Below, piece by piece: positions 1-61,641 of a stretch of 61,641 bases of DNA (its first letter is position 1; each line of letters begins with the position of its first letter). The DNA comes from an uncultured delta proteobacterium (lineage in GTDB: Bacteria; Myxococcota; Myxococcia; Myxococcales; Myxococcaceae), in the NCBI GenBank assembly GCA_963771175.1, contig CAVYSY010000009.1:1-61641 (forward strand). Direction: 5' to 3'. The translations under genes and the position numbers were made by a program. Under the pieces are notes generated by a model, which did no database searches, was not told the origin of the DNA, and was given only the letters and a program-made list of their open reading frames with translations.

Positions 1-373
1 CGGGGTGGGCATCGGGGGACAGGTGCTCCGGCGAGTAGCGCTTCGCCAGGCGGAAGAAGGCGCCACGCAGCTCCTCCAGCGGGGCGTCCGGCTTCACGCC
101 GAAGACCTGGTGGGCCGGGGCGTTGCGCAGGTTGTTCACCTGCAGCCGCAGGCGCTCGGCCTGTTGCTGATCGGCGGCGGGGTTGCTCTTGCTGGCCGCG
201 GCGAGCAGGTCCCTCACCTCGTTGAAGTTCTCGATGGGCTCCCACGCGGTGCCGTCACGCGAGGCGCGGGTGACGGCCTTGAGCCGCCCCGAGCCGATGA
301 GGTCACGCAACGCCTGGAGCGTCAGGGGCCCCAGCACGCGACCAAGGGAGTCTCCAATCCAGTAGCTCGACAT
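1..373 (-). CDS. Partial protein (runs off window) with GYF_2-like N-terminus and degenerate DnaJ/J-domain
   Basis: Not in the ORF track. My translation from ATG 373 (RBS GAGGAGG): MSSYWIGDSLGRVLGPLTLQALRDLIGSGRL...PAHQVFGVKPDAPLEELRGAFFRLAKRYSPEHLSPDAHP. J-domain helix pattern with SPE where HPD is expected. Confidence 0.75.
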   Translation of the reverse strand, partial: MSSYWIGDSLGRVLGPLTLQALRDLIGSGRLKAVTRASRDGTAWEPIENFNEVRDLLAAASKSNPAADQQQAERLRLQVNNLRNAPAHQVFGVKPDAPLEELRGAFFRLAKRYSPEHLSPDAHP

Positions 374-388
374 GCGCCTCCTCGGGAG

Positions 389-766
389 TCAGTGGGCCAG
401 GGCCTGCCGGACGGCGTGGGCGATCTCCAACGGGTGGAAGGGCTTGCCGACGAAGCCCACCGCCCCGGCGGACATCGCCTGCTCCACCACCGGCTCGGCA
501 TCCATGCTGCTGATGATGAGCACCCGCGTATCCGGAGACGACTCCTTGAGGGCGGCCAGCACCTCCAGCCCGCTGCGCCGGGGCATGAAGAGGTCCAGCA
601 GCATCACCGCGGGGCGCTCGCGCACGGCCACCTCCAGCCCCTCCTGCCCATCCGAGGCCTCGAGGAGTCGCACCTCGAGACCACTTTCCTGGATGGCGTC
701 CTTGAGGAGGTTGCGGACGAACTTGTCGTCGTCGACGAGCAGCAGGGTGGGGGTAGACATGCTCAT
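389..766 (-). CDS. Single-domain response regulator (CheY-like receiver)
   Basis: LLVDDD, MLLDLFMP (phosphoacceptor Asp), IISS and GFVGKPF receiver motifs. Confidence 0.93.
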   Translation of the reverse strand: MSMSTPTLLLVDDDKFVRNLLKDAIQESGLEVRLLEASDGQEGLEVAVRERPAVMLLDLFMPRRSGLEVLAALKESSPDTRVLIISSMDAEPVVEQAMSAGAVGFVGKPFHPLEIAHAVRQALAH

Positions 767-904
767 GAATGATAGGGCGGCTGGTGCGCGAATGCCCGTG
801 TACCGTGAACGTCAGTACAACGATGAACGCGTGGTGAAAAGCGATGGACGTGAAGTCGACTCACACGGCGCGGAGACGCCTGCTTTTGGAGTAAGGGAGG
901 GAGC

Positions 905-2290
905 ATGTCCACCGACAAGGCCCTGGCCCATTTCGACTCGCGGAAGAACAGCTACCTCGAAGATTTGAAGGAACTGGTGCGCATTCCCAGTGTGTCCTTC
1001 GACGGATTCGATCCCTCCCACGTGCGCGCGAGCGCCGAAGCGACAGCGAGGCTGTTGAAGTCGCGTGGCTTCGAAAACGTGCAGCTCCTGGAGATCGAAG
1101 GCGCGCACCCGTACGTGTACGGCGAGATTTTGAAGGCTCCTGGCAAACCCACGCTGCTGCTGTACGCGCACCATGACGTGCAGCCGGCGGGAGACGCGGC
1201 GGCGTGGAAGAGCCCGCCGTTCGAGCCGCAGGAGCGCGACGGGCGCCTGTTCGGTCGAGGCTCGGCGGACGACAAGGCGGGCATCGTGGTGCACACCTCG
1301 GCGGTGGACGCGTGGCTGAAGGGCACGGGGAGTCTGCCGCTCAACGTGAAGGTCATCATCGAGGGCGAGGAGGAGGTGGGCAGCGACCACCTCGGCACGT
1401 TCCTCCAGAAGCACAAGGCGTTGCTGAAGGCGGACGCCATCGTGCTGACGGACACGACGAACTTCGACACCGGGCTGCCCTCCATCACCACGGCGCTGCG
1501 CGGGCTGGTGACGGTGGACGTGGAGGTGCGCGCGCTCAAGCAGGCGGTGCACTCGGGAATGTGGGGCGGGCCGGTGCCAGACCCCGTCATGGCGCTGTGC
1601 CGGATGCTGGCCACGCTGACGAACCCGGACGGCTCCATCGCCATCGAGGGCATCTACGACCAGGTGCGCCCGCTCAGCGAGGCCGAGCGCAAGAGCATCC
1701 AGTCGCTGCCGGGCGACGCGGAGTACTTCAAGCAGCAGGCGGGCATGGTGCCGGGGGCGCAGATGCTGGGCGGGCGCCACCCGTGGGAGATGAACTGGCG
1801 GCAGCCGGCGCTGTCCATCAACGCCATCCAGGCCAGCAGCCGCAAGGACGCGCGCAACATCATCTGCGACACGGCGTGGGCTCGCGTGGGCATCCGCGTC
1901 GTCCCCGACATGGACGCGCAGGACGTACAGCAGCGGCTGGTGGAGCACCTGAAGAAGGTGCTGCCCTGGGGGCTGGAGCTGCACATCAAGGCGGACCCGC
2001 CGGCGGGCCCCTGGTTCACGGACATTTCGCATCCCGCGTTCCAGGCGGCGTTCCGGGCGCTGCGCAAGGGCTACGGCACGGAGCCGGTGGCCATTGGATG
2101 CGGCGCGTCGATTCCCTTCGTGGAGCCGTTCGCCAAGGAACTGGGCGGCGTGCCGGCGCTGCTCATCGGCGTGGAGGATCCGTACACGAACGCGCACTCG
2201 GAGAACGAGAGCCTGCACCTGGGGGATTGGGACAAGGCGGTGCGCAGCGCCATCCACCTGTACGAGGAGCTGGCGAAGGACCTGAAGTAG
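905..2290 (+). CDS. M20/M25/M40 family metallo-dipeptidase
   Basis: [25 protein letters not shown] and NAHSENE motifs; good RBS. Confidence 0.93.
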
Positions 2291-2308
2291 CCGCTCCGAA
2301 ACGACGAA

Positions 2309-2336
2309 GCCCCCGGGAGGCATGCCTCCCAGGGGC
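2309..2336. terminator. GC-rich hairpin between convergent genes
   Basis: gccccc-GGGAGGCA/TGCCTCCC-aggggc palindrome just after the dipeptidase stop; no U-tract. Confidence 0.5.
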
Positions 2337-2357
2337 CTGTTCAAGGTTGGGCGGGCT

Positions 2358-2807
2358 CTACTTCTTCGCCGTGTTGCCGAGCTGCGCCACCGCGGCCATC
2401 ACCCAGTCCTTGATGGACGCGGTCTCGAAGGGGGAGGCCTCGCGCTGGGGGTGCTTCTTCTCGAAGTAGTTCACGGCGGCGATACCCATGGCGAAGGCGG
2501 TGCCTCCGCTCGCCGCGCCCTTGAGGAGCCACCCGGCGACGGGAATCCAGCCCACCGTCTCGCCCACGATCGCGGTGGCCGTCTTGCGCGCGATGATGCC
2601 CGCGCCGAGCGTGGGGATGAGCGCGAGCGCCTCGCCGAGCGTGAGCTTCTCTCCGTAGATGCCGGCCACGTGGTAGATCATGTAGGCCTCGATGGCCGAC
2701 GTGACCGCCGTGTGCGCGCCGGGCACTGGAATCGGAATGGCCGCCGCGCCCGCCGCACGCAGCGCGCTCTCCTCGACCCAGCCTCGTGCCGCCTTCTCCG
2801 CGTTCAT
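2358..2807 (-). CDS. Small hydrophobic DUF697/YcjF-C-like protein
   Basis: AAAIPIPVPG...MIYHVAGIYG...WIPVAGW pattern typical of DUF697-type proteins. Confidence 0.6.
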   Translation of the reverse strand: MNAEKAARGWVEESALRAAGAAAIPIPVPGAHTAVTSAIEAYMIYHVAGIYGEKLTLGEALALIPTLGAGIIARKTATAIVGETVGWIPVAGWLLKGAASGGTAFAMGIAAVNYFEKKHPQREASPFETASIKDWVMAAVAQLGNTAKK

Positions 2808-2859
2808 GGGTATCCCCCTCGGGTGGAACTCGTGGGGAGCACCTTACCGGAAGTCCTGC

Positions 2860-4056
2860 TCAGCTTCCCTCGCCCTTTCCCTCTTCCGAGGGGGCAGGGG
2901 TCTTCGGCGCGGGCGGGACTCCCTTGCCGGCGTAGGCCACCACCGTCACCTCCGAGGTGTCGTCCAGCCCGAGCCCGTCGCCCTTCGCCTCCGTGTTCGT
3001 CACCGAGATGACGTCCCCCCGGTGCAGCTTGAAGAAGCGCTCGTTCTTCTCCGTGCGGTGCTTCTCCTGCAGCGCCAGCCCCACGCGGCCCTCCGGCCCG
3101 CAGCCGATGAAGCGCTGCCGCCCCTTGCCCTCGAGCGACTCGGACACGATGCGGAAGAGGCGCTCCGGCCTCGGCTCCGGCCAGCCCTCGCCCTTGGGGG
3201 CCAGCATCAGGTAGCTCATCTTCAGCGACTCCTTGTGGAGCCCCGCCGCCTTCGCGATCTCCTCCACCACCCGGGGCACCGGCCAGTCGCGCTCCGCGTG
3301 GCACCAGTCGCTCTCCTTCACCAGCGCGGGGCACGCCCCCCGGTACATGCACGGCGCGCGGATGGCGTAGCCCTTCTCCACCATCGCGTCCCGCACCTTC
3401 AGCAGCAGCCGGGACGTCTCGCGCAGCGCGGGCTCCAGCACCAGCAGGCTCCCGCCCGGCTTCACCTGCGCCAGCACCTGCTCCAGCAGCGCCGCGCGGG
3501 GCTTCACCGCCTCGTCTCCCGAGCCGTACAGCTCGTTGAGGACGTGGCCCATGGTGATGAGGTCGTACTTGCCCTCGGGCGGAGCGGCCTTGCTCGTCGG
3601 GTCCCACTCCCGGGTGGCGAGCGCCTCGCCCGCCTCCGCCGCGAGCGACCGGGCGAGCGTCAGCGCCGGCTTGCTCCGGTCCGCGGCCGTCACCTCGGCG
3701 GCGCCCGCGTCCAGCGCGGCGAAGGCCATCGGGCCCGGGCCGCTCCCCAGGTCCAGCACGCTGCGCGGCCGGTTGGGCAGCTCCCCCAGGGCCTCGCGGG
3801 CCTGGGCATAGGAGACGGGCCAGTAGAAGAGCAGGTAGGCACCCAGCAGCTTCGGGTCGTCCATGTACCGCGCCCCGGCCAGCTTCCGGTCGCGCGTCAG
3901 GCCGAGCGAGAGCTGCTTCACGCCCGCTCCCACCTCCTTCACCTCCTGGGGCGTCAGGCGGGTCTCCGGCCCGTCTCCCCGGTTGCGCGCCGCGCGCCAC
4001 ACGGCGATCAGCCGCGGTATCCACCGCTCCAGGTCCTTGCCGTAAGCGCCACTCAT
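2860..4056 (-). CDS. Rsm22/METTL17-like SAM-dependent methyltransferase
   Basis: AYLLFYWP, VLDLGSGPG, HVLNEL, LLVLEPA and the APCMYRGAC..WCH Cys motif. Confidence 0.85.
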   Translation of the reverse strand: MSGAYGKDLERWIPRLIAVWRAARNRGDGPETRLTPQEVKEVGAGVKQLSLGLTRDRKLAGARYMDDPKLLGAYLLFYWPVSYAQAREALGELPNRPRSVLDLGSGPGPMAFAALDAGAAEVTAADRSKPALTLARSLAAEAGEALATREWDPTSKAAPPEGKYDLITMGHVLNELYGSGDEAVKPRAALLEQVLAQVKPGGSLLVLEPALRETSRLLLKVRDAMVEKGYAIRAPCMYRGACPALVKESDWCHAERDWPVPRVVEEIAKAAGLHKESLKMSYLMLAPKGEGWPEPRPERLFRIVSESLEGKGRQRFIGCGPEGRVGLALQEKHRTEKNERFFKLHRGDVISVTNTEAKGDGLGLDDTSEVTVVAYAGKGVPPAPKTPAPSEEGKGEGS

Positions 4057-4127
4057 CCGCTCCTGCCTTCCCGAATCCAAGTTCTGGGGGTCGCCTCTTT
4101 CGAGCAACCGCGTTAAACCCTGTCCGA

Positions 4128-5123
4128 ATGATTTCCGTCCGAGACCTGCGCAAGCACTACCAGGTCCACAAGCGCCCGCCCGGCCTCATGGCCGCCCTCC
4201 GCTCCGTCGTCCACCGTACCTACACCACCGTGAAGGCCGTGGATGGCATCTCTTTCGAGATCAAACCCGGGGAGCGCGTCGGCTTCCTGGGGCCCAACGG
4301 CGCCGGGAAGACCACCACCCTCAAGGTGCTGTCCGGTCTGCTCCACCCGTCGAGCGGCGAGGTGCTGGTGGATGGCCACGTTCCCCGCCACCGGGAGGAC
4401 GCGTTCCTCAAGAAGATCATGCTGGTGATGGGGCAGAAGCAGCAGCTCCTGTGGGACCTGCCGCCCTCCGAGACCTTCGAGCTCAACCGCGCCATCTACG
4501 ACGTCCCCCGGGCCCAGTACAAGCAGACGCTGGACGAGCTGGTGACGCTGCTGGAGCTGGAGGACCTCATCGGCAAGCCGACGCGGCAGCTCTCGCTGGG
4601 CGAGCGGATGAAGTGCGAGCTGGCCGCGGCGCTCATCCACCGCCCGAAGGTGCTCTTCCTGGACGAGCCCACCATCGGCCTGGACGTGTCCATGCAGGCC
4701 ACCATGCGGACCTTCATCAAGTCCTACAACGAGCGGAACGGGGCCACGCTCATCCTCACCAGCCACTACATGGACGACGTGGCGGCGCTGTGCCCGCGCG
4801 TCATCGTCATCGACAAGGGCCAGCTCTCGTATGACGGGGGCCTGGACGCTCTGGTGCAGCGGGTGCGGCCGGAGAAGCGGGTGGTGCTGCGCCTGAACCG
4901 CCCGGTGGACGCGGCCACCCTGGCGCCGTTGGGCAAGGTGGTGACGCACGACAACGCCACCGCGGTGCTGCAGGTGCCGCAGGACGCCGTGAACACCACC
5001 GTCAGTCGGGCGCTCTCGAACCTGCCGGTGCAGGACCTGACGGTGGAGAACGCGCCGCTGGAGGAGGTCATGAGCGAGCTGTTCGCCGAGAGCAAGGCAC
5101 ACCGGGGGGCGGTGGGCGCATGA
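4128..5123 (+). CDS. ABC transporter ATP-binding protein
   Basis: Walker A GPNGAGKTT, LSLGE signature, FLDEPT, TSH. Confidence 0.95.
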   Translation: MISVRDLRKHYQVHKRPPGLMAALRSVVHRTYTTVKAVDGISFEIKPGERVGFLGPNGAGKTTTLKVLSGLLHPSSGEVLVDGHVPRHREDAFLKKIMLVMGQKQQLLWDLPPSETFELNRAIYDVPRAQYKQTLDELVTLLELEDLIGKPTRQLSLGERMKCELAAALIHRPKVLFLDEPTIGLDVSMQATMRTFIKSYNERNGATLILTSHYMDDVAALCPRVIVIDKGQLSYDGGLDALVQRVRPEKRVVLRLNRPVDAATLAPLGKVVTHDNATAVLQVPQDAVNTTVSRALSNLPVQDLTVENAPLEEVMSELFAESKAHRGAVGA

Positions 5124-5923
5124 GCGCGCGCAGCACGTTGCGTGCCCTGCCCACGCTGTTGCGGGTGGGCCTCGCCGAGGCGGTGGCCTACCGGGCGGAG
5201 ATGTTCGTGTGGGTGCTGTCCACCACCATGCCGCTCATCATGTTGGCGCTGTGGACGGCGGTGGCCCGGGAGGCGCCGGTGGGCCGCTATGGCACCCAGG
5301 ACTTCGTGCGCTACTTCCTGGCCGCCTTCGTGGTGCGGCAGATGACGGGCGCCTGGGCGGCGTGGATGATCAACTACGAGGTGCGCCAGGGCACGCTGGC
5401 CATGCGCCTGCTGCGCCCCATCTCGCCGCTGTGGAGCTATGCGGCGGAGAACATCGGCGCCTTCCCCATGCGGCTGTTCGTGGTGGTGCCGGTGGCGAGC
5501 TTCGCGGTGTACACGGTGGGCTGGCAGGCCGTGCCCCAGACGGCGTGGGGCTGGGCCTTCTTCCTCGTGTCGCTCATGGGCGGGTGGCTCATCACCTTCC
5601 TGGCCAACGTGGCCATCGGCACGCTGAGCCTCTACATGGAGAGCAGCACCAAGCTGATGGACGTGTGGCTGGCGCTCTTCTTCGTGTGCTCCGGCTACCT
5701 GTACCCGGTGGAGCTCTTCCCGCCCGTGCTGCGAACCCTGATGGACTGGCTGCCCTTCCGCTACCAGATCGGCCTGCCGGTGGAGTTGATGACGAACGCG
5801 CACGGGTTGGGCGAGGCGCTCGGGCTGCTGGCTCGCCAGTGGCTGTGGGTGGGGTTGATGTTGCTCATCAGCCTGGGACTCTGGAAGCGGGGCCTCAAGC
5901 GCTTCGCGGCTTTTGGAGGGTAG
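5120..5923 (+). CDS. ABC-2 type permease
   Basis: Multi-TM; ATGA overlap with the ATPase; 'GTLAMRLLRP' motif. Confidence 0.88.
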   Translation: MSARSTLRALPTLLRVGLAEAVAYRAEMFVWVLSTTMPLIMLALWTAVAREAPVGRYGTQDFVRYFLAAFVVRQMTGAWAAWMINYEVRQGTLAMRLLRPISPLWSYAAENIGAFPMRLFVVVPVASFAVYTVGWQAVPQTAWGWAFFLVSLMGGWLITFLANVAIGTLSLYMESSTKLMDVWLALFFVCSGYLYPVELFPPVLRTLMDWLPFRYQIGLPVELMTNAHGLGEALGLLARQWLWVGLMLLISLGLWKRGLKRFAAFGG

Positions 5924-5927
5924 GGAC

Positions 5928-6719
5928 ATGCTGCGCCGCTACCTGCGCCTGCTCGGCGTCCAGCTCCGCGCCTCCAGCCTGCTCGCGCTGCAGTACCGCG
6001 GGGACTTCGTCATCGAGGGCATCATCTCCCTCTTCTGGACGGCCACCGCACTGGCTCCCCTCTTCGTCGTCTTCCGCGATCGTCAGTCCATCGCCGGGTG
6101 GAGCTTTGGCGAGGCGCTGCTGGTCATCGGGTGGTTCACCCTGCTGCAGGGGATTCTGGAGGGCGCCATCAACCCCAGCCTCACCGGCGTGGTGGAGCAC
6201 ATCCGCAAGGGGACGCTGGACTTCGTGCTGCTCAAGCCCGCGGACGCGCAGTTCCTGGTGTCCACCGCGCGCTTCCTCCCGTGGCGCTCCATCAACGTGC
6301 TGGCGGGGATCGGCCTCTTCGTCTACGGCTTCCATCTGATCGGACGCCCTCCGTCCCTGTTGGGGCTGCTGGCCTCGCTGGTGCTGCTGGGCACGAGCGT
6401 GCTGCTGCTCTACTCGCTGTGGATTCTGACGGTGGCCGCGGCCTTCTACGTGGTGAAGGTGGACAACCTGACGTACTTCTTCACGTCCATCTTCGACGCG
6501 GCGCGCTGGCCGGCCTCGGTGTTCCGCGGGGTGCTGGCCTTCGTCTTCACCTTCGTGATTCCCCTGGCGGTGATGACCACCTTCCCGGCGCAGGCCATGC
6601 TGGGACGGCTGCCGATGGCGTCGCTGGTGTGGGCGGTGGTCGGCTCCATCCTCTTCGCCTTCGTGTCGCGCCGGGTGTGGCTGCACTCCATCGGCCACTA
6701 CACCTCCGCGAGTAGCTGA
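5928..6719 (+). CDS. ABC-2 type permease (DUF990-like)
   Basis: Multi-TM; 'IRKGTLDFVLLKPAD' motif; third gene of the operon. Confidence 0.88.
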   Translation: MLRRYLRLLGVQLRASSLLALQYRGDFVIEGIISLFWTATALAPLFVVFRDRQSIAGWSFGEALLVIGWFTLLQGILEGAINPSLTGVVEHIRKGTLDFVLLKPADAQFLVSTARFLPWRSINVLAGIGLFVYGFHLIGRPPSLLGLLASLVLLGTSVLLLYSLWILTVAAAFYVVKVDNLTYFFTSIFDAARWPASVFRGVLAFVFTFVIPLAVMTTFPAQAMLGRLPMASLVWAVVGSILFAFVSRRVWLHSIGHYTSASS

Positions 6720-6859
6720 TTCACGAGGAGCGCCGCGGGCGGGAAAATCGGCGGAAAATCCCCCCGCAACCAACGCGGACCCGCCGGGTTTGAGGGAAAC
6801 GAACGGGGCGCACGACGCCCTGGCTACGAAGCAATCCCTCACAATCCAAAGGAGCGGTC

Positions 6860-7987
6860 ATGCGTCTGAGCAAGTCGATGATGCTGGGTGCGGTGCTTTT
6901 CGCGGCGGCGTGTGGTGGCGGTCAGGTGGAGGACACGGAGTACGTGGAGGCCACGCCGGACCTCACGGGCACGTCGCTGGAGATCAACGGTGACGTCCTC
7001 GACGAGGGCGCGAAGCTGACCGCCGAGGACTTCACCGGTGCGTACGCAGCCGCGCTCGGCACCGAGGGGCCGGAGTTCCTGCAGGGCGCGCGCATGCAGG
7101 TGAAGGCCCTCAACGCCGCCCTCAAGGAGGCCGTCACCCGCATCGTCGAGCTGACCAACGGTGACCTGAAGGAGGCGCAGAAGGGCGACGTGATGGTGTA
7201 CGGCCCGAAGGACTCGGCCAACGCCACCTTCCGGCTGCAGGTGAAGAAGACGGGCGACAAGCGCTTCGCGTGGAAGCTGGAGGCCCGGCCGCTGGGCAGC
7301 ACGGATGACACGGCCTGGAAGCTGGTGGGCGCGGGCCGGCTCGCCAAGGGCGAGGTGGCGCACCGGGGCCGGGGCACCCTGGCCCTCAACCTGGACAACC
7401 TCAAGGCGGTGGCGCCGAACACCACCGGCCAGGGCAAGCTGATTGCCTCCTTCGCCCACACCGCAGGCGAGGACAAGGCGGTGTCCTACCGGCTGGTGGG
7501 CTTCACCCCGAACCTGACCAACCACGAGCCCGTCACGGGCGCCTTCGTGGGCTACCGGCTGCTGCCCTCGCGCGTCACCGGTATCCGCGTCATGGGCAAG
7601 TGGAACCTGGGCAACACGGCGACCGCCGAGAAGGAGAACGTCATCAGCCGCATCCGCTTCCGTCCGGGCATCGGCGGCCGCGCGGACGTGCTCGCGACGG
7701 GCGGTGACATCCCGGTCAACCACGCCTTCATCGGCAGTGCGTGCTGGGACGCGCAGGAGCAGGAGGTCTTCAAGGTGGTGCGCGACTGCGTGAAGGGGAC
7801 CGAGGGCCAGCCGGCAAGCTGCACGCTGGTCTTCAAGGAGGGCACCCTCCTCGACTGCAAGCACGCCGACTTCCGCAACGGCGAGGTGGAGGCGCCGGTG
7901 GACAGCCCGAACGACACCACCCAGGAGCCGGGCGCGCCCTCGGAGACGCCGGATGACGTGCCGGCCGACGTGACCGCGGAGTTCTAG
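6860..7987 (+). CDS. Hypothetical lipoprotein
   Basis: Lipobox FAAAC, RBS AAGGAG, strong codon bias. Confidence 0.8.
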   Translation: MRLSKSMMLGAVLFAAACGGGQVEDTEYVEATPDLTGTSLEINGDVLDEGAKLTAEDFTGAYAAALGTEGPEFLQGARMQVKALNAALKEAVTRIVELTNGDLKEAQKGDVMVYGPKDSANATFRLQVKKTGDKRFAWKLEARPLGSTDDTAWKLVGAGRLAKGEVAHRGRGTLALNLDNLKAVAPNTTGQGKLIASFAHTAGEDKAVSYRLVGFTPNLTNHEPVTGAFVGYRLLPSRVTGIRVMGKWNLGNTATAEKENVISRIRFRPGIGGRADVLATGGDIPVNHAFIGSACWDAQEQEVFKVVRDCVKGTEGQPASCTLVFKEGTLLDCKHADFRNGEVEAPVDSPNDTTQEPGAPSETPDDVPADVTAEF

Positions 7988-8046
7988 TCTGGAGCGCCGG
8001 GATGCCCACCGTGGCTGTCCTGGCGCTCGCCGTTCGTCCCCGCGGC

Positions 8047-8436
8047 TCACTCGGGCACGATGGCGTCGGCTTCGATCTCCACCAGCATGGCCGGGTCGAT
8101 GAGCCGGCTCACCTGCACCATGGAGGTGGCGGGCCGGATGGTGCTGAAGAACTCGCCATGGGCCCGGCCCACCTCGTCCCAGCGCGAGATGTCCGTCACG
8201 TACATGCGGGTGCGGACCACGTCCTCCATCCGGGCGCCCATGGCCTCGAGCGCTGACTGGATGTTGCGCAGGGACTGGACGGCCTGGGCATAGGCATCTC
8301 CCTTGCCCACCACGTTGCCGGCCGCATCGGTGGCGGTGGTGCCGGAGACGGAGATGAAGGGGCCCACGCGGACGGCTCGGGAGTAGCCCACGCGGGGCTC
8401 CCAGGTGGTACCGGTCGAGTAGGTGGTGCGCTGCAT
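8047..8436 (-). CDS. RidA/YjgF family protein
   Basis: [29 protein letters not shown]. Confidence 0.92.
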
Positions 8437-8467
8437 GGTGGCTCCCTGGAGGAAAAGGGCGGGACGA

Positions 8468-8501
8468 CCCTCACCCTAACCCTCCCAGCGGGAGAGGGGA
8501 C
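8468..8501. repeat. REP-like intergenic palindromic element (CCCTCACCCTAACCCTCCC...GGGAGAGGGG)
   Basis: Imperfect palindrome resembling a common myxobacterial intergenic repeat. Partial look-alikes near 17527, 20115 and 24066. Confidence 0.5.
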
Positions 8502-8623
8502 GCACACGGAGTACGAAAGGGGAGGAGAAGGGGCTCGTTCACCCGGTAGCCCTCCGACGGAACGACCCTGGCGCGTGGAACCCCGCGAAAAAACGCACGC
8601 CCCGTGATAGTTGGCCTCTGATT

Positions 8624-10248
<1,625 letters not shown>

Positions 10249-10263
10249 CCCATTCACCCGCGA

Positions 10264-11814
10264 ATGAGACGCTGGGGCCTCGGCGGCGCGTTCCTCCTCC
10301 TGCTGGTGGGAGCCGTCGCCGTCGTGGGCGGGTGGGCGCAGGGCGGATTGCTCGATGACGCCTACATCTTCTTCCGCTTCGCGGAGAACATCGCCCTCGG
10401 CAATGGGCCCCGCTTCAACCCGAGCGAGCCGCCCGTCGAGGGTTTCACCTCGCCCCTGTGGGTCGGGGTGCTCGCCCTCTTGCGCCTGCTGGGGGGAAAC
10501 CTCGAGCGGGGCGCTCCGCTGCTGGGTGTGTCCCTGGCCGCCGTCGCGGCCCTGACGGCGGGGCTGGCCGCGCGGCCGCGTGAGGGGGGGCGCGTGCTGG
10601 GCGGTCTGCTCTCCTCGGTGCTGCTCGCGCTCACCCCGGCGTACTCCTTCTGGGCCCTCACCGGCATGGACGCGTGCCTCTTCGCGCTCGCGGTGGCGGT
10701 GCTGGTGTTCGTGGTGACGCGGGAGGCGCCGCGGATGGCGCTCCTCGGGCTGGTGGTGGGGCTCGGCGCGTGGGTGCGGCTCGAGATGCTGTACCTGGGA
10801 GCGCTGGTGTTCCTGGTGCGCTGGGCCGTCCTTCGCCCCGACTGGCGGCGGATGCTCCAGGAGGGGAGCCGCTGCCTCGCCACCGTCCTGCTCGTGGTGG
10901 TGCCGCAGTTCCTCTGGCGCTGGCTCACCTTCGGCAAGTGGCTGCCCAACACCTTCCACGCCAAGGTGCCCGGGGCGCTCGACGCGCAGCTCGCCTGGGG
11001 CTCGGAGTACCTCCTGAAGAACGTCCCCTCGCATGCGGGCACGCTCCTGCTCGCGGCGCTGAGCGCCTGGTGGCTGTGGCGGGCGCGTGACCGTATGGGC
11101 CTGGGGCTCCTCGTCTCGGCCGTCGGGTGGCTCGGCTACGTGCTGCTCGTGGGCGGCGACCACTTCGCCTTCGGCCGCTTTCTCGTTCCGGCCATGGTGC
11201 TGGTCCACGCCGCGGCGGCGCGGGCCTTCGTTCTGCTGCTGGAGACGGAGCGTCGCCCGCTCGTGCCAGCCGGGGCGGCGGCGCTCGCCGTGGCGGTGGC
11301 CTCGTTCGGGGCGTTGCGGACCGAGGAGGCCCGCGGCGCGCGCGATGCCGTCCTCATCACCCAGCTCTGGGCGGTCCTGGGGGACTGGCTGCGGTACCAC
11401 GAGCCTCCGGGGACACGCATCGCCACCCCGGTGGCGGGCGCCATTCCCTATCGCAGCGGGATGGAGGCCTTCGACATGCTCGGCCTGGTGACGCCGTCGG
11501 TCATCGAGGAGGGCCGCGTCCAGCTCGCGAGCCGGCCGGGCCACCAGCGCTACAGCCTGGACGCCTTCTTCCGCTACCAACCCGACCTGTTGTTGTTCCC
11601 CACCTCGGGGCAGTTCGACGAGCCACTGAAGGCGAAGCTCCTCGACATCGATCCCGAGTACTTCTACAGCATCGGCGCGGTGCTTCGGGATCCGCGCATG
11701 GGCCGGGGTTACGTGGGCAAGGCCTACCGCCTCTCCAACGGAACCTGGGTCGAGCTCATGCGGAGGAAGGGGCACGGGGACGCGGGCGGCGCGAGTGCAC
11801 GGCAGCATCCCTGA
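10264..11814 (+). CDS. Polytopic membrane GT-C-type glycosyltransferase (AftB-like)
   Basis: DDAYIFFRFAEN..G.GP.FN...VEGFTSPLW, LPNTFHAK, GGD...RF and DMLGL motifs; many TM helices. Confidence 0.75.
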   Translation: MRRWGLGGAFLLLLVGAVAVVGGWAQGGLLDDAYIFFRFAENIALGNGPRFNPSEPPVEGFTSPLWVGVLALLRLLGGNLERGAPLLGVSLAAVAALTAGLAARPREGGRVLGGLLSSVLLALTPAYSFWALTGMDACLFALAVAVLVFVVTREAPRMALLGLVVGLGAWVRLEMLYLGALVFLVRWAVLRPDWRRMLQEGSRCLATVLLVVVPQFLWRWLTFGKWLPNTFHAKVPGALDAQLAWGSEYLLKNVPSHAGTLLLAALSAWWLWRARDRMGLGLLVSAVGWLGYVLLVGGDHFAFGRFLVPAMVLVHAAAARAFVLLLETERRPLVPAGAAALAVAVASFGALRTEEARGARDAVLITQLWAVLGDWLRYHEPPGTRIATPVAGAIPYRSGMEAFDMLGLVTPSVIEEGRVQLASRPGHQRYSLDAFFRYQPDLLLFPTSGQFDEPLKAKLLDIDPEYFYSIGAVLRDPRMGRGYVGKAYRLSNGTWVELMRRKGHGDAGGASARQHP

Positions 11815-12029
11815 TGAGGAACCTTCCTCGCGCCCAAGCCCGACCGGCAGTGAGCAGTGCGCCCCCTCCTTCTCCATGATGGGAGACAGCTCCGGTTTCG
11901 CGAAGAGGCCCGGAGTGTCAGGCGCAAAGGGGCTTTCTGGGCGCTCCGTTACCTCTTGGGGCAGGTCCCTTGATGGGGTCCGTTCCCATGCCGAGCTTCA
12001 TTGTAGGTGTAAGGGCGAGGAGGGGGTCC

Positions 12030-14308
12030 ATGGCTGTGTATGGGCGAGGGGTGGGGAGCCCGTGGCGGCGCGATGGGATGCGGGCGTGTGTGCTCGCGCT
12101 TGCGTGCGTGCTCGCACTGGCGTGTGGATCCGATGGGGGGAGCGAGTCGGGAGTGGCCGGACGCCCCGGGTCGAATCCGGGCGGCTCGCCGGGTGGGTCC
12201 GGGAGAGGACTCGAGCCGCCACGCGGCTTCGCGCTCGAGTTCGGCCGGGGGAAGGTGCCCACCTTCGTGGATATCGAGTCCGCCGAGGAGCTGGCACTCG
12301 GAGGAGGGTTCACCATCGAGTTCTGGCTCCAGACGACGTCCTCCGAGGAGGGAGAGTCTCGGACTGGCGTTGAATGGCTGCTCGACCAGGGGTCCGACGA
12401 GGAGGAGCGCTCCGCGTGGGCCGTGACGCTGGATGAGGGGAAGATCGTCTTCCGCGTGGGCCTGGAGGGGTGTGACACCTGCTCCATATCCAGCAGCCGG
12501 TCCGTCGATGATGGCCGCTGGCATCATGTCGCCATCACGCGGGACGGTGATTCCGGGCGGACGATCCTCTACATCGACGGGGCGGACAGCGCGGAGGAGC
12601 GCTTCTCTAAAGACGACCTCGGTGGTGAGGGAAGCCTGCGGCTCGGCTCCAGGCTCGGGAAGAGCTCCTCTTCCAGCGGCGCCTTCCAGGGCCGGCTCGA
12701 TGAGCTTCGACTCTGGTCCCGGGTGCGGAGCCAGTCCGACATCCAGGAGGATCTGCGCGAGCGCACTCCCTCGAGCAAGAAGAACCTGGTCGGGTTGTGG
12801 CATTTCGATGATTGCCAGGGCCAGGTCGCGACCGATTCCGGCCCGTCTGGTGCGGATGGTCACCTGGGGCCGGATCCTTCACGCGAGAAGGCTCCTCAAT
12901 GGGTGAGGGTGGCGGGAGAGGAGGAGGCGGAGGACGGGGATGAGGACGAGGACGGGGATGAGGACGAGGAGGATGATGAGGAGGAGGGCACCGGGGAGGA
13001 GCGGTGTGAGGGGGACTGACGAGGAGGACGATGAAGGGGAGGAGAAAGGCGCGCTGCGGTACGTGAGCGTGGCGGGCCGCTCCGACAAGCAGCGGAAGAA
13101 GGGCTCGCGCGAGAACCCGTTCCGCACCATTCAGGAGGCACTGAAGGGCGTGAAGTCGGGCACCACCATCGTGGTGCTGCCGGGCGAGTACAAGGAACTC
13201 CTCCGGCTCGATGCCAGGAGCGCGCGCGACCGTATCACCCTGCGCGGCGAGGGCTCTCAGCGGCCGACGATCCTCGCTCCCAGCGGAGGCGAGGGGACCG
13301 CCGTGGTGCAGGTGCTGAAGGGGCGCTGGGTGCTGGACAACCTCGAGATCGACGTGGATCACAAGAAGATGGTTGGCGTCCACTTCGAGGCCAACACGGG
13401 GTCCACCCTGTCGGATTGCGAGGTGCACGGCGGGCGTGCCGGAGCTGGGATCCTCTTGAATGGCTCGGAGGACGTCACCCTCGAGCGCAACAAGATCCAT
13501 GACTTCGAGAAGCGAGACGAGAATGTACTGGAGGACGCCCACGGGGTGCTGGTGCTGGGCGGTTCGCGAGGCATCCGCATCTCCGCCAACGACATCTCCC
13601 CGCAACTCGGGCGACGCGGTGCAGTGCCACGATGAGGAGGATGCGCCCCAGGACATCGACATCGGCGACAACAAGATGCACGACACCGGCGAGAATGGCG
13701 TGGACATAAAGAACTGCGTCGACGTCCGCGTACACGACAACCGCCTGTTCCGGATCGCCTACCCCAATACGACCTACTTCCGCGAGAGGTTGAATGACTC
13801 GGCGGGGGAGGCGGTGGTCATCCACAAAGGCGCCAGCGGCGTCCTCATCGAGAAGAACGACATCTCCCAGGCGAGCAGGGGCATCTCCCTGGGGAGCGAC
13901 ACCTCCTCCGTGAGCGAGGTGGTGGCGCAGCGGAACCACATCCGTGAGATTCGCGACTTCCCTGGGAGGAAGCAGCGAGGCGGCCAGGGCATCCGCGTCT
14001 TGCAGGCCAGCGAGGTGCTGTTGCTGAACAACACCCTCGAGGACACGGACGGCTACGCGATGATGCTGGGCGCGGAGGGGAAGGGGGTCTCCCACCTCAC
14101 GGTGAAGGGCAACACCGTCCGCACGGAGCTGCTCGTCCGCCTGGGGAAGCTGGGCGACCTTCCGCGGCTCAGCATGGACCAGAACCGCTACGCTCGCCGG
14201 GGTCGGTTCACGCTCGCCGGGATACTCAGCGGCTCGTCCAGCTTCAGCAGGTGGAAGAAGGCGTTGGCGCCCAACAAGGCGGAGCAGAAGTCCACCCTGC
14301 TGCCGTGA
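12030..14308 (+). CDS. Lipoprotein with LamG domain, acidic linker and right-handed parallel beta-helix; probably one gene split by frameshifts near 13010 and 13600
   Basis: Lipobox LALAC; FTIEFW, DGRWHHVAIT and FQGRLDELRLW (LamG); GSRENPFRTIQEAL/VLPGEY plus PbH repeats continuing across frames at G/C runs. Confidence 0.72.
12930..12965 (+). repeat. 18-bp tandem repeat x2 encoding EDGDED in the acidic linker
   Basis: gaggacggggatgaggac occurs twice, exactly. Confidence 0.8.
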
Positions 14309-14330
14309 GGCACCCGCCATCGGGGCGCCG

Positions 14331-14880
14331 TTACTTGTACGGCACCACCGTGCCGCCGCGGTGGGCGGAGTCGCGCAGCACCAGCTCGCCTTCCTTGTGC
14401 AGGCGCGCGGCCTTGGGGCCGACGAAGAAGGCCTTGGGGTCACCCTTGCGGAACGTCTTCTTGATGCCACTCCTCGACCTCGCGGAACAGTCGCAGGAAG
14501 CGGTCCGAGGCGGCGTCCTTGCGTCCCGGTCTGGGGGGTGACGTCCAGCTCGGCCCACATCTGACCGCTGAGCAGCTCGCCCTCCTCGTTCAGCCGGCAG
14601 CGCTCGAAGAAGATGACCGGCGAGCGCACCTCGTCGATGCGCCAGAAGCCCTTGTCCGGGCCCCGCTTCACCTTGTCGACGATCGCCGGCCCGATGCCGC
14701 TGGCCACCAGGTAGATGTCCTCCTCGGGGAGCTGGGGGACGTTCTCCGTCGCGGGCCCGGAAGGGCTTCCAGTCCGGGGGCACTCGGCGCGGGGTACACC
14801 TCGAGCTCGAAGCGCTCGAGATAGCGGAAGAAGGCCACCTCGTCGTCGGGGGACATGAAGAACTGAACCTGCGTGGCCAT
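14331..14880 (-). CDS. Hypothetical protein (frameshifted)
   Basis: MATQVQFFMSPDDEVAFFRYLERFELEVYP...EEDIYLVAS..SPVIFFERCRLNEEGELLSGQMWAELD..KKTFRKGDPKAFFVGP is coherent across frames. Confidence 0.65.
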
Positions 14881-14947
14881 GGGGAAGCAATTAGCCGAAC
14901 GCCGGGGCTTGCGGAAGTCCGAGCCGAATCGGACTAAAGAATCCGCC

Positions 14948-16470
14948 ATGGAAAAGACCTTCGACGCACTGCTCACCCGGATGCAGGAGCTCAAGGACCT
15001 CGGCGGACTCATCGGGCTGGCCACGTGGGACCAGGAGACGTACCTGCCTCCCAAGGCCGAGCCGGTCCCGGGCCGCGCAGCTCTCCACCGCTGCAGGGCC
15101 TCTACCACGAGCGCCTGGTCGACCCCGCGGCTGGGCGAGCTGCTCGCCTGAGGCCGCCGACCGCGAGGCGCTGTCGGACGACCAGCGGGCGATGGCGCGG
15201 GTGCTGACCCACGAGCGCGACCGCGCGGTGAAGGTGCCCACGGCGCTGGTGCAGGCGCTCGCCGAGGCCCAGAGCCGGGGCCTGACGGCCTGGCGCGAGG
15301 CGCGCAAGCAGAACGAGCTTCGCCCTCTTCAAGCCCGCGCTGCGAGCGGCTGCTGTCCCTGCGCCGCGAGCAGGCGGACGCCTGCGGCCACGGCGGCGAG
15401 CGCTACGACGCGCTGCTCGAGGGCTACGAGCCGGGGATGCGCGTGGCGCGCCTGACCCCGGTGCTCACCGCGCTGCGCGACAAGCTCGTGCCGCTGGTGG
15501 GCGCCATCCGAGGCGGCGCCGCGACAGGTGCGCGGACTTCTTCCAGGGCCGGCGCTTCGACGTGGAGGCGCAGTGGCGCTTCACCCTGCGACTGCTGCGC
15601 GGACATGGGCTTCGACCTCGAGGCGGGCCGGCAGGACAAGAGCATCCACCCCTTCACCGGCGGGCACGCACCCGAACGACGTGCGCCTCACCACGCGCCT
15701 GCGAGGAGGGCCCGCTGCCGCGCCTCTTCGGCACGCTCCACGAGGGCGGCCACGGGCTGTACGAGCAGGGCTTCTCCGAGGCCGCACTACCGCACGCCGC
15801 TGGCGACCGCGCCCTCGATGGGCCTGCACGAGTCGCAGTCGCGCCTGTGGGAGAACCTGGTCGGGCCGCAGCCGCGCCTTCTGGACGCACTACTTCCCGC
15901 TGCTGCGCGCAGGCCTTCCCCGAGCCGCTCGCGGGCGTCGACGCTGGACGACTTCCACGCGCGCGGTCAACCGCGTCGACGCGCTCGCTCATCCGCGTGG
16001 AGGCCGACGAGGTGACCTACAACCTGCACATCGTGCTGCGCTACGAGCTCGAGCTGGCGCTGATCCGCGGCGAGCTGCCGCTCGAGCGAGCTGCCCGCCG
16101 CGTGGAACGAGCGCATGCGGCGCTACTCGGCATCACGCCCGCCGGACGACACGCAGGGCGTGCTGCAGGACATCCACTGGGCCTGGGGCGAGTTCGGCTA
16201 CTTCCCCACCTACGCGCTGGGCAACCTCTACGCGGCGTCGATCTACGACGCCGCCGCAGCGCGAGCTGCCCGACGCTGGAGGCGGGGATCGCGCGCGGCG
16301 AGCTGCTGCCCCTGCGCGACTGGCTGCGCACGCACGTCCACCGCGAGGGCTACCGCCAGCCCGCCGAGGACCGGGTGACGCAAGGTCACCGGCCAGGGCC
16401 TCACCGACGAGGACTTCCTCGCCTACCTCGAAGGAAGTACGGCGCGCTCTACGGCGTGAGCCTCGAACAC
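14948..16470 (+). CDS. Carboxypeptidase M32 (Taq family), heavily frameshifted; end approximate
   Basis: [60 protein letters not shown] and GVLQDIHW...[10 protein letters not shown] across frames. Confidence 0.88.
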
Positions 16471-16499
16471 CGCCCCAGGACCCGGCCTCGCCCTCGTCT

Positions 16500-16545
16500 G
16501 ACAACTGACCCTGGGTCGCTAATTATGTGACCCAGGGTCATTGTC
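16500..16545. promoter_or_regulatory. Double palindromic operator (TGACCC-N-GGGTC) upstream of the epimerase gene
   Basis: TGACCCTGGGTC (16506-16517) and GACCCAGGGTCA (16529-16540) are exact reverse complements, and each is internally palindromic. The spacer is AT-rich. Confidence 0.6.
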
Positions 16546-16557
16546 TGGGGGTTGTCG

Positions 16558-17526
16558 ATGCGCGTGTTCGTCACGGGCGGTTCCGGTTTCGTGGGCAAGC
16601 GGCTCATCGCGGCATTGAAGGCGCGAGGCGACGAGGTGCGTGCCCTGGTGCGCTCGGACAAGGCCGCCGAGACGGTGCGGGCCGCGGGCGCGGAGCCGGT
16701 GAGCGGGGACCTGGACGACGCCGAGGCGCTCCGCCGGGGAATGGAGGGCTGCGACGCCGTCGTCCACTCCGCCGCGCACGTGAAGACCTGGGGCGCCCCG
16801 GAGGAGTTCTTCCGGGTGAACGTGGAGGGCACCCAGCGCGTTGTCGACGCCGCGCGCGCCGCGAAGGTGAAGGTGCTCGTCCACGTGGGCACCGAGGCCA
16901 TGTTCGTGGGCGGCAGGCCCATCGTCCAGGCGGACGAGACGTGGTCGCGCCCCGAGAAGCCGCTGGGCCTCTACCCGCTGACGAAGGGGCTCGCCGAGGA
17001 GCGCGTGCTCGCCGCCAACGGACAGGACGGGCTGCGCACCGTGGTGGTCCGCCCGCGCTTCATCTGGGGCAAGGGGGACCTCTCCGTGCTGCCGCAGATC
17101 CTCGAGTCCGTGCGCAAGGGCCAGTTCCGCTGGATTGGTGGCGGGCACTACCTGACGTCCACCTGCCATGTGGCCAACGTGGTGGAGGGCATCCTGCTCG
17201 CCATCGACAAGGGCCGTGGCGGTCAGGCGTACTTCCTCTCCGATGGTCCTCCGGTGGAGTTCCGCGCCTTCGTCACGAGTATGCTGGATGCCGTCGGCGT
17301 GAAGGCCCCGGACGGGGAGTTGCCGCATGGAGTGGCCAAGGTCCTCGCCGTGGTGGCCGAGACCGCCTGGCGCGTGCTGCCCCTCGGAGGCGAGCCGCCC
17401 CTTCACCGCTCCGTGCTGCGGCTCATGGGCGAGGAGGTCACCGTCAATGATGCCAAGGCCCGCGCGGAGCTGGGCTACGTGGGGCACATGACGCGCGAGG
17501 CCGGGCTCGCCGAGATGCGGAGCTGA
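16558..17526 (+). CDS. NAD-dependent epimerase/dehydratase (3-beta-HSD-like extended SDR)
   Basis: VTGGSGFVG, VHSAA, YPLTK (YxxxK), RPRFIWG. Confidence 0.9.
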   Translation: MRVFVTGGSGFVGKRLIAALKARGDEVRALVRSDKAAETVRAAGAEPVSGDLDDAEALRRGMEGCDAVVHSAAHVKTWGAPEEFFRVNVEGTQRVVDAARAAKVKVLVHVGTEAMFVGGRPIVQADETWSRPEKPLGLYPLTKGLAEERVLAANGQDGLRTVVVRPRFIWGKGDLSVLPQILESVRKGQFRWIGGGHYLTSTCHVANVVEGILLAIDKGRGGQAYFLSDGPPVEFRAFVTSMLDAVGVKAPDGELPHGVAKVLAVVAETAWRVLPLGGEPPLHRSVLRLMGEEVTVNDAKARAELGYVGHMTREAGLAEMRS

Positions 17527-17610
17527 GCGGGAGAGGGGTTGTCGGTGCGCCTGGCTTCCTCTGGGACCAGGCTGTCTCCTTCGAGGGTAATCCCCTCCGT
17601 GGGGGCGGCC

Positions 17611-18400
17611 ATGTGGCGAGCCGGGATAGAATCGGTCCCCCTATGCGCCCTGGCCTTCCGACTTGCCGTGCTACCGCTCGCTGTCCTGGGGCTGACCGTG
17701 CTCCCCACCACGGCCCATGGCATGTGCGTGGGGTTCTCATCCGGCGACCTTTACGGCGCCGACGTGCTTCCCATGAGGGGACGCGTCTATCTCTTCGTTC
17801 GGAAGGGTCGTCCCCGCCCGGTCTATGAAGCGGAGGATGCACAGGGGCGTGCTCTCCCCATCACCTGGCGCGTTGTTTCCCAGGCGCTGGAGCACGACGT
17901 GTACCGCCTCGAATTCCGTCCACTTCTTCCGGGTCGGGTCCGTGTCTTCTCCCGCGAGTACGACGGAGCCAGGGTCGAGAGAGCGACCTACGCGGTGACG
18001 GAGAGGTGGACGTCCGAGGCCCCGGACGTCCCGGTACGCATCCTCGGTCAGGGTTCCGGCTTCAACGACATATGTCCCGTGACCCACACGAGGGATCTCG
18101 CGGTCTCCCTTCGCGCTCCGGCCTATCGAGTGACCTTCGCCTATACCTCGGAGGACTACGTCGCCGGCCGGACACGGAGCCTCGTCATTCCCGGCGAGAG
18201 CGAGGTTCGCTACGAGGAGAAGCAGTTGGTGGAGACTGGCCGGGGCATCGTGCGGCTCGGAGACATTTCCTGCTTCGGGATCCTTCTCATGGGCGAAAGG
18301 TCCGGTCTTCCTCGGCGTCACCGCGCTGTTGTCCGACGGCACCGAGACGCCCCTCCCCTCGCAACCGACGCGCGTCGAGCCGCCGCCCAATCGAGAGGAA
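17611..18400 (+). CDS. Hypothetical secreted protein; C-terminus probably frameshifted, coordinates approximate
   Basis: Signal-like LAVLPLAVLGLTVLPTTAHG followed by a globular-looking region. Confidence 0.45.
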
Positions 18401-18457
18401 GAGCTTCGTTGAGCTGCTCGAAAAACATCGAGCGGAAGCAGGGGCCTCGGGGCCCGC

Positions 18458-20104
18458 TCAGCTCCGGTGCGCGCGCAGCCGGGTGTAGATGTAGGAGACG
18501 GTCAGCAGCATCACCCCGAGCAGGATGAAGGTGAGGATGCGCTGGTTCGGAGGAAGCCCCGCCAGGTCGATGAAGACCAGGCGCACGAGGGTCATCGCCA
18601 GCACCGCGAGGCCGATGAGTCGGTACCAGCGCTCGTGCACGGCGAAGCCCAGGGCGAACAACCCGAAGGCCGCCACGCCCCAGCCCAGCGTGGTGAGGTC
18701 CTTGGGCATCAGCTCGCCCACGAGCCACAGCAGGGCCAGCCCCGCGCCGGCCGCGCAGAAGAACTGGAGCAGGGTGCGGCGGCTCCCCTCGGGGGGCGGA
18801 GGCAGTCGGTCCGTTCGCGCCACCGAGGTCCGCTCGACGAGCGCGAAGCTCACGACGAGGGCGGCGTCCAGGAGGGCGCGGCCCGAGGGCGGCAGCCAGG
18901 TGGCTCCGAGCGCCACGTAGAGGATGCCCACGCCCACCACCTGCAATGCGCCCGCGCCGAGGGCTCGCCCGGCGAGCCCCGCCACGAGCCCCACCACCGT
19001 CCAGGCCCGCACCAGCGCCGCGTTGTCCTCGTAGTGCTGGGGCATGCCCAGGGCGAGTGTGAGCACTCCCGTGGCGAGATAGGCCTGGAGCAGGGCGGAG
19101 GAGGCGCCCCGCAGGTGGGCCACTCCCGCGCCCACGCCCTGCGCCAGCGCGACGAGGACGAAGAAGGTGAAGAGGCGCGGCTCGTCCCAGCGAGCCACCT
19201 CCAACGCGCCAAGGCTGAGCAGTCCCACCCAGTTGAGCAGCGCGAAGGAGAGGCTCGCCGGCCGCGACAGCTCACGGGGGTGGAGGAGCAGCGCCGCCGA
19301 GAAGAGCAGGTAGTAGAGGCAGAGGAAGGAGAGGCTCAGCGCGAGCCGCTCGCTGTCGGGCTGCCCCGGGGCGATGGACTCCGTGCGCATCGCCCAGACG
19401 ACGTGCGTCGAGTAGACGGCCACCAGGCTCGACAGCGGCACGATGACCCAGCGGTTCTTCACCAGGAAGAAGAGCGCCCCGGCCGCCAGCAGCGAGGTGG
19501 ACAGCAGCGTGAAGGTGGTGATGTCGCTGACCATCCCCGTGTGCAGCCCGAGGAAGAGCGCGATGCCCGCCACCGTCTCCGACTGCATCCGCTGGGCAAT
19601 GGCCACGATGCCCACGACGTTCAGCGCCAGCAGCCCCAGCGCGAGTGTCTCGCTCTCGATGACGCGCACCGCTGGTACGAAGTGCAGCGCGTACGTGACG
19701 AAGTATGCGAGCGCGAGGCCACCGCCGAAGACGATGCGTCCGAAGAGCTCGTGCCGCTGCGACAGCCACAGGCCCAGCGCCGCGAGCCCCGCGCTCAGCA
19801 GGTAGCCCGCTCCCACCCGCACCAGCACGCCCAGCGCGCCGAAGTGGTAGATGATGAGGAAGGCGAAGCCGAGGATGAGCGCCACGATGCCCACCCGGCT
19901 CAGCCAGTACGTGCCGAGCTGTGTCTCGAGGTCCCTCTTCTCCGGCGCGGGCGCGGTGGGGGTCGGCGTGAGGGGCGCGGGTGGGGGCGCTGGCCGCGTC
20001 GTGGCCACCGCCTCCAGGCTCTCGATGCGCGCCTCCAGCCGGGAGACCGTCTCCTCCAGCCTTCGTATCTGCTCCCGCGGGTCCTGCGTGTTTCCCTCTG
20101 CCAT
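18458..20104 (-). CDS. DUF2339-like polytopic membrane protein
   Basis: N-terminal coiled coil, 'LETQLGTYWLSRVG', many TMs, C-terminal 'RILTFILLGVMLL'. Confidence 0.8.
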   Translation of the reverse strand: MAEGNTQDPREQIRRLEETVSRLEARIESLEAVATTRPAPPPAPLTPTPTAPAPEKRDLETQLGTYWLSRVGIVALILGFAFLIIYHFGALGVLVRVGAGYLLSAGLAALGLWLSQRHELFGRIVFGGGLALAYFVTYALHFVPAVRVIESETLALGLLALNVVGIVAIAQRMQSETVAGIALFLGLHTGMVSDITTFTLLSTSLLAAGALFFLVKNRWVIVPLSSLVAVYSTHVVWAMRTESIAPGQPDSERLALSLSFLCLYYLLFSAALLLHPRELSRPASLSFALLNWVGLLSLGALEVARWDEPRLFTFFVLVALAQGVGAGVAHLRGASSALLQAYLATGVLTLALGMPQHYEDNAALVRAWTVVGLVAGLAGRALGAGALQVVGVGILYVALGATWLPPSGRALLDAALVVSFALVERTSVARTDRLPPPPEGSRRTLLQFFCAAGAGLALLWLVGELMPKDLTTLGWGVAAFGLFALGFAVHERWYRLIGLAVLAMTLVRLVFIDLAGLPPNQRILTFILLGVMLLTVSYIYTRLRAHRS

Positions 20105-20176
20105 GTGCTCCGCACTCTCCCAGAGGGAGCGGGGGCATGCACTGGGATTCTCCCGCGAGAACGGGAGCTTGCCCTG

Positions 20177-20527
20177 TCAGGTGAAGAGCAGTGGCCGGCA
20201 GGCCCGGGCGAGCTGCAGCGCATCGCGGGCCAGCACGTTGGAGGCCTCGTTCCCGTCCAGCCACGCGGCGCGGGCCACCTGGTTGCTCAGCTCGAAGCAC
20301 AGCGTCGCCGTGCGCCGGGCCAGCCTGCTGTCCTTCTGCAGGGCCCGGGCGTTCAGCTCGCACAGCTCCGCGCACTGACGCAGCAGGCGCATTGGCTCGC
20401 TGTCGGCGCGCATCCCCTTGTTCGCCCATTGCTCCATCGCCGCCTCGCACGCGGCCTGACACTTCAGGCTCGCCGCGATGCAGTGATGGATGTCGGCTGT
20501 CGCGCCACCCAGTCGCACTCCAGACAT
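20177..20527 (-). CDS. Four-helix-bundle copper storage (Csp/DUF326)-like protein, Cys-poor
   Basis: CIAASLKCQAAC, RQCAELC and ARACR periodicity; only 7 Cys. Confidence 0.6.
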   Translation of the reverse strand: MSGVRLGGATADIHHCIAASLKCQAACEAAMEQWANKGMRADSEPMRLLRQCAELCELNARALQKDSRLARRTATLCFELSNQVARAAWLDGNEASNVLARDALQLARACRPLLFT

Positions 20528-20623
20528 GCCCACCACCTCCACACAGCGACTTCAAAACTACGCACGTTCCCACCAGCCGCAACCTGAACTGTGCCCACTG
20601 GAGGCTCGTGTTAAATCAACCCC

Positions 20624-21261
20624 ATGACGATCACGCTGGTTCCTTCTGACATCGAGAAGTATGCACAAGAGCACACCGAGGTTCCCGGCCCGCTCTTCGA
20701 GGAACTCCGGCAAACCACCTACGCCCAGATGTCCTCGGCCCAGATGCAAGTGGGGCGCCTGGAGGGGATGTTCCTCCAGATGCTGGTGCGGATGACCCAG
20801 GCCCGGCGGGTGCTGGAGCTCGGCACCTTCACCGGTTACTCGGCATTGATGATGGCCGAGGGCTTGCCTGACGACGGCGAGCTCATCACTTGTGATGTCG
20901 ACCCCATCGCCACGGAATGGCCCGCGACTTCTTCGCGCGCAGTCCGCACGGGCGGAAGATTTCGCTCCGAATGGGTCCGGCCTTGGAGACCTTGAAGGAG
21001 TTGCGGGGTCCGTTCGACCTGGTCTTCATCGACGCGGACAAGGAGAACTACAGCGCCTACTACGACGCCGTGCTCCCACTGTTGCGCACCGGCGGTCTGC
21101 TGGTGGCGGACAACACGCTGTGGAGCGGACGGGTGTTGGAGCCACGGGCTCCGAACGACCACGCCATCGTGGCCTTCAATGAAAAGGTCGCCGCGGACCC
21201 TCGGGTCCAGAAGGTCCTCCTGACGGTCCGCGACGGAATGACGCTGGCGCTCAAGCGCTGA
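20624..21261 (+). CDS. O-methyltransferase (caffeoyl-CoA/COMT type), frameshift near 20915
   Basis: VLELGTFTGYSAL, FDLVFIDADKENY, ADNTLWSG, VRDG. Confidence 0.9.
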
Positions 21262-21278
21262 ACACCGTGTCGGTCCCG

Positions 21279-23996
21279 TTACGGGCGCGAGAGGAAGCGC
21301 GTCAGGCCGGGCTGGAGCGACTCGCGCTGGGCGATGCAGAGGTCCACGCCCTCCAGCGTCTGCGCGAGTATCTTCGGGCCGCCGGGGTATTGGGGGGCGC
21401 GGTCCTTGAAGAAGGCCTCCACGTCCTGACGGTGCGCGGTGTCGCAGAAGGCCCCACCCAGTGACGGCATGTGGCCACCGACCTCGTGCGGCATCCGGGC
21501 CATCAGCGCATCGAAGTGGTCCTTTACGTAGGTGTAGAAGTGCTCGCGCGTGGACTCGTGGTTCAGCATCCCATTGACGAAGCCGCCGATGACCTCGAAC
21601 GTGGAGAAGTCCTGGGAGATGAGCAGGTCGGTGCTGGCGCGGGCGAGCACCGGGTCGCGGAAGGAGCCCAGCGCGGAGAGCAGGTTGTGGCGCTCGGCCG
21701 GGTCCGTCGTCTTCCGGGCCTCGGCCAGCATTCGCTGGTGAAGCGAGGCATCCCCCTTCTCAGCTGCCAGTTGCAGCACCACCTCCACCAGCTCCGGCGA
21801 GAGGGCGCGGCGATCCTCCAGCCACTTGCGCGCCAGCGTGCGGGCCTCGGCCAGGAGTGCCTCGTCTTCACCCAGGAGGGCCACGGCCTTCACCAGGGAG
21901 GGGCGCAGCAGGCTCGTGGCCTCGTCCTCGCCCGGGCGCGGCCGCAGGCCGAGCGCGTGTGCCTTGTCCCCGAAGGTGCGGCGCACGAAGGCCGCGTACC
22001 TGGGCCGCAGCGCCTCGGGGAGGTGCTCGCGTCGCACCGAGCCCACCATTCTCAGCGCGGTGGTGAGGAGATCCCTGTCATCCGTGGGCAGCAGGCGCGT
22101 CACCACCCCGAGTGCCTCGTCCACCGGCAGCGCGTTGCCCGCCATCAGCGCCTGCGCGTCACCGAGCAGGCCCATGCGCTCGGACAGGGTGAGCTGCCTG
22201 CCCCCGTCTCGGGTGAGCCGGCTCAGCAGGTCGCCCTCCAGCTTCGTGTGGTAGTAGCCGCGCGCGTCCGCACTGGGGACGACCCAATCGGGGCAGCCGG
22301 TGGCGCCCGTGAGCACCAGCTCGCCCGTCCTCTCGGTGAGGAGCGTGCAGGCCCGAGCCTCCTGCTTGCCGGTGCCGTAGCGCACGCACACGGGCACCCG
22401 CCACGTCTGGGCCTCGGTGCTCGCGCCCTGGGAGCCCACGGGGAGGAAGCGGCGCTGGGCCAGCGTCAGCTTCGGGGGCGCACCCGCCGGGCACTGGAGC
22501 CCCATGGAGACGAGCGGCACGCCGGGCTGGTCCAGGAAGGTGGAGAGGGCGGACGTCACGTCGGTGCCCGCGGCCTTGGAGAGGGACTGGAAGAAGTCGG
22601 CCGCGGTGGCGTTGCCCTCGGCGTGCTCGCGCATGTGGAGGCGCACGCCCTCGCGGAAGCGCTCCGGGCCCACCCACGCCTCGAACATGGAGAGCACCGA
22701 GGCGCCCTTGGCGTAGGTGATGTCGCCGTCGAAGGCGGTGAGGATGTCGCCCTCGCTCTCGACGGGCTGGTGGATGCGGCGCGTGGTGACGAGCCGGTCC
22801 TTCGTCATCGCCTGGGCGCGCTTGCGCACGCGCTCGGCGTCCATGTTCCACGCCGGTTGCCACTGGTCCGTCACCTTCACGGAGAGCCAGTCCGCGAAGG
22901 ACTCGTTGAGCCAGGTGTCATCCCACCAGGCCAGGGTGACGAGGTTGCCGAACCACTGGTGCGCCAGTTCGTGCGCCTGTATCTGGGCGAAGCGGCGCTG
23001 GCGCAGCAGCGTGTCCTGCTCGGGCCGGGCCAGCAGCAGCGGCATCTGGAAGGTGATGAGGCCCGGGTTCTCCATGGCCCCGAAGAGGACCGGCTGGGGA
23101 ATGGCCAGCACGTCCAGCTTCTCGTAGGGGTAGGGCATGCCGAAGTAGTCCTCCAGCAGCCCCACCAGTGGCGGCGTGGCCTGGGCGGCGTAGGCGGCCT
23201 CGGCCTTCCGGCCCCTCGGCACCACGATGCGCACCGGCGTGCCCTTCTTGCCCGCGGGCGCGGCGTCCACCGTCTCGAAGGGGCCCACCGCGAAGGCCAG
23301 CACCTCGCTCGGCAGCGGCGGCGTGGGCCGGAAGCGCACCGTCTTCCACCCGTCCGGCCCCGGCTCCTCGGAGGCCACCGGCGTGTTGGAGAAGGCCCGC
23401 TGGTTCTGGGGCACCCGCAGCGTGAGCTGCCACGGCACCTTGAAACCGGGCTCGTCGAAGCACGGCACCGCCCGGCGAGCGTCATCCGGCTGGAACTGCG
23501 TGATGGCGTACCAGGTGTCCCCGTCCTTCTGGCGGAAGAGGCCCGTGGTCTCCTTCGCCGACGCGGTGCCCTGGTACACCACGCGGAGCGTCGCGCTCCC
23601 CGGGCCCACCGGGCGCTCCAGCAGGAAGCCGAGGAAGCTGTCTCCCTCCGTCACCGTCCGTGCTGGCTGCGACTGGCCTCCCGCCGTGAGCGTGGCCTCC
23701 TTCACCGTCAGGCCCTCGCCGTGCAGCCAGAGCTGCCGCGTGGACTCGGACAGTTCGAGGGCGATGTCCACCACCCCGTTGAAGGACTCCTGCTCCGGGC
23801 TCACCGTGAGCTCCACCTGATAGCCCGTGGGCTTCACGGTGGTGCCCAGACGGAAGGCCGGGGGGCGCGGAGTCTCGGCCGCCGGAGCGGGGGAGGGGTC
23901 CGCGAGGGGCGTGGAGGTGGTGGCCTGCTGTGGCGTGGCACAGGCCAGCGTGAGCGTGAGCAGTGCCCACGGAGTGCGATGGAGGCGGACGTTCAT
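21279..23996 (-). CDS. M1 family aminopeptidase lipoprotein with ERAP1-like C-terminus
   Basis: Lipobox LTLAC, GAMEN, HELAHQWFGNLVT..WW..WLNES, YAKG. Confidence 0.95.
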   Translation of the reverse strand: MNVRLHRTPWALLTLTLACATPQQATTSTPLADPSPAPAAETPRPPAFRLGTTVKPTGYQVELTVSPEQESFNGVVDIALELSESTRQLWLHGEGLTVKEATLTAGGQSQPARTVTEGDSFLGFLLERPVGPGSATLRVVYQGTASAKETTGLFRQKDGDTWYAITQFQPDDARRAVPCFDEPGFKVPWQLTLRVPQNQRAFSNTPVASEEPGPDGWKTVRFRPTPPLPSEVLAFAVGPFETVDAAPAGKKGTPVRIVVPRGRKAEAAYAAQATPPLVGLLEDYFGMPYPYEKLDVLAIPQPVLFGAMENPGLITFQMPLLLARPEQDTLLRQRRFAQIQAHELAHQWFGNLVTLAWWDDTWLNESFADWLSVKVTDQWQPAWNMDAERVRKRAQAMTKDRLVTTRRIHQPVESEGDILTAFDGDITYAKGASVLSMFEAWVGPERFREGVRLHMREHAEGNATAADFFQSLSKAAGTDVTSALSTFLDQPGVPLVSMGLQCPAGAPPKLTLAQRRFLPVGSQGASTEAQTWRVPVCVRYGTGKQEARACTLLTERTGELVLTGATGCPDWVVPSADARGYYHTKLEGDLLSRLTRDGGRQLTLSERMGLLGDAQALMAGNALPVDEALGVVTRLLPTDDRDLLTTALRMVGSVRREHLPEALRPRYAAFVRRTFGDKAHALGLRPRPGEDEATSLLRPSLVKAVALLGEDEALLAEARTLARKWLEDRRALSPELVEVVLQLAAEKGDASLHQRMLAEARKTTDPAERHNLLSALGSFRDPVLARASTDLLISQDFSTFEVIGGFVNGMLNHESTREHFYTYVKDHFDALMARMPHEVGGHMPSLGGAFCDTAHRQDVEAFFKDRAPQYPGGPKILAQTLEGVDLCIAQRESLQPGLTRFLSRP

Positions 23997-24079
23997 GGAG
24001 TTCCCTCGATTGGGTGGCGAGAGAACGAACGGGCCTCCGTCCTATTGCCCGGGAAAACCCTGGGGACGGGGAGAGGGGC

Positions 24080-25245
24080 TCAGCCCTGCACGGGGTACTG
24101 GGCGAGCAGCGCCAGCAGCTCCTCTCCATAGAGCTGGACGCGCTTCTCCCCGATGTAGGGCACCGTCCGCAGCTCCTCGAGGCTGGCCGGTGGCCGTGAC
24201 ACGAGCGTGTCGAAGACCGGGTTGGGCATCACCACCGACGGCGTCACCTTGCGCGCTCCCGCCTTCTCTCCGCGCCACGCCTTCACCGCTTCCTCGCGCT
24301 TGCGCCGGTTCGGGTCCTTCGGGCCCTTCTGCTCCGCCTCCGGCTTCAGCTCGCCCCGGCGCGACCTCTCCAGTATCTCGCGCACGAGCGCCAGCACCTC
24401 GTCCCCGTGCGACCGCACGAAGCCCCCGCGCACGCCCGCCGCCCTCGCCAGCTCCTTCGCATTGCCCGGCGGTTTCACCGCGATGTCCGAGATGGCCATG
24501 TTGGAGAGCATTCGTCCCATGGGGATGTTCTCCGCCTCGGCCCACTCCAGCCGCTTGCGGTGCAGCGCCTGGGCGATGGTGTTGCCCAGCAACAACTGCG
24601 CCGGCGTCAGCCCCGCCTTCGGCAGGCGCGGCTTGAAGTCCGCTCCCACGTCCGGCCGCGCCGCCGCCTCGTCGCACATGCGCTCGCAGTCCAGCAGCAC
24701 CTCCTCGAGGATGTCCGCCTTGCGGCACTCCTCGCGCACCTGGCGGCCCAGCTCCACGAGGTAGCGCACGTCGTTGGCGATGTAGTCCCGCATCCCCGGG
24801 GGCAGCGGCCGCAGCGAGAAGTCCGACTGCTGGTGCTCCTTCGGCAGCTCCACCCCCAGCCGCTCGCGCGCCAGGTCCGCCAGCCCCACCTTGGGCCATC
24901 CCAGCAGCGTCGCCGCCCGGTGGGTGTCGAAGAGGCCCCTCACCCGCACGCCCGCCTCGGCCAGGTAGGGCAGGTCTCCCGACGCGGCGTGGAAGAACTT
25001 GGTCCGCCCGGGTCCCCCATCACCGGCGCCAGCAGCGAGGGCTCCACCCCCGGCTGCAGCGTGTCGAAGAGGAAGACGTCCTCGTCCGTGCCCACCTGGA
25101 GGAAGCACAGGCGGGCGCGAAAGGCGTGCATCGCGTCCGCCTCCACGTCCACGGCCAGCTCCGGGGCGGCTTCGAGCTTCCGGGCGGCCGCTTGGGCTCC
25201 CGGCATATCCACTACATCCTGCGCACCTTGAGGGAAGGTCGGCAT
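24080..25245 (-). CDS. rnd: Ribonuclease D (DEDDy exonuclease plus HRDC), frameshift near 25010
   Basis: AVDVEADAMHAF, KFFHAASGD, LFDT, QQSDFSLRPL, YIANDV; C-terminal HRDC. Confidence 0.88.
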
Positions 25246-25324
25246 CGAGAAGAGCAGGCTAGCGGACCGGGTGTGTACGTGTAGCGTGTTTTTTCCGCCG
25301 CCGCCGCTAGGATGACAACCGCCG

Positions 25325-26167
25325 ATGAACCCCGACGTCCTTCGCCTCGAAAAGAACCTGCTCGGCCACATGGGTCGAGCCATCGCGGATTACCACCTCA
25401 TCTCCGAGGGGGACCGCATCATGGTCGGTGTGTCTGGTGGGAAGGACTCGTACACCATGCTCTACCTGCTCCGGGAGTTGCAGCGCCGCGCCCCGGTCAA
25501 GTTCGAGCTGCTGGCGGTGAACCTGGACCAGGGCCACCCCGGCTTCCCGGCGGACAAGCTGGAGAACTGGTTCAAGAGCGAGGGCTTCGCCTACAAGATG
25601 CTCAAGGAGGACACCTACTCGGTCGTCCTCGAGAAGACGCCCCCGGGCAAGACGCAGTGCACCGTGTGCTCCCGGCTGCGGCGCGGCATCCTCTATACGG
25701 CGGCGGTGGAGCTGGGCTGCACCAAGATTGCCCTCGGTCACCACCGGGACGACCTCGTCCACACCCTGCTGCTCAACCTCTTCTTCGCCGGCTCGCTCAA
25801 GGCCATGCCGCCCATCCTCAAGAGCGATGATGGGCGCAACACGGTCATCCGCCCGCTGTGCTACGCGCCGGAGAAGGAGATCGCCGCCTACGCCGAGGCC
25901 CGGCGGTTCCCCATCATCCCGTGCGACCTGTGCGGCTCGCAGGAGAACCTGCAGCGCCAGCGGATGAAGCGGCTGGTGGAGGAACTGGGCAAGGAGATTC
26001 CCAACGTCCGCCAGAGCGTGCTCAACGCGATGGGCAACGTGCGGCCCAGCCACCTGCTGGACAAGAGCCTGTTCGATTTCGAGTTTTCCGAAGGCACGCC
26101 CGGGGAGCAGCAGCCCGAGGGCACCAAGACGGCAGCAACAACAATGGGAGGGTTGGCGGATGCCTAG
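25325..26167 (+). CDS. ttcA: tRNA 2-thiocytidine(32) synthetase
   Basis: SGGKDS PP-loop, [32 protein letters not shown]. Confidence 0.95.
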
Positions 26168-26987
26168 AGAACAGGCGGTGAGTGCGCGCAGGGATCGGAA
26201 CGCCGCGCTGGTGGAGGTGATGCTGCTGTCGGCCATGGCCGATGGCCGGGTCTCGCAGCTCGAGATGCAGACGCTGCTGCGCCGCGTCATCGAGCGCCCC
26301 GAGTTCGAGGGCACGAAGCCCGAGGAGCTCAACGCGCTGGTGGAGGCGAGCGCCCAGCGGCTGTCCAAGGCGCACGACCTGGAGGAGATTCTCGCCTCGC
26401 TGCGCGCGCGGCTGCCGGACCACAAGAACCGGATGCTGGCCTTCGGGCTGGCGGCGTCCATCGCGTTCTCGGACCACCGGGCCACGCGCACGGAGCTGGG
26501 GCTGCTCAAGACGTTCCAGGCGGCGCTGGGCATCTCCGAGGACGAGGTGGCTCAAATCGTCGACGTCATCGAGGGCGGAGGCAGCCTGGCGGAGGCGCTG
26601 GGCGAGCCGCTGGAGCGCCTGTACGCCGAGGTGATGGTGCTGGTGAGCGCGGCGGACGGGCACCTGAAGGAGGCGGAGGCGCGGGCGCTGGTGGAGAGCT
26701 TCGCGTCGGACCCGCTCTTCCACAACGTGAGCCCCGAGCGTGCCCAGGCCTTCGTGAGCGAGTCGGTGTCGGCACTGGCCGCCGAGGGGCTGCCACAGCG
26801 GCTGCAGGCGATGGCGCGCGGGCTGTCGACGCACGCCCAGCGGCTGAAGGCCTACCAGCTGGCGACGAAGATCGCCCACGCGGGCGGACAGGAGCCGAGC
26901 CTGAGCGAGCTGCGCATCCTCCATATGCTCCAGGCGACCTTCGGGCTGGCGGACGACGAAGTCGCGCGGCTCGACCGCGAGGCGTAG
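26160..26987 (+). CDS. Tandem TerB-domain protein
   Basis: Two repeats: [11 protein letters not shown] and [11 protein letters not shown]. Confidence 0.8.
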
Positions 26988-27011
26988 TAGGAGGACGACC
27001 GGCTCCCGACC

Positions 27012-27833
27012 ATGTCCGTCTCTCCTCCCTCGCAGCCGCGCTTCTCCTTCCGTTTCGGCTTGCCGCCCTCGCTGGGCAGTGAGCAGGCGCGTGGGCGGGC
27101 CGAGCAACTGGCCGCCTCCATCGAGCGGGCCCTGGGCCGGCGGGTGGAGGTGACGGTGGCGGCCAGCTACGAGGCGCTGGCGAAGGACCTGCTGGCGGGC
27201 CGAGCGGACGCGGTGTGGGCGCCGCCCTTCGTGTGCGCGCGGGTGGAGGCCATGGGCGTGCGGGTGCTCGCGCGCGGGGTGCGGCATGGGCGCTCGTCGT
27301 ACCGCTCGGCGCTGGTGGCGCGGGCGGGCTCGGGGCTGACGCTGGAGACGCTCCAGGGCTCGCGCGTGGCGTGGGTGGACCGCGATTCGGTGGGGGGCTA
27401 CCTGCTGCCGGCCGCGTACCTGAAGGCCAAGGGGCTGGAGCCGGCGCGGACGTTCACCTCGCAGCAGCTCACGGGCTCGTACCGGGCGGCGCTGGAGTCG
27501 GTGCTGGCCGGGGCGGTGGACGTGGCGTGCGTCTTCTGCCCGCCGGAGTCCACGGGCTTCACCTACGCGGACGGCGTGGAGGTGGTGCTGCCCGGGCAGG
27601 GAGGCGCGTTCGAGCTCATCACCTACACCGAGGAGGCGCCCAACGACGGCGTGCCGGTGGGCATGAGCGTGGCGCCGGAACTGGCGAACCAGTTGGAGCG
27701 CGCGCTGCTCGGGTTGCACGAGAGCGAGGAAGGGCGTCGCCTGCTGGAGGACATCTTCACGGCGGAGCGCTTCGAGCCGGCGCCGCGCATGGGCTACCGG
27801 GCCCTCTACCGCGTGGCCCTCGCGAGCCTCTGA
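27012..27833 (+). CDS. PhnD/SsuA-like phosphate/phosphonate-binding-fold protein
   Basis: YRSALV, AWVDRDSVGGYLLP, GSY.AALESV, PND. Confidence 0.8.
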   Translation: MSVSPPSQPRFSFRFGLPPSLGSEQARGRAEQLAASIERALGRRVEVTVAASYEALAKDLLAGRADAVWAPPFVCARVEAMGVRVLARGVRHGRSSYRSALVARAGSGLTLETLQGSRVAWVDRDSVGGYLLPAAYLKAKGLEPARTFTSQQLTGSYRAALESVLAGAVDVACVFCPPESTGFTYADGVEVVLPGQGGAFELITYTEEAPNDGVPVGMSVAPELANQLERALLGLHESEEGRRLLEDIFTAERFEPAPRMGYRALYRVALASL

Positions 27834-27840
27834 GTCCTTC

Positions 27841-28290
27841 TCACTCCGCCGTGCTTCCCTCGGGTCTCGAGGGAGTGGGGCTCTGGGACATTCCCGTCTG
27901 CAGCTTTTCCAGCAGGCGCTTGAGCTCGCGCATCTCCGAGGTGGTCAGGTGCTGCTGCACCTCCTCATCCAGTGAATGCTCCGCTGCTTCCAGGTGCTCC
28001 AGCTCCTGCTGACCGGCCGGGGTGCTCTCCAGTCGCACGCAGCGGCGATCCTCCCCCGCGCAGCGCTTCACCAGCCCGTCCTCTTCCAACCGGTCCACCA
28101 GCCGGCTCACCGCGGGGGCGTCCACCATCATCCGTTCCGCGAGGGTGGCCTGACTGCGCACCCCCTCCACGGCGATGAACTTCAGCGCCACGAGCTGCAT
28201 GAAGGGCCTGCTCGTCTGCTCTCCAAGTCGCGGGATGAGCCGCCGGATCAGGAGGCGACGTAAACGGGCCACTTGCACCATGAGGGTCAT
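27841..28290 (-). CDS. MarR family transcriptional regulator
   Basis: SQATLA..VDAPAVSRLVDRLEEDGLV.R..EDRR; divergent from the efflux operon. Confidence 0.92.
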   Translation of the reverse strand: MTLMVQVARLRRLLIRRLIPRLGEQTSRPFMQLVALKFIAVEGVRSQATLAERMMVDAPAVSRLVDRLEEDGLVKRCAGEDRRCVRLESTPAGQQELEHLEAAEHSLDEEVQQHLTTSEMRELKRLLEKLQTGMSQSPTPSRPEGSTAE

Positions 28291-28311
28291 TCAACGTAAA
28301 GATGGTTGCTT

Positions 28312-28328
28312 TTGACAACAATTGTCAA
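28312..28328. promoter_or_regulatory. Palindromic operator TTGACAA-CAA-TTGTCAA (probable MarR site, containing -35 hexamers)
   Basis: Perfect 7-bp inverted repeat with TTGACA on both strands, in the AT-rich marR/tolC divergent region. Confidence 0.7.
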
Positions 28329-28410
28329 TGGCATCTTAAACGGGCTGGCCTTATAGGGGCGCAACCGCGCGGCCCGTGCAGCGACTCCTTCTTTCTCCCT
28401 ACGCCCTGGC

Positions 28411-29808
28411 ATGCACTCTTCTTTCGTCATCCTCCTGGTGCTCGCCACCGCCGCGAAGCTCGCCGACCCGACGGCCTCCCTGCCGTCGCCGGCTCCCTTC
28501 CAGCCACACGTGGAGGACCCGATGCTCACCCCGGTTCCTCCCGCCCAGCAGCAGGTGGAGAGCTGGGACGAGGCGCTCTCGCTGGTGCGCGAGCGCTCCA
28601 CGGACCTCCGGACCGCGGAGGCCAATGTCCAGCGCGCCGAGGGCCGCTGGCGCCAGTCCCGGGCCGCGCTGTTGCCCAACGTGCGCGCCTCGGTGGGCAC
28701 CGGCCTCGACGTGCTCAACCCCGAGAGCCCCATCCTTGTGTTGGGCTCGGGCGCCGCGGGCGTCGCCCAGGGCCGGCAGCAGGATGGAACCGGGCCCACC
28801 GTGCCGCTGGTGACGGGCGCGGTGTCGCTGTCGCAGTCGCTGGTGGATTTCGGCGCCTGGCGCGGGCTGTCCTCGGCCCGGGCCGCCGAGACGGGCGCCG
28901 TGGCCAATCTCCAGGACGTGCGGCGCCGGCTCACCCTGGGGCTGGCGCGGGTGCTGGTGGCCACGGTGGCCGCCGAGCGCGTCGCGGAGATCAACCGCGT
29001 GGGCCTGCGTCAGGCCCTCGAGCGCGCCGCGCTCACCCAGCGCACCTTCGAGCTGGGCGCGAGCAACCAGTTGGACGTGGTGCGCGTGAACCAGGACGTG
29101 GCGCTGGCGCGCGGGGCCCTCGTCTCCGGAGACGAGCAGCTGCGCCGGGCCCGCGAGGCGCTCGGCCTGTCACTGGGCTTCGACCATGCGCTGGGCGTGC
29201 GGCCCTCCTTCAACCTGCAGGGGCTGGTGGAGATGACCCGCAAGGTCTGTGCGCCGCTGGAGAGCGTGAGCGCACGGCCGGACCTCGTCGCCGCGCGCTC
29301 CCAGGTGGAGGCGGCGCGTGACAGCAAGCGCCAGGCCTCCGCCGGCTACCTGCCCACGCTCGGCCTCTCCAGCTCCCTCCATGGCTTCACCACCGAGCCG
29401 GGCCCCGGGCGGCTGGCCACCTGGAATATCGCCGCCGTGCTGTCGGTCCCTCTGTGGGAAGGCGGCCTGAGGGGCGGGCTGGTGCGCGAGCGGCAGGGCA
29501 TCGAGCAGCAGGCCTCCGAATCCCTGGAGCGCACCCGGCGCGACGTGATGGTGGAGGTGGAGCGGGCGCGGCGGAGCGTGGAGGTGGCCGAGGCGCTGGT
29601 GAAGACGGCGGCCGAGGCACGAGCGCTGGCGGAACGGGCCGACCAGCTCACCCGCCGCTCCTTTGAAGTGGGTCGCGGCAACAGCCTCGAGCTGGTGCAG
29701 AGCGGAGCGGCCTTGCGCCAGGCGGAGCTGGCGCTGGCGCTGCGTGAATTCGAGCTTGTCCAGGCGCGCCTGGACGCATTCTTGACGGAGGCCCGGTGCG
29801 ACTGGTGA
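28411..29808 (+). CDS. TolC family outer membrane efflux protein
   Basis: Signal peptide, two OEP repeats (ALLPNV, YLPTL, VPLWEGG). Confidence 0.9.
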   Translation: MHSSFVILLVLATAAKLADPTASLPSPAPFQPHVEDPMLTPVPPAQQQVESWDEALSLVRERSTDLRTAEANVQRAEGRWRQSRAALLPNVRASVGTGLDVLNPESPILVLGSGAAGVAQGRQQDGTGPTVPLVTGAVSLSQSLVDFGAWRGLSSARAAETGAVANLQDVRRRLTLGLARVLVATVAAERVAEINRVGLRQALERAALTQRTFELGASNQLDVVRVNQDVALARGALVSGDEQLRRAREALGLSLGFDHALGVRPSFNLQGLVEMTRKVCAPLESVSARPDLVAARSQVEAARDSKRQASAGYLPTLGLSSSLHGFTTEPGPGRLATWNIAAVLSVPLWEGGLRGGLVRERQGIEQQASESLERTRRDVMVEVERARRSVEVAEALVKTAAEARALAERADQLTRRSFEVGRGNSLELVQSGAALRQAELALALREFELVQARLDAFLTEARCDW

Positions 29809-30990
29809 GACGGGTGCGCCCCCTGAAGGCGCTGATGATGACGATGTGGGGGGCCGCGCTGGTGGTGGGGGCCGTGGGCTGCTCGGGGAAGCCGGCGGCA
29901 CCGGCCGCTCCGCCTCCGCGCGAGGTGGAGGTGGTGACAGCTCGTCCCCAGCGAGGTGCGCGACACCAGTGAGTACCTGGGCTCGCTCCTGTCGCGGCAG
30001 AGCGTCAACGTGCTGCCGCAGGTGGCGGGCTACGTGCGCCGCATCCACGTGCGTCCCGGCCAGAAGGTGGAGGAGGGCACGCCGCTCATCGAGGTGGACG
30101 CCCGCGAGGAGACGGCCGCGCTCGACAGCGCCCAGGCCCAGCACAACTCCACGGAGGTGAACCTGGAGCTGGCGCGGCGGACGTTCGCCCGCACCGAGGC
30201 GCTCTATAAGGAGGGCCTCGCGAGCGCCCAGGAGATGGAGCGCGCCCAGGCCCAGGTGGAGGCGGCCGACGCGGCCTCGCGCTCCACCGCCGCCCAGGTG
30301 ACGCAGCGCCAGGTGCAGCTCCAGTTCCACGTGGTGCGCGCCCCCTTCTCCGGCACGGTGGGCGATGTGCTGGTCCGCGTGGGTGACTTCGTGGGGGCCA
30401 CGACGCCGCTCACCAGCGTGGCGCAGGCGGACGTGCTCGAGGTGAGCGTGGCGGTGCCGTCCGAGCGCGCCCGCTCGCTCAAGCCCGACACGCAGCTCGA
30501 GGTGCTCGACTCCCAGGGCAAGGTGTTGCTCACCAGCACGCTCTTCTTCGTGGCCCCGCAGGCCGATCCCCGCACCCAGCTCGTGGAGGTGAAGGCGGCC
30601 TTCCGCAACACCGGGGGCCTGCGCCCCAGCGAGCTGGTGCGGACGCGCATCGTCTACTCCACCCGCGAGGCCCTGCAGCTCCCGGCGCTCGCCGTGGTGC
30701 GCCTGAGCGGCCAGCCCTTCGCCCTCGTGGTGCAGGAGAAGGACGGCAAGACGGTGGTGTCGCGCCGCCCGGTGAAGCTCGGGGTGCTCGGGGAGATGGC
30801 CTACGTGGTGGAGTCGGGGTTGAAGGAGGGCGACGTGGTGGCCGTCTCCTCGCTGCAGGCGCTGCGCGATGGGGCTCTCGTGAAGGTGAAGCCGAGCGTA
30901 CCCGGGCCCCGCGCCGAGACGGTCTCGAAGCAGGGCGTCGCGGGAGACTCCGGGGCCGGGGGCGGAGGCGCCACCGGGGGCAGCCGCTAG
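29805..30990 (+). CDS. RND periplasmic adaptor (MFP), frameshift near 29940
   Basis: GTGA overlap with tolC; lipobox AVGC; VLPQVAGYV, VRAPFSG, LRPSELV. Confidence 0.88.
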
Positions 30991-31076
30991 GTCGCCGCTG
31001 AGCGACAGCAGGACCGGGCCGCGCGGAGAGGGGCGCGTGGCCCGGCCACAGCCAAGACAATGAGGGCTTGAACGCC

Positions 31077-34000
31077 GTGTTCGTCGATTTCTTCATCCGC
31101 AGACCCGTCTTCGCCGCCGTCTGCTCCATCCTGCTGACGCTGATGGGGGCGATCGCCATTCCCACCCTCCCCATCGCGCAGTACCCGGACCTCGCGCCGC
31201 CCCAGGTGACGGTCACCAGCAACTACGTGGGGGCGAGCGCCGAGGTGGTGGAGAGCGCCGTCACCATCCCGCTGGAGCAGGAGCTCAACGGCGTGGAGGG
31301 CATGCGCTACATCACCTCCACCAGCAGCAACGACGGCACGAGTCAGATCACCGTCACCTTCGAGCCCACGCGCGACATCGAGGTGGCGGCCGTGGACGTG
31401 CAGAACCGCGTGAGCCGCGCGGCCGCGCGCCTGCCGGCCCAGGTGAACCAGTCGGGCATCGTGGTCAACAAGGCCTCCAGCCAGATGCTGCTGACGGTGG
31501 GCCTCTCCAGCCCGGACAACCGCTACGACGCGAAGTTCCTCAGCAACTACGCGGACGTGAATCTGAAGGACGCCGTCAAGCGCGTGCGCGGCGTGGGCGA
31601 CGTGCGCATCTTCGGCGAGCGCAAGTTCTCCATGCGCCTGTGGTTGGATCCCACCGAGCTGGCGCGCCGCAACCTCACGCCCCAGGACGTGGTGCGCGCG
31701 CTGCAGGAGCAGAACCTCCAGGTAGCCGCGGGCCAGGTGGGTCAGCCCCCGTCGAAGGATGAGCAGCCCTACCAGATCGCCGTGCGGGCGCGCGGCCGGC
31801 TCGTCGAGCCCGATGAGTTCGGGGACATCGTCCTGATGCGCAACACCGACGGCAAGCTCGTGCGCGTGCGCGACGTGGGCCGCGTGGAGCTCGGCGCGGA
31901 GAACTACGGGACGCTCCTGCGCTTCAACGGCAGGACGGGCGTGGGCCTCGCCGTCTTCCAGCTCCCCACCGCCAACGCGCTCGACGTGCGCGACGGCGTC
32001 CTCAAGGAGCTCGACCGGCTCTCCCTGCAGTTCCCCCCGGGGCTCGAATACAAGCTGGGCAACGACACCACGCTCGCGGTGCGCGCCTCCATCCACGAGG
32101 TGGTACGGACGCTCATCGAGGCCATCGCGCTGGTCATCCTCGTCATCTTCCTGTTCCTGCACGGCTGGCGCAGCGTGCTCATCACCGCGCTCACCCTGCC
32201 GGTGTCGCTGGTGGGTACCTTCGCCTTCGTCTACCTGATGGGCTTCTCCATCAACACGCTCACCCTGTTCGGCCTCACCCTGGCCACGGGTCTGGTCGTG
32301 GACGATGCCATCGTGGTCATCGAGAACATCGAGCGCCTGATGGTCGAGCGGAACCTGACGGCCATGCAGGCGGCGCGCGCGGGCATGAAGGAGGTGGCCG
32401 GCGCGGTGGTGGCCATCTCCATCGTGCTGGTGGCGGTGTTCGTCCCCGTGGCGCTCTTCCCGGGCACCACGGGCTCCATCTACCGCCAGTTCGCGCTGAC
32501 CATCGCCGCGTCGGTGGCCCTGTCCACCTTCTGCGCCCTCACCCTGACGCCGGCCCTGAGCGCGCGCCTGCTCAAGCACCACCACGGAAAGAAGTGGATC
32601 TTCTTCCGCTGGATGGACACGGCGCTCGACTGGACGAAGGCCACCTACGGGAAGTGGCTGCGCGTGCTGCTGAAGCGCCCCCTCATCATCTTCGGGGTGT
32701 TCCTCCTGAGCATCGGTGCGACGGTGCTGCTCTTCCGCGCGACGCCCACCGGCTTCATCCCCGACGAGGACCAGGGCTACCTCATCATCTCCGTGCAGGG
32801 GCCCGAGGGCATGTCGCTCGCGCAGACGGAGAAGGTGCTGGCCGAGACGGAGGAGGTGCTGAAGGCCCAGCCCGAGGTGGTGACCATGTTCGCCATCGGC
32901 GGGTTCTCCTTCCAGGGCACCGGGCCCAACTACGCCACCATCTTCGCCCCCCTCAAGCCGTGGGAGCAGCGGCGCGAGCGGGCGCAGTCCGTGGCGGGGC
33001 TGGTGGAGCGGCTGCGCGGGCCGCTCGGCCGCATCGGTGGTGCCCGGGTGATGCCCCTCCAGCCTCCCGCCATCCGCGGCGTGGGCTCGGTGGGCGGCTT
33101 CCAGTTCATCGTCGAGGACACCGCTGGTGGCCGCTCGCTGGATGAGCTGGCCTCGGCCGCCCAGGAGTTGGTGGCGCAGGGCAATGAGAATGGCCAGTTG
33201 CGCGGCCTCTTCACGTCCTTCAACGCGAGCACGCCGCTGCTGGACGTCGAGGTGGACCGTCAGAAGGCCAAGGCGCTCGGAGTGCCGCTCGAGCAGGTGT
33301 TCGGCACGATGCAGGTCTACATGGGCAGCCAGTACGTCAACGACTTCAACTACGCGAACCGCACCTACCGCGTCTATGTCCAGGCCGAGCAGCAGTTCCG
33401 CGACAGCCCGCAGGACATCGGGGCCTTCTACGTGCGCAGCGACAGTGGGGCGATGATTCCGCTGGAGTCGCTGGTGAAGGTGAATCCCACCGTCTCCGCC
33501 CAGGTCATCCGGCACTACAACCTCTTCCGGGCCGCGGAGCTCAACGGACAGGCCGCGCCGGGCGTCTCCTCCGGTCAGGCGATGGCGGCGATGGAGTCCC
33601 TGGCCGCGCAGCTCCTCCCCCAGGGCATGGGCTCGGAGTGGACCGGCATCAGCCTCGAGCAGAAGGAGAGCGGCGGGCAGACGATGATCATCTTCGCCCT
33701 GGGCATCCTGTTCGTCTTCCTGGTGCTCGCGGCCCAGTACGAGAGCTTCAGCCTGCCCTTCGTCATCATCCTCTCGGTGCCCCTGGCCATCCTGGGCGCG
33801 CTGGGGTTGCAGGTGGCGCGTGGCTTCGCCAACGACGTCTTCTGCCAGGTCGGACTGGTGATGCTGGTGGGTCTGTCCAGCAAGAACGCCATCCTCATCG
33901 TGGAGTTCGCCGAGCAGCTTCGCGAGAGCGGCAAGAGCGTCGTGGATGCGGTGGTGGAGGCCGCCGAGGTGCGCCTGCGGCCCATCCTGATGACCTCCAT

Positions 34001-34223
34001 CGCCTTCCTGCTGGGCGTGGTGCCGCTGATGACGGCTCAGGGCGCAGGCGCCGGCTCGCGCAGCTCGCTGGGGACGACCGTCTTCGGAGGGATGATCGTG
34101 TCCACGGTGGTCAACGCCATCTTCATCCCGGGGCTGTACGTGCTGATGCAGCGGCTGCGGGGTGAGGCGAAGCGGATGTCGGAGGAGAACCCCGAGGTGC
34201 CTGCCCCCGCCGCTTCGCCGTGA
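31077..34223 (+). CDS. HAE1 family RND efflux permease
   Basis: FFIRRPVFA, GLVVDDAIVVIEN, KNAILIVEFA, RLRPILMTS. Confidence 0.96.
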   Translation: MFVDFFIRRPVFAAVCSILLTLMGAIAIPTLPIAQYPDLAPPQVTVTSNYVGASAEVVESAVTIPLEQELNGVEGMRYITSTSSNDGTSQITVTFEPTRDIEVAAVDVQNRVSRAAARLPAQVNQSGIVVNKASSQMLLTVGLSSPDNRYDAKFLSNYADVNLKDAVKRVRGVGDVRIFGERKFSMRLWLDPTELARRNLTPQDVVRALQEQNLQVAAGQVGQPPSKDEQPYQIAVRARGRLVEPDEFGDIVLMRNTDGKLVRVRDVGRVELGAENYGTLLRFNGRTGVGLAVFQLPTANALDVRDGVLKELDRLSLQFPPGLEYKLGNDTTLAVRASIHEVVRTLIEAIALVILVIFLFLHGWRSVLITALTLPVSLVGTFAFVYLMGFSINTLTLFGLTLATGLVVDDAIVVIENIERLMVERNLTAMQAARAGMKEVAGAVVAISIVLVAVFVPVALFPGTTGSIYRQFALTIAASVALSTFCALTLTPALSARLLKHHHGKKWIFFRWMDTALDWTKATYGKWLRVLLKRPLIIFGVFLLSIGATVLLFRATPTGFIPDEDQGYLIISVQGPEGMSLAQTEKVLAETEEVLKAQPEVVTMFAIGGFSFQGTGPNYATIFAPLKPWEQRRERAQSVAGLVERLRGPLGRIGGARVMPLQPPAIRGVGSVGGFQFIVEDTAGGRSLDELASAAQELVAQGNENGQLRGLFTSFNASTPLLDVEVDRQKAKALGVPLEQVFGTMQVYMGSQYVNDFNYANRTYRVYVQAEQQFRDSPQDIGAFYVRSDSGAMIPLESLVKVNPTVSAQVIRHYNLFRAAELNGQAAPGVSSGQAMAAMESLAAQLLPQGMGSEWTGISLEQKESGGQTMIIFALGILFVFLVLAAQYESFSLPFVIILSVPLAILGALGLQVARGFANDVFCQVGLVMLVGLSSKNAILIVEFAEQLRESGKSVVDAVVEAAEVRLRPILMTSIAFLLGVVPLMTAQGAGAGSRSSLGTTVFGGMIVSTVVNAIFIPGLYVLMQRLRGEAKRMSEENPEVPAPAASP

Positions 34224-34282
34224 CGCGGAAGGCGTGAGGGCTCCCGCGCTCCGTCAGGGGCTGGCTTCGGGAGCCCTCGCCG

Positions 34283-35470
34283 CTACGTCTGCGGATCCTC
34301 GCCATTCCCCCGAGGTCCCGCGGGACGCCGCGCCGCTGGAGCGGTCTGCGTCGACCGGGTGCGCACGGGCGTGCCCGCGGCCGGGGAATTCGCTCTACCA
34401 CCCTGGGCGGGAGCCGGGCCCTGCCGCTGCCCCTGCACGGGGTTCGTCTTGGTCGCGGAGGGCGAGCTCGTCTCCCGCGCCAGCCGTGGGTCGTACTGGA
34501 TGACGGTGGGCTCGCTGGCGAAGCGGTCCTCCTCGAGCTCCGAGGCGTAGAGTTCCTTCATGAAGGCGGTGAGATGGGCCTGGGTGCCGGGCAGGCGCTC
34601 GGCGAGGAGGAAGTCCTCGATGGCGAGCTGGAGCTCCCCGGCGCTCTGGAAGCGCTCGTCGCGCTTGCGGGCCAGGGCCTTCATCACCACCGCGTCCAGC
34701 GACTTGGGGACGCCGGGCAGCACCTCGGATGGCGGAGGCACCTTGGCGCCCACCACGGCCTTCAGGGTGGCCATGTCCGTGTCGCGTTTGAAGAGCCGCT
34801 GGTTGGTGAGCAGCTCGTAGAAGACGATGCCCAGGCCGAACACGTCCGAGCGGGCATCGAGCTCCTCGCCGCGGGCCTGCTCCGGGGACATGTACGCGTG
34901 CTTGCCCTTGATGGTGCCGACGAGCGTCCGGGACAGCTTCCCCGCGGCCTTGGCCACGCCGAAGTCGATGACCTTCACGTTGCCGTTGAAGCCCACCAGC
35001 ACGTTCTGCGGGGACACGTCGCGGTGGATGAGGCCCAGCTTGCGGCCCGAGGGCGTACGCGCCTGGTGCGCGTGGTCCAGCCCGGCCGCCGCGTCCGCGA
35101 TGATGCGGCACTTGAGCCCCAGCGCCATCCCGCCCTTGCGGTAGTGGTTGGCGCGCACGCTCACCTGTCCGATGGACTCGCCCTGGACGTACTCCATGGC
35201 GATGTAGAACACGCCGTTCACATCCCCGAGGTCGTAGATTTGCGCGATGTTGGGGTGGTTGAGGAGGCCGGCGATGCGGGCCTCGTCCAGGAACATCTGG
35301 ATGAATTCCTGGTCCTCGGAGAGGTGTGGCAGCAGCCGCTTGAGCACCAGCAGCTTCTGGAAACCCACGGGACCCTTCTGCCGGGCCAGGAAGACCTGCC
35401 CCATTCCGCCAGTTGCCAGTTTTCGTATCAGCTCGTAACGGCCGAAGTTTTCCACGTGTAGGGAGACCAT
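34283..35470 (-). CDS. Hanks-type Ser/Thr protein kinase (cytoplasmic)
   Basis: GGMGQV, LKR, HRDVSPQN, DFGVAK, YMSPEQ; no TM segment seen. Confidence 0.95.
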   Translation of the reverse strand: MVSLHVENFGRYELIRKLATGGMGQVFLARQKGPVGFQKLLVLKRLLPHLSEDQEFIQMFLDEARIAGLLNHPNIAQIYDLGDVNGVFYIAMEYVQGESIGQVSVRANHYRKGGMALGLKCRIIADAAAGLDHAHQARTPSGRKLGLIHRDVSPQNVLVGFNGNVKVIDFGVAKAAGKLSRTLVGTIKGKHAYMSPEQARGEELDARSDVFGLGIVFYELLTNQRLFKRDTDMATLKAVVGAKVPPPSEVLPGVPKSLDAVVMKALARKRDERFQSAGELQLAIEDFLLAERLPGTQAHLTAFMKELYASELEEDRFASEPTVIQYDPRLARETSSPSATKTNPVQGQRQGPAPAQGGRANSPAAGTPVRTRSTQTAPAARRPAGPRGNGEDPQT

Positions 35471-35521
35471 ATCCGCCCGAGGCCCATGGGCGGAAGGTGT
35501 CTCCCCCACTTGACGGGGCCC

Positions 35522-38500
35522 TCAGGGGAACGCTGGAGGCTCGGGGCAGGCGCTCCGATAGCGGACCTCGAGGGTCTGCCCCAGCCCGGGCACCGCGGCG
35601 GGCTGGAAGACGACCGCGTTGCGCACCGGGTCATAGGTCCACTGGTCGGCCGGAATCGCCTGGCCCTGGACGCGCACGGACATCGCCGCCGTGCCATTGG
35701 GCTGGGCGCTGAGGGAGAAGTCCGCCTGGGGCCCGTCGGCGCGCTGCAGCAGCTTGTCGAGGAAGGGGCCGTAGTTACCCTGGCAGATGGAGTCCACTTC
35801 ACCGCCGGTGCGCAGGGCGACGCTGGAGATGCGCGTCCCCGGTCCGCCGGCGGTGGTGCAGCGGCCATCGGTGGGGACGAGCGCGTAGAGCTGGGTGCGG
35901 TGCGCCATGCCGGTGCCCTTGAGGGTCTGGAGGAACTGCACGTAGCTCTCCGGGTCGAAGCCCGAGTGGTCATCCTCGTCGGCCACCACCACCACGGCGA
36001 GCCGGGCCGTGGCGCGGAGGAAGCCGTCGTTGCCGTCGTTGGGCAGGGGGGTGCGCGGATCATCGATGCTGGTGGCCAGGGGCGAGGAGAGCGCCTGACG
36101 CATCGTCTCCAGGCCCTGCACGAGGTTGTGGCAGAGCCCCACGTCACCCAGGTTGGCCTGCACGGTCGCCACGGCGGTGGGCGAGAGGGTGGAGACGGCC
36201 CGCGAGCGCGAGCCCTCCACCGGGACGAGCCGCCCGGCCTCGCCGCCCGACGCCGCGCCGCCGCACAGGGGCGCCCGGAGTGCCAGGCCCGTGGTGGTGA
36301 CGCCGATGCTCACGTCCACTCCGGCCTGCCTCGCGCGCTCCACCCAACCGGGTATGGCGTCCTTCAGCCGCTGCTGGAAGGGCCCCATGGTGGTGGTGTT
36401 GGCCACCACGAAGAGGACATCGAGCTGGCTGTCCGTGCCCTGGATGAAGTGGTCGAGCTGGAGTCCCTCATGGTTCGTCTCGGCGAGCAGCGGGATGAGC
36501 AGCGGGCTCGGCTCATTGTCCGAGGAGACATAGAAAGGGCTGTAGTGCTGGCCGTGGACGGTGCGCGAGTAGGTGAACTCCAACTCCATGCCCTCGCCTG
36601 GGGCCAGCGTGCGCGGCAGGACCAGCGGCGTCGTCAGCGTGAACTGGTCGCTGGTTCCCGCGCCGATGAGAGCCTCATCCACGGCGATGGGCATGGAACA
36701 CTGATTGGCCACGAGCGTGCGCCGGGGGACGGGCGAGCAGTCATAACGGATGGGCCCGAAGTCCACGTAGGGCGGCGTGGCCACCAGGCAGCTCGCCTGC
36801 GACACACCGCGGATGGGCAGTGTCACCGTGGGGTAGGCGGGGTTGTTCACCGTCATTCTCAGCTCGCCCTGGTACTCGCCGGGCGCCGGGGGCCGGAAGG
36901 CGATCATCGCGCTGAAGGCCGAGTCGTACGGCACCACGCCACCGGCGAGCCGGCCACCCGGCATGAAGAAGGCGCCGCCGCCGTCGTTGGACAGGTGGAT
37001 GTCCTTCACCGCGCACTCCGCGCGGCCGGGGTTGCGGAAGTAGAAGCCCAGCACGGCGCCCCAGCCCGGCTGCACGTTGCCGAAGTCCAGCATCGGCTGG
37101 GGCTTCAGCTCGTAGACGCAGGGGCCGGTGGCCCGGGCGCGGCCGGTGAGGACGATGGTGCGCTCGGGGGTGAAGATGTCATCCGAGACGAGCACCAGCG
37201 TGGCCTGCCAGGAACCCGGGGTCTCGGGCTCGAAGTACACCATCAGGTCGAGCGCGTCCGTGCCCGGCGCGATGGGGATGTCGTCGGCCCCCAGCGCCGG
37301 CCAGGCGGTGCCGGCCTTCCAGGCATGGGCCTGCGTGCCGCGCATGGGCACGTCCACCGAGAAGTGCTCCGCGTCCCCGGTGCCGCGCACGCCCAGGAAG
37401 TGGAGGTTGCCGTGGCTGCCACCGTTGGAGATGCGGATGACCTGGCCCACCTTGCCGCCCGCCGGCAGCTCGCCGAAGTCGAGCATCAACGGGGCCACGG
37501 CCAGCGTGGGCCGGCCACCGCGCGCGTCCAGGATGACCTGGGACTGGCGCGGCTTGTCCGACTCGTACCCCACCGTCATCGTGCCGAGGTTCGGCCCGGA
37601 GAAGCGGGCCGCGAACTCCAGGGGCACCTCCACCACCTCGTCCGGCTGCACCTCCAGCGCCCGCAGGGGATTGAGCGGGGTGAAGGCCCGATCGCTGGTG
37701 CTCAGCCCGTGGATGGTGACGGGCCGCCAGGTGATGTTGCGCGCGCGCGTGAAGGAGTTCGTGCGCTCGTGCACCGGAATCAAGTCGAAGGGCACCGGCG
37801 CCGGGTCGAAGACGAAGGCACTCTCCACCGAGCGGCCCGTCAGCTCCGCCCTCATCGGGGTGCAGCTCTCGCAGGACTTCACCTCCACCTGCGCGCGCAT
37901 GTCGCCCAGCGCACGAGGCAGGTACTTCGTCCGCATCTCGCGCGTGCTGAGCGGCGGCACGGTGAGGGTGTCCGTGCTGAAGGCGTCGGCCGCCGCGCCC
38001 TTCAACGTCACCGTGAGCGGCAGGTCCACCGGGTTGGTGATGGTGAGCTTCAGGACGCGCTCGCTGTCCACCTCGAGCGTCTCGAAGTCCAGCAGCGCCG
38101 GCTCCAGGTGGATGGGCGAGGGCACGCCCTGGCCTCTCACGCGGATGGTGTGCTCCCGGCCCGAGTTGGCGTCCGTGCGCACGTGCACCGTCTCCTCGAG
38201 GGGACCCTCGGAGAGCGGGTGGAAGCGCACGCGCACCAGCTTCTCGTGACCCGGTTGGATGCGCCCCTCGCCCTCGAAGGAGACCTCATAGGAAGGATCT
38301 CCCTTCAGGCCGAGTGCCTCGAATGCGTGGAAGGGCACGTAGCCCACGTTGCGCAGGCGCACCTGTTTCTCGCGCCATTCGCCCACGGGGACGTCGCCAA
38401 AATCGAGCGCGTCCGCGTCCACCGCCGCCTTGGCCTGTACCGAGCGTGTGTTCCCCGGCTCATGGCACGCGACCAATGACATCGCCAGCAGCGACAGCCC

Positions 38501-38533
38501 GATGATCCGCCCACCACCAAGCCCCGTCCTCAT
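35522..38533 (-). CDS. Large lipoprotein with repeated Ig-like (choice-of-anchor D/ASH) domains and C-terminal vWA-like domain
   Basis: Lipobox LVAC; repeated LDFG motifs; LDVLFVVANTTTM, VVVADEDDHS. Confidence 0.8.
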   Translation of the reverse strand: MRTGLGGGRIIGLSLLAMSLVACHEPGNTRSVQAKAAVDADALDFGDVPVGEWREKQVRLRNVGYVPFHAFEALGLKGDPSYEVSFEGEGRIQPGHEKLVRVRFHPLSEGPLEETVHVRTDANSGREHTIRVRGQGVPSPIHLEPALLDFETLEVDSERVLKLTITNPVDLPLTVTLKGAAADAFSTDTLTVPPLSTREMRTKYLPRALGDMRAQVEVKSCESCTPMRAELTGRSVESAFVFDPAPVPFDLIPVHERTNSFTRARNITWRPVTIHGLSTSDRAFTPLNPLRALEVQPDEVVEVPLEFAARFSGPNLGTMTVGYESDKPRQSQVILDARGGRPTLAVAPLMLDFGELPAGGKVGQVIRISNGGSHGNLHFLGVRGTGDAEHFSVDVPMRGTQAHAWKAGTAWPALGADDIPIAPGTDALDLMVYFEPETPGSWQATLVLVSDDIFTPERTIVLTGRARATGPCVYELKPQPMLDFGNVQPGWGAVLGFYFRNPGRAECAVKDIHLSNDGGGAFFMPGGRLAGGVVPYDSAFSAMIAFRPPAPGEYQGELRMTVNNPAYPTVTLPIRGVSQASCLVATPPYVDFGPIRYDCSPVPRRTLVANQCSMPIAVDEALIGAGTSDQFTLTTPLVLPRTLAPGEGMELEFTYSRTVHGQHYSPFYVSSDNEPSPLLIPLLAETNHEGLQLDHFIQGTDSQLDVLFVVANTTTMGPFQQRLKDAIPGWVERARQAGVDVSIGVTTTGLALRAPLCGGAASGGEAGRLVPVEGSRSRAVSTLSPTAVATVQANLGDVGLCHNLVQGLETMRQALSSPLATSIDDPRTPLPNDGNDGFLRATARLAVVVVADEDDHSGFDPESYVQFLQTLKGTGMAHRTQLYALVPTDGRCTTAGGPGTRISSVALRTGGEVDSICQGNYGPFLDKLLQRADGPQADFSLSAQPNGTAAMSVRVQGQAIPADQWTYDPVRNAVVFQPAAVPGLGQTLEVRYRSACPEPPAFP

Positions 38534-38701
38534 CGCCCGTTCTCGCCTCGAACCCATCCGGCCGTTCCCAATCCAAATCGCGTACCAACGCGAGGCGGCC
38601 GAGGAGCCTAGGAAAAATGGGGAGTTGGCGAAGGCGCGGATGTAGGTATCGAACGGGTGGAAGCCGCTTGCCCTGGGGGGTGAAGGAGTTTTCCCGTCTT
38701 G

Positions 38702-39583
38702 TCAGGGGCCGTGGGCGACCTGGCGGACCGGCTGGATGAACTCCACCAGCGCGCGCGCCAGCGCCTCCGGCTGCTCCATGTGGACGTGGTGGCCACCCGG
38801 AATGACGAGGGGGGGCCGGGCGATGCGCAGGGCGGCGAGTCGCGCCTGGGCCCGCTCTTCCTCGAAGATGCGGAAGCCGTTGTCGCCGCGGATGAGCTGC
38901 ACCGGGCAGGTGACACCGGACGAGATGGCGAGCCACTGGGCGTCGTCGTAGCTGGAGCCGAAGCGGCGGCGGTGCGCCGGATCAAAGGTGAAGACGAGGC
39001 CGTCCTCCACGGGCTCGGTGCCATGGAGGGCCAGGTGGAGCGCGGCACTCTCCGGCAGGGAGGGGTTGTTCTCGCGCAGGCGGGCGGCGGCGGCCTCCAC
39101 GCTCGGGTAGCGCTTGCGGTTGGGTGGGCGCTCCAGGTCCTCGAGGAAGCCGCGCAGCCGCACGAGCGCGTTCTCGGGAGGGCCGCCGGTGGGGCCGAGG
39201 CTCTCGATCAGGCTGAGGCTGAGGACCCGGGAGGGACGCGCGGCGGCGTACGCGGTGGCGACGATGCCGCCCAGCGAGTGGCCGACGAGGTGCGCGGCCT
39301 CCAGGCCGGTGGCGCGCAGCACCGCCTCCACGTCCACCAGGTGCTCGGCGAACTGGTAGTTCGCACCGCGCGGCAGCCAGGCGCTGCGGCCCATGCCGCG
39401 GAAGTCCAGCAGCACCAGCCGCCAGGAGTCCGGCAGGTGCTCGGCGACGAAGTCGAAGCTGTGCGAGTGGTCCAGCCAGCCGTGCAGGAAGACGACGGCG
39501 GGCGAGCCCCCGGCATTGCGCTGGCGCGCATGGAGGGCGAGGCCGTGGGCATCGACGGACAACGACTTGAAAGAAGAGGGCAT
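38702..39583 (-). CDS. Alpha/beta hydrolase
   Basis: LHGWLD, DFRGMG, GHSLGG, GGHHVHMEQP. Confidence 0.92.
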   Translation of the reverse strand: MPSSFKSLSVDAHGLALHARQRNAGGSPAVVFLHGWLDHSHSFDFVAEHLPDSWRLVLLDFRGMGRSAWLPRGANYQFAEHLVDVEAVLRATGLEAAHLVGHSLGGIVATAYAAARPSRVLSLSLIESLGPTGGPPENALVRLRGFLEDLERPPNRKRYPSVEAAAARLRENNPSLPESAALHLALHGTEPVEDGLVFTFDPAHRRRFGSSYDDAQWLAISSGVTCPVQLIRGDNGFRIFEEERAQARLAALRIARPPLVIPGGHHVHMEQPEALARALVEFIQPVRQVAHGP

Positions 39584-39668
39584 CGGCGGCTCCTTGCGGG
39601 CCGGGAAGCATCCCAGGGCCAGCAAGTCCCCCGCTTAACGCTTTCCGCCGCTGCCGGGAACCGCCCCG

Positions 39669-39836
39669 TCAGGCCTGGACCCGCTCCCCCGCCGAGGCGT
39701 TGAGCACCAGGGCGAGCTGTCGCGCCTGTCCCTCGGTGGTGCAGCGGTACTCCTGCACCTTTCCATTGGGCTTCTGCACGCGCAGTACCCAGACATCGGC
39801 TTCCTTGGACACGACGGACTGAGCTTGAGTCGACAT
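39669..39836 (-). CDS. 55-aa hypothetical protein absent from the ORF track
   Basis: MSTQAQSVVSKEADVWVLRVQKPNGKVQEYRCTTEGQARQLALVLNASAGERVQA; RBS AAAAGGAGG 5 nt upstream of the ATG. Confidence 0.75.
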   Translation of the reverse strand: MSTQAQSVVSKEADVWVLRVQKPNGKVQEYRCTTEGQARQLALVLNASAGERVQA

Positions 39837-39878
39837 GGCTGCCTCCTTTTGGCTGCCTTCCCCCGCGCCCTCTCCTGA

Positions 39879-39895
39879 AGCATCGTCCGTGCCGA
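39879..39895 (-). promoter_or_regulatory. sigma54-type -24/-12 promoter
   Basis: Minus strand TCGGCACGGACGATGCT, i.e. GG-N10-GC with a GGCACG core, about 45 nt upstream of the small ORF. Confidence 0.6.
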
Positions 39896-40155
39896 CCCCG
39901 GGCTATTGCCAATACCCAAGGAATCCAGGGCTTTGCCGCTTGCCTGCCCCTCCCGGGGTGACAATTTTTGCGTAGGCCGGTGACAAAATGTGCATGTAGG
40001 TCTGCACTTCTTGCGTAGTGCTCGCGGCCTCCCGTCCAAGTTATCAATTTCTCACAGAATCTCGTGTGGCGAGGGTTCGTGAGCAAGTACGTGGAGCCGA
40101 CGGGGAACACCGGGTTGGCGTTCCCCGCCTCGCCGGGAACTGAGGCCCCGCGGCG

Positions 40156-40855
40156 TCAGGCCGTGACGCCCAGCCGCTGGGTGAGGTCCTGGAAGTCCGC
40201 GGCGGACAGGTTCGGGCGCGCGGCCACCTGCAGCACGGCGTTGAAGGCCTCCGGAGCGCCCCCTGCTTCATCATGCCCAGCAGGCCCACCCGCTCGTCGC
40301 GGTTCATCGCGGGGATCATGATGTTCATGAAGCCCATCATGAGCTCCGGAGTGAACTGCGAGAGGATGCGTCCCTCCATGGCCATCACTCCTCATCGGTG
40401 AAGTGCACATGGAGCACCTTGACCTGCATCTCCGTCTCCTCCGCATCCATGTGGGCGAGGTTCTCGGAGACGAACTTGCTGAAGGCCAGATACAGCTTCT
40501 TCACCAGGCCCCGCCGCGTCGCATCGGTCGCGTTCTCGACCTGCGTCGCCAGCGCGCGCAGCTCGTCCATCTCCTTGTTGTGCTCGACGTGCTCGTGGGC
40601 CAGCTTGTTCGAGGCGCCCGTGGCCCGCTCCTCGATGGAGGGGTGCATGAAGGTCTCCTCGTCATTGAGGTGAGCGGAGATCAGCGAGAGGAGCTGGCGC
40701 ATCTCGTTCAGCAGCGAGGTCCGCTGGGCCGCATCGGAGAAGGTGGACGAGCCAATACGCTCGAGCAGGCTACAGAGGCTGCGGCGCAGGCCTTTGTGGA
40801 CCGGCCCATAGATGTCGTACCGCTCCTTGCTGGACGTGTGCGAATTCGCGGGCAT
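40156..40855 (-). CDS. Hemerythrin-like (HHE) domain protein, frameshifts near 40385 and 40260
   Basis: YDIYGPVHKGLR, HLNDEE, HVEH, HMDAEE, then MIPAMNRDER. Confidence 0.8.
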
Positions 40856-40973
40856 CGAGATGTCTCCTACTTGGGGTGGAGCCCAGAGGGCATCGCATTG
40901 TCGGAGGCCATTGTAGGAACATCAACACCCCCGGCGGCGGCCGCATGAAGGAGGAGGGTCCCTTGCCATTCCC

Positions 40974-42899
40974 TCAGCAGAGGGAATCGGCGGGGTCGGG
41001 CCACTCCCAGGCGGAGCGGTAGCCTTCGCCTTCCTGGGTGGACTCGATGAAGCGAGCGTAGAAGGGGTGGCCGCTGAGGGTGGCCGAGTCCCCCACGACG
41101 AAGAGGTGCCGGCGGGCGCGGGTGAGGGCGACGTTGATGCGGCGCAGGTCGGTGAGGAAGCCGAGCTGGCCCTCGGAATTGGAGCGGGTGAGGGAGACGA
41201 GGATGGCGTCCTTCTCGCGGCCCTGGAAGGCGTCCACGGTGTCCACCTCGACGTCGGCGGAGAGCTGCTCGACGCGCTCGCGCAGGGCGTGGGCCTGGGC
41301 GCGGTAGGGGGTGATGACGGCGAGCTCGCGCGGAGAGAGCCCCGCGGCGAGCAATTCCTTCACGCGAGCGACGACGAGGTCCGCCTCGCCGCGGTTGAAG
41401 AGGCTGCCGGTGTCCTTCTCCTGCTCCTCCTCGAAGCCCTTGCCGGCGGTGTCGAGGAAGAGGACGGGAGGGGCGTCCACGGAGGAGTCCGGGGGCAGCA
41501 CGCCCGCGAGGGTGATGTCGGCCACGCTGGGGTGGGCGCGCAGCTCGCCGCCGTACATCTCCTTCGAGGGGAAGGACATGATGGCGGTGTTCATCCGGTA
41601 CTGCTCGCGGAGCATGCGCTTGACGTCCTCGCCGTGGTCCGCGAGCAGGCGCTCGAAGAGGCTGACGGCGAGGCCCTGCTGCGCGGCCTCCTGGGAGAGG
41701 ACGGTGGGAGGGAGCTGCTGCGGGTCTCCGGCGAGGATGACCTTGGGAGCGCGGAGGAAGCCGAGCAGGGCGAGGGGCTCGGTGGCCTGGGTGGCCTCGT
41801 CGAGCAGGGCGAGGTCGAACTCCTCGTGGGAGAGGACGCCGGAGTCGAGGCTGGCGAGGGTGACGCACACCACCTGGGAGCGCTCGAGGACGGCGCGCAC
41901 GGCCTTGCGCTCGAGGGCGCGGGCCTCGTCGAGGAGGCTCTTGGCCTCGGAGGTGGAGGCGCGGGCCTTGGAGAAGCGGGAGCTGCTGCGGCCCTGGGTG
42001 CGCTGGCGGCGGGCGTAGCCGAGGAGGGAGAAGGCCTCGTCGAAGAGCTCGCGGGAGAGGACGCGGTCGGGGTGGTCCTCGACGACGAGGTCGAGGGTGT
42101 GCTGCTGGAGGCGGGGAGTGACGCGGGCGGGGTGGCCGACGCGGATGGCGCGCAGACCCTTGTCGAGACAGAGGTCCAACAGGTGGTCCACGGCGGCGTT
42201 GCTGGCGGCGGTGCACAGCAGACGGTGGCCCTGGGAGACGGCCTGTGCGGCGACCTCGGCGAGCACGGTGCTCTTGCCGGTGCCGGGAGGGCCGTGGACG
42301 AGGAAGAAGTCCTCGGCGGCGAGGGCGCGGGCGACGGCGTCGCGCTGCTCGGGGTTGAGGGGGCGGGAAGGGGAGAAGTCGCGGAGGTTGTCGAAGCGGG
42401 GGGGCTCGTTGCCGAGGAGGACTTCGCGCTTGCGGCGGGCGGAGCCCTTGTCGAGGGCCTTGACGCGGGCGAGGCCGGCGCGGACGCGCTCGAAGGTGAC
42501 GTCGTTGGGGACGCGGTCGAGGCGGAGCAGACCCTCGTGGATGAAGGGGGGAGGGGAGCGGTCGAAGGCGAGGGTGACGCGGGTGGCGGTGGCGCGGGAG
42601 ACGAGGGCGCGAGCGGGCTCCTTGACCTCGGCGCGGCGGGGCATGACGGAGACCTGGTCGCCGTTGTCCAGGCGGGCGGGGAAGCGGGCGCGGTCCTGGC
42701 GGGCGAGCGTCACCAGGACGCGGCCGCCGAGGCCGACTTCCTCCTCGATGCTCTCCAGGTCGAGGAAGGAGAGGCCCTGCTCGGCGCGCTGCTGGAGGGA
42801 CATGCCCTCGGCGAGGGCGTCCATGCGGGCGCGCTCGGCCTCGCGCTCGAGGGCGAGGAGGCGGCCAAGGGAGTCGAAGAAGGAGACGTCGCGAGGCAT
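40974..42899 (-). CDS. SF1B Upf1/IGHMBP2-like helicase
   Basis: LNPEQ, GPPGTGKST, SNAAVD, DEATQ, GDPQQLPP, QYRM, TVDAFQGREK, NVALTRAR. Confidence 0.95.
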   Translation of the reverse strand: MPRDVSFFDSLGRLLALEREAERARMDALAEGMSLQQRAEQGLSFLDLESIEEEVGLGGRVLVTLARQDRARFPARLDNGDQVSVMPRRAEVKEPARALVSRATATRVTLAFDRSPPPFIHEGLLRLDRVPNDVTFERVRAGLARVKALDKGSARRKREVLLGNEPPRFDNLRDFSPSRPLNPEQRDAVARALAAEDFFLVHGPPGTGKSTVLAEVAAQAVSQGHRLLCTAASNAAVDHLLDLCLDKGLRAIRVGHPARVTPRLQQHTLDLVVEDHPDRVLSRELFDEAFSLLGYARRQRTQGRSSSRFSKARASTSEAKSLLDEARALERKAVRAVLERSQVVCVTLASLDSGVLSHEEFDLALLDEATQATEPLALLGFLRAPKVILAGDPQQLPPTVLSQEAAQQGLAVSLFERLLADHGEDVKRMLREQYRMNTAIMSFPSKEMYGGELRAHPSVADITLAGVLPPDSSVDAPPVLFLDTAGKGFEEEQEKDTGSLFNRGEADLVVARVKELLAAGLSPRELAVITPYRAQAHALRERVEQLSADVEVDTVDAFQGREKDAILVSLTRSNSEGQLGFLTDLRRINVALTRARRHLFVVGDSATLSGHPFYARFIESTQEGEGYRSAWEWPDPADSLC

Positions 42900-43029
42900 G
42901 GGGGAGGTTTATGCCACGCGGCGCGGCCCTGCATGCCTGCCGTATGAGGCCGGGCGCTCGCTGGGCGACGCTGGTGGGAACTCTTCACTCATGCTCGCTG
43001 GTACCGGACGGCGTTCTTGTTCCGCTCCA

Positions 43030-43440
43030 CTCCTACGTGTTGCCGAACGCACTGTCCCCAACGTGCAGGTGATCGCGACGACGCACGACCCGCTCTGCCT
43101 TCAGGGTCTCAATCAGGGGGAGGTAACGGTGCTGCGGCGCAAGTCGGGCCGCCGCGTGTTCGCGGTGCGCGATCTGCCCTCCTCCGAGGGCATGACGGCC
43201 GACCAGTTGCTCACGTCCGAGCACTTCGGGCTCGAGAGCGTGATGAGCCGTGAGACGAGCGACCGGCTCAAGGAATACTACCGCCTGCTCGCTCTCCCGA
43301 AGCGTTCGTCAAGCGGGAACTCAAGGACTTGCACTACATGGGCCGCACGCGGCGCGAGCAGATGATGCTGGAGGTGATCGACGAGTACCTCGCCAGCATT
43401 CCGCCGGAGGACGAGCAGGCTCAGCACGACCTGAATCACG
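43030..43440 (+). pseudogene. C-terminal remnant of an ABC/AAA_21-type ATPase
   Basis: PNVQVIATTHDPLCL (H-loop), TADQLLTSEHFGLES, GRTRREQMM. No start, no Walker A/B, internal frameshift. Confidence 0.7.
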
Positions 43441-43565
43441 AAGGGCCCAGTCTTCGGAGGTGGAGACTGGGCTCTTGTTGTAGCCTACTGGGCCCTTGTT
43501 GTTCAGCCTACAAGCGGACCCTTTTGTGCGACAGACAGGCCCGTCTTGAAGCTGGCGCTGGCCCC

Positions 43566-43802
43566 TTACGAACCACTGGCCAGGGTACCGGCCTTCTGCG
43601 CGGCCTCAAGAGCGCTCATGTACCCCGCAGCGCTCCGATTGACCTCCTTCAGCAAAGAGCCTTCCACTTTGAAGAGGGAGTCGTTCTCGTGGTTGGCGTT
43701 GGTGCTCCCCCGCGCTGCTTCGCGCACAAGGGTCAGTAGCTCAAGGTTCACCTTCAGTTCATCCCTGGCCACCATGAATGCCGGCTTCGTTCCTGGGGTC
43801 AT
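43566..43802 (-). CDS. Small hypothetical protein
   Basis: MTPGTKPAFMVARDELKVNLELL...; RBS GAGGAG; 78 aa. Confidence 0.5.
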   Translation of the reverse strand: MTPGTKPAFMVARDELKVNLELLTLVREAARGSTNANHENDSLFKVEGSLLKEVNRSAAGYMSALEAAQKAGTLASGS

Positions 43803-44000
43803 CCGTGTCTCCTCATTCCTTGTCGATCGGCAATGCTCCGCACTGCCTGCCCTGACATAGACACTGGACTCGCTGGGGTGGCAAGCACACGGCAGGTCGG
43901 GCGCATGGGAGCCACCTGGAATGTCGACGTGACAGTGTCGCCTTCCTCTCACTTCTCAGCACCGTCGGACTCCAGCGCCGCGCGCGCGCAGTTTGGCGAC

Positions 44001-44192
44001 CTAGTGCTTGGCCTGGGCTCTCGCACACCTCGTCCGCGCCTCGGCACTACCGTTCATCCCTCGCTGCGCCTTCTGCAACTCCACCTCAGCCCTGGCCAGT
44101 CGAGCCGCCAGTGCCTCCCGCTCCGTTCGTGTCGTCATGACGACGGGTGGTGCAGGAGGCATGCTCGCCGGAGGCACCTCGCGCCGTCCCAC
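44001..44192 (-). pseudogene. Small helical protein, copy 1 (appears truncated)
   Basis: REALAARLARAEVELQKAQRGMNGSAEARTR; paralog of 45476-45697. Confidence 0.55.
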
Positions 44193-44297
44193 CGCTCTCG
44201 TAGCCCCATGGGCTCGGCTCCTCAGGGCCAGGGGGGGAGGGGCTCCTGGTGGACCAAGCCTGGACGTACTAGAGCCGCACGCCTAGTGTGGCGTGCC

Positions 44298-45464
44298 ATG
44301 AAGGACTTATTCCCCGGCTACTACCGTCCGACCCAGGAGGAGTTCGACGACCTCTGGAAGAAGGCCACGTTCGTTTTCGACGCGAACGTCCTGCTCCACA
44401 TCCACCGGCGGAACAAGCAGACCCGGAGGGCCATCCTCGATACGCTCAAAAAGTTGGGCGAGCGGCTCTGGATTCCCTACGAGGTCGCCGCCGAATACCA
44501 GCGGAACAAGCTCAAGGTGGCCCACAGCCTCGTGGATGGCTGCAAGACGGTCCTCGACGGGCTTGATGGACTCAAAGAACAACTGAAGTTACGTGATCTT
44601 CGCGAGCACCCGTTCCTGGATGCTGACGCTCTGACGAAAGGCCTCGAGCAACTCGCCGAACAGGTCAGGCAGGCACGGGAAAACAGTCGCGGTTTCTCGT
44701 TGGATGATGCTGAGAGTATTGAACTCGCATCCCTACTTCGAGGGCGGCTCGACGAGCCTTACTCCGGGCAGTTGCTAAGTAAAAAGCAAGAGGAAGCAAA
44801 GACCCGCGGCAAGGCGAAGATTCCTCCCGGCTACAAGGATTTCGAGAGCAAGAAAGACGAAGACCTCGCCGGAGGCGATGCTCTCATCTGGTTCAAATTG
44901 CTAGAGCGCGCAAAGGAAAAGCAGTGTCCCATCATCTTGGTCACCGACAATCAGAAGGAAGATTGGTGGTGGACCCACAAGGGACGCACACACGGACCCC
45001 GTCCGGAACTCGGCCAGGAGATTTGGAGCTTCGCTCAGCAACGCTTCTACATGTACACGCTGTCCGCCTTCCTTGGGCTCGCCGGCAGACACCTTGGGCA
45101 GAACGTCCCGGCAGAGGTGGTCAAGGAGGTGAAGGCGCATGAGCAAGAGCAGAAGGCTCTTGCGGAGGCGAGTGCGAGAGAGGCGGCGCAGCTTATTGTG
45201 CGCCGCACCGACATCCGGAGAACAATACAGGAGTACGAGGCCGAGAAGCAGATGCTTCTTGCGCAAATATCAAGACACAACGCATATACACATAAAGATT
45301 CATCAAGTGCTGTTGCTTCGCTCAAGGCGAAGTTGATCGAAGCACGGGTTTTGGGCGCGCAAGAGCGCCTCAAGGTGGTCGAAAGCACACTTGACCATGC
45401 TTGGCGCATGGAGAGTGAAATGAGTTCCAGGCTCCTCGCCATGTCCAGCGAGCCTGCGGAGTAG
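44298..45464 (+). CDS. PIN-like domain protein (PIN_8/DUF4935-type), lower GC
   Basis: MKDLFPGYY.PT.EEF..LW...FVFDANVLL, LWIPYEVAAEY, IPPGYKD, GDALIW, LVTDNQKEDWW. Confidence 0.85.
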   Translation: MKDLFPGYYRPTQEEFDDLWKKATFVFDANVLLHIHRRNKQTRRAILDTLKKLGERLWIPYEVAAEYQRNKLKVAHSLVDGCKTVLDGLDGLKEQLKLRDLREHPFLDADALTKGLEQLAEQVRQARENSRGFSLDDAESIELASLLRGRLDEPYSGQLLSKKQEEAKTRGKAKIPPGYKDFESKKDEDLAGGDALIWFKLLERAKEKQCPIILVTDNQKEDWWWTHKGRTHGPRPELGQEIWSFAQQRFYMYTLSAFLGLAGRHLGQNVPAEVVKEVKAHEQEQKALAEASAREAAQLIVRRTDIRRTIQEYEAEKQMLLAQISRHNAYTHKDSSSAVASLKAKLIEARVLGAQERLKVVESTLDHAWRMESEMSSRLLAMSSEPAE

Positions 45465-45475
45465 ACGGGGGCATG

Positions 45476-45697
45476 TCATGCCGTCCTGAGGCGAATCATG
45501 CACTGGTAGGCAGCACTCGGCATGGGTTCGCAGTGCCTTGTCCTCGCCCCGGGACTGCCGTCCATCCCACGCTGCGCCTGCTGCAACTCCCTTTCTGCCC
45601 TGGCCAGACGAGTCGCCAGGGCCTCCCGCTTCGCCGGGGATGGTGTCAAAGGATTCGTTCTGGCCCCGGGAAGGTGTGCCGGGATAATGTCAGGCAT
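45476..45697 (-). CDS. Small helical protein, copy 2
   Basis: MPDIIPAHLPG...REALATRLARAERELQQAQRGMDGSPGARTR. Confidence 0.55.
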   Translation of the reverse strand: MPDIIPAHLPGARTNPLTPSPAKREALATRLARAERELQQAQRGMDGSPGARTRHCEPMPSAAYQCMIRLRTA

Positions 45698-45734
45698 TTT
45701 GTACGGGCACCTCGTACGGGCCAGAGGCGACGCA

Positions 45735-46489
45735 TCAGCGGGGCTCGTAGCCGTCGCCACCGTCCAGGCTGGTGACAGGAGGGCGCGGCACCGCGACGGG
45801 CAGAAGGCATTGGCCCTGGTAGGCCACGGTCTGCGGTGGGCAGGGGCGCTGGGTGACGGAGAGCCAGCATACGCCGGACACCTCCACCTCGAGGCCCTCC
45901 GTACAGGGCGCCCGCTTCTGGTTTTTCCCGGGCGCGGCGCGTCGCCGGAGCGGACCGGCACGGGGTCCACGTGGACGTCCGTGACCCATACCTCCACCGT
46001 GGCCTCCTCTTGCACCCCCACCTCGGCAACAGGGGCCAACGCCGCCGGCAGCAGTGCCACCACGAGCGCGGCGACACCCGATAGCGCGGCCAGCCCCAGG
46101 CGCCACCCCGGGCGAGACTCGTTGGACTCGTGGAGCGCGTGGTCCATGCGCCCCACGGCCTCGCGCACATCCTCGAAGGTGCACACCAGCGACTCCACCG
46201 AGTGACTGTCGGGGGCCACGGACCTCGGGGGCTCCTCCACTTGCATGGCGACGTAGCCAGGCGAGGCCGAGGAGATGAAGCGGACCCGCCAGTCGGTCAG
46301 CCGCACCGAGCCCTTCTCGTCCTCGGCGGCGGGCTTGAGCACCAGGGCCGTCGCCCCGCTCGTCTCGTGCGTGGCCCGGTAGAGCTCCCCCCGGCTGTAC
46401 TCGTCCTGCGGCACCTGCTCCTGAAGTTGATACGGCCCCACCTGCTCCACATCATCCCCGCTCGATTCGGACTTCTTCTGCTCGTCCAT
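45735..46489 (-). CDS. Degenerate kinase-N-lobe membrane protein with Cys-rich C-terminus, frameshift near 45925
   Basis: VGPYQLQEQV..GELYRATHETSGATALVLKP; TM segment; NQKRAPC..EVEVSGVCW..RPCPP..YQGQCLLPV. Confidence 0.65.
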
Positions 46490-46700
46490 GCGTGCTCCTC
46501 GCGGGCCTCCCCGCCTGCCCGAGGCCCTGAAACCCTTGTCCGCCCCGAGCCGAGACCCCATTCCAGCGGGTGCATCCGGTGGATGCGGCCGGGTGTCTTG
46601 GGAAGTGGTTTGCCTGGAAGTGACTCCAGGCGTCAACTCCCCTGACACAGGGGTCTCCCATGGACCCCTCGTCCCTCCTCGGGCGGGGGGGCCATGCGGC

Positions 46701-47283
46701 TTACCAGCGATTCGGTGTGAAGAGGCAGTCGATGAGCCGCGCCTCGCCGAGGCTGAAGTTGGCCGTTCGCGGGACCAGGTCCGGCACGGGGTGAAGAGGA
46801 CCTCATTGGGCAAGCGGGTGTAACCGAAGGTCGACTCAATGAACTCGGCGAGGCGGGTCTCGCGTGACTGGTACTCGGGGGGAATGGCGGGAAGCCGAAC
46901 CACCCCTTCCGCTCGGATGGTCCCATCTGCTCCAGCTCGGACACATAAAGGGCATACACCGGCGCGAGCTGGCTCAGCAGGCATACGACGCTTTGGTAGT
47001 GGGGGTCGCCCGGTACGAATCCCGGTTGGGATATGCGGCAACCGTAACAGGGATCGCTCAGGGGCACCGATGTGTCCCAGAGAGAGCAGTCGCGAAATTC
47101 CTTTCGCACCCGCTGATAGAAATCCTTCCAGGTCCGGGAGCCTGCCGCATTGGCCTGGAGCAGCCGGGTGAGGCGATGGGCTTCTTCCGTGGCGGCGTAG
47201 CGCGGATCCGCGTTGTGGAGGCCGACGGGGTAGTAGCGGTGGACAAGTTGGACGAGCGCGTCGGCCGTCAGTTCCGGCTTCAT
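46701..47283 (-). CDS. Hypothetical protein (possible orphan immunity-like), two frameshifts
   Basis: RBS AAGGAG; MKPELTADALVQLVHRYYPVG...SQLAPVYALY...EFIESTFGYTRLPNEVLFTPVPDLVPR..CLFT across frames at G runs. Confidence 0.65.
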
Positions 47284-47675
47284 GTCGGGGCACTCCTTGG
47301 TTCGTTTCGATGGGGAGGGCCGCCGGTCCTCTTCGTTCATTGGAGCGGCGTGGTAGAACATGCTCAAGGCATCGTGCTTCCTGGAGACGACGACCCGTTG
47401 GAAGCCAGTCACCGTGGCGGCCAGGAGTGGCCGAAGTCGTCTCCCAGGATGTGCCTCACTTCCTCGGGGCTTCCGTCCTCGGGCCTGGCAATATTCCACG
47501 CGCTCGCTCCGCTCATCGTCGATACAGCGGATGACCTGGTGGGCATGGGCGAGTAGGGCTCGGACTCGCCCTCCGCGCGCGAGCCCGGCCGCGAGTGCGC
47601 GGTCGCACGCAACAAGCGAGGGCTTCGTCCGATAATCCTCCTGATGGCCGAGCTGGCCGCGCTCCCGGTGCCCCC

Positions 47676-49335
47676 ATGTCCGTCTCCTCGAGTTCCCGTT
47701 CTGGCAAGAACCTCTCCACCCGCCCCAGGGAAGAGTCCCGGAAGGACCCCGTCCAAGAGCAGAAGTCCAGGTCGCTCCAGGAGAAGGGTGCTCCGCCGCT
47801 CCAGCGGAAGATGTCCGCGCCCGCCGATGCCAGAGTCCTCGTGGGCTCGTGACAGCTTCGAGGCCACGCGCACCGAACGGTCGAGCGTGAGGTTCTCCGC
47901 CCCGGTCTCCACCCACATCCCCCTGGCGGCCAGCGGCGGTGCCATGCCGGGAGGGGGCCATGTCCCGGGAGATACCCTGAAGGTGCAGGCGGAGGACGGG
48001 CTCAACGTGCGCGCCGCGCCGGACACGAGCGGGACGCGCGTGGGTGGCTTCCCGGATGGCACCCTCCTCCAGGTGACGACCCCTCCCGAGGGAGGCCCGG
48101 CCGAGAGCAAGGGCTGGGTCCACGTCAGCGATGGGAAGACCTCCGGCTGGGTGAGCGCCGAGTTCGTGCGCCAGGCGGACGCCGCGGCGCCTCCCGCGCA
48201 GGTGCAGCAGGCGCAGCAGGTAGCGCCCGTCCACACCTCGGTGGTGCCGCCGCGCGAGGGCCCGCTGGCGATTGGCCACCATCTCTCGCCGGACCTCATC
48301 GTCCGCGACTGGCCCGTCTCCGAGGCGGAGATTCGCGCGGAGATCGACCGGGTGGCGAACGCGGGCGCCCATAGCGCCGCCCTCATCATCCGCCCCGACA
48401 GCCCACCGGAGGCGCTCGGGTGGGCGCTCGACGCGGCGGCCAACCGCGGCCTCGTGCTGGAGCTGCGCGTGGACTTCGCCCACCGGCAGTCCACTCCCAT
48501 CCACTCCAACCCCGATGGCTCCTTCTCCTACAATGCCCAGGAGGGCGCCACCTTCGCCAAGGGTCTCATCCGCCAGCTCGAGCAGCTCGACGCGCGCAAG
48601 CTGGGCGCCATCGGCTCCATCCAGCTCGGCAACGAGCCGTTGGACCCCAAGGAGCACACGAACTTCCTGGGCAGGAACTTCTCGGAGATTCCCCCCGGGA
48701 CGGACATCAACGCCGAGTACCTGCAGCTCGTGGCGGCGGCGGGCACCACGCCGGGCGAGGTGGCCCGCGACATGGGCCTGGCGGTGCGCGACATGTACGT
48801 GGACATCGGCCAGCAGCTCGCCGACCGCTTCGGGCGGGAGCTCACCACGAAGCTGGCCACGCCCGCCATGGGGGCCGGCTGGGCCGCGTACAACGACGTC
48901 GGCGCCCAGCGCGAGTTCTTCCTCGGGGTGATGGGCCAGCAGGCGGACGGCTCCTGGGGGCGCAGTGCCTTCGAGTTCGCCGCCCAGGCCGGGCAGCACG
49001 CCTACATGGACCCCAACGCCATGGCCATCGGCGCCTACCCCTCCTCGACGCAGGGGTACGAGGAGGCGGTGCGCATCGCCTCGGCGGCTGGCCGCACCGA
49101 CTTCGGCCGCCCCGTCTTCACCGAGGTGGGGCTCGGCCATGGCGAGGCCAGTGCCCTCGATGCCTTCATGACGCACGTGGTGGACGTGTGGAACAGGGCC
49201 CACCCGGACAAGCCGGTGGCGAGCGCCGCCATCTGGGGCTCGCACCCCAACTACGCGCACGAGCCCCTCTGGCACATGCCGGACCCGGCCAGCGTGAAGC
49301 ACGCGGTCGACGCCCACCACGCGGCCCACCCCTGA
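47676..49335 (+). CDS. SH3b-domain protein with clan-A glycoside hydrolase-like TIM barrel; probable frameshift near 47820
   Basis: GLNVRAAPDTSG...GWVHV...SGWVSAEFV (SH3b); IQLGNEP, HAY, VFTEVG. Confidence 0.7.
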
Positions 49336-49468
49336 GATTGCTGCCCGGGAGTTGTGGAGGGCTCGACTCGCGGCGGGGGTCGTCTGGCTACGTGCCTCCA
49401 TCCGAGTGGTATGCATCATGCTGGAGGAGCCGTCGGCCGGATGACAAGAGGGTGTATCAGGAGGTGCT

Positions 49469-50128
49469 GTGGACGCAGCGATGCTGAAGGTGCGACGAGG
49501 GGTGGGCGCGGTTCGAGTGGTCAGCATGCTGGTGTTGTTGGCCTTCCTGGGGTTGGGCTGCTGGCTTCATGAGGTGCTGGTGGTGCGGGGTTGGGAGGGT
49601 CTGGCCTGGCTGAGTTCCTTTCCCCTTGCCGCCATCCCCGGCTGCCTCTTCGTGGTCCTGGCCTCCCTGGTGCCTGTGTGGGGGCTGGCCGCCGTGCTCC
49701 GTTGGAAGGTGGGGCTGTATGGGGTGCTGGCCTGGGGCGTGGCCCTGGGCTCCTTCACCATCGCCCGTGCCGCCATGTACTCCAGCTTCGGCCGCTTCGG
49801 AATGATGCTGGCCATGCACCCCGATACCCGGGTGTCCTACCTGCTGTCGGTGTTCGGCTGGCTCTTCCTGGCGCTGGTCCTGACCAGCGCTGGGATGGGA
49901 TTGGGAGTGCGGTGGTTGGGTTTCCCGGTCCGGCGCCGCACGGTCTTGTTCCTGGCGCTGGCGCTGGTGGCGGTGTTTCCAGCAAGCGCGCTGACCATCC
50001 AGGTGCTGCCAGCGCTCCATGGGCAGCGGGACTTCATTCATGCGGTGAAGATGGGTTACCCCGTGTTCTGGACCATCCTCCTGGTCGCGGGGGCGGTGGC
50101 CCTGGGCAGGCAGCCGGTCCGCGGGTGA
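49469..50128 (+). CDS. Hypothetical membrane protein
   Basis: About 6 TM helices; C-terminal HAVKMGYPVFW. Confidence 0.65.
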   Translation: MDAAMLKVRRGVGAVRVVSMLVLLAFLGLGCWLHEVLVVRGWEGLAWLSSFPLAAIPGCLFVVLASLVPVWGLAAVLRWKVGLYGVLAWGVALGSFTIARAAMYSSFGRFGMMLAMHPDTRVSYLLSVFGWLFLALVLTSAGMGLGVRWLGFPVRRRTVLFLALALVAVFPASALTIQVLPALHGQRDFIHAVKMGYPVFWTILLVAGAVALGRQPVRG

Positions 50129-50202
50129 GCCCGCGCTCTGCCCGGCCGCACTGACATTCTGGCCACGGAGCCCCAGTTCCATGCGACAAGCTGTCTGCTA
50201 CT

Positions 50203-50233
50203 CCGGGGCAAGCCCACAATGGGCTTGCCCCGG
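50203..50233. terminator. Perfect 14-bp inverted repeat between convergent genes
   Basis: CCGGGGCAAGCCCA-CAA-TGGGCTTGCCCCGG. Confidence 0.6.
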
Positions 50234-50298
50234 TTACGGCAGCGGCCCTCCTCTTCCTCTCCGCACCAGCCCACCCCTCAGCACGGTCCCCATTCGGC

Positions 50299-51300
50299 CT
50301 ATGCGTTGCGCTGTGCTCGTCGCGCGCGCGGTGCCTCGCCGGTTTCGCGCCGGAAGATGCGCCGGAACGCCGCCGCATCGGCGTAACCGACTCGAGCCGC
50401 AACCTCGTCGACCGATCGCCGCGTGGTCTCGAGCAAGTGCACGGCCTGGGCGACGCGCAAGCGTTGTGCGAAGCGCAGCGGCGTAGTGCCCAACGCCTTC
50501 TCGATTTTGCGGGCGAGCGTACGCGGTGACGTGGCCGTGGCGCGAGCCATCTGCGGTACCGTGAGCTGTCGCTGGATGTTGGAAGCGATGAAGCGTTCGA
50601 GCGCCTGAATCACGGGATCTGCGCTGCGGAGGTGCTCCATCACCATGTAGCGTGCCTGCGAGGCGCGCTCGTCGAGCACCAGATATCTGGCGACCAGATG
50701 AGCGAGAGAAGGGCTCAGCGTCTGGGCCAGGAGCGCGAGCATGAGGTCCGCGTGCGCGAATGCGGAGCCGGCGGTGAAGACGCGACCTGACCCAACCACC
50801 ATCCGATCGGTGCGCAACGTGACGCGCGGGAAGCGCTGGGCAAACGTCGGGCCGAGCCACCACGTCGTCGTGGCTTCGCGACCGTCGAGCACACCCGAGG
50901 CCGCGAGCACGAAGGTCGCCGAGCAGGATGCGGCGACCAGCACGCCTTTGGCCGCCGCGCGCGCGACCAGCTCGCTGGCGCGCGCGATATCTGTGCGCTC
51001 GAGCGCGGCGGCGATCTCGGGTGCCGTCGCCTTCCCGAGCCCCGGCAGTACGAGCACGTCGCCCGAGCCCAGCCCACGCAGACTGAGCGCGCCATCCACC
51101 GCGAGGATGCGATTGGCTGCGGTTCGAACCGGCGCGCCGTCGATGGACACAATGCGCGTGCGAGCCGGCAGGCTGTTCTCGGGTAGAGCGATGAGCCCTG
51201 CCTGCACGACGCGCGCCGCTGCGCCCAAGATGTCGAGAGTGACGCCCACTGGACCATCGGCGACCCCGTCGAACACGAGCTGCGTGAAGTTCCTCGGCAT
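50299..51300 (-). CDS. GlxA/AraC family regulator (DJ-1/PfpI plus HTH)
   Basis: VAASCSATFVLA..G.LDG.EATTTWW; SPRTLAR; VGYADAAAFRRIFRR. Confidence 0.92.
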   Translation of the reverse strand: MPRNFTQLVFDGVADGPVGVTLDILGAAARVVQAGLIALPENSLPARTRIVSIDGAPVRTAANRILAVDGALSLRGLGSGDVLVLPGLGKATAPEIAAALERTDIARASELVARAAAKGVLVAASCSATFVLAASGVLDGREATTTWWLGPTFAQRFPRVTLRTDRMVVGSGRVFTAGSAFAHADLMLALLAQTLSPSLAHLVARYLVLDERASQARYMVMEHLRSADPVIQALERFIASNIQRQLTVPQMARATATSPRTLARKIEKALGTTPLRFAQRLRVAQAVHLLETTRRSVDEVAARVGYADAAAFRRIFRRETGEAPRARRAQRNA

Positions 51301-51373
51301 CTGGCAAGAATAGACCGAAAATCGACGGTTTTGCCACTCACGGGCCGTGCTCGACCACCCGATAATCGTGCGC

Positions 51374-52210
51374 ATGAAACGAGCTGCGATGATTCCGAAG
51401 CGCGATTTGAACGAGGACGATCCACTCGATGACTTCGAGCGCCGCCCGATCACCCTCAACGACGTCACGAAGGTGGTTTACGTCGCCGGCACCGGGCCCG
51501 CGGTGATCGTGATGACCGAGATGCCCGGCATCAGCCCACATGTCGCTCGCTTCAGCCGGTGGGTTCGAGACGCGGGGTTCACCGTGTACATGCCGTCGTT
51601 GTTCGGCCGCGATGGCGCCGTCCCCCAAGCCGAGGAAGGTAAGGCCGTGTTGCAGCGTGCTTGTGTCAGCGCCGAGTTCCGCGCCTTTGCCGCCAACGAG
51701 TCGAGCCCGGTGACACAGTGGCTGCGCTCGCTGGCGAGGCTGGCGCACGAGCAGTGCGGCGGCCGGGGCGTGGGCGCGATCGGGATGTGCTTCACCGGCA
51801 ACTTCGCGCTCACGATGATGCTCGAGCCCTCGATGCTCGCTCCGGTGCTGTGTCAGCCGTCGCTGCCGTTCAACGACCCTGCCGGCATGCACATCGCGCC
51901 CGATGAGCTGGCGACCGTTCGAAAACGCCTCGAGCGCGACGACCTCACCGTCATGGGCTACCGCTTCGAGGGCGATCGGTTCTGCACGGCACAGCGGTTC
52001 GCCGCGTACGCTGAAGCGCTCGGAGACCGCTTCGTCGCGCGCGCGCTTCCCGCCAGCGCGGCCAACCGGGAGACCCCGCCGTTCTTCGAGCGCGTGGTGG
52101 CTTGCCCGCACAGCGTGGTCACCGCCCACCTGATCGACGAAGCAGGCCAGCCGACGATCATGGCGCGCGACGAGATCCTGTCGTTCTTCACGCAACGGCT
52201 CGCCGGCTGA
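51374..52210 (+). CDS. Dienelactone hydrolase family protein
   Basis: EMPGI, GAIGMCFTG nucleophile Cys, HSVVT; divergent from the AraC gene. Confidence 0.9.
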   Translation: MKRAAMIPKRDLNEDDPLDDFERRPITLNDVTKVVYVAGTGPAVIVMTEMPGISPHVARFSRWVRDAGFTVYMPSLFGRDGAVPQAEEGKAVLQRACVSAEFRAFAANESSPVTQWLRSLARLAHEQCGGRGVGAIGMCFTGNFALTMMLEPSMLAPVLCQPSLPFNDPAGMHIAPDELATVRKRLERDDLTVMGYRFEGDRFCTAQRFAAYAEALGDRFVARALPASAANRETPPFFERVVACPHSVVTAHLIDEAGQPTIMARDEILSFFTQRLAG

Positions 52211-52245
52211 GCCCGGAGTGGGTCCTCTCGTCCAGGGCCACCAGG

Positions 52246-53931
52246 TCAGGGGGCGGTCCGGGAAGGCGTCAACGCGCGGGTCGGATCGAAGCGGGCCTCG
52301 CATTCCCGGATGCGCTCGTCGGTGAGGGGCTCGCGGCGGGAGGCCACCACGAACTGGCCCCCCTTGCGGGCGAGGTTGGGCTCGAAGCAATCGAAGTAAC
52401 CAGGAGGGGGCTGGCGATCATGGGCCATGAGGCGGTTCTCCCGCTGGGTGGTGCTCACCGGAGTGCGCGCCACCACCCGGTCGTTGAGTCCGAAGTAGTC
52501 GAGAATGACCACCTCGGGCATCGCCCAGGAGGGCACGCCCACGGTCTTCCAGACCAGCACGAGCCGCGTCGTGGGATCTCCGAACTTCAGCTGCTCACCC
52601 ACCTCGCGCGGTGGGAGGATCTGTCGCTGAAACTCGTAGAGAATCTTGTGCTCCTGATGTCTCAGGCCCACATGGTGGCGCACGAGCCACTGCTGTTGCG
52701 CGTCGAAGAGACGGGCGTAGGCGCTCACTCCCGGGGGGAACGCGTCCGCCACGGGCTGGAAGAGCAGGTGGGTGCTCTCACGGGTCGTCAGCGTGTGGGT
52801 GCGCGCGTAGTGGACCCAGGGCAGCGGCAGGCTGAGCAGGAGGAAGAGGCCCCCGCAGATCGCCGCGCTCCTCGGTGAGGCGTCCAGCCACGCGAGGAAG
52901 CCCACGAAGGAGACCATCAACGGCAGCACGAGGTGCGCGTAGATGCGGTACTCGAAGTGGTCCCCGCCGATGATGAGGGTGTAGTAGGCGAAGTGCGCCG
53001 CGAGCACCGCCACGACCGTGACGGTGCCGGGCCGGGCGCTCACCGCGCTCACGACGCGCCGCCAGCCCAGGCGCCGGAGGACGGCCACGGTGGCGGCGCC
53101 TCCCACCACCAGCCAGCTCCACAGCGCGTACTCCAGGACGAACGACAGGGCATAGCGCAGGCCACTCTCGGGCCAGGCCTCCACGTGTTTGGCGAAGTAC
53201 GTGTTGGGGACCCACTCTCCATAGGTGGCATGGCGCCAGAGCAGGTGCACGGCATCGAGCAGCAGGGGCAGCCCCGCCAGCATCCAGCGGCCCCGGGGCG
53301 CCGCCGCCAGGAAATAGCCCACGGCGAGCAACCCGCTGGCCAGCACCATCAACTGCCCGTCCGGCCGGGTGAGCGCGGTGAGGGCCGCGGCCGTGCAGGA
53401 CACCGCGAGCGCACGGGGTCCACCGCCCCGGCCCAGCTCGAGCGTGGCGACGATCCAGAGCGTGGTGCAGAAGGTGAAGAGGGCGGTCTCCAGACCGGAG
53501 CTCATCCACGCGAGGAAGGTCCGGTTGGAGAGCACGCCCACCAGGACCGCCACCGCAAGCGCGAAGCGATGGCGCTCGAGTGCGGGGGGCAGGGCCATGC
53601 GCCACACCCAGGTGAAGCCCAGCGCGAGCGTGCCGTAGGCGAGCAGCAGGGACACGGGGTTGGCGGCGTCGGGCGGCTCCACGCCCGTCAGTCTCCAGAC
53701 GCCTTCCAGCAGCACCATCCAGAGGAAGTTGGAGTAGCCCTCCACGGGGCGGAACGGGGGCGGATTCCACGTATAGCCCCAGCCCCGCATGTGGTTGCTG
53801 ATGTAACGGAAGGTGATGAACGCGTCGTCCGTGAGAAACCAGAACGTGCTCCATCCCACGTACGCCGCCACGGCGAGCAGGATGAGCACCACCAGTCGGA
53901 GAGGACTCAAGTCTCGGACGGAGCGCGTCAT
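52246..53931 (-). CDS. Second AftB-like GT-C membrane glycosyltransferase
   Basis: DDAFITFRY..N...G.G.TWN...VEGYSNFLW, SGLET, RPDG, PNTYFAK, GGDHF, DYFGLND. Confidence 0.75.
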   Translation of the reverse strand: MTRSVRDLSPLRLVVLILLAVAAYVGWSTFWFLTDDAFITFRYISNHMRGWGYTWNPPPFRPVEGYSNFLWMVLLEGVWRLTGVEPPDAANPVSLLLAYGTLALGFTWVWRMALPPALERHRFALAVAVLVGVLSNRTFLAWMSSGLETALFTFCTTLWIVATLELGRGGGPRALAVSCTAAALTALTRPDGQLMVLASGLLAVGYFLAAAPRGRWMLAGLPLLLDAVHLLWRHATYGEWVPNTYFAKHVEAWPESGLRYALSFVLEYALWSWLVVGGAATVAVLRRLGWRRVVSAVSARPGTVTVVAVLAAHFAYYTLIIGGDHFEYRIYAHLVLPLMVSFVGFLAWLDASPRSAAICGGLFLLLSLPLPWVHYARTHTLTTRESTHLLFQPVADAFPPGVSAYARLFDAQQQWLVRHHVGLRHQEHKILYEFQRQILPPREVGEQLKFGDPTTRLVLVWKTVGVPSWAMPEVVILDYFGLNDRVVARTPVSTTQRENRLMAHDRQPPPGYFDCFEPNLARKGGQFVVASRREPLTDERIRECEARFDPTRALTPSRTAP

Positions 53932-54062
53932 GCCCTGAGGGGCCCGGAGGTCGTCATGGGCCGTGCGGCATACCCCAGGCCGTGGCGTGACGCCACGGTC
54001 TGCAACAGCAGGCCACGATCGGCGGCCTCCACCCATTGCCTTACGTGACGACTCTCGCGAGC

Positions 54063-57000
54063 TCAGGGGGCTGAGACAGGCAGCGATTGCGTCTCCACGT
54101 TCCAACCACGGAGCCGCACCATGGGGGGGCCGTTCAAGCCTTCGGCCGGATGGAGCGCACGGATGACGCGCCGCTCCCCCGGAGCGAGCGTGATGTCATT
54201 GTCATCCCAGCGGGTCGGGCGCAGCTCCTTGCTCGAGCCCGCCGGCCCTCCTTCTCCGGTCATCACCTCGAGCCTGACGAAGAAAGCCATGGTGTCCGAG
54301 CGATTCTCGAGCGTGATGGCCAGTGTGCCGACTCGCCCCCGCACCTCTCCCGTGGCCCGCGCTGCCACCGACGCCTGGGGAAGGCGGCGGAGCGCCGAGA
54401 AGTTCGCGAAGCTCGCCTGCAGGGTGATCCACCCGCTGGATGCGCTCCAATCCATGATGTCTGGCTGGGCGGACAACCAATAGACGTTCCGACTCACCAG
54501 TCTCGCGTTCGCATCCCGGAGGGTCAGCACGAGGAAGCTGGTCTCTGATTGCGCCAGCGTCATGGGCACCGGGAAGAGACGCTGGGCACTGTCTGGAGAC
54601 AGGTCCATGGCGACCGAAGCGCTCCATCGCTCCTTGCCATCGAGCTCGAACAGCCGGGCCGTCGCGGTGAGCTCCACCGCGGGGCTCAGGGTCTGGTTCA
54701 CTGCCACGACCGAGTGGTCATCGTACGAGTACTGGATGTGCAGGGGCTCATTCGCCTTCTTGACACCAAAGTAGGACCCCTCCTGCCCGAGCTCGTAGTC
54801 GAACAGGTTCCAGTGCAGCGAAGGCCAGGCGCTGTTCAGCATCCATTGGATGACCCCCGTCGCCGAGGCGTACTTGTTCCGGCTGTACGCTTCGAACATC
54901 GCGCGCTCGGTCTCGTAGTGGGAGAGCTGCGCCTTGGCTACGTAGTCCTCGAGGCTCTCGGGTGTGCCATAGCGCTGGGTGAGTGCCAGATGAAAGTCGG
55001 CCAGGCTGTCGGAGGGCGGGCTGGTTCCCGCATGGTATTGCGGCTCCTCGGGTCTCTTCCAGAGGGCCTCCATCTCGTGTGGAGCCAGCGCCCGCTCGAG
55101 TGCCTCGACAGAGGGGATGGCCGCCCCCGGTCCTATCTCCGAGGCGAACCCGAACGCGCCTCCTCGGGACGTATCGGCGAACCAGTAGACCGGGGGAACC
55201 CATCCGTAGGGCCCTTCCATCTTCATGCCACTCGAGCCCAGGAGGATGGCGGGGCGCGAGGAAGCGCTGGGAATGATCGGGTTGGGCCACCTGGATGCGT
55301 GAAGCGCATCGACGTACATCCGCTCGACATCCACGGACGCCCCGTCCGGCCGGGGCACGGTGTTGGGAGGGGCCACGTCGCTTCCCACCAGGAACGCGGC
55401 CACGCTGGGATGCCCTCGGAGGGTTCGGGCCTGACTCTCCATCGAGCGCGCCGCCACCTGGAAGTTCTCGTCCGGCCAATCCGCCCAGCGCTCCCAGGGA
55501 CTGCAGCAGACCCATCCCGGGAGCACCAGGATGCCTCGCCGATCCGTCTCCTCATAGAAGGCCTCTGACTCCAGCTGCCCCTCGAGGCGCAGGGTGTTGA
55601 GGCCAAGGTCTTCGACGTAATCGAGCTGGGCATTCAACTGGCCGGAGGACTCTCGCAGGAGCAGGTCGCGAGTCCAACCCGCCCCCCGGAGGAGGAGGGG
55701 CCGGCCGTTCACACGAAACAGACGGTGCCCCTCCGCCGTGAGCTCCGAGGTGATCTCCCGAATCCCGAAGGCCACGGTGCGCGAGTCGGAGGGCACGCCG
55801 TCGGCCTCGGCCTGGACGTCGAGCATGTAGCGCTCGGGGTTGCCGAAAGGCCGCGGCCACCACAGGCGCGGTGACGAGACCCGGAGACCCGGAACGTCCT
55901 GCTCGGTGAATACAAGCTCCCTGCTCTCCCGCGCGCCGAGCGTCAGCTCCCGCTGGAACGAGACCGTGTCGAAGCTGCCCCGCACGGTCGCCGTCAGGGG
56001 AGAATCGGTCGTGTTGCGGACATCGAGCTGGACGGTCAGGTGCGCCGTCTCGAGGCCCGGGTCGACGCGAGCGGTGACCTGTGGGCTGCTCTCGAGGGCG
56101 AGCGGCCCGCTCCGGGTGAGATACACGTCATTCCAGAGCCCCATGTCGAGATCGGGCGCCTCGGGGTTCCAATCCACCCAGATCCAGGTGAGCGAATGGC
56201 TCCCGGCTGGCGGCGAGACCCGGATGGCGACGGCGTTCGCCTCGCCCGGCTTCACGTATGGAGTCACGTCGAGCGCGAAGGTACGAAAGGTGCCGACCGC
56301 CTCGCTGGCGTCAATGACTCGCGAGCCATTGACCCAGACCTCGGCCCGGTAGTTGAGGCCGTCGAGGTGAAGCACGGTCGAGGTCTTCCGCGGGTCCGCC
56401 GGCAGGGTGAATTCCGTCCGGTACCACCAGGGCACGGCGAAACGGGACCGGTCCACCTGCGCCATCTGGTTCGAGAAGAAGAGGTCGGGGTACTCCCCGT
56501 TCTGGACCAGATTCGCCATCACGGTTCCCGGCACCGTGGCGGAAACCAGTCCGCCGCGGAGTACCCGGCCATCGATACCTGAGCGCCTCCCTCGGATACC
56601 TGGGCGGACGATTGAATCCTCCAGTTGCTCGACAGCGCGAGGCGCTCGCAGGCGCCGCAGACCCGGAGGCCACCGCAGCCATCCGGAATCACGCCGCAAC
56701 TGAGCTGCTGCTCGGAGCAGGTCTTCGGAAGGCAACTGGCGGGCGAGGGGGAGGCGGGTCGGGCCTCGACCACCTGGAGCCCGCCGAGTCCGGTTTCCTC
56801 CGGCTCCGTCAGCGAGCGTCCCTCTTCGTCGACGACCTTGACGAGGGCGCGGTACGAACCGGGCGGGAGGTCCAGCGGGACGCGGTAGGCGTACACCTCC
56901 GTGCGCGACTGCTCCGCGTCGAGCGACAGCTGGGTCCACTCCCGGGTATCGAGGGTGCTCCCATCGGGGGCGCGGAGGATGAGGGTCGCTTGGAGGGAGA

Positions 57001-57220
57001 CACGGTCCTTCGTCTGGTTCGCCAGAACCGCACGAAAAACCACTTCGTCTCCCGGCATCGGTTCTTCAGGTGCCGTGGAGCCGGAGACCGCGAGCCGGGG
57101 CGTTTCTCGCTCACACGAGCAGCCATCTCCAAGAACACAGACCAGCAGGGCGAGCAGGAGGCATCGCAGGGTGCGGCTCGCGTCTGGATGGGCGAGCAGC
57201 TTCCGTGAGGAGGGAGGCAT
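54063..57220 (-). CDS. GH2 exo-beta-D-glucosaminidase (CsxA-like) with N-terminal Ig-like and Cys-rich modules; frameshift near 56545
   Basis: TVPGTV, WWYRTEF, WVDWNP.APD, LNTLRLEG, GWVCC..WE, GSD, SGMKMEGPY.WVPP.YW, FASE, QWMLNSAWPSLHW. Confidence 0.88.
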
Positions 57221-57361
57221 ATGGGAGACCCAGCCTATCGCACTGCCGTCCGGCTGCGCTCGGCCCGCTTGTGGACCTCCTCGAGCGAGGAGGCCTGGGA
57301 CGCATGCCAGGGATGTCGGCTATGATCCACCCCCTCTCTCCCTTTGCAACCGAGGTGTAAG

Positions 57362-58816
57362 ATGAAGCGAGGCATGGGACGCCGGTCGCTCCTCCAGGGC
57401 GCGTTGGCCGTGGCCGCCGTCACGGCGTTCGACCCGGTGAACAAGAGCTGGGCGACCGAGCCGGGTCCGCGCACGCTCGCCATTCCAGAGTTCGATGGTC
57501 AGCTGTTCCTGGACGAGGCGACGCGCACGGCGGCCGCGGAGGACTTCGGCCACATCATCCACCGGCAGCCGCTGGCGGTGCTGGTCCCGGGCTCGGTGGA
57601 GGACATCGTCAAGGTGGTGCGCTTCGCGCGGGCGCACGGGCTGAAGGTGGCGGCGGCGCGCGGGCTCGGCGAGAGCCATAGCACCCAGGGCCAGGCGCAG
57701 GTGGAGGCCGGCGTCGTCATCTCCATGACGGGCCTGTCCACCATCCACGAAATCAACGCGGCGGATGCCTGGGTGGACGCGGGCGTGCGGTGGAGGCAGC
57801 TGCTGGAAGCCACGCTGCCCGTGGGCAAGAGCCCGCCCACGCTGACGGACTTCATCGAGCTGAGCATTGGCGGGACGCTCTCGGTGGGCGGCATCGGCGG
57901 GCAGACCTACCGCTCGGGCCTGCAGGTGGACAACGTGCTGGAGCTGGAGGTGGTGACGGGCACCGGGGAGCTCGTGCGGTGCTCGCCCTCGAAGAACCGC
58001 GTCCTGTTCGACGCCGTGCGCGCGGGTCTGGGCCAGTTCGGCATCATCGTACGGGCCCGGGTGCGGCTGGTGGACGTGCCCTCGCACGCGCGCACGTATA
58101 CGGCGCTCTACAGTGACCTCGGCACCTTCCTGCGCGACCAGACGGCGCTCATCGACGAGGGCCGCTTCGACTACGTCGAGGGCAATGCGCAGGCGGCCAA
58201 CGGCGGCTGGGTGTACCAGCTGGAGGTGGCGAAGTACTTCGACCCCGGGGCCGAGCCCGATGACGCGCGGATGCTGGCCGGGCTGTCCTTCCTGCCGGGC
58301 AGCGCGCAGAGCCACGACACCACGTACTTCGAGTTCGCCAACCGGCTCGCGCCGCTCGTGGAGTTCCTCACGGCGATTGGCGTCTGGGGTTTCCCGCATC
58401 CCTGGCTGAACATCTTCGTGCCCGAGCGCGAGGCGGAGTCCTTCATCGGGCAGGTGCTCGCCGGCACCACGGACGCGGACATGGGACAGGGCCCGGTGCT
58501 CCTCTACCCCATCCACCGCAACCGGCTCACCGCGCCGTTCTCGCGCATGCCCGAGTCGCGGCACGTCTTCATCCTGTCGCTGCTGCGCACGGCCGTGCCG
58601 CCCACGCCGGACACGGCGGCGGCGCTCGTCGCGAAGAACCGCGCCATCTACGAGCAGCTCACGGCCATCGGAGGCAAGCGCTACCCCATCGACTCCGTGC
58701 CGATGAGCGCCGCCGACTGGCGTGAGCACTTCTCCTCGTTCTGGGAGCGCTTCGAGCACGCCAAGCGGAGGTTCGATCCGGACCACGTGCTCTCGCCGGG
58801 CCAGGGCATCTTCTGA
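57362..58816 (+). CDS. Tat-exported FAD-linked oxidase, cytokinin dehydrogenase (CKX)-like
   Basis: GRRSLL Tat motif; ARGLGESHSTQGQA, LSIGGTLSVGGIGG, GLGQFGII, DYVEG, PHPWLNIFVP, FDP..LSPGQGIF. Confidence 0.88.
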   Translation: MKRGMGRRSLLQGALAVAAVTAFDPVNKSWATEPGPRTLAIPEFDGQLFLDEATRTAAAEDFGHIIHRQPLAVLVPGSVEDIVKVVRFARAHGLKVAAARGLGESHSTQGQAQVEAGVVISMTGLSTIHEINAADAWVDAGVRWRQLLEATLPVGKSPPTLTDFIELSIGGTLSVGGIGGQTYRSGLQVDNVLELEVVTGTGELVRCSPSKNRVLFDAVRAGLGQFGIIVRARVRLVDVPSHARTYTALYSDLGTFLRDQTALIDEGRFDYVEGNAQAANGGWVYQLEVAKYFDPGAEPDDARMLAGLSFLPGSAQSHDTTYFEFANRLAPLVEFLTAIGVWGFPHPWLNIFVPEREAESFIGQVLAGTTDADMGQGPVLLYPIHRNRLTAPFSRMPESRHVFILSLLRTAVPPTPDTAAALVAKNRAIYEQLTAIGGKRYPIDSVPMSAADWREHFSSFWERFEHAKRRFDPDHVLSPGQGIF

Positions 58817-58978
58817 GCGTGAACGCCTACGCATGGGCGGAAGAGAGCCCATGTCGCGCCTGGAGGCGCGGTCCGCCCTCCGCGGCTGCTCGCGGAGGCG
58901 GGCCGGCACTGAGTTCCACCGCCGGCTCCGCGCGTGATTCGATGGCCCCCCCGAGGCGGGGAAGGAGGAGCACGGAAG

Positions 58979-59437
58979 ATGCAGACCGGAAGCGGAGTGG
59001 GCATCGCACGGGTGGAGGTGGAAGTGACGGTGGGGGCGCCGCGGGAGCGGGTGTGGCGGGCGCTGGTGGAGGAGGCGGGCCAGTGGTGGCCGCGAGACTT
59101 CTACGTGGGGCGCGAGCCGAAGGGCTTCGTCATCGAGGCGCGCCCGGGAGGCCGGGTGTACGAGGACTGGGGCAACGACGCGGGGGCGCTCTGGTACACG
59201 GTGCTGGTGGTGGAGCCGCCAGCGGTGCTGGAGCTGGCGGGGCACCTGACACCGGCATTCGGAGGGCCGGCGACGACGATGGCGCGCCTCACCCTGAAGG
59301 AGGACGGAGACAAAACGGTGGTGCGGGTGGAGGACGCGATGTTCGGCCGGGTGGACGAGCACACGGTGCCGCGGCTGCGAGAGGGCTGGCGCACGCTGCT
59401 GGGCGCAGGAGGGCTCAAGGCCCACGTGGAGCGCTGA
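58979..59437 (+). CDS. SRPBCC/AHSA1 domain protein
   Basis: APRERVWRAL..WW, RPGGRVYE, EGW. Confidence 0.85.
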   Translation: MQTGSGVGIARVEVEVTVGAPRERVWRALVEEAGQWWPRDFYVGREPKGFVIEARPGGRVYEDWGNDAGALWYTVLVVEPPAVLELAGHLTPAFGGPATTMARLTLKEDGDKTVVRVEDAMFGRVDEHTVPRLREGWRTLLGAGGLKAHVER

Positions 59438-59495
59438 GCCCCTCGAGCAGACGTCGCTCAGCCGCCAGAGTGCAAGGCGCGTCTCGCCTCCCCGG

Positions 59496-59999
59496 TTACA
59501 GCAGCCGCACCAGCTCCGACACATGCGGGTCATGCTCGCCGGCCTGGGCGAGCGCCTCCGCCAGAAGCCGCACGTAGTCGCGGTTCGCGCCGCTGGGGCC
59601 GTGGGAGGTGCGCACTACCGCCGCGATCTCCTCCAGCGCGGCCGGTCCCAGGTAGTGGGGGTTGGACGGGCCGGCCACGTACACCACGGCCTCCAGGGAC
59701 GGGGGCTCGCGCGTCTCCAGCCGCACCTGGTGCCGCTCGTAGCCGCCCTGCTCACGGAAATCCAGGTGGGCCAGCACCTCCTCCACGCGCTCGGTGGCGA
59801 TCCGGTACGCCATGCCCCAGCAGCGCGCGCCGGGCTCTGGCACGAGCGTCACCACCCGCCCGGGGGCCTCCGGTACGCCCCGGTGGTCCGTCGAGCCCTG
59901 CCAGAAGCGCCGCGCCCAGTCCCTCAGCCACGCCTCACGGCGCTCCTCGTAGGGGAAGGAGGGACGGAAGATGAGTGAGCCGTAGCCGAATATCCACAT
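59496..59999 (-). CDS. chaC: Glutathione-specific gamma-glutamylcyclotransferase
   Basis: WIFGYGSL, RRFWQGSTDHRG.PEAPGRVVTL, LDFRE, GPSGANRDY. Confidence 0.9.
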   Translation of the reverse strand: MWIFGYGSLIFRPSFPYEERREAWLRDWARRFWQGSTDHRGVPEAPGRVVTLVPEPGARCWGMAYRIATERVEEVLAHLDFREQGGYERHQVRLETREPPSLEAVVYVAGPSNPHYLGPAALEEIAAVVRTSHGPSGANRDYVRLLAEALAQAGEHDPHVSELVRLL

Positions 60000-60078
60000 G
60001 GGAGCGTCCGCGCTTCCCAGGCTCTCCAGACCCCCGTCCGGTGTCAACGTCCCTCTCGCGCTCGAGCACCTTTGGGCC

Positions 60079-61032
60079 TCAGTGGGCGGGCGCCAGTGCC
60101 TCCGCCAGCGCCGCGATGTGCCGGTCATCGGTACCGCAGCAACCTCCGAGGAGGCGCATCCCCAGCTCCGTGCGAAGGCTGGCCAGCTCCCGCGCGAAGG
60201 TGGCCGGGTCGCCGCTGTCGAGCTCCGCGCGCCCGTCGAGCTCCTCGGGGCTGAGCCGTGAGGCGTTGGCCTGCAGGCCCACCAGGCGCTGCCGCAGGTT
60301 CGGCCAGGCGTCCACCTGCCGCAGGAAGGCCTCGCGGAAGCTCGAGGGGTGGACGCAGTTCACGATGAACGCGGCGGGGCGAGGTTCCGCGAGCGCGTCG
60401 AGCCGCTCCACCGCCTCTCCGAGCGGCGTGCCATCGAGCAACGTCCCGGTCGGGCGGATGACGAAGCTGATTACATAGGGCACCCCGGTCCGAGCCATCG
60501 CGAGCGCCAGCCCCTCCGCCTCGGAGATGGCGGGGAGCGTCTGGGGCACGAGGAAGTCCACCCCGGCCGCGGCGAGGCCCTCGACCTGCCACGCATGGAA
60601 GGCGGCGGCTTCCTCGCGCGAGAGTGCTTCCTCCGGCCGGTAGGCATCACCGCGGCAGCCGATGAGCCCGCCGATGAGGATGGGAGGTGTCGCGCTACCC
60701 GCCTCGCGACGGACAGCGGCGAGCAGACCGAAGGCATCGCCGAGAACGTCACGGTCCGCGAGTCCCGCGCGCTCGAGCCGCTCGCGGTTGGCCCTCCAGG
60801 TCGGCGTGAGGAGGACGGTGGGCAGACCGTGGCGGAGGCCAATCGCCAGATAGTCGCGGTAGATGCCGGCGAGCGCCTCACGACCGCGCGGTGAGTACAG
60901 GAGCCCCGCATTGGCCACATGCGGATCGATCAGGCCGTCGGGGTGGCGGCGCAAGCGCTCGACGACCGAGCCCTCGGTCAGAATGAGCGGGGCCTCGTGG
61001 AGCGTGCGGAGGAAGAGGGAAGACGGAGTCAT
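60079..61032 (-). CDS. Homocysteine S-methyltransferase family protein
   Basis: TPTWRAN, G.RGDAY, VNCVHP and GGCCGT Zn-ligand motifs. Confidence 0.88.
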   Translation of the reverse strand: MTPSSLFLRTLHEAPLILTEGSVVERLRRHPDGLIDPHVANAGLLYSPRGREALAGIYRDYLAIGLRHGLPTVLLTPTWRANRERLERAGLADRDVLGDAFGLLAAVRREAGSATPPILIGGLIGCRGDAYRPEEALSREEAAAFHAWQVEGLAAAGVDFLVPQTLPAISEAEGLALAMARTGVPYVISFVIRPTGTLLDGTPLGEAVERLDALAEPRPAAFIVNCVHPSSFREAFLRQVDAWPNLRQRLVGLQANASRLSPEELDGRAELDSGDPATFARELASLRTELGMRLLGGCCGTDDRHIAALAEALAPAH

Positions 61033-61044
61033 GGAATCAGCCCT

Positions 61045-61539
61045 TCAGCGGGAGGCGTCGAGCAGCTCGCGGGTGCGCTTGGCGAGGAAGCTCTGGGAGC
61101 GGGGCCCACTGGCGGCGGCGACGAGCTGGCCCCGGGCATCGACGAAGACGGTGGAGGGCACCTCGCGCACGGAGAGTGGGCCGAGCACCTCTCCGGTGGC
61201 GATGGCGACCTGGCCCTGGAGCTTCCACTCGGAGATGGCTTGGCGCACGCGCTTCTCGTTCGGCTCGAGCGTGAGCAAGAGGAAGCCCACCCCCTGGGGC
61301 TCGTACTCCTTCCGGACGGCTTCCAGCTCGGGAAACTCCCGAGCACAGGTGTGTCACCTGGGGACCCACAAGTGGATGACCCAGGGTTTGCCGAGAAGCT
61401 GCTCGGGGCCGAGGCGTGGGCCGTCGAGCAGTTGGACCTGGAAGTCCGTGGGCAGGGGCCGGCGTGGCTTGTCGTAGGGCTCGCACGCGCTGGCCAGGAG
61501 CGCGAGGGCGGCAAGGACGAGGAAGGGCAGGTGTCGCAC
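61045..61539 (-). CDS. TlpA/redoxin-family lipoprotein with in-frame TGA (UxxC), candidate selenoprotein
   Basis: ORFs 61354-61602 and 61045-61290 are in the same frame. Joined they read LASAC..GKPWVIHLWVPR-U-HTC-AREFPEL..GVGFL..VPSTVFVDARG. Confidence 0.8.
61326..61344 (-). promoter_or_regulatory. Bacterial SECIS-like hairpin
   Basis: mRNA UGA-CACACCUGU-GCUCGGGA-GUU-UCCCGAGC: 8-bp stem, apical loop starting GU, 17 nt after the UGA. Confidence 0.65.
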
Positions 61540-61641
61540 GGGACTGGATACGCGCACGGGGCCGCCGTGGTTACGCCTTGCGAATGGGTTGTAGCGACGC
61601 ACCGTAAAAGCCCTTCCTCGCGACGAAGATTACACCATCGT

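What the first reader, a model, noticed from the sequence alone, without database searches (positions are those of the whole stretch)
61045..61539. Hidden UGA-recoded TlpA redoxin (U-H-T-C) with a SECIS-like hairpin
Seen: two ORFs listed separately are one reading frame interrupted by a single TGA (61356-61354). The TGA sits where the first Cys of the thioredoxin-fold CxxC belongs (W-V-P-R-TGA-H-T-C), between a lipoprotein signal and a complete redoxin C-terminus with the cis-Pro 'VPST'. A perfect 8-bp hairpin starts 9 nt after the UGA, with a GUU loop 17 nt from it. Known: bacterial SECIS elements lie just 3' of the UGA with a G near the start of a small apical loop, and UxxC redoxins are a recognised selenoprotein class. 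Inference: this is a periplasm-facing selenoprotein. If this aerobic myxobacterium lacks selABCD, it is instead a Sec-independent UGA recoding, which would be more novel. The window is error-prone, but its errors are mostly indels, and the motif-exact position plus the hairpin argue against chance.
Basis: partly seen in the sequence, partly recalled or inferred. Interest (0 to 1): 0.85.

Follow-up and report, generated by a model that had tools for sequence, protein, structure and literature searches.

The report
Hidden selenocysteine TlpA-like redoxin gene
Two short "genes" at the end of this myxobacterial window are really one exported thiol-disulfide reductase whose active-site cysteine is replaced by a UGA-encoded selenocysteine, a known kind of selenoprotein that public annotations of these genomes have missed.

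Summary
On the minus strand, 61539..61045 is one reading frame broken by a single TGA (61356-61354). That TGA aligns with the first Cys of the CxxC of ResA/TlpA redoxins.

The TGA is not a sequencing error. It sits at the same column in 5 of the 6 related Archangium/Myxococcus/Myxococcaceae loci I examined; the sixth has TGC.

The 8-bp hairpin with a GUU loop (61344-61326) is present in all 7 sequences. It meets all four criteria of the published bacterial SECIS model, and 3 of its 8 pairs show compensatory changes. It depends on two rare codons, so the conserved peptide alone would give it with probability of about 6e-5.

TGA also terminates this same gene, so the recoding is local. Published tables report SelD/SelA/SelB in Myxococcus, Corallococcus, Cystobacter and Stigmatella. 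An Archangium gephyra genome paper reports a tRNA-Sec. The "Sec-independent recoding" alternative is therefore unsupported.

Verdict: a genuine UxxC selenoprotein lipoprotein of the TlpA/ResA fold. It is a new member of a known kind, and public databases annotate it as split fragments. The source genome's sel genes and actual selenium incorporation remain untested.

The parts
61045..61539 (-). Whole gene: 164-codon TlpA/ResA-like redoxin with one internal Sec-UGA, including its terminal TGA (61047-61045). An alternative upstream GTG start lies at 61602.
   Evidence: GC3 is 0.88 on both sides of the TGA. Orthologues have short N-termini that match a start at 61539.
61483..61539 (-). Signal peptide ending in a lipobox-like ...LLASA-C. 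Cys19 (61485-61483) is the presumed lipidated residue.
   Evidence: Cys19 is invariant in 12 of 12 aligned full-length sequences. The model shows an N-terminal helix at residues 4-16 with lower pLDDT. The lipoprotein assignment is inferred from the sequence pattern; no predictor was run.
61354..61356 (-). In-frame TGA, read as selenocysteine (U62 of the 164-aa protein). It stands at the position of the nucleophilic first Cys of CxxC.
   Evidence: TGA is at the same column in L001, L002, L003, L005 and L006; L004 has TGC.
61345..61347 (-). TGT, Cys65: the resolving Cys of the U-H-T-C motif.
   Evidence: Invariant in the alignment.
61326..61344 (-). SECIS-like hairpin: 8-bp stem (61344-61337 with 61333-61326) and GUU loop (61336-61334). 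It lies inside the codons for A-R-E-F-P-E-L.
   Evidence: The hairpin alone folds at -13.4 kcal/mol. It is conserved in 7 of 7 sequences, 96.4% of cells are paired, and 3 of 8 pairs have changes on both sides. It uses the rare codons GCT (3% of Ala codons) and TTT (2% of Phe codons).
61156..61158 (-). CCC, Pro128 of V-P-S-T: the cis-proline position of the thioredoxin fold.
   Evidence: P-S-T is invariant in 12 of 12 sequences. It precedes strand 129-133 in the model. That this proline is 'cis-Pro' is established knowledge of the fold, not measured here.
60079..61032 (-). Downstream gene, 12 nt after the redoxin stop: homocysteine S-methyltransferase family. Probably in the same transcript.
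   Evidence: Pfam PF02574, E=1.4e-39. No terminator-like site was found. This neighbour is not conserved in any related locus.
59496..60128 (-). Next gene downstream: ChaC-like gamma-glutamylcyclotransferase. It overlaps the end of the methyltransferase gene.
   Evidence: Pfam PF04752, E=2.6e-58.

Best explanation
This is one gene for an exported, probably lipid-anchored, thioredoxin-fold thiol-disulfide reductase of the TlpA/ResA type. The attacking residue of its redox motif is selenocysteine (U-H-T-C instead of C-x-x-C). During translation, the hairpin 9 nt after the UGA would be bound by the elongation factor SelB carrying Sec-tRNA(Sec). UGA 61356-61354 is then read as Sec, while the gene's own terminal TGA, which has no such hairpin, stops translation. 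After export and cleavage at Cys19, the selenolate at the N-terminus of helix 1 would attack disulfides in envelope proteins. This forms a selenenylsulfide that Cys65 resolves. The oxidised U-C pair is presumably re-reduced through a membrane electron carrier of the CcdA/DsbD type.

Shown here: the single frame, the position of the TGA, its conservation, the conserved and covarying hairpin, and the fold.

Inferred: Sec insertion itself, the lipoprotein location, the reductase direction, the electron donor and the substrate.
For: (1) The TGA aligns to the first Cys of ResA's CxxC. Seven full-length homologues have W-x-P-G/A-C-x-x-C there.

(2) The search for related loci returned 11 loci. I examined the 6 with 50-85% identity. 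Five have TGA at the exact column: 2 Archangium MAGs, the complete Archangium minus Cbm 6 genome, Myxococcus sp. RHSTA-1-4, and an uncultured Myxococcaceae MAG. One has TGC.

(3) Downstream of the TGA, the frame stays open for 100-102 codons in all 7 sequences. dN/dS is below 1 in 21 of 21 pairs (0.27-0.79), similar to the upstream part (0.21-0.74).

(4) The hairpin is present in 7 of 7 sequences, with 96.4% of cells paired and 3 of 8 pairs changed on both sides. Sliding the partners drops pairing to 9-63%.

(5) The hairpin meets the four bSECIS criteria quoted in PMC13188914 (passage). The loop has 3 nt (3-9 allowed), the stem 8 bp (4-16 allowed), the loop starts G-U, the spacing is 17 nt (16-37 allowed), and the MFE is -13.4 kcal/mol (limit -7.5); the other loci give -9.8 to -13.4.

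(6) The hairpin is not a by-product of the peptide: P(8 bp or more)=6e-5 under the window's codon usage.

(7) The same gene ends in TGA in the window and in L001, L002, L003 and L005, so TGA is not reassigned genome-wide.

(8) Among 43 shorter database proteins, 11 end exactly at WVP[R/K/G], just before the TGA column, and 32 start after it. This is the pattern gene callers produce at a Sec-UGA.

(9) The AlphaFold model has mean pLDDT 92.0 and pTM 0.84. Strand 53-58 is followed by helix 63-82, which starts right after U62. The best PDB matches are ResA and DsbF, with Foldseek E of about 2e-11 and TM-score 0.72-0.87.

(10) The Sec machinery is reported in the clade.
Against: No sel gene or tRNA-Sec of the source genome could be examined. 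There are 0 tRNAs in the window and in L001-L006.

Selenium incorporation is not demonstrated for any member.

The hairpin is also kept, with compensatory changes, in the one Cys-form locus whose DNA I could read (L004). It is therefore not exclusive to TGA-bearing genes. This fits a recent Sec-to-Cys change, but it would equally fit a hairpin with another role.

Covariation rests on 7 sequences from about 3 lineages.

dN/dS values are only moderately below 1.

The gene shows decay in close relatives. The Archangium minus copy has lost its signal-peptide region. The 88%-identical protein P0002 has an in-frame deletion of about 47 residues that removes the active site.

Pfam scores only just pass their cut-offs (Redoxin 26.9 against 26.6).

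Rfam gave no match, which is uninformative if it holds no bacterial SECIS model.
Confidence: 0.85

Rival explanations
1. The TGA is a sequencing or assembly error, or a fresh nonsense mutation, in an ordinary CxxC TlpA gene (TGC or TGT changed to TGA).
For: The window does carry defects in conserved genes. prfC has a 1-nt frameshift near 8940-8950 and an in-frame TAG at 9060-9062. Other genes are fragmented. A close relative has deleted the active site.
Against: The same TGA occurs at the same column in 5 independent genomes or MAGs from at least two genera, including a complete genome. Eleven database fragments end exactly there. The frame downstream stays intact with dN/dS below 1. The hairpin is maintained by rare codons and compensatory changes.
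Confidence: 0.02
2. The UGA is read through without selenocysteine, by near-cognate Trp or Cys tRNA. Alternatively it acts mainly as a stop, so that the cell makes a short lipopeptide and little or no full-length protein. The hairpin then serves another purpose, such as ribosome pausing or mRNA stability.
For: No sel genes of the source genome were seen. The hairpin persists in a Cys-form locus (L004), so it may not be tied to Sec. A review passage states that aerobic bacteria rarely retain selenoproteins (PMC13188914).
Against: The UGA stands exactly at the redox-active Cys column. The hairpin meets all four bSECIS criteria. SelD, SelA and SelB are tabulated as present in Myxococcus, Corallococcus, Cystobacter and Stigmatella, each with 1-3 known selenoproteins. 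A Trp at the nucleophile position would inactivate the motif, yet the downstream domain is conserved.
Confidence: 0.08
3. The window's copy is a decaying relic of a selenoprotein gene that moved to a new place and is no longer expressed, even though the family as a whole is a real selenoprotein family.
For: The window's flanks are unrelated to the flanks shared by L001, L003 and L005. The other copy in a non-ancestral context (L002) has lost its signal peptide. P0002 has lost the active site. No promoter-like site was found.
Against: The window copy keeps the signal peptide, lipobox Cys, U-x-x-C, E-x-P, the cis-Pro motif, the full 102 codons after the TGA and the perfect hairpin. A 99%-identical N-terminal fragment (P0014) exists in another public record. 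The consensus promoter scan does not cover myxobacterial promoter types.
Confidence: 0.05

Closest known systems
[quoted passage not shown]
   Same: Same fold family (Pfam Redoxin/AhpC-TSA). Same UxxC motif, with Sec at the first position.
   Different: I could not compare sequences, because the accession numbers in the review are not retrievable with these tools. Whether the myxobacterial lipoprotein orthogroup is already inside one of these families is therefore unknown. Those families were first described from marine metagenomes and large genome surveys, according to the review's reference list.
Bacillus ResA (PDB 1st9, 2h1b, 4nmu) and Mycobacterium DsbF (3ios): extracytoplasmic CxxC thiol-disulfide reductases
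   Same: They are the best matches by sequence (E=6e-10) and by structure (TM-score 0.72-0.87). They share the W-x-x-x-C-x-x-C-x-x-E-x-P signature and the cis-Pro region.
   Different: They have Cys, not Sec, at the nucleophile position. ResA is membrane-anchored by a helix rather than a lipobox (recalled). Identity is only 20-27%. NCBIfam ResA scores 50.1 bits against a cut-off of 170, so this gene is not a ResA equivalog.
NCBIfam NF041054 'ResA-like WAxxUGC motif-containing protein' (selenoprotein)
   Same: A ResA-like selenoprotein family. It gives a weak hit over residues 59-170.
   Different: The score is 24.4 bits against a cut-off of 300. The model is 354 positions long, against 164 aa here. 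The motif differs (WAxxUGC against WVPxUxxC). This gene is not a member.
'Prx-like thiol:disulfide oxidoreductase' and 'Thiol:disulfide interchange protein' selenoproteins of Geobacter, Syntrophus and Desulfotalea (PMC1794560: tables and supplement 4 passages)
   Same: They are thioredoxin-fold UxxC selenoproteins of (former) Deltaproteobacteria.
   Different: By eye, the printed sequences have other active-site contexts (...GAWUPYC......NPGUIGC...), are longer and show no lipobox. The PF13098 model scores 14.5 bits against a cut-off of 27 here. No computed comparison was made, because sequences from a paper may not be typed into the tools.
Bacterial SECIS consensus model (bSECISearch model as summarised in PMC13188914)
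   Same: All four stated constraints are met.
   Different: The stem is a short perfect helix with a 3-nt loop and no bulge. The E. coli fdhF element, as I recall it, has a bulged U and a GGUC loop. No SelB binding was tested.

Membership tests
Bacterial selenoprotein gene (Sec-UGA decoded through SECIS and SelB) | An in-frame TGA aligned with a Cys in homologues (a Sec/Cys pair) | tested here: met
   the TGA column equals the first Cys of CxxC in ResA and in 7 full-length homologues.
Bacterial selenoprotein gene (Sec-UGA decoded through SECIS and SelB) | The TGA is conserved in orthologues, with the coding sequence preserved downstream | tested here: met
   TGA in 5 of 6 loci examined; 100-102 open codons downstream and dN/dS below 1 in 21 of 21 pairs.
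Bacterial selenoprotein gene (Sec-UGA decoded through SECIS and SelB) | A stem-loop right after the UGA that meets the bSECIS model (loop 3-9 nt, stem 4-16 bp, G in the first two loop positions, spacing 16-37 nt, MFE at or below -7.5 kcal/mol) | tested here: met
   Criteria from the passage. Here: 3-nt GUU loop, 8-bp stem, 17-nt spacing, -13.4 kcal/mol. All 7 sequences fold at -9.8 or lower.
Bacterial selenoprotein gene (Sec-UGA decoded through SECIS and SelB) | The structure is supported by covariation | tested here: met
   3 of 8 pairs changed on both sides; 0 of 500 shuffles reach the observed pairing or covariation score. There are only 7 sequences, so this is modest support.
Bacterial selenoprotein gene (Sec-UGA decoded through SECIS and SelB) | selA, selB, selC (tRNA-Sec) and selD are present in the same genome | not testable with these tools
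   No tRNA in the window or in L001-L006. Indirect evidence: relatives are tabulated SelD+/SelA+/SelB+, and a tRNA-Sec is reported in A. gephyra.
Bacterial selenoprotein gene (Sec-UGA decoded through SECIS and SelB) | Selenium is found in the protein | not testable with these tools
   This needs 75Se labelling or mass spectrometry.
TlpA/ResA-like thioredoxin-fold redoxin (Pfam Redoxin PF08534 / AhpC-TSA PF00578) | Profile match above the curated cut-off | tested here: met
   Redoxin 26.9 bits against 26.6; AhpC-TSA 26.0 against 26. Both only just pass.
TlpA/ResA-like thioredoxin-fold redoxin (Pfam Redoxin PF08534 / AhpC-TSA PF00578) | Thioredoxin fold with the redox motif at the N-terminus of helix 1 and a cis-Pro loop | tested here: met
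   pLDDT 92, strand 53-58, U62, helix 63-82. ResA TM-score 0.72-0.87. P-S-T invariant.
TlpA/ResA-like thioredoxin-fold redoxin (Pfam Redoxin PF08534 / AhpC-TSA PF00578) | Extracytoplasmic location (signal peptide or anchor) | tested here: inconclusive
   A hydrophobic N-terminus and an invariant Cys19 with small residues before it fit a lipoprotein signal. No signal-peptide predictor was available.
ResA equivalog (NCBIfam NF002854) | Score above the curated cut-off | tested here: not met
   50.1 bits against 170.
ResA-like WAxxUGC selenoprotein (NCBIfam NF041054) | Score above the curated cut-off, and the WAxxUGC motif | tested here: not met
   24.4 bits against 300. The motif here is WVPRUHTC.
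Thiol:disulfide interchange selenoprotein (PF13098 type) | Thioredoxin_2 profile above its cut-off | tested here: not met
   14.5 bits against 27.

The most novel reading that the evidence does not exclude
This orthogroup is a selenoprotein lineage that aerobic, soil-dwelling myxobacteria keep in the oxidising cell envelope. Sec may be the older state, with several independent Sec-to-Cys replacements. At least one Cys form still maintains the SECIS hairpin through compensatory changes. That would give a natural series for asking why Sec is kept or lost outside the cytoplasm. In the window, the gene has been joined to a homocysteine/selenohomocysteine-type S-methyltransferase and a glutathione-degrading ChaC enzyme. 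This could form a small selenium/thiol-handling operon.
Probability: 0.25. Interest if true: 0.55.

Novelty: new member of a known kind. Interest (0 to 1): 0.4.

Why it matters
The finding corrects an annotation error that recurs across public myxobacterial genomes. The gene is deposited as an 81-aa 'TlpA family protein disulfide reductase', as 46-64-aa 'hypothetical proteins', or as C-terminal stubs. No full-length Sec form appeared in a search of 5.8 billion protein clusters.

It adds an exported, probably lipid-anchored, selenoprotein to organisms that live in air. The review I read says selenoproteins are rarely kept there (passage).

It also offers closely related Sec and Cys forms, with a compact 19-nt SECIS embedded in a conserved peptide motif. 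These could be used for Sec/Cys exchange and SECIS experiments.

It does not reveal a new mechanism. UxxC redoxin selenoproteins, the bacterial SECIS, and the Sec machinery of Myxococcaceae are all already described.

Tried and rejected
- I rebuilt a 6-sequence alignment (A3) as the tool advised, and worked.
- No tRNA, and hence no selC, in the window or in L001-L006.
- An Rfam scan of 60900-61641 at E up to 10 gave three chance-level miRNA/snoRNA hits and nothing relevant.
- No sigma-70-like promoter or intrinsic terminator in 59300-61641.
- I looked for synteny between the window and the related loci to infer function from neighbours. Similarity is confined to the gene itself, and neighbours differ between clades. 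In L001, L003 and L005 they are an FHA-domain protein and a TonB-dependent receptor. In L004 and L006 they are a multihaem cytochrome c7 protein and a Big_5-domain protein. In the window they are the methyltransferase and ChaC. No consistent partner such as CcdA, DsbD or Sco emerged.
- I scanned the window for other hidden selenoprotein genes (a TGA followed by a bSECIS-like hairpin in an open, high-GC3 frame). None was found besides this one.
- A tree of 42 rows on 78 columns was meant to place Sec against Cys forms. I left out N-terminal fragments, C-terminal fragments too short to cover the columns (P0024, P0033, P0036, P0048, P0056), P0002, P0012 and the window's own P0015. The Cys label needs 3 changes, but 17 of 38 inner branches are unresolved. 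The 'split' rows are only presumed to be Sec forms, so I draw no firm direction of change from it.
- PMC12013261 (Haft & Tolstoy 2025) is not held. It may describe related ResA-like selenoprotein neighbourhoods and stayed unread.
- deep-Sep (PMC12013277) has 0 occurrences of Myxococc, TlpA, redoxin, thiol-disulfide or Archangium in its main text.
- **Literature searches.** Searches used 'selenocysteine+Myxococcus+selenoprotein', 'myxobacteria+selenocysteine', 'TlpA+selenocysteine' and 'Archangium+selenoprotein'. They returned 3, 8, 6 and 0 papers. None of the listings, nor the passages I opened from them, dealt with this protein.
- **Closed collections.** The DNA of the Cys forms P0004-P0009 and of the fragments P0010-P0056 therefore could not be read. 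For those, neither the stop codon nor the hairpin was verified.
Full report
**1. The observation**

On the minus strand, the ORF list gives 61354..61602 (82 aa) and 61045..61290 (81 aa) as separate ORFs. They lie in one frame, interrupted only by TGA at 61356-61354. The read-through protein reads ...GKPWVIHLWVPR-U-HTC-AREFPELEAV...VPSTVFVD....

Pfam finds Redoxin (26.9 bits, cut-off 26.6) and AhpC-TSA (26.0, cut-off 26) across the junction, at residues 53-167 of the 186-residue read. phmmer against PDB sequences aligns the TGA column with the first Cys of the W-C-x-P-C motif of ResA (4nmu, E=6.3e-10) and of DsbF (3ios).

The hairpin GCUCGGGA-GUU-UCCCGAGC lies at 61344-61326. It starts 9 nt after the UGA, and its loop starts 17 nt after it.

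**2. More than chance, and not an error**

The window is indeed defective elsewhere.
- prfC (from 8626) has a one-base frameshift near 8940-8950. It also has an in-frame TAG at 9060-9062, and its C-terminus lies in yet another frame.
- An O-methyltransferase and a beta-helix gene are fragmented.

An isolated nonsense codon would therefore be unremarkable. What decides the matter is comparison with other genomes.

A scan of 185,579 species genomes with alignment A3 returned 11 loci. Five are distant actinobacterial TlpA genes (27-31% identity), and I did not examine them. The six myxobacterial loci (50-85% identity) were read at the DNA level.
- TGA stands at exactly this column in five loci. 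These are L001 and L003 (Archangium MAGs), L002 (Archangium minus Cbm 6, a complete genome), L005 (Myxococcus sp. RHSTA-1-4) and L006 (an uncultured Myxococcaceae MAG).
- L004 (a Myxococcaceae MAG) has TGC.

After the TGA, all seven sequences keep 100-102 open codons. dN/dS is below 1 in 21 of 21 pairs (0.27-0.79), about the same as upstream of the TGA (0.21-0.74).

**3. Public protein sets show the same signature**

The near-length search found 12 relatives:
- seven full-length Cys forms with W-x-P-G/A-C-x-x-C;
- one 88%-identical protein, P0002, with an in-frame deletion of about 47 residues that removes the active site;
- four C-terminal pieces.

The search among shorter proteins found 43. 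Eleven end exactly at WVP[R/K/G], the residue before the TGA column. Thirty-two begin downstream of it, and one of those is the window's own ORF.

Source names include 'TlpA family protein disulfide reductase [Archangium violaceum]' (81 aa) and 'hypothetical protein [Archangium minus]' (46 aa). No full-length Sec form turned up, so the gene appears to be annotated as fragments throughout. A stop at that column is inferred for them, not seen.

A profile search of 1.84 billion representatives found 29 proteins at E up to 1e-30. In the part I inspected (32 of the 150 listed), my active-site pattern found a W-(2-3 residues)-C-x-x-C motif in 19 of 21 single-domain proteins. Ten pieces of 79-123 aa begin just after the motif. 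Both forms are therefore common in the wider family.

**4. The hairpin**

It is present in all seven DNA sequences. The hairpin alone folds at -13.4 kcal/mol in the window and at -9.8 to -13.4 elsewhere.

On the 7-sequence alignment, 96.4% of cells pair and 3 of 8 pairs show changes on both sides: C-G to U-A, U-A to C-G, and G-C to A-U. Sliding the 3' partners by 1-3 columns drops pairing to 9-63% and removes all double changes.

It satisfies the four constraints of the bacterial SECIS model as quoted in PMC13188914 (passage read):
- apical loop of 3-9 nt;
- upper stem of 4-16 bp;
- a G, then G or U, at the start of the loop;
- 16-37 nt between the UGA and the loop;
- MFE at or below -7.5 kcal/mol.

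Three controls:
- In this 69% G+C window, such an 8-bp Watson-Crick hairpin follows 8 of 1256 TGA triplets (0.6%).
- Of the 17 TGA triplets followed by a hairpin of 7 bp or more, only this one lies in an open frame with GC3 of 0.88 on both sides.
- The stem lies within the conserved peptide A-R-E-F-P-E-L, so I resampled synonymous codons with the window's own usage. A stem of 7 bp or more arises with P=0.003, and one of 8 bp or more with P=6e-5. The real stem depends on GCT (3% of Ala codons) and TTT (2% of Phe codons).

One point cuts the other way. The Cys-form L004 keeps a perfect 8-bp hairpin. L004 is syntenic with the TGA-bearing L006, so a recent TGA-to-TGC change with a still-intact SECIS is the simplest reading. 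I could not test whether other Cys forms keep it.

**5. Local, not global, recoding; the machinery**

The gene's own terminator is TGA in the window and in L001, L002, L003 and L005. These organisms therefore use TGA as a stop, and the internal one must be distinguished by context.

The window and the loci contain no tRNA gene, and the source genome's sel genes could not be searched.

The published evidence for the clade:
- The supplementary table of Peng et al. 2016 (PMC5029168; rows read) marks SelD, SelA and SelB as present in seven entries. These are Myxococcus xanthus DK 1622, M. fulvus HW-1, M. stipitatus, Corallococcus coralloides, Cystobacter fuscus DSM 2262, Stigmatella aurantiaca DW4/3-1 and Anaeromyxobacter. 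The rows I read give 1-3 known selenoproteins each for M. fulvus HW-1, Myxococcus sp. (contaminant ex DSM 436), C. coralloides, C. fuscus and S. aurantiaca.
- The Archangium gephyra DSM 2261 genome paper reports one tRNA for selenocysteine (PMC5441343; passage).

**6. What the protein is and how it probably works**

With 12 aligned sequences, AlphaFold gives mean pLDDT 92.0 and pTM 0.84. There is an N-terminal helix (residues 4-16, lower confidence), strand 53-58, then helix 63-82 beginning right after U62. The strand after the invariant P-S-T is at residues 129-133. Foldseek's best PDB matches are ResA, DsbF, DsbE/TlpA-like proteins and StoA, with E of about 1e-11 and TM-score 0.7-0.87.

Invariant residues include Cys19 (after a hydrophobic stretch and small residues, a lipoprotein-type signal by pattern), W58, P60, U/C62, C65, E68, P70 and P128-S-T. 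E68 aligns with the active-site glutamate of ResA (alignment). Its role in ResA is recalled knowledge.

I therefore read the product as an exported, probably lipid-anchored, thiol-disulfide reductase in which a selenolate replaces the attacking thiolate. The selenenylsulfide intermediate, the resolution by Cys65 and the re-reduction through a CcdA/DsbD-type carrier are inferred from the family, not shown.

The substrate is unknown, and gene neighbours do not help.
- L001, L003 and L005 share flanks: a Ser/Thr kinase upstream, then an FHA protein and a TonB-dependent receptor downstream.
- L004 and L006 share others: a multihaem cytochrome c7-type protein and a Big_5 protein upstream.
- The window (homocysteine S-methyltransferase, then ChaC) and L002 each differ from all of these.

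**7. Comparison with what is known**

UxxC selenoproteins of the thioredoxin fold are a long-recognised class. [quoted passage not shown]

This gene works like those and probably belongs among them, but I could not compare sequences. It is not a member of three other families:
- NCBIfam's WAxxUGC ResA-like selenoprotein family (24.4 bits against 300);
- the ResA equivalog (50.1 bits against 170);
- the PF13098 thiol:disulfide interchange family (14.5 bits against 27).

The Geobacter-type 'Prx-like' and 'interchange' selenoproteins printed in the supplement of PMC1794560 have different active-site contexts by eye.

Four literature searches returned 3, 8, 6 and 0 papers. None of the listings, nor the passages I opened from them, dealt with this protein. 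Haft & Tolstoy 2025 was not available.

**8. Verdict**

This is a real, conserved selenoprotein gene. It is a new, previously mis-annotated member of a known kind, not a new mechanism.

Confidence that the UGA encodes Sec is 0.85. What remains untested is the sel machinery of this genome and selenium in the protein.

Interest is moderate (0.4), for three reasons:
- it corrects the annotation of a whole orthogroup;
- it places a selenoprotein in the envelope of aerobic soil bacteria;
- it offers close Sec/Cys pairs with a very compact SECIS embedded in a conserved motif.

Noticed in passing
window 8626-10259 (+): The release factor 3 gene (prfC) is broken. There is a one-base frameshift near 8940-8950, an in-frame TAG at 9060-9062 (...NKLDR*GRAPLEL...), and the RF3 C-terminal domain lies in another frame at 9934-10248. 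This is either a pseudogene or an assembly error. It shows that the window has substitution-type as well as indel-type defects.
   Followed up: partly
window 20896-21261 (+); 12907-13635 and 13460-14308 (+); 54190-57330 (+): There are other signs of fragmented genes. An O-methyltransferase ORF covers only profile positions 82-203 of 204. A beta-helix protein is split over two overlapping frames. A 3-kb stretch carries many short same-strand high-GC3 ORFs.
   Followed up: no
window 42908-47557: A stretch of about 4.6 kb has no long high-GC3 ORF on either strand. Its composition and content were not examined.
   Followed up: no
L002:10001-10459 (Archangium minus Cbm 6): This copy is 93% identical in DNA to the window's gene from the D-K-P-R-R-P codons onward, and it keeps the TGA and the hairpin. 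The signal-peptide region is replaced by unrelated sequence, which overlaps a divergent solute-binding-protein gene. It is probably a relic, or a cytoplasmic form.
   Followed up: partly
protein P0002 (88% identical over aligned columns, 117 aa): An in-frame deletion of about 47 residues runs from just after ...HLW to ...NLQGQ and removes the whole U/CxxC region. The two ends both lie at Trp codons in the window's sequence, which suggests recombination between short repeats.
   Followed up: partly
L004:10133-10195: The one Cys-form (TGC) orthologue with readable DNA keeps a perfect 8-bp hairpin, through two compensatory pair changes relative to Archangium. It may be a 'fossil' SECIS or a hairpin with another role.
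   Followed up: yes
window 59496-61032 (-): The selenoprotein gene is followed after 12 nt by a homocysteine S-methyltransferase-family gene, and then by an overlapping ChaC-like glutathione-degrading enzyme gene. As I recall, the methyltransferase family also includes seleno-amino-acid methyltransferases. This arrangement is not seen in any of the related loci.
   Followed up: partly
protein P0012 (272 aa): A C-terminal piece of an orthologue runs on in frame into a BCP/PrxQ-type peroxiredoxin. In that genome a peroxiredoxin gene lies directly downstream, or is fused.
   Followed up: no
L004:7922-9478 and L006:3283-4836: In the L004/L006 clade, a multihaem cytochrome c7-type protein and an Ig-like (Big_5) protein lie just upstream of the redoxin gene. 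This is a possible hint of a cytochrome-maturation role in that clade only.
   Followed up: no
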